The notes beneath the pieces are model-generated. The model worked only from the letters and a program-made list of their open reading frames with translations. It had not been told where the DNA came from and ran no database searches. A program made the position numbers and the translations under genes. This document shows, one piece after another, positions 1 through 64,000 of a stretch of 64,000 bases of DNA. Each line of letters opens with the position of its first letter. Position 1 is the stretch's first letter. The DNA is from the human T2T-CHM13v2.0 reference genome, Homo sapiens. Location of the stretch: NCBI RefSeq assembly GCF_009914755.1, contig NC_060925.1, one strand, 5' to 3'.

Positions 1-62
1 GGATGTGCTATTTTGTACATTCTATAACCTCGTGCTCTGTCACGTTTGTATCTCACCATCAA

Positions 63-233
63 ATTGCAGTTTTGCCCCTAGTTTTGCCCATGGGCATCCT
101 AAACAAGTTAATTTATGCAACTGTTTCAAAAATGAGGCTGTATATAAATGTGATGAAGGCTACACTGTGATCGGACAGGTGAAACTCACCTGCATTTCTT
201 CCTGCTGGTCATCTCCAGCCCCTCAATGTAAAA
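63..233 (+). pseudogene. C4BPA-like unit 1: CCP7-like Sushi exon (open frame, acceptor AG apparently mutated to AA)
   Basis: Translates as CSFAPSFAHGHPKQ...VYKCDEGYTVIGQVKLTCISSCWSSPAPQCK, with 4 canonical Cys and Trp. It matches C4BPA CCP7 (CNFPPKIAHGHYKQ...[30 protein letters not shown], recalled). Phase-1 donor gtaact at 234. The 5' boundary aligns with the caag acceptor of unit 2 but reads catcaa. Confidence 0.9.
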
Positions 234-424
234 GTAACTCCAGCTCCCTTTTCAGTCCATGACTACGTGGGTGGAACTGTCATTAGAGCACTGAGAGCAA
301 AGTTTCTCCTCTGCTAGAGGCAGCACAAAAACATTCTATTTGATTTATTTTAAATAATTAATATATGGAGATGATACCCAATGCAAAAACTACAAAGGAC
401 ATCCAGCACCTATATTTCATTTAG

Positions 425-681
425 GAGTCCCTGAGCAAGCACTCCCAGGCAGAAAACTCATGCAGTGTCTCCCAAACCCAGACAATGTGAAAATGGCGCT
501 GGAGGTGTATAAGCTGTCTCCAGAGATTGACCTACTGGAACTAGAGATACAAGGGAAGATGATCCACTCTGGAAAAATAACTATAATTTTTCCCAAAAGA
601 GGGAAAAAAAGATGCCTTGTGGCCTTGTTGCTTTCATTCAATATGGATCACTTCTGTTTTGCATCTCTACCATACCTTTAG
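425..681 (+). pseudogene. C4BPA-like unit 1: terminal oligomerisation-domain exon
   Basis: Acceptor tttcatttag ends at 424. EQALPGRKLMQCLPNPDNVKMALEVYKLSPEIDLLEL matches the C4BPA tail EQVLTGKRLMQCLPNPEDVKMALEVYKLSLEIEQLEL. The ancestral end (tccactctggaaaaataactataa) is visible out of frame near 563-586. Belongs to the C4BPAP pseudogene family; the exact symbol cannot be assigned from this window. Confidence 0.9.
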
Positions 682-1109
682 CTCCAATTTCATGGTGATT
701 AATATTCACATATCAGAACTACTTTGTCTTTGTAATCATTTAAGAGCCCAGCAAATGAGAGTCCTAAAAAACCCACTTCATAAGTTAATACTTTTATTTT
801 ACTGTGTAGACCTTAGAAGTGCATACTTGGCTTTCCACCAATATGTGTCCCTGGACTGCCTTTACTCCACAGTTCCATGTGTGCACACCTCTCAGGTCCT
901 CTATGTTCAGACTAAACATCAACACACCCTCAAAGACTCTTCCAATCTTTCTATTTGAGGGAGGCATGCCCTCCCCTGAACTCTTGTGCATGTTGCCTCT
1001 TTCATTCATGCCACATCTCAACTGTTGCCTTCCATGAAGGGGATTTTCATTTGTGTTTGACCTCCTTGTTTCAACTCCAAAGAAGGAACTCTAAAATAGG
1101 GATGAATAT

Positions 1110-1244
1110 TGTCGTGGGTTGCAACTGGCTGGGGCCAGCCTTGCAGGTGGTAAACAAACTTACCAAGACAGTCTTAGGTGAAGAAAGGCAGGTTTATTAC
1201 AAAAAATATTAAAATACGAAGATATGTTGCAAGAGAGCAACGGG
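1110..1244 (-). mobile_element. ERV LTR fragment truncated by L1
   Basis: Starts tgtcgtgggttgcaactggctggggcc and contains tttatt (antisense polyA signal), typical of an antisense LTR end. Stops abruptly at the L1 5' end. Confidence 0.45.
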
Positions 1245-7393
<6,149 letters not shown>

Positions 7394-8274
7394 TAAATAT
7401 GCAACGACAGGTGAATGGATAAGCAAATTGTTTTGTATCCATACTAGAGAATGGCTGATTTTAATGTATGTGATGCCAATGAGTTTGCAGGATTCCTAAA
7501 CATTTGAAAATTGGCTTTCTGTGAGCTGGTATATGCTGACTGTAGCACACCACTGGATATAAATAATGTATATATGAAAAAAAAAAAAGAGCAATGGGCA
7601 GTGCAGCTGAGAGAAGGCTGTCTGCCAAGAGGCAGGGGCTGGAGAGAAGTTCTACAGGGTCATGCTGGAGGGGCTATGTGTGGAATGAGGTATTTGGGAA
7701 TAGGATGTTGTGCCAGATAGTGGTTTGTGGCTAGAATTTCTCAGAAGAATTGCTCTTCCCCACCCCAGGGCCCCCTCCTCATTGTTGCTAACCTATCTTC
7801 TCAGGACTCCACAAAGATGAAGCCCACATGTCAGTCCTAAGCATATTCCCAAGGCTTCCATCTGATTTAGTCACTGTTCCTTAATATTAAAATGGCTTGA
7901 GCAACTGTCATACACGTGAGGAGAAACCCTGTATCAATCCTTATGTCTCTCAGTACTCTGGCGTCTATTCCTTCGAGTCATCACTTTTTCTGACTGTTGC
8001 TTCCTGTGAAGTCTCTTTCTCATTCTTATCTCAGCTTCTCTGGCTGTCTCTTCTCTCTCTGTACATAGAACTCCATGGGGGAATACCAGCCTCTTTGACT
8101 TGATTTCTGCAAACACACTCCATGGAGGCAATGGTGTATGACAGGCTATCATTGAACCTCAGCTATAACAGAGGGGCTTGAACTGTTAGAGAAGCCCACT
8201 TAACATTGAAGCTGTCTGTTTATGGTCTTGAAAGCCATTGCCTGCTCCATCTGCTAGGAATTTTTTTTGTTGTT

Positions 8275-9092
8275 GATATTTATTTCGGGTTCCCCTGAGA
8301 CAAGGATTTGTGAGCAACTGGTTTCCTTGGAAGGGGGTCTCAGAAAGTACTGATGGGCAGTAAGATGGGAAAGGAAGGAAAGCAAAAGAGGAAACATTGT
8401 TGAGGAGGTTCTCGTACTGCTAAGAGGGGCTCAAGCATGCTGAGAACCCGCTGAGAGCTGGTGGCACACTCAACTCTGAGTTGTTCTCCTCAGGATGAAG
8501 ACCTGGGTATATATCTACCTATTCTCTTCCCTCACTGGTGAAGTCTTGCTCTAGCAGCAATGGCTCCCAGACATGAGGGATCCACACTATTGGTTCGTTG
8601 AGCAGGCTCAGAGGATGGGGATCATGGTTAGGCAGACAGACATGGGTAGCCAGTGGCTCCTAATGGGCTGTCTATAGCAACCTCCAGAGTAGGCCAAGGG
8701 CACAAAGGTAGGGAAAAGATGGTCTCTTCTACAGTTGCCTTTTCTGTGTGGTCCTATCTGTTGACAAGTTGTTCTAGTCTTCCACTCTCTCCCTACTCAT
8801 ATCTCTCACTTCCCTTTGCCAGATCCCTGAAACATTGTGTTTTTCATTGCCTCTAATACAATTGTAAAATTAAATTGATATAATAGCTTTCACGATTTGA
8901 GGTCTGCTTCTGGGAGGTATTAATATCTTAGCATTTCTGGCCTTCTCTGTAAGAAGGCAGAGTAGCTGTCAATGGTTCTGGTAAGAGCCTGGTCTAAATG
9001 AAGCAGATTTGGGGAAGTTGGAAGTTGTCCAGAGTGTGCTGAAGTGGCAGGGCCCTAATGATATTAACAGGACATTGACAGGGTCTGCTACA
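8275..9092 (-). mobile_element. Old ERVL-class LTR fragments (LTR33/LTR16-like)
   Basis: Begins gggttcccctgagacaaggatttg and ends gacagggtctgctaca; resembles antisense ERVL LTRs. Confidence 0.45.
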
Positions 9093-9930
9093 CACTATAA
9101 TATACAATGGATGCCCCCAAGTCTGTAGGCTCACCTCCTTGCCCTGTCTTTGCTTCTTGGACTCAAGTTCTCCTCTTTCTTGACTTATTCATTCATTGTA
9201 CTGGAACACACCCTCCAGGAGCCACCTAAGAAATGATGCACAGGAAGTAAAATTTTGAGCTCCAACATATTTGAAACTGTCTTTATTCTCACACTTGGTT
9301 GATAATTTGGCTGAGTGTAGAAAATTGGGTTAAAAAAATTTTCTTTTAGAACTTTTAAACAGTATCTTTTTTTGTATTACAGTTTCCAATATTATAGTAG
9401 AAAAGCCAGAACCATTTTAATTCTTGATCATATAGGATGTTTTTATCCTTGTTTTTCTGTAGGGAAACTCATATTTTATTCTGAGAAATGTTGTTGGTAT
9501 AGTTTTTTTTGTCTTCTTTATATTTTTCTCTTATTTTTAGAGAAATCTTACTGGTCAGATATTGATCCTTTTTGTCAATCTAGTAATTTTCTTAAATTTT
9601 CTCTCTTTTTCCCATACATCATCTCTGTCTCATCCCTTCCCCACATTCTTTGGGGATCATTTCTTGATTTTGTATTTTAACCATTTTCAAAAATATTCCC
9701 TTCATTTAAAAAAGTATTCTGTTTTTTATGGATACAGTGCCTACCTATATTTCTCAGAGGATATTAATAATAGTTTCTATGGAAGTTCTATTCTGCTCTC
9801 TGCAAACTTCTGTTGATGATGGTTCTAGGTTATATATTCATTTTAAAGAGTGAGACCCATATCACTGATTATTTAAGTTCTATGTACATGGTGAGATTGG
9901 GCAGTGAACTACTTTTTTCTTATTGGCAGT

Positions 9931-10717
9931 TGTAGCAGAAACTGCTGATTGCTTCCCAGTATCCATTTCCCCTACTTGTTTAGGTAATACAACTACCCTC
10001 ACCCCTTTGAATATCAGCAGGGTATCCGCTGCTCTGTTAGATGCTCCCTCGGAGTAACCTCCCAATGTGCACAACTTCCTAGTTACTTTCTTAGGAAAGA
10101 AGTCACTTGCTTTCTTTTCTTTTCTTTTTTCTTTTTTTTTTTTGAGACGAGTCTCGCTGTGTCGCCCAGGCTGGAGTGCAGTGGCGCGATCTTGACTCAC
10201 TGAAACCTCTGCCTCCCGGATTCAAGCAGTTCTCTGCCTCAGCCTCCCGAGTGGCTGGGATTACAGGCGCCCACCACCACGCCCGGCTAATTTTTTTGTA
10301 TTTTTAGTAGAGATGGGGTTTCACCATCTTGGCCAGGCTGGTCTTGAACTCCTGACCTTGTGATCCACCCGCCTCGGCCTCCCAAAGTGCTGGGATTACA
10401 GGCGTGAGCCACTGCGCCCGGCCCCACTTGCTTTCCGCTTCCTCTTTCCCCCCGCGGTGAGCTGAAGTGCTGGCAAGAGTGATGGTGAGTCAGCCTCTGC
10501 CATTCTGAGGACAGTTCCTGCGGATGCTAGAGTAATGAAAGGGAAAGCATTTGGCCCTTGGATGACCTTGTCAACTTGGGTCAGAGCTCGTGACTGTTCT
10601 GAATGCACTTCCATCTCTGGACTGTCATATGAAAAAGAGATAAACTTCTGCCTTGTTAGCCGTTGTGTTTGAAGTGTGTTTGTTATAGCAGCTTAGCCTA
10701 TGCCCTAACAAATTCAG
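9931..10717 (+). mobile_element. MLT1-type MaLR LTR interrupted by an Alu
   Basis: Starts tgtagcagaaactgctgattgcttcccagtatccatttcccc and ends tgttatagcagcttagcc...aaattca, with an ataaac signal. Confidence 0.6.
10115..10423 (-). mobile_element. AluS (AluSg-like)
   Basis: Full antisense dimeric Alu with TSD cacttgctttc at 10104-10114 and 10425-10435. Confidence 0.95.
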
Positions 10718-12012
10718 AGGGATACCCAAATATCAGTTTTTACTGGTATCTCTTCTGTTCTGCCCAGTTTCTCTGGAGAATGATTCTCCAGTCTCCTGCC
10801 TGCTTATTTATTAACTTGAATTTCTATCGTGCAACAAAGAAGATTACTGCTTCTATTTTCCTGTGGAACTCCACTTCTCCCTCCACCTAGCACCCTGTTT
10901 CTGCTACAACGTTACTTTTGTATTGTCAACTTTAAAGCATTTACATTCTTTCTTGAAACAATTGTTCCTATTTCTAGAAGGCAGAGTCATCGCATTCATC
11001 AACTGCTTTTAGGTGACTTGTTTTTCCTTCTATTATGACTAGTTTATCTTTGTATTTGCCTCAGAGGTGTGTATACAGGATGTGCTTAATAATTATATCA
11101 TGGGCAAACAGTACATGAAATTATGTGAAATACTAACTTGGTACTAATACAGTCCAGCAGAAGGTCAATTACAAAATTTCTGCTGCCAAATATTCTTCTC
11201 TGACTATAGGGAAACAAACTGTAAGTATGTGATTCAATCTCTCTCCAGGCTTAAAAAAAGAGCCTAGGAAAAAGGAAGCTGCTTAACTAGAAACTTTCAG
11301 ATGAAAAATTATATGTGAATGGTGACTATGGGTTGAGCTGCCATTTTGTAATGTGGGAAATTAAGGTTCAGAAAAAGAATAAAGGTTTCCAATCCAGAAA
11401 TAGCCCTGTGAATAGCTATCAGTCCTGTGTTCACAAGACTTTTACCAAATTATCAATTTTCTAGACACTGATAATTTTAAGTTTAAAGATATGATAAATT
11501 CTTCCTCATTGTAAATATTAATATATAACCAATAATGGATATTTATACTGAAAAAAATTTTTCCAAATTTTATTTTTCCATTTTTTATGTCTACCTCAGT
11601 ACCCAGTAGAAGCTTAATAATTTCAAAAAGTTTAAATATATTAGTTTGTAACAATATTTATAACTTAAATGTGCTAAAATAAAAATGGAAAATCAAAGTC
11701 ATGTAAGAGAGATAAATTTCCCTAAATTTAAATTTATACAGTAATTGTAATTGAGTTTATTTTGAGTCAAATTAAAATGGGAACTATAATGTATCACATA
11801 TTTACATTGTTTGACAAAAATAAACATATCAGTTCTGCTTACAGGAGAAACATTTTTTCTTGTTTTGAAAATAGAAAGCAATTTTCTTGCATGAGTTATT
11901 TTACAAGGGACAGTGAATAACATAATATATAATGCCTTTAACTTCAGTTGATAAGTTCTTCAAAAAGCTAAATATATCAATCCCCTATAAAACTGAGATG
12001 ATGAGACATGTT

Positions 12013-18200
<6,188 letters not shown>

Positions 18201-18369
18201 GTAAAACTGATATAGTAAAGCATCAGTCAGCATTTATATTTTTGTAAAACATTCAGCTATTGAGATCCAGGCAGGTGTATACTGGATATCTAATTTTATA
18301 ACAAAGATAGACCCTGGAATACAGAGAGCAATGAATGAATAGTATCTCACTTAAACTAGAGGTCCCAAA

Positions 18370-19257
18370 ATTGTCTAGTTTTACATTTATGTCCATGAGC
18401 CATTTGAATTAATTTTTGTATGTGGTGAAAAGTAAGAGTCAAGAATCTTTTTTCCCTCTTATATGGACATCCAAGTGTTCTGGCATCATTTGTGGAAAAG
18501 ACTACCCTTTTTTATGGAATTACCATTGCAATTCATCTATAACCAAGTAACCATTTACGTATTGGTGTATTTCTCTAGTCTATTTTTTCCATTGACCTAT
18601 ATGTCCATTCCTATGCCAGTTTCAAAATGTCTTGACTATTGTGGCTTTATAATAAGCCTTCAAATCAGAAGTGTGAGTTCTTCAGCTTTTTTTTTTTTTT
18701 TTTTGCAAAATGTTTTGGTTTTCTAGGTCTTCGGCATATCCATGTACATTTTAGAAATAGCTTGTCAATTTCTATATAAATATCTACTGGGATTTGGATT
18801 AGAATGCTTTGACTCTGTAGATCAATTTGGGGAGAAGTGACTTAATAATATTGTATATAAATCCATGAACACGGCATATTACTCTATTTATTTTCTTTGA
18901 TTTTTTTCATGAATGTTTTGGAGTTTTCATCTGCCATGCACCATAAAAAGCTTTAATGTATGTCCATTTAAAAACTTTTTATTTTGAAATAATTATAGAT
19001 TCATAGAAAGTTATAAAAATAATATAGAGAAATCATATATATGTGTCTATATAATATATATACATATAATATATATAATACATACATATATAATATATAA
19101 TATATACATATATAATATATGTGTATATACAATATATACACATATATATGTGTATATATAATATATACACATATATATGTGTATATATAATATATACACA
19201 TATATATGTGTATATATAATATATACACATATATAATACATACATACACACACACAT

Positions 19258-19334
<77 letters not shown>

Positions 19335-20080
19335 CAGAGAAATCCCATGTACCCTTCACCCAGTTTCCTCTCTTTGGTTATATCTTATGAAACTATAATA
19401 TGATACCAAAACTAGAAAATTGACATTGGTTTAATATGTGCTTATGGTTCTATGCTATTTTATCACATGCATAGACTCATGTAACCACCACAGCAATCAA
19501 AATACAGAATTATTCCATCACCACAGAGATTCCCCCTTGAGCTACTACTTTAAAATCACACCTGGCCCTCTCCCCTGGCCCACCATTCCTAACTCTGGCA
19601 ATTAGTAATCTCTTCTCCCTCTCTATCATTTTGTCCTTTTGACAATGTTTTACAAATGAAATCACACAGCATGTGACCTTTTGAAATTTTATTTTCACCC
19701 AGCATATTGCCCTTATGATGGTAGTGCTTTTTAAATTTCAAGTTCCAATTGTTCGTTGCAAGTGTATAGGAATATAACTGATTTTTGTATATTGATCATG
19801 TATCTGTGGCCTTATTAAATTTTCTCATAAGTACTATTAGGTTTTCTATAAATTCTCTGGGATTTACTACATAAATGATCATGTTGTTTGCAAATAAAAG
19901 GTTTTATTTCTACTTTCCCAAACTGCATGCCTTTTATTTATTTTCCTGCTTTATTGCATGGGCTATATATTCCAATAAATGTATTGGTGAGAGTAGAGAT
20001 CCTTGCCTTGTTCCTAATCTTAAACATCTGTGTTTCAGCATAAAGTGATATTATTTGTAGATTTTCTGCATGGGGTTTCT
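18370..20080 (-). mobile_element. Old L1M (L1MB/MC/ME-type) fragments
   Basis: Antisense L1 ORF2/3' motifs, e.g. tgtagatcaatttggggagaagtgac and tgatttttgtatattgatc. Confidence 0.7.
19035..19331. repeat. Compound (TA)n/(CA)n microsatellite with a short internal TATATG-type repeat
   Basis: About 300 bp of AT/AC alternation, including recurring acacatatatatgtgtatatataatatat units and a pure (TA) run. Confidence 0.95.
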
Positions 20081-20089
20081 TACCTCAAT

Positions 20090-22640
20090 AGTTCTTTTTC
20101 TAAAGGTCAGGGAATTAATGTGAGTGTCCCACCAACTACTCTACATTGGGAACCATGGAAATGACCACCAGGTGGGCCATAGACACAGTGGAGATGGACA
20201 TGAACTATGAATCCTTTTTTGCCTGGCCCCTGTAGCTCCTACTTGAACTATCATACTTTCTGTTCCCAGGTACCACAGGTAGCTCAAATCCAACAAGTTT
20301 CTAAAAAGCACAGTGACCAATTACTTAAATCAATTACTGAAGTTTCCATTGCGGAAGGACCAGAGAATCACTACTATGTATACCTACTGTGGGGTTGCAC
20401 AGTGCTTCCTCATATGGACCTGTTCTCACTTACTGCTGAGGAAATTGTCAGAAAAAAAAAGGGCAATCAGCAAGATAAAAGGCAAGAGATCATGATTTTC
20501 TATTCTAAAAGATCTTAGAATCTTCTCTTCTAAGAGATCATGAGCCTGGAGTGGCCAGCCTCAGTCTTTGGATTGTTCATTCTTGATCTCTTTTTACATT
20601 AAGCAATCACCAGACTGGAGGGCCCTTGCCCTTAGGAACACCATATACTGTAGCCTTCTTCAAAGACTCCTACAGGTCAGGACATCCTCACCCTCCCAGG
20701 CTGCAATCCCACCTTGCTGCCCTAAATGCTTCACTCTTAAGGAGGCACTCACTCACAGTGTCATACAAGTGCAGAATCAGTACTTGCACAACCCTGAGAG
20801 CAAGTGCCTCCTTAAGTTTTGCATCCTAGGCACATTTTTTGAATCATGTCAGTCCTGACTATGCTGTCCAAAACAGGATTTTTCACCCACCTTTTGCTTC
20901 TGAAGATTAAGTAACTGCTATAAGCCCTGCTACTCTGGAATCTGTTATCCTCATTGCTATTGGGCAGGCAAATTTGGTAATAGCCCATCCTACCATAAGA
21001 CGCAGCCTACAGAGGGCCAGCCACTATTGAGTTTTGCAGTGATGTTGGTCCCTGTCATGGGTGCATTCCTTGTTGGCTTGTTAAATGGTACATCCTCAGG
21101 GTTCTCATGAAGAAAATAGCTGGTGGGTCTATGGCCTTATAAAATAGATAGTTCTAACAAAATCTAATTCTCTGACACTGTGATTTCTTCCGACTTAGTT
21201 TGCCATGGCAGTTCTGGCATCTCTATCCCATTTAATATTGACCATCATTTTTCTTAAGCATCATATTAGAACTGACTCCCAGGGCACTTCCCAAGGTGTT
21301 AAATCCTGTGATATGGGAGGTTGCCCCTATGCTGATAAACTCTACCTTATCTAGCTTTAGGATCCACTCCCAGGCATACTCTCCCAGTTCCTCAGGATCC
21401 ATGCCCAGGAATAATCTCCCTGTTCCTGGCAACACATGCTAGCTAGATCCCATGGCTCCTGGGTTTAATTTCTCTCTTCTTTTAGCAGGGACAGCACTTT
21501 CTCAGTCAGTTCACACTGAGATTTGACCCCAGCTATTGGCCTGGTGACTAGTGATAAGGTGGGGACAGATCTTGAGGAGGGCAATTATGGCCTTATATAG
21601 CACCTGCTTAATTTGATCCTCTGCATAGTGTATAAGCATGGGGAAAGGACACTATTATAACAAGGTAAAATGGGCCAATTATCCATCAATTAGACAGTAG
21701 GAATAAGGTTTTTATTTGAAATATACTGCACAGTGTGGTGAATATAGTAAATAATAATGTAGTGTATATAAGGGCCCTGAGTTTCAGTAGGAGACTTGGA
21801 AAGGCTAAGAATTCATCCTTTGTTGAGGTCCTGCTGTTCTTTTTAGGTAAGGTCCTGAGCCTGGTCCTCAGCATAATTAACCCTCAGCTACCTGAGATAA
21901 GAGTTTCTTTTGATAGTAACAAGGAGACCTTCTGGCTTTCACTCTTGTATTTGCATTGTGATTGATTGCTTTGTGCCTTCATTTTCAGTTAAGGGGTGCT
22001 ACTCAGCCACCCAATTTCACAATCCCTATTATTGCCATTTCCATCCTACCTCTCAAATGCCAGAGACATGGCACAAGCCAGTGCATCTTCCCCATCTATG
22101 TTCCATGACAGCTCACCGGGTAAAAATGTGAATAGTTGCCCTGCTACAGCAAACGGGGCTATCGATACCCCACCTTTTACAAGTGATGGGGTCTTGATTG
22201 CCAGTTGGCTGGTGGGTGATACAATTCAAGAATCCCATCCTTAGAGTCTGCTTCCTAGTTCCAGGTGCATGTGAATTTTTAAGAATGTGCCCTTCAGGAA
22301 GAAAAATAAAATTTAAAGAAATGAAGCAGCCAAATAGGGAGGGGAAAGAACTGAGCAAGAACATGTTCACAGGAAATGCATAGCCTACACCAAATCAACA
22401 GGGGCTTGAGTACAAATTGCATCACAGGGTCATACAGACTTGAGTCAAGGGATTAGGGCTCTTGTACCCCAATACCAGTACGACATTGGTTGCTTCTTGG
22501 GGGGTGGGGCATAACTTCCTTGGTACATCAGGATTACATGGCTGCTATTATAACAAGGCATTCTCTGCAGAATGTCACAGGTATAACCCCTTAACTGCAG
22601 CACCAGCAGCAACTGGAGGGTGAGCATATCACTGGGTAAA
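20090..22640 (-). mobile_element. ERVL-class proviral remnant (gag-like internal region plus LTR)
   Basis: The minus-strand ORF 21232-21435 (ELGEYAWEWILKLDKVEFISIG) resembles ERV-L gag (GEYVWEWILRV...LDQAEFIDMG, recalled). An LTR-like segment lies at about 22230-22640. Confidence 0.6.
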
Positions 22641-22719
22641 ACCCAACTGTGTTCATTTACTCCCAAGTGGCCCAGTCAGCAGACTCACAGGTAGTCATTT
22701 TGGCCAATGAGTGAAAATT

Positions 22720-22930
22720 ATTTTGGTATAATGAAAAATCTTGGATTTTGGAATCATTCTTGGGCAGAATTTGGCTTAGTCACTAAAATATCTGAGAGAT
22801 TTAGGGCAGCTTACATAATCTAGCTGAACCTGTCTCCTCATCTATGCAATGAGGAAGATTAGAGCCATGTCACAGGGTTGTTTGAGATCAATTATGATAA
22901 TTTATGTAAAGTTCTGGTACATCTCATGCT
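22720..22930 (+). mobile_element. MIR SINE
   Basis: MIR core motifs ttagggcagcttacataatc...ctcatctatgcaatgagg...cacagggttgtttgag. Confidence 0.65.
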
Positions 22931-22961
22931 CAAAAATTAAAGCCAGGTTAACAAACCTTCT

Positions 22962-22975
22962 GGTTAATCATTTAA
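22962..22975 (+). promoter_or_regulatory. Candidate HNF1 site upstream of unit 2
   Basis: ggttaatcatttaa approximates the GTTAATNATTAAC consensus and lies about 1.7 kb upstream of the signal-like exon. Confidence 0.3.
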
Positions 22976-23283
<308 letters not shown>

Positions 23284-24586
23284 AAACTACTTTACTGTGT
23301 TCCTCTTTCTAAAGGAAGAAACCACTTAGTGGATTTGTTTTCTTTTCTCTCTAGAAAGTTGAGATTTAACTGTGCTTTCATCAATATTCCAAAGACGTTT
23401 GCTCAGTTATATTTGGTAGTTCTATTTATTTTTGAGAGATAAGCATTTTGGCTATTATTGGTATGTAGTAGTCATTCCAACTTAACTGGGTAATGAAGAC
23501 CACTTTGGGACAAATTCCAGAATTTACTCTCTTGTTCGAACAGCAATCTTTGTCTCTTACAGGAACAGAAACCCACGGCTGGTGGGCAAAAGATACAACT
23601 CAGATTGGTGGTTTTGTCTGTCTCACTTTAAGAGACTAAATTTAGGAAATGGTCTGGGTGAATAGCTAGGTAGTTGCAGATAGCTAAGAGAAATTTTGTC
23701 CTGTGGTTATCTTCCCGTGAAGAATAACAAATGTGCCTTTCAAAAACATATCTTTTGTTGCTTACAGGCAAAATGCTGGGTTTCACTCTGAACAAGCACC
23801 ATTGAGATATTCTGTAAGTCACAATAAATCTTCCTTTCTTCCTAATTTATCATCCTCAAGCATTTAAATTTCAGGGCAAGCTTTTTCTGTGCTGCAAGCA
23901 CAAACTAGAATAGTTTTCAGAGTAAGATAGTATCACAGAGTGAATCATTTGGTACATCAGAAATTCCAGGAAGTAGGAAAACGAAGTTCCCACTTACATA
24001 TATTTCTTGTAAGAGTAATTATTGTTTGAACTAGATTCTTATTTTTAAAAGTAGAGACTTGTTTTACTCATTCTGGCTGGACTGTTTAGAAAAGTTTAAC
24101 TTTGCAAACTTTAAAAAAAAATGTTCATTCTTCTATGGGCAGTTTATCTGCCTCGGTGAGGATATTGCTTCCTGGACAGGAACTGCTTCTCAGCCTGGTC
24201 TTTCATGCTGCGACCTCTCCTTCCTGGAGACCCACCACTTACCCTGTGTGACAGGAGCTGCAGTCCTTTTGCCTTTTGCTCTTGTTCCCTCAGAGAAGAA
24301 TTATGCATATACCCACAAAGGGACTCATCACTGGCTCCGCCTGAACAGTGATAAAGTCTCAGGGAGATACATACAGAATCTCAGAGGGTGCCCCAGACTC
24401 TTCTCCCCAAGAAAGGGCCATATCAGCTCCCCTCTGTCAGAACTGTGCTCAGCATCTGGTCTACCAGTCACACTCCTTGCCCCTCCCTTTCAGTGACCCA
24501 TTGTTGGGACTTTGCCAAGGCTGAACTCCTTGGCATAGGCATATTTCAATGGTTACTTAGAGAACTTTTCTTCCTCTTGATTCAAG

Positions 24587-24684
24587 GTATCGCAGAAGGC
24601 GGAGCCCCATTGTGTCCCCTCTGAGACTCTGCCATGTCCCTCAAGTTGCAGAGCATTTTCCCAGCACTAGGCTGGGAAATATAG
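24587..24684 (+). pseudogene. Unit 2: ApoR-like signal-peptide exon remnant
   Basis: Pyrimidine tract and acceptor ttcaag end at 24586. gccATG at 24634 gives MSLKLQSIFPALGWEI*. The first 12 residues resemble the pig apolipoprotein R N-terminus MPPNLQRIFPAL (recalled). The hydrophobic core is missing. Confidence 0.6.
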
Positions 24685-25677
24685 TCAAATGGTGGTAGTT
24701 CACAAGATTTTCGAGAGAATAAAGTGACTATGTTATTAATAAAAATGAAGAATCTTAAAATGTCAAGGAAATTGTTCTAATTTAGATAGAAGCTGTTATT
24801 AGGTCTAAAACAACAAAGTGATCATATGCAAAAATCTTTGCAGAGCTGCTTTAGAAAGGAATAACCTTTAATTTTTAAATCAATTTCTTATATTTAAATA
24901 AACATTCCTAAATGCTTAAGATACAATTATTTTCCAATTAAGTTAGTTATACCATCTACAATCTCAGTTACTAATTGATCAGAAAAAATTTCCATCCTCA
25001 AAGCACAATATACTGCCTGCTATCACAAATTCTGAGTGAATTTGCTGAAGTAAAATTTAAGCACTTTGTAAACTATAAAGCCTTATACAAATGTAATAAG
25101 GCAGAAATTTAAATAATAATAATGATAATAAGTACTGCATTTATTTACTTTAAAAAAAGTAAAAGCTAAGGCCCAAAATGTGGCAAGGCAAGGGTTAAAA
25201 AAAAGTTTTCCTTTGTCTAGCAGCTTATTTTAAGGATAGTTATAAGATAATCCTGTCTGAATAGCCAAGGCCAAAGGAATGGGTTCCAAACACCCCTCCA
25301 TTTTAGAGCAAGGTTAAAGGAAAAAAAAAAAAAAGACAAATGCTTTTACTGTTACTCTTTTCCCAGGCTTCTTGAGCATTATGTTTCACAAATGTCTATA
25401 TTTAGCCAGTTTTTATTTTTCTTTCGATGCAGCTACAAGGTCACCAGCTATGCAAGATCGCAAATTATGTTATGTTATAAATTAAGTGACCTGTCACTGT
25501 ATAATTAACTGCTTTTGTTTTGCTTTGGTAAGGCCGCTTATAAAAATGCCGCTCTATTTTTATTCAATGCACAGCTTTTTGGATATAAATCCTCTGAGCC
25601 GGTGCATACCTAAAAATAAACAAATCCTCCTGTACTCCTTATTGGTCTCTCCGTTCCTCAGTTTACCACAATGTTTA

Positions 25678-25695
25678 TGGCAATCACGAAGGGAC
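25678..25695 (+). other. Retroviral primer-binding site, tRNA-Arg type
   Basis: tggcaatcacgaagggac versus the Arg PBS TGGCGACCACGAAGGGAC of ERV9/HERV-W-related groups (2 mismatches), immediately after the LTR. Confidence 0.75.
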
Positions 25696-26080
25696 TGAAG
25701 ACTGCAGGCTTACTGTCTCCTTTGGGTCTGGGGGTTGGAGCCTGGGCCTTGGGAAACCTGTGACCCCAGGCGCTGCTAGGAGAACTTCAGCCCAGAGGGG
25801 AGATCAGCTCTACCGTGACCTGGCGCCCCCTACCTAGCCGTGCAACAGAACCTAAAAGGAGCTACAGGACGATTTCAGAAACGGGACGCTTCAGGAAACG
25901 TGGTAAGGTTTTGGGAGCCCAAGGCAGGACCCGTCCCTTGGATGGAAGGGGAGCCTGATCACCTCCTGGGGTGTGCCGAATAGTCCGACCCACAGGGGCT
26001 GGGGGCGAGGGGAGTGGCTGGTCAATCCAGATGAAACTCACACCCCGCCAAGACAGGACGAGAGTGGCTTGCTAAATCAG

Positions 26081-26397
26081 CTAGGAATCTGGAGGTGGCG
26101 AGAGTGGCTCACCACCCCAACTAGGAATCTAGAGGTGGCGAGAGTGGCTCACCACCCCAACTAGGAATCTGGAGGTGGCGAGAGTGGCTCACCACCCCAA
26201 CTAGGAATCTGGAGGTGGCGAGAGTGGCTCACCACCCCAACTAGGAATCTGGAGGTGGCGAGAGTGGCTCACCACCCCAACTAGGAATCTGGAGGTGGCG
26301 AGAGTGGCTCACCACCCCAACTAGGAATCTGGAGGTGGCGAGAGTGGCTCACCACCCCAACTAGGAATCTGGAGGTGGCGAGAGTGGCTCACCACCT
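26081..26397 (+). repeat. 40-bp minisatellite (VNTR), about 8 copies
   Basis: Unit ctaggaatctggaggtggcgagagtggctcaccaccccaa at exact 40-bp period. One substitution in copy 2; the last copy is degenerate at its end. Confidence 0.97.
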
Positions 26398-28829
26398 CAG
26401 TTACAAACATGGGAACTAAAAGTGTGTGAAAGTGTGTAAATGGAGGGGCCTAGTTAGTCACAACAGCTGCGAAGTGGGGAGTCACAGATCTCTTAGTGTG
26501 GACTGTGTGCTCCAAGAAAGTGTGGGGCCGACTAAGACTAGTGTCTATCTGCATAGGGCTAATAGGAGCTGCGCTACAGCTCAGAGTTGTAGCAGGAATA
26601 GGGAAGTCTCCAAAGCCAAGCAGCATCTAAAAGTTTCTCCGTTCCTCAGTTTACTGCAACAGTAACACATTGTTATTCAAATATAGGGAAGTTTTTATGA
26701 ATGAATGAGAAATGTATGAGATTGAGAGAACTTGCCAGAACTGGTTGAAGAGCTGTTGTTATGGAAATTAATGATTGTTATGTTATTTAAATGGAATGTC
26801 CTTTTAGCAAAGTTGTAGTTTTCTCTGTCATTAGCCAACATTGTTTCTTGAGAGAACTAATTTTTATAACATGTTAAAGTATTTATAAACATATTCCCTG
26901 AAACAGCTATTGTAGCATCAAAAATGGAGGATTTGGATGGCTTAGGGGGGAAATCTTGACCCAAAAATAATAGCTGGGTGCTCTTCTGAGAGCTAGTAGA
27001 TTGACATAAAGTGCTGAAGCCATGCTTTTTTGATCATTGAGGAAGAAAGCGTGATTTATTAAGGAAGCAACTGTATTTGGAAGATAACTCTTCACATCAG
27101 AAGCATGAAAACTATTGAGGGATGGTGTTAATTTAGGTAACAGTGTCAGTACCGGATAAAGAGGCCAACTCCACCTCTGAGTTCCCTTCTTATATTCTGA
27201 GGAAATGGAGGAAGACTTTCTCCAATCTGTCAACAAGTCTTTGAATTATTTCTCCATGTTCCTACTTATTTTTTCTTTTATCTTCTGGTCCCTCAAATCT
27301 TCACATTACTTCTGATCCCAACCCCCTGAAAGGGTGTTTAATGTCTTGTCAACCTTAGCCTCCCTTTCTGATCCTACCTCCCACTTCTCTTGCAACAGCA
27401 ATCTGATGCCAGAGTTGCCTATTGCCTCAGTATATTCTACCTCTCCCATTTTTTTCAATGACTCAACTTTACTCACCCTTGAAGATGTACCTCCCCCTTA
27501 CTCTGTGAAGCCTTCCCTTGACAATCCAGTCCTCTGTTCTGTCACCACCTTCTCCTATAGAACTCCTTTTCTGTCCTAATCTTCTGGCACTTGTGTGACT
27601 GGTTCTATGGTATGACTATTTATATGGCTATAGTTTAACTTTTCAAATACATCACAAGTATGTCCCTTAATATTACCCAAAAAGCCTAGCAAAGAGCTCT
27701 ACATATGTATTTATTTATTTATAAAAATTAAAAGCTATGTTTTCTATTTCTATAGAGGTGTTTAATCTGAGGGTTAGGAAAGGCTGTGTGGAGGCTGTGG
27801 ACTTATATACAGGTGAATTTCTATTCCTCGCTACAAAAACAAACATTTCCTTTGGACTGACTGTTGCTATGCTTTCTGAGCTCCCCTGAGTTGAAACTTT
27901 GGGAGAAGAAGTGAGAGAAACAATGTTTGACTTGAGCTAATCCTTGGCCTCCTGGGTGCTTCCGACTTGCTCTTTCTCTTGTGTTTTGTGTGTGTGGAGG
28001 GGTGGGGATGGGGTCCTCTACCATCACTGAGGATCTGTTAACAATTCCCTGGGTGTGGTCAAACCCATCTCCGATTCTGGTTGACCACTTGCTTTTTCCT
28101 ATCTCCTCGATATCTGGTGACTCCTAGAGGTTTTGTTTTTGTTTTATTTTGTTTTTACTGAGGTCTTTCTTCCACCCTGGTGGCTCTTTTAGACACCTGA
28201 AGACAACTCCACCATGAATTACTTTCTCATGCATCTGATTTCTAATCCCCTGGAAGTACTCACCCCTCCATTTTTCTGAATAACATCTGGAGTATAGGTT
28301 ATTATACAATCTCAAAGCAGCAGAGATCTTTCATTTGTTCCCACTATCAGAACCACTGGACAGCCCATTTTTTGCATTTTAGATTTCCCTGGCAGGAGTC
28401 CAACACTAATCCACTGTGTCCCCCTGTCCAAACTGAGAGGAGCCATATTAGGCTTTTTCAGTGGGCTCCTTAGAGTCCCTCTCTCAATGTGAAGGAAAAG
28501 TGCACCCACACATTTTCCTCATGCAAGTGATGGAATGGGGCTCACAGGAAAACAAATGCTTCACTACAAAAAAAATCCTTCCCAAATATCCTTAAAATAT
28601 CTTCCGTTTCTGTCATTTCAATGTTTTTTATTCAGGTGAGGGAGATAAGAGCTTTCTAACCGGTTATGAGTCACCTACTTCATCAGTGAGAGAGGGTTAC
28701 TTGACTTTGCAAATAACAAGAATATTGTTTTTCAGCCAAAACTTCCATTTTACAGCCTTTTACACCTCTGAAGCTGCCACATAAAGTACTTACCTAATGC
28801 TTTCTATAGAGAGCAGAAAATAGTAGTAT

Positions 28830-28990
28830 TCTAAGAAGGAGCAGTGGGTTTTGAACTGATAGAAGCCTGAGTTTAATCCCTAAGTTTCATTCATGTCACT
28901 GGCACTTAGTAACTGTGATCTTATGCAGAATAACTGACCTCTCTAAGGTTGTGTTTCCTTTTCTGTAGAATAAATATATGATAAACATAT
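28830..28990 (+). mobile_element. MIR SINE fragment
   Basis: cctgagtttaatccc...gtaactgtgatcttatgcag...ctctctaag...tttccttttctgtagaat. Confidence 0.6.
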
Positions 28991-29464
28991 ATAAAATGCA
29001 AGTGGCTAAGAACTCAAAATATCATTCCTATTGAGAGCCATAGGCAACCACAGGCAGGAATGATCACCGCGTGCCAGGATTGCATGTGGAGAAAGGTAGA
29101 GAGCATTGTAGTAGGGCAAATGGCAGAAGAAAAGGCACAGAAGTGAGAATGCACATGGCTTAATAGGAGAACACTGAACCGGTGAGAGTGCCTGAGAACA
29201 GTGCACACATGAAGGAGTAGTTCTTGGTGAGGATGGAGTCCATGAGAAAGGAGCCAGCAGTTTTAATTTGCTTTTTAGCAAATAAGTTGGAAACAGCTTT
29301 AACTTAGATTCAGTCCTTACAGGAACTCTTCCCTTAGTGTGGTGCTTTATCAACATACTCAAAGCTCTAAATTTATTAAATTGCACTAAATCTTGTCTGC
29401 AAAACTTTTGGCACTATAGATCATTCCTTTACTGACAGGCTAACTCAACAACTCAACATTGCAT

Positions 29465-29477
29465 CTTTCTTTCTTTC

Positions 29478-29513
<36 letters not shown>

Positions 29514-29760
29514 TTGAGGTGGAGCCTTGCTCTGTTGCCCAGGCTGGAGTGCAGTGGCATGATCTTGGCTCACTACAACCTCCACCTCCCAGGTTCAAGC
29601 GATTCTCATGCCTCAGTCTCTTGAGTAGCAGGATTATGGGCATGCTCCACCACACTAATTTTTGTATTTTTAGTAGAGACGGGGTTTTGCCATGTTGGTC
29701 ATGCTGGTCTGGAACTCCTGACCTCAAGTGATCTGCCCACCTCAACTTCCCAAAGTGCTC
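29465..29760 (-). mobile_element. AluS, slightly 5'-truncated
   Basis: Antisense Alu with a (CT)n/T tail. Confidence 0.92.
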
Positions 29761-29929
29761 TTTGCATATTTCTTACTTCCAAATATGCCATTGTTTTGCA
29801 TTGTTTCAACAAACCTCTCTCCAAAAATTGCAAAATGATAAAACATTCTCTTTGTGGAGGGGGTGGTAGTTGGAAGAGGTGGGGGGACTCAACCGGATTC
29901 ATTCACTCTTTAACCATTTTCAAAGATAA

Positions 29930-30830
29930 TCAACTCTTTTTTAAAAAGCTTATTAGAATATAATACACATATAGAAAAGTATACAAAGTGAAAATGTACA
30001 GCAACATGATTCATCAAAAATCAAACACTTAATGAAAATGTCACCCAGGTAGAGATGTAGGACATTGCCAGCCCCCAGAAGTCCCATGGGGGCCCTCCCA
30101 TTTACTACTTCATCCTTCTTCAAATGTAACCATCATCCTGATTTGCAGAGTAATCATTTCTTTATTTTATTTATACTTGTTCTGTAGCTTAGTTTTGCAT
30201 TTTTAAAAGCTTTAATAATGGAATAGAATTATACATTAATGGTCTGTCTGCTTTTGCTCAATGTATTTGTGAGATTCACCCATTTTTTTGTAAATAGTAT
30301 CTCATTCATTTTTATTGCTGTCTAGTACTCCATCAGTTGAATGTACCATAATTTACTTATCTGTTCTAGAGTTGATGGATTTTTAGGCTCTTTCATGTTT
30401 GGTCACATTACAAATAATGTTGCTGAAAACATTTCTGAGCTTGTCTTTTAGTGCACATGTTTGTGTATTTCTGCCAAGAAAATATCCATGATTGTAATTG
30501 CCAGGTTCTAGGACATAACCACAAACTGTTTTTGGAAGTGGCTGTACCAATTTATATTTCCTTAGGTAGTTCATTGGAGTTCCATTGTGTCCTACTCATG
30601 AAAACTTTGGTATTATCATAGTTTTCAATTGTAGACATTCTGGTGAGTGTGTAGTGATTTCTCATTGTGGCTTTTATTTGTATTTCCTGATGACCCATGT
30701 GATTAAGCACCTATTAATATGTCTGTTGACAATCTGTATAGCCCCTCTATAGGAACATCTATTCAAGTCTCTCAGCTGTTTTTAAATTGCACTGTCTGCT
30801 TTTTGAAAATTAATTTGTGGCCTTTCTTTT
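29930..30830 (-). mobile_element. Old L1M 3' fragment
   Basis: Antisense L1M 3' motifs (tgtaccataatttacttatc, ctcattgtggcttttatttgtatttcctgatgac). Confidence 0.65.
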
Positions 30831-31080
30831 TATTTAACCTCATGATTACTGAATATGATTCTGTTTTGGAGTAACTCCCTGTGGCTAAATTAATGCTTTT
30901 GTACCCAGAAGTTCATGAACAGTGTAAAAGTTTACTGATTTTGTCAAGGAGACGAAATGTACATCAGCAGTACAATAAGTTAATGACCTAGTTCTGCATA
31001 ACGAGAAGGGTCGCTCACTGAATTGTTCATTAAATGAAACTCTAGCTCATTCTCCTCTACCTTCTCTCTCACCATTCAAG

Positions 31081-31252
31081 TTTGCAGAATGGTTCCTCCC
31101 ATTGGCCATGGGTCCTATGAAGATGTGAGATCATTTTTTATTCTCTACTACTCTGGTGCACTGTCACTGTGATGATGGATATGTTCTAATTGGAGAGGCT
31201 GAAGTCACCTGCAGAAATTCACATTGGTCAGCTCCAGCCCCTCAATGTAAAG
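31081..31252 (+). pseudogene. C4BPAP2: Unit 2: CCP7-like exon (frameshifted)
   Basis: Acceptor caag at 31080. Reads CRMVPPIGHGSYEDV...(frameshift)...HCDDGYVLIGEAEVTCRNSHWSAPAPQCK, with GT at 31253. Length 172 nt breaks the frame. The symbol is tentative. Confidence 0.85.
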
Positions 31253-31748
31253 GTTAACTCCAAACTTACTGAGGGCCCTTGCTAAGAAGGTAGAGCCTCT
31301 ATGAAAGGTCAAACAAGAGTCTCCTCCTAGACAGAGGCAGCACTTAGAAATTTACACTTTACTTATTTATTTAATTTGCATAATTAATATATACACATGG
31401 TACAATATTTTAATAGCATGAATGATCACAGTTTATCACTCTTGAACACTACTGTTATCAATGTATCTTTCAGAGGTCATCTGGAAGGCCACTTTTTGCT
31501 TGAATAAAAGTTTTGATTTAAATATAACATACTACAACACTGTGTCCAAATCTTAGGTGTACAGGTCAATAAATTATCACAAAGTGAACCCACCATGACA
31601 AACTACCACTCAAGTCAAGAAGCATCACCACTACCAGCATCCCAGAAGTGTTCCGTGTGCCCTCTCCTAGTGACTCCCCAACTTTCCTTCCCAATTAGTC
31701 TCACCTCTAGCATCACAGATTAGTTTTATCAACTTTTTAGCATTATAT

Positions 31749-31794
31749 TTAGATTGGTGCAAAAGTCACTGCGGTTTTTGCCATTACTTTGAAT
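31749..31794. mobile_element. Half MADE1 (Hsmar1-derived mariner MITE)
   Basis: ttagattggtgcaaaagtcactgcggtttttgccattacttt approximates the MADE1 TIR TTAGGTTGGTGCAAAAGTAATTGCGGTTTTTGCCATTACTTT. The second arm is absent. Confidence 0.8.
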
Positions 31795-32105
31795 ATAAAG
31801 GAAATCATGTATGTATTCTTTTGTGCCTGCCTTCTTTACTCAGTATTATGTTTTTGAAAATCATCTATGTGTTCTTGCATGGGGTGATAGCTTATTCATT
31901 TTCATTGTTGTATAATCTTTGGATAAACATAACACATTTTATGTATCTTATAAAAGTTTAGGATTTTCATGTTATAGGCTATTATGAACAATGCTCTTAT
32001 GAACATTCTTGCACATGACTCTTGATACAAATGTGCAAATATTTATGTTGGGAATAAACTTAAAAGTGGAATTGCTATTTCATAGAGTATGCATCTATTC
32101 ATCTC

Positions 32106-32418
32106 TTTTTTTTTTTTTTTTTTTTTTTGAGACAAGTTCTCATTTTGTCACCCAGGCTGAAGTGTAGTGGCATGATTATAGCTCACTGTAACCTCCAACT
32201 CCTGGGTTCAAGGGATCTTCCTGCCTCAGCCTCCTGAGTAGCTGGGACTACAGGCATACACCACCATACCTGGCTAATTTTTAAAAAGTGTTTTGTAGAG
32301 ATAGGGCCTTTCTTTGTTGCCCAGGCTGGTCTTGAACTCCTGGGCTCAAGTGATCCTCCTTTACCTGCCTTGTCCTCCCAAAGTGTGGGATTACAGCTGT
32401 GAGCCACCACACCCAGCC
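32106..32418 (-). mobile_element. AluJ
   Basis: Antisense Alu with AluJ features (gatcatagctcactg-like, ctcctgggctcaag). TSD-like tattcatct on both flanks. Confidence 0.9.
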
Positions 32419-33595
32419 ATATATTCATCTTTAGTAGATAATGCCAAATTTTGTTCAACGGTGATTGCAACAATTTAAATTTCCACAAGCAGTGTATGAG
32501 TGTTCTAATTTTGATAAATAGAAGTTCTAAATTCTAATTTAGTTCTATTTATAATTTTTTTCCTTGATGTTGGCACCTTTCATATCCTGTTTAAGAAATA
32601 TTTGCCTACAGCAAGGTCACAAAAAATATTTCCTTATGTTATTTTCCAGAGCTTTATTGTTTTAACTTTTCACATTAGTATCTCCAAATCACTTGGAATT
32701 CCTGTGTGTTTATGGTGGAAAGTAGTGGTTAAAATTTGTTTTTCTCCAACGGCTGTTCAATTAATCATATAGCACTTATTTAATAAACTATACTTTCCAC
32801 ACAACTCTGCAGTGTGACCTTTGTTATAATTCAAGTGTCTGTATATACAGGGTTCTGTTAGTGGACTTAGAGATACAATTTTTAATTTGAGAGTATCAGT
32901 GAGGATTTGGCAAAATTTTAGTGGGCATCTACTTAAGTTTAAATGAGGAATCCTGTGGGTAAATTCCCAACATCTTTGAAGTATTCGATGTCTCCATTAG
33001 AAACCATGCATGCTCCCACCTTCTCATAATGAAGTTGACCTGATAGGAGATTTTTGGTCAACCACAAGGATAGGGTCAACCTTTTTTTTTTTTTTTAACT
33101 AATCTATTAATAGCAACTCAAGGAGCTAATTCCCCACACTGTCTCCATTTAACACAGCAAGATATTAAGAATATGAGAATAAAAATTATATACTTAGGAC
33201 CATGAAAAGATCAAGGTTTGGAAATACTGTACTAATTTTGAAAACTCTGACTCTAGGACCGCAGTGACTAGGTTTACATCATAATCATGCCACCCAAAGG
33301 CTATGCAATATTAGACAAGTCACACAAACTATCTGTACCTAATTTTTCTCTTTAGCAAAATGGAGGTAATAATGTTTTGCATTAGTACTTACATTGACAT
33401 ATAGTATGTGCAATAACATTATTAGCATTATTATTAATCTTATTGTTATAATCATAAATAAATGGAGGTAAAGAACAACTCTCAGCATCCCATCCAGGTA
33501 TAATTTATCAATGTTTCATAACTCTCAATATTCTTACTATTATAAGATCTTATTCTGAGAATCATAGGATGATCAAAATTGTGTTTCCATTATAG

Positions 33596-33797
33596 CTCTG
33601 TGTCTGAAACCAGAGACAGAAAATGGAAAGCTGTCTGGGTAAGGATCTGTATGTTGAACTTGAAAATGTCACCATCCAGTGTGACTCTGGCTATAAAGTG
33701 GTTGGTCCTCAAAATATCACTTTGGTTGGTCCTCAAAATATCACTTGATCAGAGCACAGAACATGGCAGGCACCCAGAGGTGCCCAGTTGTGAGTGG
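33596..33797 (+). pseudogene. C4BPAP2: Unit 2: CCP8-like exon (disrupted)
   Basis: tatag acceptor and gtaagt donor. Reads ALCLKPETENGKLS...KDLYVELENVTIQCDSGYKVVGPQNIT...RTW...PEVPSCEW, matching C4BPA CCP8. Carries frameshifts, a 24-bp duplication and Cys to TGA at 33746. Confidence 0.88.
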
Positions 33798-34368
33798 GTA
33801 AGTGGCACACATTTCAGGGCATCCTATCCCATTCTAAAAATGATAGTCTCCTCCAGAGCACTGTCCTAGCCAACACCAGCGAGATCTGACTTTTGGCAAG
33901 ATTTATTTCGGGCACATCACTTACAGAATTAGCACCGTCACCTTTGAAGCACTTTGGTGTACTTGTTAAGGTAAGCTCAAGAAGGACCACACCCCTAGAT
34001 AGGAAGGTCTCATAGATCCAGCTGACTTGACCCCCAGCCTCATACTTTCTATAATAAATGCTATGCTTTTGCTTCATTTCAGATGGGCCCATCAGAATTG
34101 TCCCTTCTGTCGCCCCTAACGAGGCCCCCTGGGTGTTGTCTGCAGCGTTGTTCCTTCCCTGCTTCACCAGCTACTGATTGCTGCCTGACGGCCGAGGGAG
34201 AATACTTTGCTGAGACCCTAGTTTCTTTGGGATTTTATTCATCTGTCCTGAGGAGGGTTTTGACATTCCGGTTTTGTGGTCATCAGTGATACATCCAGAA
34301 GAAATCTTACATATTCGGATTTCATTTGGAGAGAAGCCTCTCAAAAACTATCGCTTTATTTCATTTAG

Positions 34369-34530
34369 GTAATCTCTGAAGGTTGTGAGCAAGTGCTCAC
34401 GGGTAGAAAGCTCATGCAGTGTCTCCCACACCCAGAGGATTCGAAAATGACCCTGGAGGTGTAAAAGCTGTCTCTGGAGATTAAACGACTGGAACACGTG
34501 TGAGACTTGAAGACGAACAATGCCAGTTAG
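34369..34530 (+). pseudogene. C4BPAP2: Unit 2: oligomerisation-domain exon (premature stop)
   Basis: tcatttag acceptor. Reads VISEGCEQVLTGRKLMQCLPHPEDSKMTLEV*KLSLEIKRLEHV*, with Tyr to TAA at 34462. Both interchain Cys are retained. Confidence 0.9.
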
Positions 34531-35142
34531 AAACCAGTTAGGAAGGATTTTCCTTCCCTTTCCCCACAAAACAGAGAAGCAGTTATATTTCTCTCTTTAG
34601 CAATTCTGTGTTTCTCAAGTACTATTATTTACTGGGGAAAAATATCTGTGTTTAGGAGAATTCACTAATATTCTTAGTGGCACCGATCACATGAAACAAT
34701 TCATAATTTTTGTCTTAGTTCAGTTTAAGTTCCTGCTTTCCTGGATTTGGTGGACTGGCTGAATAAATAATTACCTATCAAAAATCAAATTATCTTTGTT
34801 TTTACTTTGATTTCTGAGTAATGAAAAATTAGGGCTCTCTGTAAGTCATTTTCTGATGTTTCTCAGATTAACTTACTTTTCTACTTTATTGTATATGTTG
34901 TCCTCAAAAAACACATACTTGCATCCTTTATCTGAAATATCTTTACCCTACATTTTCATTTCCTACTCTTCCTGACCTGTATCAGATCAAATATGCCATC
35001 TTCTTCTGAGTCTCCTCCATTCTGATTACTAGTATTTCTCTAGAGTAACTTCTTGTTTCCACTTTATACTTAAGGGATATTTGGTTTTGTTTGATATCCC
35101 TTTCACCCAATAATAACAAGCTTGAAAGTTATTCAAGCCATT

Positions 35143-35320
35143 CAAGATGGCTTGGCCATCTGCAAGCCAAGGAGAGAGGCTCGGAAGAAAACAAGCATGC
35201 TCATACCTTGATCCCAGACTCCCTGCCCCAGAACTGTGAGAATAAGAAAAACCAAAACTCTGTTGTTTAATCCCCCTAGTCTTTGATATTTTGTCATGGC
35301 AGCCCTAGAACACTGATATG
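35143..35320 (+). mobile_element. MLT1 MaLR LTR fragment
   Basis: ccatctgcaagccaaggagagagg...ccagaactgtgagaataa...tttgtcatggcagccctag. Confidence 0.75.
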
Positions 35321-35329
35321 GACACCAGT

Positions 35330-36260
35330 AAGAGAGTGAAAGGCAAGCTACAATCTGGAAAGCACTATTTGCAAAGCTCATGTCAAACTAAGGGCTTGTG
35401 CCCCCCAAATATAAAGAACTTTTACAAATAAATTTAAAAAGATAATCAACCCACCAAGAGAATGGAAAAAGACCTGAAGAACCTTCACAAAAAATGATAT
35501 CCAATTGGTTTATAGACATAAGAAAACTTGGTTAACTTCATTAGTCATTAGGTAAATTAAAATCAAACACAAAGTACAATTTCAGAATTCATACTCAGAA
35601 GAATAGCTAAAATGATAAAATATCAAGTATTAGTAAAAATGTATTCCAACCGTAACTCTGAAAACCTGCTGGTGAAAGTATAAATTGGTCCAACTGCCTT
35701 ACAAAATTCTTTGGCAACTAAGCTGAACATATGTCTACTCTATGATCCAGCAATTCTACCCCTAGAGATTACCTCTCAAAAATGCATCCGTATCTATTCA
35801 CCTATGGACATGTGCTAGAATGTTTATAGCAGCCCTATTTACAATAACCCCAAACTTGAAATGATCAAAATGCTCATGAGTAGTAGAGGATAAATTAATG
35901 GTGATACATCATATGACGAAATATACCGCAACAATGAAATGAATGATTATACAGATGAATTTCAAAACAGAAAGTGTTTAGTGAAAGATGCCAGATACAA
36001 AAGATGTACATACTGTTTTGTTTCATGTATGTAATGTATAAAAACAGGCAAAAGTAATTCATAGTGTTTAAGTCAAAATAGCAATTTCCCCCGGGATGGG
36101 GGTATGAGGAAGGCTTTGGAAGTCCTGGTAATGTTTTGTTTCTTCATCTGGGTGATGTTACATGGGTATGTTCAGTGTGTGAAAAGTCAACTAGCTCTGC
36201 ATTTGAGACGATGTGCTTTTTTGCATGTAAAATATTCTTCAATAAAAATTAAATTAAAAA
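35330..36260 (+). mobile_element. Old L1ME-type 3' fragment
   Basis: tatgatccagcaattctacccctag and tttatagcagccctatttacaata motifs; ends in aataaaaa. Confidence 0.65.
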
Positions 36261-36275
36261 TTGTAAAGAAGGTGA

Positions 36276-36582
<307 letters not shown>

Positions 36583-36589
36583 AGGGTTT

Positions 36590-36990
36590 TCTATACCCCA
36601 CTGATCTCGGGGCGGGGTAATGGCTGGTCTTCCCATTGACGTAGAATATCCTTACCCATAATGCAGTCAGATATAGGAGAAATTGCTATATTCCTCACAA
36701 CAGGATTCATCTTTTCAGTGCTTATATTGGCCACATTTTTTTTTTGTTTACAACTACACCTGATATCCCCAAGGTTACTCTGTCCCCAGTTAGGTGGAAA
36801 ATGTGAATAAGTCCCAGAATCTGTAAGTTTCATCTACACTGTTTTGGCTCCCTGCAGGAAAGAATAACCTAGGTGTTAGATTTTGTTGGTTTTTTGTCTA
36901 TATTATTCCAATACTATTTCTCTGGACCAGATTCTTGGAAGCTAAAGGTATAGTTTTCATGCCCCATTGGTAAGGTCTACTTCTATCATG
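36590..36990 (-). mobile_element. ERVL-like internal (protease-region) fragment
   Basis: Minus-strand peptide ISPISDCIMGKDILRQW resembles ERV-L ISPVPECIIGIDILSSW (recalled). Confidence 0.45.
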
Positions 36991-37000
36991 CCTCTCAAAG

Positions 37001-37675
<675 letters not shown>

Positions 37676-38879
37676 CGGGCTTTAGCTATCTCATAGTATC
37701 ACATCTCTCCCCTTCATTGTCCTGTTTCCTCACAGAGACTTGGCTATAACGGGCATGGGGTCTTGCATGAATCCCAATGTCTATGCAATGATAGTATTTA
37801 TAGTATTGACAAACGTCAAGAGGAGGCTCTGATGGATGCGGACATCAGATGCTTGGGTAAATCAAAAGATACAGAAATATGGGAGGACATTATCAAGGTC
37901 TGGATACAGGCAGAGAGATTAGTCACATTTTCCAGATTAGTTTCCAGGCAAGTTTCCAGCTTTCAAAATCTTCACAGCAGATTCACAGTTGAGATGATTT
38001 TATCTGAATGAGTGAGAGCCTCATGAGAACTTTGGAAATGCAAATATTCCCTTCTAAGCATTGCCTTATAAGACTAGAGCAATTCTAGACACGGGCTGCT
38101 TTTGATATAGGCTAAGCCAACTCAGCCAGGTCACGTGTACCTCATCGATATATGACTTCAGGTGTAATGACTCAGCTTTCCTGGCTGATATAGCCCACAC
38201 CCAGTACACTCCTTACCTAACACTGGGTAGTTACTCAAATGTCTCTTGACATCAGACTGATAGCCCATTAAGGCCTACCCTATATTTATTCTCTGTACTT
38301 GAGTCATTATGTGTTTCTTAAATTGAACCAATGTCTTCAAGCCGGAAAACCACAGTTTCTTCACATCTTCTCTTTTCCTTATATCTAATCAGTCATTTAA
38401 TTCATTTCCTTCTTACTTTGAAATGTTTTCGAGAGAATGGAAAAATGTTTGTGTTAGAATTATGGGATAATTTCTACAATATAGGTCTATTTTTAAAATT
38501 TCATTTACCCCAGTTCCAACTATTATTTGACCCAAAATGGATCTTCATCCAGTCCTTTGACTCTTGTACTTCCATTATTCTTCACGTCTCGTTTTACCAA
38601 GAAGGGTTAGAAATCTTTCAAACAAGCATGTTCAAGAATGATTTTTAAACAGGAGGTTGAGAGCCTATGCAAAGAAATGACTATAGAAATCAGTGACATA
38701 ATCTAAATATATCCCCAATTCTGTCATTTCTAATCACATTTACACTATCACCCTGGCCTAAAACACCATCACTTCTGGACTAGATTACTACAATAGGCTT
38801 CTGGCTTTAGGCTTCTTCTCTTACCTCCTCATAGCAGTCATGGAGAGCTCAAGTGGTTGTTCCTCTACTCAGAATTCTT

Positions 38880-40560
<1,681 letters not shown>

Positions 40561-40639
40561 TCTTCATCCTCTTACCCATATTCAGTCTTTTGAGCTTGCA
40601 GAACATGATGTTCCCTCTTCAGACAAAACTTTTCTCCTT

Positions 40640-40980
40640 GGTATTTTCATGGCTCACTCCCTCACTCAATTCAGGCCTTTACTCGAATGTAACTTATTCA
40701 GAGAAGCCTTCCTTGACCATATCATCTAACGTGTGCTGCCCATCCCACCTCACACCTTACCACCCAGCACATTACTCTGTGTTATTTTTCGTCATGCTAC
40801 TTCTTTCTCTGACCTTGTATATATTTATTTATCTGGTTTATATTTATTTTTCTCACTAGACTATAAGCTCCTTGAGTATGGCATTTTTTGTCTGCTTTGG
40901 GTAGTGTGGCATTCCCAGCACCTAGAATATTGCTTGGCTCATCGTAGGGGCTCAAGAGATATTTGTTCAATGATTAGTTC
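40640..40980 (+). mobile_element. L2 3' fragment (strand tentative)
   Basis: ctagactataagctccttgag...ccagcacctagaata...ggctcaagagatatttgttcaatga. Confidence 0.65.
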
Positions 40981-40999
40981 ATATTAGACGCTTAAAAAT

Positions 41000-42150
41000 A
41001 CATCTACACACAAACATGTACAACCAATTTTTTATGAAGGTGCAAATGTAAATCAAAGGAGAAAGGATAGCATTTTTGAGAACAACTGAACATCTACAGG
41101 CAAATAAATAAATAAATCTTGATGTAAACCTCATACCTTATATAAAAATTAACTCAAAATAAATCCTGGACTTAAATTTGAAACATAAAACTAGAAAAAG
41201 AAAAAAAACACATGAGAAAAATCTATGAGATCTAAGATTTAAGTGTAAAGTATAAAACTATAGCACTTACAAAATCTTGGGAAATAGCATAGGGGTAGGC
41301 AAAGATTGTTTAGATTTGACACCGAAAGCGCACTCCATTAAATGGAAAAATTGATAAATTGGATCTCGTTAAAAGTACTCCAGGGTGGGGTGTGGTGGCT
41401 CACACCTGTAATCCCAGCACTTTGGGAGGCCAAGGTGGGTGGATCACGAGGTCAGGAGTTCAAGACCAGCCTGGCCAAGATGGTGAAATCTCCAGTCTCT
41501 ACTAAAAATACAAAAATTAGCTGGGTGTGGTGGCACATGCCTGTAATCCCAGCTACTCGGGAGGCTGAGGCAGAGAATTGCTTAAAACCCACGAGGCGAA
41601 GGTTGCAGTGACCTGAGATCACGCCACTGCACTCCAGCCTCAGGGACAGAGCAAGACTCCCTCTCAAAAAAAAAAAAAAAAAGTACTCTGGTACACCCAT
41701 ACCCCATACTATGGAGTACTATTTGGCAGTAAAAAAGAAAAAAAATGGATGATTGACACATATAAAATCTTAAATGAATGTCATAGGAATTATGCTGAAT
41801 AAAAAACATATAATCCAGAAAGTTTATATACTCTAAGTTTACACACTGTATAATTCCATTTATATAACATTGTTGAAAATGACAAAATTTTAGATATCAA
41901 AACCAGATTAGTGGCTGTCAGAATTAGAGGTGAGGGGGATGGGCATGAGGGAGGTGAGTGCGTTATAAAAAGGCAACATGGGTAATCCTTGTGTTGATGG
42001 AATTCTTCTGTATCTTGACTGTGATGGTGGATACACCAATCAACATATGTGATAAAACTGTGTAGAACTGAATGCACATGCAAACAAACAAGAATACAAA
42101 TAAAGTGAGAAATTTGAATAATATCAGTGGATTATATCAATGTTAATATT
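41000..42150 (+). mobile_element. L1MC-type 3' fragments
   Basis: ctcataccttatataaaaattaactcaaaat and taattccatttatataacatt motifs. Confidence 0.6.
41384..41682 (+). mobile_element. AluSg-like
   Basis: Sense Alu with polyA tail and TSD aaaagtactc. Confidence 0.92.
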
Positions 42151-42321
42151 TGTTTATTATTTCATAGCTCTTAATTATTTCCTTTTGTGATGACTTGGGG
42201 GGAAGGAAATAGTATCTCTGCTTTCTAGATATTAACCCCATTTCTTATCTTCTTTGTCTCTACCTAATTACCTAGTTTTCTGTGACAGTTATTTACATTA
42301 TTTTAAAAGTACTAGATTTTA

Positions 42322-45203
42322 AATTAATGAGATTGAAGCCATAATAAAAAGTCTTCCAGTAAAGAAAAGCCAAGGACCTAATGGCTTCACTGCTGAAATC
42401 TACCAACATTTAAAGAAATGTTAATACCACTCATACTCAAATTATTCCAAAAAGTAGAGGACAGAATACTTCTAAATTCATTCTAGGAGGCCAATATTAC
42501 CTTGATACCAAACCCTGAAAGAGACACGTCAAAAAAAGAAAAAAAAGAAAAAAGAAAGAAAAAAGAAAACTACAGGGCAATAACTCCAATGAATATTGAT
42601 GCAAAAATCCTGAACGAAATACTAGCAAATTGAATTCAGCAATACATTAAAAAGATCATTCATCATGACCAAGCAGGATTTATTCCAGGGATGAAAGGAT
42701 GGTTCAACATAATGCAAATCAATCAGTGTGATACATCACATCAACAGAATGAAGGACAAAAACCATATGATCATTTCAATTGTTGCTGAAAAGGCACTTG
42801 ATAAAATTCAACATCCCTTCATGATAAAAAAAAAAACCTAAAAAAACTAGGTATAGAAGGAAGATACCTCAATATAATAAAAGCCATATATGACAGACCC
42901 ACAATTAGTATCATATTAAATGGGGAAAAACTAAGAGCCTTCCCTCTAAGATCTGGGACATGACAAGGACTCCCACTTTAACCACTGTAATTCAACATAG
43001 TACTGGAAGTCCTAGCTAGAGCAATTAGACAAGAGAAAGACATAAAGGGCATCAAAATTGGAAAGGAAGAGTCAAATTATAATGATTTGCAGATGACGTG
43101 ATCTTATATTTGGAAAAATCTAAAGCCTCCACCAAAAAACTATTAGAACTGATAAACAAATTCAGTAAAATTGCAGGATACAAAATTCACATACAAGAAT
43201 CAGTAACATTTCTATATGCCAACAGTAAACAATCAATCTGAAAAAGAAATAAAAAAGTAATTCCATTTACAATAGCCACAAACAAAATTAAATGCCTAGG
43301 AATTAACCTAAGAAGTAAAAGATCTTTACAATGAAAATTATAAAAACACTGATAAAAAAATTTGAAGAAGACATCAAAAAATGGAAACATATTCCATGTT
43401 CACGGACTAGAAGAATCAATATTTTTAAAAAGTTCATACTATCCAAAGCAATCAACAGATGCAGTGCAATTCCTATCAAAATACCAATGACATTCTTCAT
43501 AGAAATAGAAAAAAACTATCCTAAAATTTATATGAAACCACAAAAGACCCAGAAGAGCCATGGCTATCCTAAGCAAAAAAAAAAAAAAAAAAAAAATGGA
43601 GAAATCATATTACCTGATTTCAAATTATACTACAGACTGATAGTAACCCAAACAGCATGGTACTGGCATAAAAACAGACACATAGACCAATGGAAGAGAA
43701 AAGAGAACCCAGAAACAAATCCACGGACCTACAGTGAACTCATTTTCAACAAAGGTGCCAAGAACATACACTGAGGAAGACAGTTTCGTCAGTAAATGGT
43801 GATGGAAAAACTGGATATCCATTTGCAAAAGAATGAAACTAGACCCCTATCTCTCAGCGTATACAAAGATCAAATAGAAATGGATTAAAAACTTAAATCT
43901 AAGACCTCAAATTATTTCACTGCAAGGAAACATCAGGGAAAATCTCCAGGACATTGGTCTGGGCAAAAATTTCTTGAGTAATACCCGAAAAGAACAGGCA
44001 ACCAAAGCAAAAATGGACAAATGGGATCATATTACATTAAAAACCTTCTGCACAGCAAACAAAACAGACAAGCCACAGAATGGGAGAAAATATTTGCAAA
44101 CTACCGATCTGCCATGGGATTAATAACTAGAATATATAAGGAGCTCAAACAACTCTACAGGAAAAAAATTTCATAATCTGATAAAAAGATGGGCAAAAAG
44201 GTTTGAATAGACATTTCTCAAAAGAAGATACAAATGGCAAAGAGGCATATGAAAAGGTACTTAACATTACAGATCATCAGAAAAATGTGAATCAAAACTA
44301 AAATGAGCTATCATCGCCAGTTAAAATGGCTTTTATCCAAAAGATAGGCAATAATAAATGCTGGTGAGGATGTAGAGAAAAGGAAACCCTAGTTCACTGT
44401 AGGTGGGAATGCAGATTAGCACAACCACCACGGAGAACAGTTTGGAGGCTCCTCTAAAAGTAGAGCTACCATATGATCCAGCAGTCCCGCTGCTGGGTAT
44501 ATACCCCAAAGAAAGGAAATCAGTATATTGAAGAGATATCTGTAATCCCATGTATGTTTTTTTTGCAGTCCTCTTCACAATATCCAAGATTTGGGAAGAA
44601 CCTAAGTGCCCATCAACAGATGAAAGGATCTATTGAAATGTGGCACATATACACAATGGAGTATTATTCAACTGTAAACAAGAATAAGATCCTGTTATTT
44701 GCAACAACATGGATAGAACTGGAGGTCATTATGTTAAGTGAAATGAGCCAGGCACAAAAAGACAAACATCACATGTTCTCACTTCTTTGTGGGATCTAAA
44801 AAATCAAAACAATTGAACTCATGGAGATAGAGAGTGTAGAAGGATGATTACCAGAGGCTAGGAAGGGTATCGGGGGTGAGCTGGTGGGGGATGTGGGGAT
44901 GGTTAATTGGTACAAAAAAATAGAATGAATGAATGAATAAGACCTAGTATTTGATATCACAACAGAGTGACTATAGTCAATAATAATTTAGTTGTACATT
45001 TAAAAATAACTAAAAGAGTATAATTGGATTGTCTGTCACAAAAAGGATAAACGCTTGAGGGGATGGACACCCCATTCTCCATGATGTAATTATTACATAT
45101 TGCATGCCTGTATCAAAACACTTCATGTACCCTATAAATAAATATACCTACTATGTACCCACAAAAATAAATAATTCCAACATTTTTAAAAAAGCAAGAA
45201 AGG
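42322..45203 (+). mobile_element. 5'-truncated L1MA
   Basis: Degenerate ORF2 (RT to C-terminus) and an L1MA-type 3'UTR. Degenerate TSD taaaagtactagatttta / taaaagcactaggtttta. Confidence 0.9.
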
Positions 45204-45306
45204 TAAAAGCACTAGGTTTTAGTGGAAAGCACAGATTTGATTCAGATTCGTGAACCAAATAAGTGGCTAAAACTTTACAGATAAGTGGCTGAACCACTTA
45301 TTTGGG

Positions 45307-46316
45307 TACAGACAGGCCTGACAAAATTACTCAGACAATATTTGAGTGGGACATTCCTTGTGGTTTTTCCTGATTTACCTAAGTCACCTAATAAGTCACA
45401 CTTGGTGCCATTCTGATCTGTTGAAAGAGGGAAGTGTGGTGCCTGAAGCACTGAAAAGCATGCGGGAGAAGGTGATAACAAGGCTCAGGTAATGAGGCTC
45501 AGGCACCTATTATCTGTAAAGTTTTGGCCAAATGTCACCTACACTTTTCTGGAAAGGTGATTTTAAAAAACCATAGGCTGTCATAAGACTAAATGTGATC
45601 ATTTATGGAAAGTGCTTAGAACATAGAGGTGCCTAATAGGTAAAAGAGTCATCTAACGAACGCTCTAAATTCCTTGTTTTTTCTAACTAATATTCAGTTA
45701 TTGTCTTAGAGTCTCTTCTAAAGTTAAGTCAATTCATGACGAACTTATGTGCTTTCCTTCTTTTTAGGGAGGTTAAAATTTAATCATGCTGTAATAAATG
45801 TTACATCATAATTTACCGAGTTACTTTTGGTAAATGAGAACTAAGTGCTTTGGATTTTGAACTCCTGTAACAGTCTTTGCAGCTGAACTAGGTAGGCAGG
45901 TCATTTTCAGGCCTTTCCCAAAACTCATCTTCTTGTAGTAAAAATCAGCATATTTATTATTATTATATTATTATTCAAGTATTATTTCCCATGAAATATA
46001 ATTATGTACATAAACAGCTTATCTTTTACTGCCTTTTTTCAGAGACATAACACCAGGCTGAGTGTGGCTTTTGGCTGATTGAAAACCATGCAAGCATTCT
46101 TCAGGTCTGATGGAATCTTGCTGTCTGTGTATGTTCCCACTTGCAGCCACATGCTCCTGCATGCTTTTCAGTGCTTCAGGCACCACATTTCCCTCTTTTA
46201 ACAGACCAGAATGGCACCAAAGTGTGACTCATTAGGTGACTTAGGTAAATCAGGAAAAACAAAAAGGAATGTCCCACTCAAATATTGTCTGAGTAATTTT
46301 GTCAGGCCTGTCTGTA
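45307..46316. repeat. Inverted repeat with ~162-bp arms (45307-45468 and 46154-46316)
   Basis: tacagacaggcctgacaaaattactcagacaatatttgagtgggacattcc... is the reverse complement of ...ggaatgtcccactcaaatattgtctgagtaattttgtcaggcctgtctgta, with few mismatches. Confidence 0.95.
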
Positions 46317-46997
46317 TTCTTGAGGTTTTTTTTTTTTTTTTTTCCGTATTTCTCTTTCCCCCTCAGGCTTTAGAACTTTTGGAAGGAAATGTAACTTTCC
46401 TCATCAATTTTGTTTTGTTTGTTTTTTAATTTCATCCTTCTGTTGGCAGTCCAAATTCATAACTGAAGCCACACCTTGTCCTAAGTAGGCAGTGCTGCTC
46501 AGGATGGCTTTCTCTCACGCTGTGATTTCCTGACTCGAGTGGATCTCACACTCAGACTTATCACACTCAAGGTTTGCTTTAAGGGTGACTGAGCCTGCCC
46601 ACTCTGAACCAAAGTCCTTTTTTTCCATCCCTTATTTGTTTTTTCACTCAAAAATGAATTACTTACATTCCTAGATAACAATCTCTTTTAAGTACAGCTC
46701 CTATCCTGTAAGGAAAAGATTAGGGTTCTATTGCTAAATGGCTTCAGAGTTCCACAAGGTTACTTACTCCTTGCATCAGAGCCCCTGATGCTAAAATTGA
46801 AGTTTTGAGTGTCCTTTGACTCAGTTGATTCTAGGAACCCTGATTCCACCCTCTTGCCCTGAGCTCTTCCTTAATGCAGAGCTTGGTCTTGACCTGACTT
46901 TGCCCCAGGGTGTAGCTGCTACTGGCTATTGGACAGCTGACCTCCAGTTTGGCAGAGGCTGCTGCTAGTTCTCTCTCTTTCCTTTAGTTGTTTCTAG

Positions 46998-47113
46998 GTG
47001 GAATCTGTGACCTTCGGGCTTCTGTCAGTGCAGGTCAACATGTACCATGAGGCCTGCGTCAGGGAGCAAACCACCCTCCCATCCCTGTATCTCATGCCTA
47101 TCCAGCCTACACC
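46998..47113 (+). pseudogene. Unit 3: candidate degenerate signal-peptide exon
   Basis: The acceptor region resembles that upstream of 24587. ATG 47040 gives MYHEACVREQTTLPSLYLM, compared with QRIFPALCLL of ApoR and QSIFPAL of unit 2. Donor-like gtgagc at 47114. Confidence 0.35.
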
Positions 47114-47778
47114 GTGAGCCAGGCATTCCTAGTGCACAGGGCCCCAGGAAAGCCTGGGTAAAGTGCACAATCAATGAAAGGAAGGTAGTTTACATCAATC
47201 AATTGCAAAGATATTTATTCCATGTTAGGAATTTTATAAGTATGGTCAAATTGTAGTAATTTACACCAATTTGTGGGAGGCATAATAAATTATTTTATTA
47301 ATGTTGTTTATTAACAAATTAATTATTTTATTAATGGTATAATAAATTGTTTATTAACTTCCATTTTATTTAAGGAATGTTTAACTACAATTTTTTTAAG
47401 TTTTAATACTTTTAAGTATATGCTAATACCATTACTAGGGGATTAAAAAAACTTGGTTTGTGTATATTCCTGGGGATCTACCCTAGTAAACAGATAAAGA
47501 TGAAGTGCAGGCAGCTTCGCTTCCTTACATATAAATATAAATACAAAAGTGCTTAAAATTCCTTTACCTCTTAAATGAGTTCATTATCACCTGCTGTATT
47601 TTTGTTTAACAATTGGCTGTCACATTTTACCATCCAGAAAGCAAAAGTGAAATTTTTATTGTTGTCACAAATTCTGAGAAAACGAACTAGAACCTACATT
47701 TATAAGGTATGTGTAAAAGTTCTCTGTAAACCATAAAACATTATATAAATACAAGGTTTTATTTTTGCAGTTTGGTAA

Positions 47779-48120
<342 letters not shown>

Positions 48121-48324
48121 AATTGTTTTCTATAAATGCAAAACACAGGGTATTGTTGAGGTTGGTACGTAGGGAAGTGCTTGCAGATTCTGAGTTTGTG
48201 CAGTTCTTGCAAGTTTTCACAGGGCAATGTCTCTTTATCACAAAACACTTCTCAAATAACTTCAGTTAAAAAAAAGTCTCCTCTGCTGCTGACTTTATGT
48301 CTAAAGGTCCTTCATTGCCCTCAA

Positions 48325-48865
<541 letters not shown>

Positions 48866-49201
48866 TTACATTTTTAAAATATTTTAAATTATTGAAAGAA
48901 ATAGTTCTATAGAAGGTGAGAAGTCAATTCTGCTTCCTCCAAATACTTATACACATACCCACTTTCCTTAATTCTTAGCCACATGGTAATGTGAGGGAAG
49001 GCATCCCCTTTGTGAATTATGTCATGTTATTTTATTGGCAATGGCATTGATTGGGAAGCATAAAAGTCTTCCAATAAATCCCTTTAGTTCTGTGCTGCTT
49101 TCTTTAATGAATCAGAAGAAAACACCCTCTTTCTCTCTCCCTCCCTCTCCGTCTCTTCCTCCCCTTCTCCCCTCTGCCCTCTGTCTCTCTCACTATCCAA
49201 G

Positions 49202-49367
49202 TTTGCAATTCGCTTCCCCGGATTACACACTGACACTATGAAAATATTAGTGAATTCCTCACTCAGCACTCTAATGCAGTGTGAATGCAAGCAAGGATAT
49301 GCTCTGACTGGAGCAGCTAACATCTGCAGGTTTGCAGGTTGTTCATCTCTAGCTTCTCAACGCAACG
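49202..49367 (+). pseudogene. Unit 3: highly degenerate CCP7-like exon
   Basis: Long pyrimidine tract and ccaag acceptor like unit 2. Reads CNSLPRITH*HYENI...ECKQGYALTGAANICRFAGCSSLASQRN. Trp, the last Cys and the donor are lost. Confidence 0.7.
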
Positions 49368-49759
49368 GGAATCCAAACTCCCCAGCCAAAATAGTGCTGA
49401 GCAGCTAACCACTACAGAGTGGCTCAGAAGTGACTTGGAGGGAAGTGTTCCTCCCAGCCAGAGGCAGTTGCCATGGGTCAGTGCTTGAGTCTGAGTGAGG
49501 TGGGTCATGGTTCAATTTCAAATATCCAAGAAATAGCACCATTACTCCCCAGTTTATATGTAGTCCAAAACCTTTCGTGAGATAGTTGACCTATGGGGTT
49601 GACCCCACTGTTGGTCAAATGACTGTTATGACAGAATAAGCAAAATATTTCTTAAAAGGTTATTTACATTATTTTACCCAGAACAATTCCAGGAGCTAAG
49701 TCATCATCACTGCTTTTATTTTACACAGGGGAAAACCGAGGCAAGAAGAGAAGTCCTGT

Positions 49760-49990
49760 TGCATAGAAAGAGAGAGCTCAGAAACTGGAATTAGATGCCC
49801 TGGGTTCACATCTTGGCTCTGCGTCTTAAAAGGTGCTGTGTGATTCAGCTTCTCCATCCCTCAGCTTCCTTATCTCTACAGCAAATATGCTCCTACAGGG
49901 TTGCTGAAGGCTTACATGAAATAATGCATGTAATACGCTTGACACGTAGGCTGACATCTAGCAAGTGTTCAGTAAATATCAGCTAGTAAA
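49760..49990 (+). mobile_element. MIR SINE
   Basis: cctgggttcacatcttggctctg...cagggttgctgaaggcttacatgaaataatgcatgtaa. Confidence 0.65.
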
Positions 49991-50181
49991 TAACAGCTAC
50001 CACTCAGCTAGTGGTAATGCTGGTTGACGTGATGGGGTGGTGATAGCAGTGGTATCAAGAGTAGCGGAGAAAGAAAAGACAAAATTCAGCAAGATTTCTT
50101 ATCCCTTTTATTAATTATCAGTGTCCAAATGTGTTTTTTCTGAGGTTCATAAGATGCTAAGGTAATGTGTTTTGACTACAG

Positions 50182-50356
50182 CTCTGTACCTAAAACCAGA
50201 AATATTAAATGCAAAGCTGTCTGTGGAGAAGAATTGGTATACCAGTCTTGAAACTGTCACCACCAATATGACCCTGGCTATTGGATGTTTGGCTCCCAGA
50301 GTGTCTTTTGCTCAGAGAACAAATCTTGGAGTCTGGATGTGTACAAGTGCAAGAGG
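50182..50356 (+). pseudogene. Unit 3: degenerate CCP8-like exon
   Basis: tacag acceptor. Reads ALYLKPEILNAKLSVEKNWYTSLETVT...YDPGY...GSQSVFCSENKSWSLDVYKCKR, versus C4BPA ALCRKPELVNGRLSVDKDQY...CSGNRTWYPEVPKCEW. Frameshift present; donor GT changed to AT. Confidence 0.8.
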
Positions 50357-50918
50357 ATAAATAATATGCATTCAATGAATTTTATATATGATACCTCAAA
50401 ATAAATGATAGGAAAATGGGATGGTTCATAAAATGGGAAAAGTAGTAATATCTCCTAAAGGATGGTCTCAGTTGTTGCGGTTAATTTATAAGGTGTTTAC
50501 AGGTACTGGTTCTTTCTACCCTGAAGCATTGTGATAAATCCGTGGTGGTAGCAAAGTTTATTGCATTTGTTTTACAGGAAGTCAGCAGAGTCTTATTAAA
50601 CAGTTGCCCTGGCCCTGGGCCTCAGTATTTCTCTATTATTTGATGTGGTTTTCTGGTGAATTAGTAGAACTGGATCCCCCTGCAGCTTAAGCCTCCTCTT
50701 TGCTTGTACTGATTCTGATTATTGCCTAAGAACAGATATAGATTCAACTCTCAGGGAAATATTTTGCTAGGATCCAAAGTATTTTTCTGGAGTTTCCTGC
50801 CCATGCATCCTGGGGTCATTCCTTACCTTCTAATCCTCCTGTCACAAGCCTTCCTGAAAAGCTTTGATTTCCTCTTTCCATTCATTTCATTTCATTTCAT
50901 TTTGATTTCCTCTTTCAG

Positions 50919-51074
50919 AAAGTCTCTGAAGGCTGTGACATAGTCATGGCAGGCAAAACCCTCTTACACCGTCTCCCAGGTCACAGGGTCTCAATAGTGG
51001 CCCTACAGTTACATAAACTGTCTCTACAGATGGAAAAACTGAAGCAAGAGAGAGACAAGGAGAAAATCATTTAA
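50919..51074 (+). pseudogene. Unit 3: oligomerisation-domain exon, open 51-codon frame
   Basis: tttcag acceptor. Reads KVSEGCDIVMAGKTLLHRLPGHRVSIVALQLHKLSLQMEKLKQERDKEKII*. AATAAA at 51186. Confidence 0.82.
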
Positions 51075-51185
51075 ATATACCATACCTCTATTCCCAAGAA
51101 GATGGAGAAAGGATTTGCTTTTCTATACAGTTCTTGAGAGAAAACCTCAGTTTATCAACTCCATTTAAGTATCATTATTTATGGC

Positions 51186-51191
51186 AATAAA
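51186..51191 (+). terminator. Candidate polyadenylation signal of unit 3
   Basis: AATAAA about 110 nt after the stop codon of the terminal exon. Confidence 0.45.
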
Positions 51192-51559
51192 TAACTTTGG
51201 CAAAACTTGCTAATACACATGTGACCTTAGAATGTGAAATTATTAATTTATATCAGTGTAATTCAGCTGAAGATTTTACTTTTCTGAATTTGGCAGGCTA
51301 ACTGAAGTAAATAATTACCTAATAAAATCAGTTTGACCTAATTTTCATTTGAATGTCTATGTCATATAATGTCAGTGCTCTATACAAGTTCACTCCCTAC
51401 AGTTTTTCTTTTCCATTTTATTATATCTCAGTGGTTGTGAAGGGTGAAGAGTTACATAACAGTGTTCATGTGATTCTCTCTCTCTCTAGACATCAGTGCA
51501 GAGTTTAGTAAATCATATTCCTTAGTTCATAAGAGGCTATTATCCTTGGTCAAGGTAAA

Positions 51560-52440
51560 AACCCTTCTCTGCTTTCTTCCCTTATCTCTTGACTGCCATT
51601 CCCCATTTTCCTCTCTCCACTCCCATAGGTACCTACTCTAATGTGTGTGATACATGACGTTTAGTGTGCACACAGATTGTGAATGTGTATATGCTTTTCA
51701 CCTTCCTTGCTCCCAAGTACTACATAGTATTCTAATACATGCATCCTCCATATTTTGTTTATCCATTCCCCTTGGGATGAACACCTAGGTTGCCTCCAGC
51801 TTCCCTTTACTATAAATGACTTTGTGATGAGTATCCTTGTATATGTCTCTTTATAAAACTGCTTGAGGTTTTCTGTTGTATATATGCCCTAGAAAGTAGA
51901 TGCAGTATCAATTAATTTTGCTGTGTAGAAGAGTTATTTTGTCTCCATTGTCACACAAACATATAGGATTACTTACCTTACTAATTTTTAATATTCTGAT
52001 TTATTATCACATTTTAATATCTGTAAAATCTGTAGTAATGCCACTTTTCTCCTTTTCTCATTCCTGAGATTAATAATTCACATTTCTCTCTTTTTTCTTC
52101 CTGCTCAGTCTGTCTATAGGTTTTATAAATATTTTTTGATTTCTCAGATAATTAGCTTTTTGTTTTATTGATTTGCTCTACCGTTTTTCTTTGCTATTTC
52201 ATTGCTTTCTGCATGGATCTTTATTTCTTCTGCTTACTTTGGGTTTAATTGGCTCTTCTTTCCAGTTTCTTAAGATGAAAACCAAGGTAATTGGCTTAGA
52301 CCTTTGTTTCCTTTCTAATAAACACTTTGCTGCCATAAATTTCTGAGAACTGCCATGTGGCATTCCACAAATTTTAATATGTTGTACTTTCAATTTCATT
52401 CACTTCAAAATACATTCTAAATTCCTTTTCAATAAAAATA
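51560..52440 (-). mobile_element. Old L1M fragments
   Basis: The minus-strand ORF 52199-52399 resembles degenerate L1 ORF2 (EEPIKPKVSRR); antisense 3' motifs also present. Confidence 0.6.
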
Positions 52441-52755
52441 GTTGTTTTATGTTATGGTATGTTGGGATTGTTTTGCAGCAAAGCCAAACAAAAACTTCCT
52501 TCTACTTTGCTTGCAATTTGATAGGCTAAGGTAGAGAAAGAACTGCAATGGCACCCAAATTATCAGTCCCAGGCGTCTTGCAGGGCTCATTACATGTGTG
52601 ACAGGTTCAACTTACGAAGAACTGATCTAGGTTTTGACATGTGAAATAGTTCACTTTTTGTTGTTTTGTCGAGGTGATAGTAAGTGTAGCCTTTGTGGTA
52701 GACTGTTCTCAAGAAAAGCTGACAGAAATCTTCTAGGAAGAGATGGAGAACTTGA

Positions 52756-53160
<405 letters not shown>

Positions 53161-53602
53161 GGGAGCTTCTCTCTTATATGAGTCAGGGAGGGGCTCCAAA
53201 GGTGAGAAAGAGGATTTCCTCCACAGTTCTAATGAATCAGACCAAACAAGGAAGCAGGAAACAAGACAGGTGTCTGGGACCTTCCATGCAATGCCCCAGA
53301 AAACTGGTTCACAGTGGGGGCAATATGGGAAATGAGGGTATGTTTCAAAATAACTTTTATAATTGCCTTATTCCAGATTCTCTGAAAGCCATTGTATAAC
53401 AGATTTGTTGGGGTAACAAAATCCTTTTTCAGAAGAAGGTAGCAATGGATAGAGAAATTTTTTCTCAGGAGAAGTCATTCAGAGCAGATGTGGACAGGAA
53501 GGGTCGTACAAGGTTCATATACATGCTGAGCCCTGGGGGGTGGGGAATGAATGAGGGACCCCACAGGATGCCTTCTTTTGTGATGTGGTCCTACCCTGTG
53601 AG

Positions 53603-54300
<698 letters not shown>

Positions 54301-57242
54301 ACTGCAACTACAGAGATTTCCTGCAAAACTTGCATAATCACATATGCTCATTACTTTTGGATTTCTTGTGATTAGCAATCAAGGACAGTTTCTCAGCTAA
54401 TCAGTACAGGAAGAAGAGCCTATGGTAACAGACAATAAAGGAACAGGTAAGACATAGATATAGGAACACAGGCAGGGGGAGTCAAAAGGATGTGAGGACA
54501 GGGGATGCAGCTGAGAGGGCATGGCCAAGTTGATTTGTAATAGCAACAAACTTAAGACAACCCAAACATTTACCAACAGGGGACTGGTTTAAATACGATG
54601 TGCTTACAAACACTGGAATTTACTAATCCACCAAGTGTTCATAGAGAACCTACTCTGTGCCAGACACTGAGCATAGTGCTGTGAACAATAAAAACCCACT
54701 AAAATGAAATGTAGTCATGAAAAAATGAGGTAGATTTGCATGCACTGATGTGGAAAGATACCTAAAATGTATAAAATGAAAAATGCTTGTTTCAGAACAG
54801 CATGTATCATATGATCCCATTTGTGTAAGAAATTCTTACATATCTAAGTATACTGTTTACATAATCTCATAGTGATGATCTCTGGGGTATGTATTTGAAG
54901 AATGGTTAGGAAGGCCAAGAATTTATTTGACACTTTATAATCTTGCATTCTATTTGTAACCTGAGCATATTTATACATATAACATAGATGATATATAATG
55001 TAATAATAGTAATTTTAATTTTTATCTTTGGAATAATAGAAAACAGTAGTATAATTTTAATAATTTTTAAAACTAACAATGATATATTTGGCTGCTAAAG
55101 AAAGGAAAGACAGGGAGTAGGCAGTAGCTGGAGCAGGACATCAGGTTAAGGGATAAGTTGACTACAATAGACAGGACAGGTGGGATAGGGGAGACTGGGA
55201 TGGGAGAGTAAGCAGTGTACGTTTTTCCTGATAAAGCCATAGGGGATGAGATTTGGGGCTGAGTTGGGAGAAAATAACCTCAGATTGGATGATGGACATC
55301 TCGATTTTATAGGAGGGGGAAAAAGGAAAGAATGGGTATGGGGGCTGTCTGGCTATATAACAGGCATCCTTTATAATGGCTTCTGTTTTCCCACTGAGCT
55401 AGAAATAAGAGCACTTCCTCAGAGAGAGGGAAAAAGTAGGAAACTTTGCATTTCAAGAAAGATAGACAAGGGTTGAAAATGTAGTAAATATAAAAACAAT
55501 CTTACTAAATAAATTTATAATTTTCAGAAAGTCAGAGTTGAGGGCCCTGCTGAAATTGGTAACCACAAATTTATAGTGGTACCAATCTGCTTAATTTTAT
55601 GGGTATTTTTCTAGAGTTCTGCTAACATGAAACAGCAGATTCCTGATTCATTTAAGGCTGGGATTTTATTAGGTGGATATAATGAAGGGTCATAAGGGGC
55701 AAAGAAGTTTAAAATATTGATAAAAGGCTAAAATGGTGCCTCATTGCCCCTCAGTTGGGAAGGGAAGAAAAGAAATGAAAAGAAGAGGGGTTGGTGGATG
55801 GTGATTTTCAAGAAAAAGTGTTTGATGGCAGGGGACTGTCAAGAAGGAACAAACTTGAAAGACAAAAGGGTGTGGTCACAGAGTGTGGTATCTGAATATT
55901 TTATTCTTCAGCTGGAACAGCCCTGGGTAGTGACAAAGTATAGGATGACCATTGGAGAGGTGCTAAGTGAGCAGGAGGATGTCATTGGAGATGTGGGGCT
56001 CAAGGAACTGAAAGGCCAGGCCCTGGCTGGTGTCATGTCCTGGCCACATGTTAGGAAGCCAGGTCAAGGAAGCAGGAATGAAGACCCAGTGATGACAGGG
56101 AAGGGAAGGAATATTTGTCAAGGCATAATTCAGGTGTTCCTGAGTCCCCTGGCCATACTGCTATTTATTGCCATCCAAATCCCTGTGTATTATCTAATAA
56201 TGAGATCTCTGGCCCTCTGGAATCAGAATGCATTGCCTTAACTTCTGTCTCCTGGGATCTAAAATTCCATCACTGGCCTGAATGATCAGTGTTCCAGGTG
56301 CCCTAAAGGAGAGGGCTCAGAGAATTTGCTGTATATCTCTCTTTCCTTCGTCATGCCATTTGCTAGGTCTAGTTTATGGCCACTGTCTACTCACTGTCCC
56401 TGAAAAATATGGTCCCAAGAGAGGATCAAGCTTACTGCCTCCAGGAGGTAGCAGCCCTTGAGGGCTAATTTGCAGAGGTTCTGCAAGAGACATTTTCTCT
56501 CTCACACAGGCTCTGCTTTTCATAACCCTCCCAACCCTCCTTGTTGTCTTCTACCCCCCCAGGACTGGCCCTATTCCAAACTGCAGAATTTGTATGAGAG
56601 TAATCTAAAGTAATTGTAACTCTTATTATGCAATTTCTATCATTTATGAGTAATATGAGTTCTTGAGATAATTGGAAAACATGGTATTTCTATTGTCCCA
56701 CCTTCAATGGAAAGTGGAAGAAATACATGGGCATCTGCAGGAAACCTAACATTCCGCACCCAAACACAGAATGGTTCTGAACACTACTGGGGGTATGTCT
56801 AACTTAGACATCTTGGCTAAATCTATCCTTTTTTATCTCTACTAAAGTGGAGAGAATTTTGGTAGCCTGGGATCTGACTGCTTACCCAGAGCTTGTCTAG
56901 AGATAATCCAAGCAGTTGGGTACACTTCTAAGATGTTGAACAAGGCCTATGAGTCTCTGGTGACGTGTCTATAACTGACATCCTTCAATTCACCTGTGGC
57001 ACAGGTACCTAGACCAGGAATGCATGCACCAGCCTTGCTCATGTGTCCCAGGTAAACAAATCATTGTTATAAAGTCACTCTAGGTTTTATAACAGAGCAA
57101 CTCTCCTTCCAGCCCAATAATACCATTTTAAAGGTATAGACACCAAAAATGTACTAATAGCCTTAGTTTGACCTAATTTGCTATTCAGCTTCTTCATGTG
57201 GAAAGTCAAATAGCTGGATGCCACCTGCATTATTTCATTTAA

Positions 57243-60200
57243 ATTTTTTTTAATTTTTAATTTTTGTGGGTACATAGTAGGTGTATATATTTATGGGTTA
57301 CATGGGATATTTTGATACAGGCATACAGCAAGTAATAATTGCATCAGGGTAAATGGGATATTCATCACCACAAGCATTTATCCTTTGTGTTACAAACAAT
57401 CCAATTATACTCTTTTAGTTATTTTTAAAATATACAATTAAATTATTTTTGACTATAGTCACCTTGTTGTGCTAGAAAATACTAGGTCTTATTCATTCTT
57501 TCTAACAATATTTTTGTACCCATAAACCATCCCCATTTCCCACTCCCACCCCCACTACCCTTCTCAGGCTCTGGTAACCATCCTTCTACTCTCTATCTCC
57601 ATGAGTTCAATTGTTTTAATTTTCAGCTCCCAGAAATAAGTGAGAACATGCAACATTTGTCTTTCTGTGCTGTCTTATTTCACTTAATATAGTGACCTTC
57701 AGTTCCATCCATGTTGCTGTGCAAATAACAGGATCTCATTCTTTAGAGAGACTGATTTCTTTTCTTTTGGGTATGTGCCCAGCAGGGTGTTGCTGGATGG
57801 TATGGTAGCTCTATTTTTAAATTTCTGAGGAACCTCCAAGTTGTTCTTCGTAGTGGTTGTGCTAATTTACATTCTCATCAACAGCATACGAAGGTTTCCT
57901 TTTCTCCACATCCTAGCCAGCATTTGTTATTGGCTGATTTTCAGATAAAAGCCATTTTAGCTGGGATGAGATGATATTTCATTGTAGTTTTGATTTGCAT
58001 TTCTCTGATAATGATATTAAGCACTTTTTCATATACTGTTTGCCATTTGTAGGTCTCCTTTTAAGAAATCTCTATTCAGATCTTTTGCCCTTTTTAACTC
58101 AGATTATTTGATTTTTTCCTATAGAGTTGTTTGAGCTCCTTATATATTCAGCTTATTAATCCCTTGTCGGATGGGTAATTTGCAAATATTTTCTCCCATT
58201 CTGTGGGTTGTCTCTTCACTTTGTTGATTGTCTTCTCTGCTGTACAAAAGCTTTTTAATGTAATGTGATCCCATTTGTCCATTTTGCTTTGGTTGCCTGC
58301 GCTTCTGGGGTATTACTCAAGAAATCTTTGCTCACTCCAATGTCCTGAAGTTTTTGCAGTGTTTTCTTCTAGTAGTTTAATAGTTTGAAGTTTTAGATTT
58401 AAGTTTTTAATCCATTTTGATTTGATTTTTTAATATGGTGAGAGACAGGGGTCTAGTTTCATTCTTCTGCAAGTGGATATTGAGTTGCCCAGCAACATTT
58501 TTTAAGACTGGTTTTATCCTAATGTATATTCTTGGCACCTTTATTAAAAGTGAGTTCACTGTAGATGTATAGATTTATTTCCTAGTTCTCGATTCTATTC
58601 CATCGGTCTATGTGTCTGTTTTTATGCCACCACCATGCAGTTTTGGTTACTATAGCTCTGTAGTATAATTTGAAGTCAGGTAATGTGATGCCTGCTGTTT
58701 TGTTCTTTTTGCTCAGGATGGCTTTGGCTCTTCTGGTTCTTTTGTGGTTCCATATAAACTTTAGGATTTTTTTCTATTTCTGTTAAGAATGTCATTGGTA
58801 TTTTGATAGAGATTGCATTGAATTTGTCAATTTCTTTGGGTAGTGTAGACATTTAAACAATATTGATTCTTCTAATCCATAAACATGGAATATCTTTCCA
58901 ATTTTTGGTGTCTTCTTCCATTTCTTTCATCAATGTTTCATAGTTTTCATTGTAGAGATCTTCACTTCTTTGGTTCAGTTTAATTCCTAGGTATTTATTT
59001 GTAGCTATTGTAAATGAGGTTACTTTCTTGATTTCTTTTTCAGAATGTTTGCTGTTGGCATATAAAAATGCTACTGATTTTTGTATGTTGATTTTGTATC
59101 CTACAACTTTACTGAATTTGTTTATCAGTTTTAATGGTTTTTTGGTGGAGGCTTTAGATTTTACCAAATATAAGATCATATCATCTGCAAACAACAAGTT
59201 GACTCCTTCCTTTCCAATTTGAATCCCCTTTATTTATTTCTCCTGTTTGATTGCTCTAGCTAGGACTTCCAGTACTATGATGAATTACAGTGGTGAAAGT
59301 GGGCATCCTTCTCCTGTTCCAAATCTTAGAGGAAAGGCTTTCAGTTTTTTCCCTTTTAGTATGGTACTAGCTATGTGTCTGTCATATGTCAGCTTTCACT
59401 GCATTGGAGTATGTTGTTTCTACACCCAGTTTTTTGAAGGTTTTTATCAAGAAGTGATGTTGAATTTTATCAGCACCAGTTGAAATGTTCATATGGTTTT
59501 TATTCTTAATTCTGTTGATATGATGTATCACATTGATTGATTTGCATATGTTGAACCATTCTTGCATCCCTGAATAAATTTCAGTGGTCATGATGAATAT
59601 TCTTTTTAATGTGTTGTTGGATTCAGTTTGCTTATATTCTGTTGAGGATTTTTGGATCAATGTTCAGCAGAGATATTGGCCTGTAGTTTTCTTTTTTTGA
59701 TGTGTCCTTGTCTGGTTTTGGAATCGGGGTAATACTGGACTCAGAAAATAAGTGTAGAAGTATTGCCTTCTCCTCTATTTTTTGGAATGGTTTGAAAGTA
59801 GAATTAGTATTAGATCTTTGTATTAGTCCATTCTCATGCTGTTAATAAAGACACATCTGAGACTAGGTAATTTATAAAGGAAAGAGGTTTAATTGACTCA
59901 CAGTTCAGAATAGCCAGGGAGGCCTCAAGAAACTTACAATTATGGTGGAAGGGGAAGCAAACACATCCTTCTTCGCATGGTGGCAGGAAGGAGAAGTCCT
60001 GAGCAAAGGGGTAAAAGCCCCTTATAAAGCTATCAGATCTCGTGAGAACTCACTCACTATCATAAGAACAGCATGGAGGAACTGCCCCCATGATTAAATT
60101 ACCTCCCACTGGGTCCCTCCCACCACATGTGAGAATTATGGGAACTACAATTCAAGATGGAATTTGGGTGGGGACACAGCCAAACCATATTATTCTGCCT

Positions 60201-63200
60201 CTGTCCCCTCCCAAGTCTCATGTCCTCACATTTCAAAACACAATCATGCTTTTCCAACAGTCCCCCAAAGTCTTAGCTCATTCCATCATTAACCCAAAAG
60301 TCCAAGTCCAAAGTCTCATCTGAGACAATGCAAGTCTCTTCCAACTATGAACCTGTAAAATCGAAAGCAAGTTAGTTACTTCCTTGATACAATGGGGTAC
60401 AGGCACTGGATAAATACATCCATTTCAAACAGAAGAAATTGGCTAAAACCAAGGGGTTATAGGCCCCACACAAGTCTGAAATCCAATAGGGAAGTCATTA
60501 AACCTTAAAGTTCCAAAATGACCTCTTTTAACTCTATATCTCACATTCAGGTCATGCTGATGCAAGAGGTGGGCTCCCATGGCCTTGGGCAGCTCCACTC
60601 CTGTGGCTTTGCAGGGTACAGCTCCCCTCCTTGTTGCTTTGATGGGCTGGTGTTGAGTGCCTGTGGCTTTTCCAGGCACATAGCACAATCTGTCAGTGGA
60701 TCTACTATTCTGGGGTCTGGAGAACAATGGCCCTCTTCTCACAGCTCTACTATGCAGTGCCCCAGTGGGGACTCTGTGTAGGGGCTCCAACCACACATTT
60801 CCCTTCCACAGTGCCCTAGTAGAGGTTTTCCATGAGTGCTCTGCCCTGTAGCAAACTTCTGCCTGGACATCTAGGTGGTTTCCATACAACCTCTGAAATC
60901 TAGGTGAAGGTTCCCAAACCTCAATTCTTGACTTCTGTGCACCTACAGGCTCAACAACCACGTGGAAGTTGCCAAGGCTTGGGGCTTGCACCCTCTGAAG
61001 CAATGGCCCAAGCTGTACATTGGCTCCTTTCAGCCACAGCTGGAGCTGAAGAAGTTTGGACGCAGTGCCCCATGTCCCAAAGCTGCACAGATCAGAGGGG
61101 CTCTGCACCCAGCCCAGAAAACCATTTTTCCCTCTCTGTGAAGGTCTCTGACATGCCCTGGAGACATTTCTACCATTGTCTTGGTGATTAACATTTGGCT
61201 TCTCATTACTTAAGCAAATGTCTGCAGCTGGCTTGAATTTCTCCCCAGAAAATGTCGTTTTGTTTTTTGTTTTTTTTTCCTATTGCATTGTCAGGCTGCA
61301 AATTTTCCAAACTTTTATGCTCTGCTTCCTCTTGAATGCCTTGCTCCTTAGAAATTTCTTCTGCCAGATACCCTAAATCATCTCTCTCAAATTCAAAGTT
61401 CCACAGATCTTTGGGGCAGGGGCAAAATGCTGCCAGTCTGTTTGCTAACACATAACAAGAGTCACCTTTGCTCCAGTTCCCAACAAGTTCCTCATCTCCA
61501 TCTGAGACTACCTCAGCCTAGACTTCATTGTCCATATCAGTATCAGCATTTTGGGCAAAGCCATTCAACAAGTCTCTAGGAAGTTCCAAGCTTTCCCACA
61601 TCTTCCTGTCTTCTGACCTCTCCAAGCCTCTTGGAAGTTCCAAACTTTCCCACATTTTCCTGTCTTTTTCTGAGCCTTCCAAATTGTTCCAACATCTGCC
61701 TGTTACACAGTTCCAAAGTCACTTCCACATTTTTGGGTATCTTTATAGGAGCAACCCACTATCTGAGGTACCAATTTACTGTATTGGTCCATTCTCACGC
61801 TGTTAATAAAGACACACCCAAGACTGGGTAATTTATAAAGAAAAGAGTTTTAATTGACTCACAGTTTAGCATGGCTGGGGAGGCCTCAGGAAACTTACAA
61901 TCACGGCAGAAGGGGATGTAGATACACCCTTCTTTACATGGCAGCAGGAAAAAGTGCTGAGCAAAGGGGGAAAATCCCCTTATAAAACCATCAGATCTTG
62001 TGAGAACTCACTATCATGAGAACAGCATGGGGGAACTGCCCCCATCATTAAATTACCTCTTGCTGTGTCCCTCCCATGACATATGGGAATTATGGAAACT
62101 ACAATTGAAGATGAGATTTGGGTGGGGGTGGGGCCACTTATTGTTATAAACTTTCCTCTTAATACTTTTGCTGCATTCCATGTTTTTGTCTTGCAATCTA
62201 TTTTGTCTGATATGAGTATAGCTACTCTTGCTCTTTTTTGGTTTCCATCACCACAGAATATCTTTTTCCATCCCCTTATTTTCAGTCTATATGTGTCTTT
62301 TTAGGTGAAATGGGTTTCTTGTGTGCAACAGATCATCGAATCCTCTTTTTTTCATCCATTCTGATACTCTGTCTTTTTACTGGAGAGTTTAGTCCATTTA
62401 CATTCAATATTATTATTGATAAGTAAGGACTTACTTCTGCCTTTTAAAAAATTTGTTTTCTGGTTGTTTTGTGGACTTCTCTTTCTTTTTTCCTTCTTTT
62501 CTGTCTTCCTTTTAGTGAAGATGATTTTCTCTGGTGGTATGATGTAATTTCCTGCTTTTTATTTTTGGTGTATACATTGTATTTTTTTTATTATAGGTTG
62601 CCATGAGGCTTGCAAATACTGTCTTATATCCCATTATTTTAAGTTGATAACATCTTAACACTGTTTGCATAAATAAACAAGCAAAAAGAAAACTAATAGA
62701 AACTCTGTTTTTTAACTTTGTGCCCTGCTTTTTAACTTCGTGTTGTCTCTATTTATATCTTATTGCACTACGTATTGAAAAGTTGTAGTTATTATTTTTG
62801 ATTGGTTCATCTTTTAGTCTTCTACTTAAGATAAGACTTGTTTACATACCACAGTTACAGTGTTATCATACTGTGTTTTTCTGTGTACTTACTACTACCA
62901 GTGAGTTTTGTGCTTTCAGATGGTTTCTTACTATTCATAATGTCCCTTTCTTTCTGGATGAAGTGTTCCCTTTAGCATTTCTTATAGGACAGGCCTGGTG
63001 TTGATGAAATCCCTCAGCTTTTGTTTCTCTGGGAAAGTCTTTACATCTCTTCATGTTTGAAGGATACTTTTGCCAGATATACTATTCTAGGGTAAAAGTT
63101 GTTTTCCTTCAGCACTTTAAATATGTCATGCCACTCTCTTCTGGCCTGTAAGGTTTTCACTGAAAAGTCTGCTGCCAGACATATTGGAGCTCCACTGTAT

Positions 63201-64000
63201 ATCATTTGTTTCTTTCCTCTTGCAGCTTTTAGGTTCCTTTCTTTATCCTTGACCTTTGGGAGTTTGATTATTAAATGCCTTGAGATAGTCTTCTTTGAGT
63301 TAAATCTGCTTGGTGTTCTATAACTTTTTTGTACTTTGATATTAATACGTTTCTCTAGGCTTGAAAATTTCTCTATTCTTATCCCTTTGAATAAATGTCC
63401 TACTCTTATCTCTTTCTCTACCTCTTAAGGCCAATAACTCTCAGATTTGCCCTTTTGAAGCTATTTTCTAGATCTTGTAGGTGTGCTTTGCTTTTTGTTA
63501 TTCTTTTTCTCCTCTGACTGTGTATTTTCAAGTAGGCTGTCTGCAAGCTCACTAATTCTTTCTTTTGCTTGATCTATTCTTCTGTTAAAAGATTCTGATA
63601 CATTCTTCATTGTCAACTGCATTTTTCAACTCCAGAATTTCTTCCTAATTCTTTTTAATTATTTCTATATCTTGGTTAAATTTATCTGACAGAATTCTGA
63701 ATTCCTTCTTTGTGTTTTCTGTAATTTCTTTGGGATTCCTCAAAACAGGTATTTTGAAAACTTTTCCTGAAAGGTCACATATCTCTGTTTCTCCAGAATC
63801 AGTCCCTGGTAACTTACTTAGTTCATTTTGTAAAACCATGTTTTCATGGATGGTCTGGATGCTTGTGGATGTTTGCCAATTTCTGGAAATTGAAGAGTTA
63901 GGTATTTATTGAAGTCTTTGCATTCTGGGCTTGTTTGTGCCTGTCCTTGGGAAGGCTTTTGAGATATTCAAAAGGACTTGGGTGGTGTAACCTAAGCCAT
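57243..64000 (-). mobile_element. L1MA element (antisense, interrupted, runs off the window end)
   Basis: 3'UTR at about 57243-57700. ORF2 RT remnant [11 protein letters not shown] at 58853-59197. ORF1-like remnants near 63100-63840. Interrupted by THE1 and by deletions. Confidence 0.9.
59820..62130 (-). mobile_element. Near full-length THE1 (THE1C-like) MaLR: LTR, internal region, LTR
   Basis: Two direct LTR copies starting tgtattagtccattctc / tgtattggtccattctc at about 59820 and 61780 flank a ~1.6-kb internal region (ORF 60443-61108). The second LTR is truncated at its end. Confidence 0.9.

What the first reader, a model, noticed from the sequence alone, without database searches (positions are those of the whole stretch)
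24587..24684. ApoR-type start exon 6.4 kb upstream of the C4BPAP2-like exons
Seen: an acceptor, a short 5'UTR, gccATG and MSLKLQSIFPAL, then abrupt divergence and a stop. This matches 7 of 12 residues of the recalled pig ApoR N-terminus. Inference: a deletion removed the hydrophobic core and the donor, which may be the inactivating event. It is too short for the ORF track and probably lies outside pseudogene annotations built from C4BPA.
Basis: partly seen in the sequence, partly recalled or inferred. Interest (0 to 1): 0.7.

Follow-up and report, generated by a model that had tools for sequence, protein, structure and literature searches.

The report
Broken start exon of ApoR-like pseudogene
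This stretch is the front half of the start exon of a dead human gene (its later exons are the annotated pseudogene C4BPAP2), cut short by a likely deletion of about 130 bases, and it is likely one of three neighbouring dead copies of a small secreted-protein family that lemurs, bats, pigs and other mammals still have.

Summary
Confirmed. ATG 24634 opens MSLKLQSIFPALGWEI*. Its first 12 residues score 37.4 bits on a profile of mammalian ApoR-like N-termini, against a maximum of 19.5 in shuffles of 164 kb. A sister human exon at window -4369 keeps the whole exon and its donor. Alignment to it breaks at 24668 and resumes at 24680: a net loss of about 127 nt, covering the hydrophobic core and the donor. 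Colinear intron matches tie the exon to C4BPAP2.

Three corrections. First, the dead gene most likely belongs to a paralogous ApoR-like type (type A, intact in lemurs, bats, carnivores, pig), not to pig ApoR itself. The three-domain tree does not exclude the other grouping. Second, five other disabling lesions exist, so the deletion cannot be called the first hit. Third, use of the acceptor is not shown.

The locus holds three tandem ApoR-type units: C4BPAP3 with the -4369 exon, C4BPAP2 with this exon, and an unannotated unit at 46998-51074. The third resembles the small chain of bovine C4BP. Overall this is an ordinary pseudogene exon, but it maps a lost gene family.

The parts
23291..24586 (+). 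Upstream sequence shared with the sister unit (possible promoter, non-coding exon or intron; role untested)
   Evidence: Aligns to -5738..-4417 at 62-73% by segment; the 23299-23510 block has one other match in the genome, the sister unit
24567..24586 (+). Pyrimidine tract and AG, acceptor-like; use not shown
   Evidence: Sequence; AG at a similar distance from the ATG in all three human copies
24587..24633 (+). 5' untranslated part of the start exon
   Evidence: 70% identical to the sister exon; in-frame reading matches N-terminal extensions of bat and bear models
24634..24668 (+). Surviving 35 of 85 coding nt of the signal-peptide exon (MSLKLQSIFPA plus two bases of the Leu codon)
   Evidence: 37.4 bits against a null maximum of 19.5; 83% DNA identity to the sister exon, above its flanks
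24668..24680 (+). Deletion junction: the rest of the exon, the donor and about 79 nt of intron are missing
   Evidence: blastn break 24668/-4335, resumption 24680/-4196; best resumption point -4207, 127 nt; three-way alignment agrees
24669..24684 (+). Former intron now read in frame (GWEI, then TAG)
   Evidence: 24669-25100 aligns to the sister intron, 0 of 300 shuffles as high
31081..31252 (+). First SCR (Sushi) exon of C4BPAP2, type-A sequence, one frameshift near 31140
   Evidence: (PF00084, E 1.8e-5)
33596..33797 (+). Second SCR exon: two frameshifts, one stop, a 24-nt tandem duplication (33699-33746)
34369..34503 (+). C4BP oligomerisation-domain exon, in-frame stop near 34462
   Evidence: PF18453, E 1.1e-22
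46998..47113 (+). Start exon of a third, unannotated ApoR-type unit (type C); ATG 47047, donor kept, 18 nt shorter than intact exons
   Evidence: begins MRPAS like treeshrew P0077; similarity of the exon alone to the A and B exons is weak (59 and 22 of 500 shuffles as high)
49202..51074 (+). SCR, SCR and oligomerisation exons of the third unit (49202-about 49367, 50182-about 50355, 50919-51074), broken
   Evidence: core PF18453, E 1.3e-11; first SCR piece not called Sushi; clade support 100/100
65..583 (+). C4BPAP3 SCR and core exons: 3' part of the sister unit whose start exon lies at -4369, outside the window

Best explanation
The stretch is the 5' half of the ATG and signal-peptide exon of a dead ApoR-like gene whose later exons are C4BPAP2; a deletion of about 130 bases likely removed the rest of the exon and its splice donor, so any protein made from it would be a 16-residue stub without a hydrophobic core. 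How the gene worked (inferred from intact relatives): one exon encodes 28 codons plus one base of signal peptide and splices to SCR, SCR and C4BP oligomerisation exons, giving a secreted protein of about 190-200 residues that likely joins C4BP-type oligomers through the core domain. The gene is most likely the ortholog of the type-A ApoR-like gene kept in lemurs, bats, carnivores, horse, pig, whales and afrotheres. It arose by tandem duplication along with two neighbours and is now dead, with at least five further disabling lesions. Shown: sequence match, colinearity, gap against the human paralog, lesions. Inferred: the ancestral exon, orthology type, the function of the protein, an old date of loss.
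For: Profile score 37.4 bits against a null maximum of 19.5. The profile for residues 13-29 finds only the sister exon (18.6 bits, null maximum 8.0) and nothing for this unit in 164 kb on either strand. The sister unit's missing exon block has no match in the window (score 30, shuffle mean 29). A colinear chain links the units at 22716, 23291-24668, 24680-25096, 27173, 27596, 31023 and 34354. The exon end at codon 28+1 is shown by the donor in the sister exon and by exon-skipping isoforms P0096, P0082, P0086, P0127. The best 11-residue hydropathy is 0.94 for the stub and 1.94-3.31 for 61 of 61 intact N-termini. First SCR exon: A 134.3, C 93.1, B 72.7 bits; leave-one-out was right for 26 of 27 A, 26 of 26 B and 10 of 11 C. 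The tree puts it among 27 type-A proteins (support 94/71). Sister placement with warthog ApoR or with human C4BPA is marginally rejected (p 0.044, 0.046).
Against: No orthologous mammalian DNA was on hand, so the deletion is read against a human paralog about 30-35% diverged; a looser alignment gave 58 nt, scoring 5231 against 6914 for 127 nt. The AU test does not reject grouping with the B/C4BPA/ZP3R side (p 0.437), and the A branch had support 16 in the reduced tree. The surviving 12 residues are closer to B-type N-termini (mean 8.8 of 12, n=18) than to A-type (7.5 of 12, n=26). The second SCR and core exons are 75% and 70% identical to human C4BPA, above their A means of 68% and 65%. In vesper bat models the same signal sequence heads both A and B bodies (P0013, P0048), so start exons can be exchanged or mis-joined. 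The group labels came from the tree.
Confidence: 0.87

Rival explanations
1. It is the start exon of the human ortholog of pig ApoR itself (type B), or a B-type exon copied into this unit by gene conversion.
For: The 12 residues are closer to B-type (8.8 vs 7.5 of 12); 83% DNA identity to the human B exon in the coding part; AU p 0.437 for the B side.
Against: The first SCR exon is clearly type A (margin +61.6 bits; all 26 B rows negative). The flanks are only 62-70% identical to B, which argues against a recent conversion. A better B candidate exists at -4369: its second half is closer to B (8.7 vs 6.8 of 16), and it is followed by an SCR6-like exon as in bat isoforms P0086 and P0081.
Confidence: 0.08
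2. The deletion was the event that killed the gene, and the other lesions came later.
For: It removes both the signal core and a donor, enough to be a null.
Against: Three frameshifts and two stops in the other exons are each disabling. One genome cannot order them. This rival is about timing and is compatible with the best explanation.
Confidence: 0.2
3. The match is chance, or a stray fragment unconnected to C4BPAP2.
For: Only 12 codons survive.
Against: Profile and shuffle tests, UTR match, and a colinear chain from 22.7 kb to 34.5 kb.
Confidence: 0.02
4. The remnant is still used, as a 16-residue micropeptide ORF or as a regulatory part of the antisense lncRNA LOC107985251, whose predicted exon 24243-25632 covers it.
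For: Kozak-like gccATG and a stop are present; the hub's table shows the antisense exon.
Against: The hub's table lists no plus-strand transcript here; the stub has no hydrophobic core; no expression data could be tested.
Confidence: 0.03

Closest known systems
Pig apolipoprotein R (warthog record P0075; Cooper and Attie 1992, seen only as cited in PMC2231380)
   Same: Signal exon + 2 SCR + C4BP oligomerisation domain; 8 of 12 N-terminal residues
   Different: First SCR only 43% identical; falls on the B/C4BPA/ZP3R side of the tree; the human copy is dead
Type-A 'apolipoprotein R-like' predicted proteins (Microcebus P0022, Nycticebus P0031, bats, bear, pig P0024)
   Same: Same layout; first SCR shares the HGSxxDVxSFxxFxT motif, mean identity 60%
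   Different: Those are intact predicted proteins; I found no function test for this type in the papers read; lemur proteins carry a 12-residue insert that the human copy lacks
C4BPAP2 (C4BPAL2), RefSeq pseudogene 31093-34497
   Same: Same gene: its three exons are the 3' part
   Different: The annotation omits this exon; bioRxiv 10.1101/2021.10.15.464600 calls it a pseudogenized duplication of C4BPA
C4BPA and ZP3R/C4BPAP1
   Same: Last two SCR exons and core are homologous
   Different: Their signal exon is longer and only weakly similar to the ApoR-type exon (3 of 500 and 49 of 500 shuffles as high for the B exon, 216 of 500 for this remnant)
Bovine 'ApoR', the 23 kDa small chain of bovine C4BP (PMC13012041)
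   Same: Family member with a shown role: one chain per 5-7 alpha chains in the C4BP complex
   Different: The paper's cloning primers read QGCSPPPE and QEKRKLEIA*, matching type-C ends (P0085, P0071), so it likely corresponds to the third human unit, not to this one

Membership tests
ApoR-type gene | N-terminal signal-peptide exon of the MxxKLQxxFPAL type | tested here: met
   37.4 bits against a null maximum of 19.5; first 12 residues only
ApoR-type gene | Hydrophobic core and phase-1 donor after codon 28 | tested here: not met
   Absent in human; present in the sister exon and in 61 of 61 intact N-termini. This is the lesion.
ApoR-type gene | Two SCR exons downstream and no further SCR exon between | tested here: met
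   Exons at 31081 and 33596; no other SCR match seen between 24.7 and 31 kb in the printed part (output was cut) or
ApoR-type gene | C4BP oligomerisation domain with two cysteines | tested here: met
   PF18453, E 1.1e-22; both Cys present
ApoR-type gene | Secreted protein on lipoproteins or in C4BP | not testable with these tools
   Known for pig and bovine proteins (PMC2231380, PMC13012041); the human copy cannot make it
Ortholog of pig APOR proper (type B) | Groups with warthog ApoR in SCR sequence | tested here: not met
   SCR-1 profile A 134.3 vs B 72.7; sister placement p 0.044
Type-A ApoR-like ortholog | Type-A first SCR | tested here: met
Type-A ApoR-like ortholog | Well-supported clade over all three domains | tested here: inconclusive
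   94/71; support 16 and AU p 0.437 for the alternative
Type-A ApoR-like ortholog | Synteny with the intact gene in another mammal | not testable with these tools
   No other mammalian genome is held (no relatives)
Unitary (lost) pseudogene | Disabling lesions and no other copy in the genome | tested here: met
   Six disabling lesions; 24560-24720 has one match in the genome at E 0.001, itself (the search missed the 68% paralog, so its reach is limited)
Internal exon with a splice acceptor | Transcript spliced into 24587 | not testable with these tools
   AG present in all three copies; no transcript data

The most novel reading that the evidence does not exclude
Humans, and probably all monkeys and apes, lost a whole three-gene family of short C4BP-type chains: C4BPAP3 (the pig ApoR type), C4BPAP2 (type A, this exon) and an unannotated third gene inside LINC02942 that is the ortholog of the small chain of bovine C4BP. 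Each has a damaged signal exon. 'ApoR' in pig, cattle and bat proteomics would then name three different genes, each with its own human fossil.
Probability: 0.6. Interest if true: 0.55.

Novelty: new member of a known kind. Interest (0 to 1): 0.4.

Why it matters
It extends C4BPAP2 by 6.5 kb and re-reads it as a lost ApoR-like gene, not a stray piece of C4BPA. A 2026 bat serum paper (PMC13216534) says APOR lacks a known human ortholog. Here there are three candidate human fossils, one unannotated. This would sort out which 'ApoR' is meant in livestock and bat proteomics. It also makes one question testable: did primates lose alternative small chains of C4BP, and when? The exon has no shown function in people today.

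Tried and rejected
Search for the missing half of the exon elsewhere (inversion, insertion): none at protein level in 164 kb or at DNA level in the window. A 58-nt deletion: replaced by 127 nt, which scores higher and fits the third copy. Origin of the exon from C4BPA exon 2: suggestive only (3 of 500 shuffles, donor consensus included). An SCR6-like exon in this unit, as in the sister unit: not found. LINC02942 exon 1 as an ancestral first exon: not supported, since it lies in one arm of a local 169-bp inverted repeat. Intact monkey, ape or tarsier ApoR-type proteins: none among the named rows of 95 hits or the 120 listed of 187. The one simian row, Saguinus P0070, groups with human C4BPA (100/99). 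This is weak evidence: word-limited search, 67 rows unseen, some rows unnamed. The 1995 C4BPAL2 paper is not held, so I cannot say whether it already links C4BPAL2 to ApoR. No structure or complex prediction was run: the domains are known families and a pass would reflect likeness to solved C4BP cores.

Full report
Observation. The window shows a pyrimidine tract and AG ending at 24586, 47 nt of leader, gccATG at 24634 and the ORF MSLKLQSIFPALGWEI* ending at 24684. Of the 104 proteins then held, 61 gave a 29-residue N-terminal block starting at Met; the rest were over 300 residues, partial or could not be anchored. A profile of the first 12 columns, scanned over 164 kb in six frames, gave two peaks: 41.3 bits at -4369 and 37.4 at 24634. 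The next site scored 12.9 and the best of 30 shuffles 19.5. Identity is 8 of 12 to warthog ApoR and at least 8 of 12 to 37 of 61 proteins. The leader also matches the longer N-termini of bat and bear models.

The lesion. In intact proteins the exon ends after 28 codons plus one base, as exon-skipping isoforms show. The profile for residues 13-29 finds only the sister exon at -4335. That sister exon, upstream of C4BPAP3 and outside the window, keeps the whole exon and a GTGAGT donor but is 2 nt short. Against it, blastn breaks at 24668/-4335 and resumes at 24680/-4196. A scan of resumption points peaks at -4207, a net loss of 127 nt: 48 coding and 79 intronic in the paralog. A three-way alignment with the third copy agrees. 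A looser alignment gave 58 nt but scores lower (5231 vs 6914). Both versions remove the hydrophobic core and the donor. The sequence after the junction is old intron: 24669-25100 aligns to the sister intron with 0 of 300 shuffles as high. The stub's best hydropathy window is 0.94, against 1.94-3.31 in 61 of 61 intact N-termini. The size is read against a paralog, not an ortholog.

Which gene. Matches between the two units run in order from 22716 through 24668, 25096, 27173, 27596 and 31023 to 34516. This ties the exon to C4BPAP2's SCR, SCR and oligomerisation exons. Those exons carry three frameshifts, two stops and a 24-nt duplication; I did not count a further frameshift call at the ragged 3' end. 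The deletion is therefore one of six disabling lesions and cannot be ranked first. So many lesions suggest an old loss (inference).

Which relative. A tree of 62 fetched proteins chosen from the 104 and five human sequences shows type C (100/100), a B/C4BPA/ZP3R group holding warthog ApoR (98/85) and type A (94/71, not starred), which holds C4BPAP2. On 35 rows the AU test marginally rejects sister placement with warthog ApoR (p 0.044) or human C4BPA (p 0.046) but not placement on the B side (p 0.437). The first SCR is the informative domain: A 134.3, C 93.1, B 72.7 bits, with leave-one-out right for 62 of 64 rows (labels came from the tree). Against this: the surviving 12 residues are closer to B-type N-termini (8.8 vs 7.5 of 12), and the last two exons are 75% and 70% identical to human C4BPA. 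Exchange between paralogs is likely here: C4BPAP3's SCR exon and flanks are 82% identical to C4BPA over 764 nt. Type A remains the best call. Lemur, loris and galago records have type-A proteins. No named monkey, ape or tarsier ApoR-type protein appeared among 95 hits or 120 of 187 listed, which is weak evidence of loss in that lineage. Wallaby and opossum records show that the family reaches marsupials.

The surroundings. The locus has three tandem units. Unit B: start exon -4369, an SCR6-like exon near -3534, then C4BPAP3. Unit A: this one. Unit C, absent from the hub's gene table: start exon 46998-47113 (18 nt short, donor kept) and exons at 49202, 50182 and 50919, inside LINC02942. It falls in type C next to treeshrew P0077. 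PMC13012041 (passages read) reports that bovine C4BP holds one 23 kDa 'ApoR' chain per 5-7 alpha chains. Its primers translate to type-C ends. That the purified chain is the primer gene's product is my inference.

How it worked. Inferred from relatives: the exon supplied the start codon and signal peptide for a secreted protein of about 190-200 residues, with two SCRs and a cysteine-bearing core that likely joins C4BP-type oligomers. Pig ApoR is described on VLDL and chylomicrons (PMC2231380, passages). No paper I read tests type A. Whether the exon was first or internal is open: all three copies have an AG 47-49 nt before the ATG, but the A and B AGs are one base apart in the ungapped alignment and a bear model reads across the site.

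Prior knowledge. Searches: 'c4bpap2' 3 papers, 'c4bpal2' 3, 'c4bpap3' 1, 'linc02942' 1, 'apolipoprotein R' with C4BP 9, with pseudogene 5, with short consensus repeat 2, ApoR with C4BPA 5, and a five-term search with 78 papers, 40 listed, none of the 40 holding 'apolipoprotein r'. Most were seen as listings only. bioRxiv 10.1101/2021.10.15.464600 (first third and one passage) calls C4BPAP2 and C4BPAP3 pseudogenized duplications of C4BPA and does not contain 'apolipoprotein'. PMC13216534 (passages) says APOR lacks a known human ortholog. PMC5767332, PMC10086816 and PMC6659299 (passages) add nothing on this exon. The 1995 C4BPAL2 paper and the 1992 ApoR paper were not seen, and either may already link the two; no supplements were read. 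I found no mention of this exon or of unit C in these searches.

Verdict. The remnant is real and the deletion is well supported. The 'inactivating event' claim is unproven and the ortholog is probably not pig ApoR. Alone it is an ordinary pseudogene exon; as the key to three lost ApoR-type genes it has moderate interest (0.4).

Noticed in passing
L002:5584-5713 (window -4416..-4287): Whole ApoR-type start exon with donor, 2 nt short, 4.4 kb upstream of the annotated C4BPAP3; an SCR6-like exon follows near window -3534. It extends C4BPAP3 and makes it the best candidate for the pig ApoR type.
   Followed up: yes
window 46998-51074: Unannotated third ApoR-type pseudogene (four exons) inside LINC02942; type C, likely the ortholog of the bovine C4BP small chain.
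   Followed up: partly
window -361..401 vs C4BPA -54069..-53306: 82% identity over 764 nt, far above the roughly 62% between the ApoR-type units; suggests gene conversion of C4BPAP3 by C4BPA. C4BPAP3 also lacks its second SCR exon.
   Followed up: partly
window 45307-45474 and 46148-46316: 169-bp inverted repeat, 94% identical, with no other match in the genome search; the left arm covers most of LINC02942 exon 1.
   Followed up: partly
window 23291-23520: Block 73% identical to the sister unit and also matched in the third unit, 1.1-1.3 kb upstream of the ATG, with an acceptor-like tract; possible promoter or non-coding exon.
   Followed up: partly
window 26081-26396: 40-bp tandem repeat, 7.9 copies, 99% matches, in the intron after the exon.
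   Followed up: no
proteins P0056, P0069 (Myotis brandtii), P0071, P0044: Gene models that mix parts: an SCR that looks CD55-like (recalled likeness) joined to a type-A body, and type-A first SCR joined to type-C later exons. Read-through, mis-modelling or real exon exchange.
   Followed up: no
window 24243-25632, minus strand: A predicted exon of lncRNA LOC107985251 covers the remnant in antisense (hub table).
   Followed up: no
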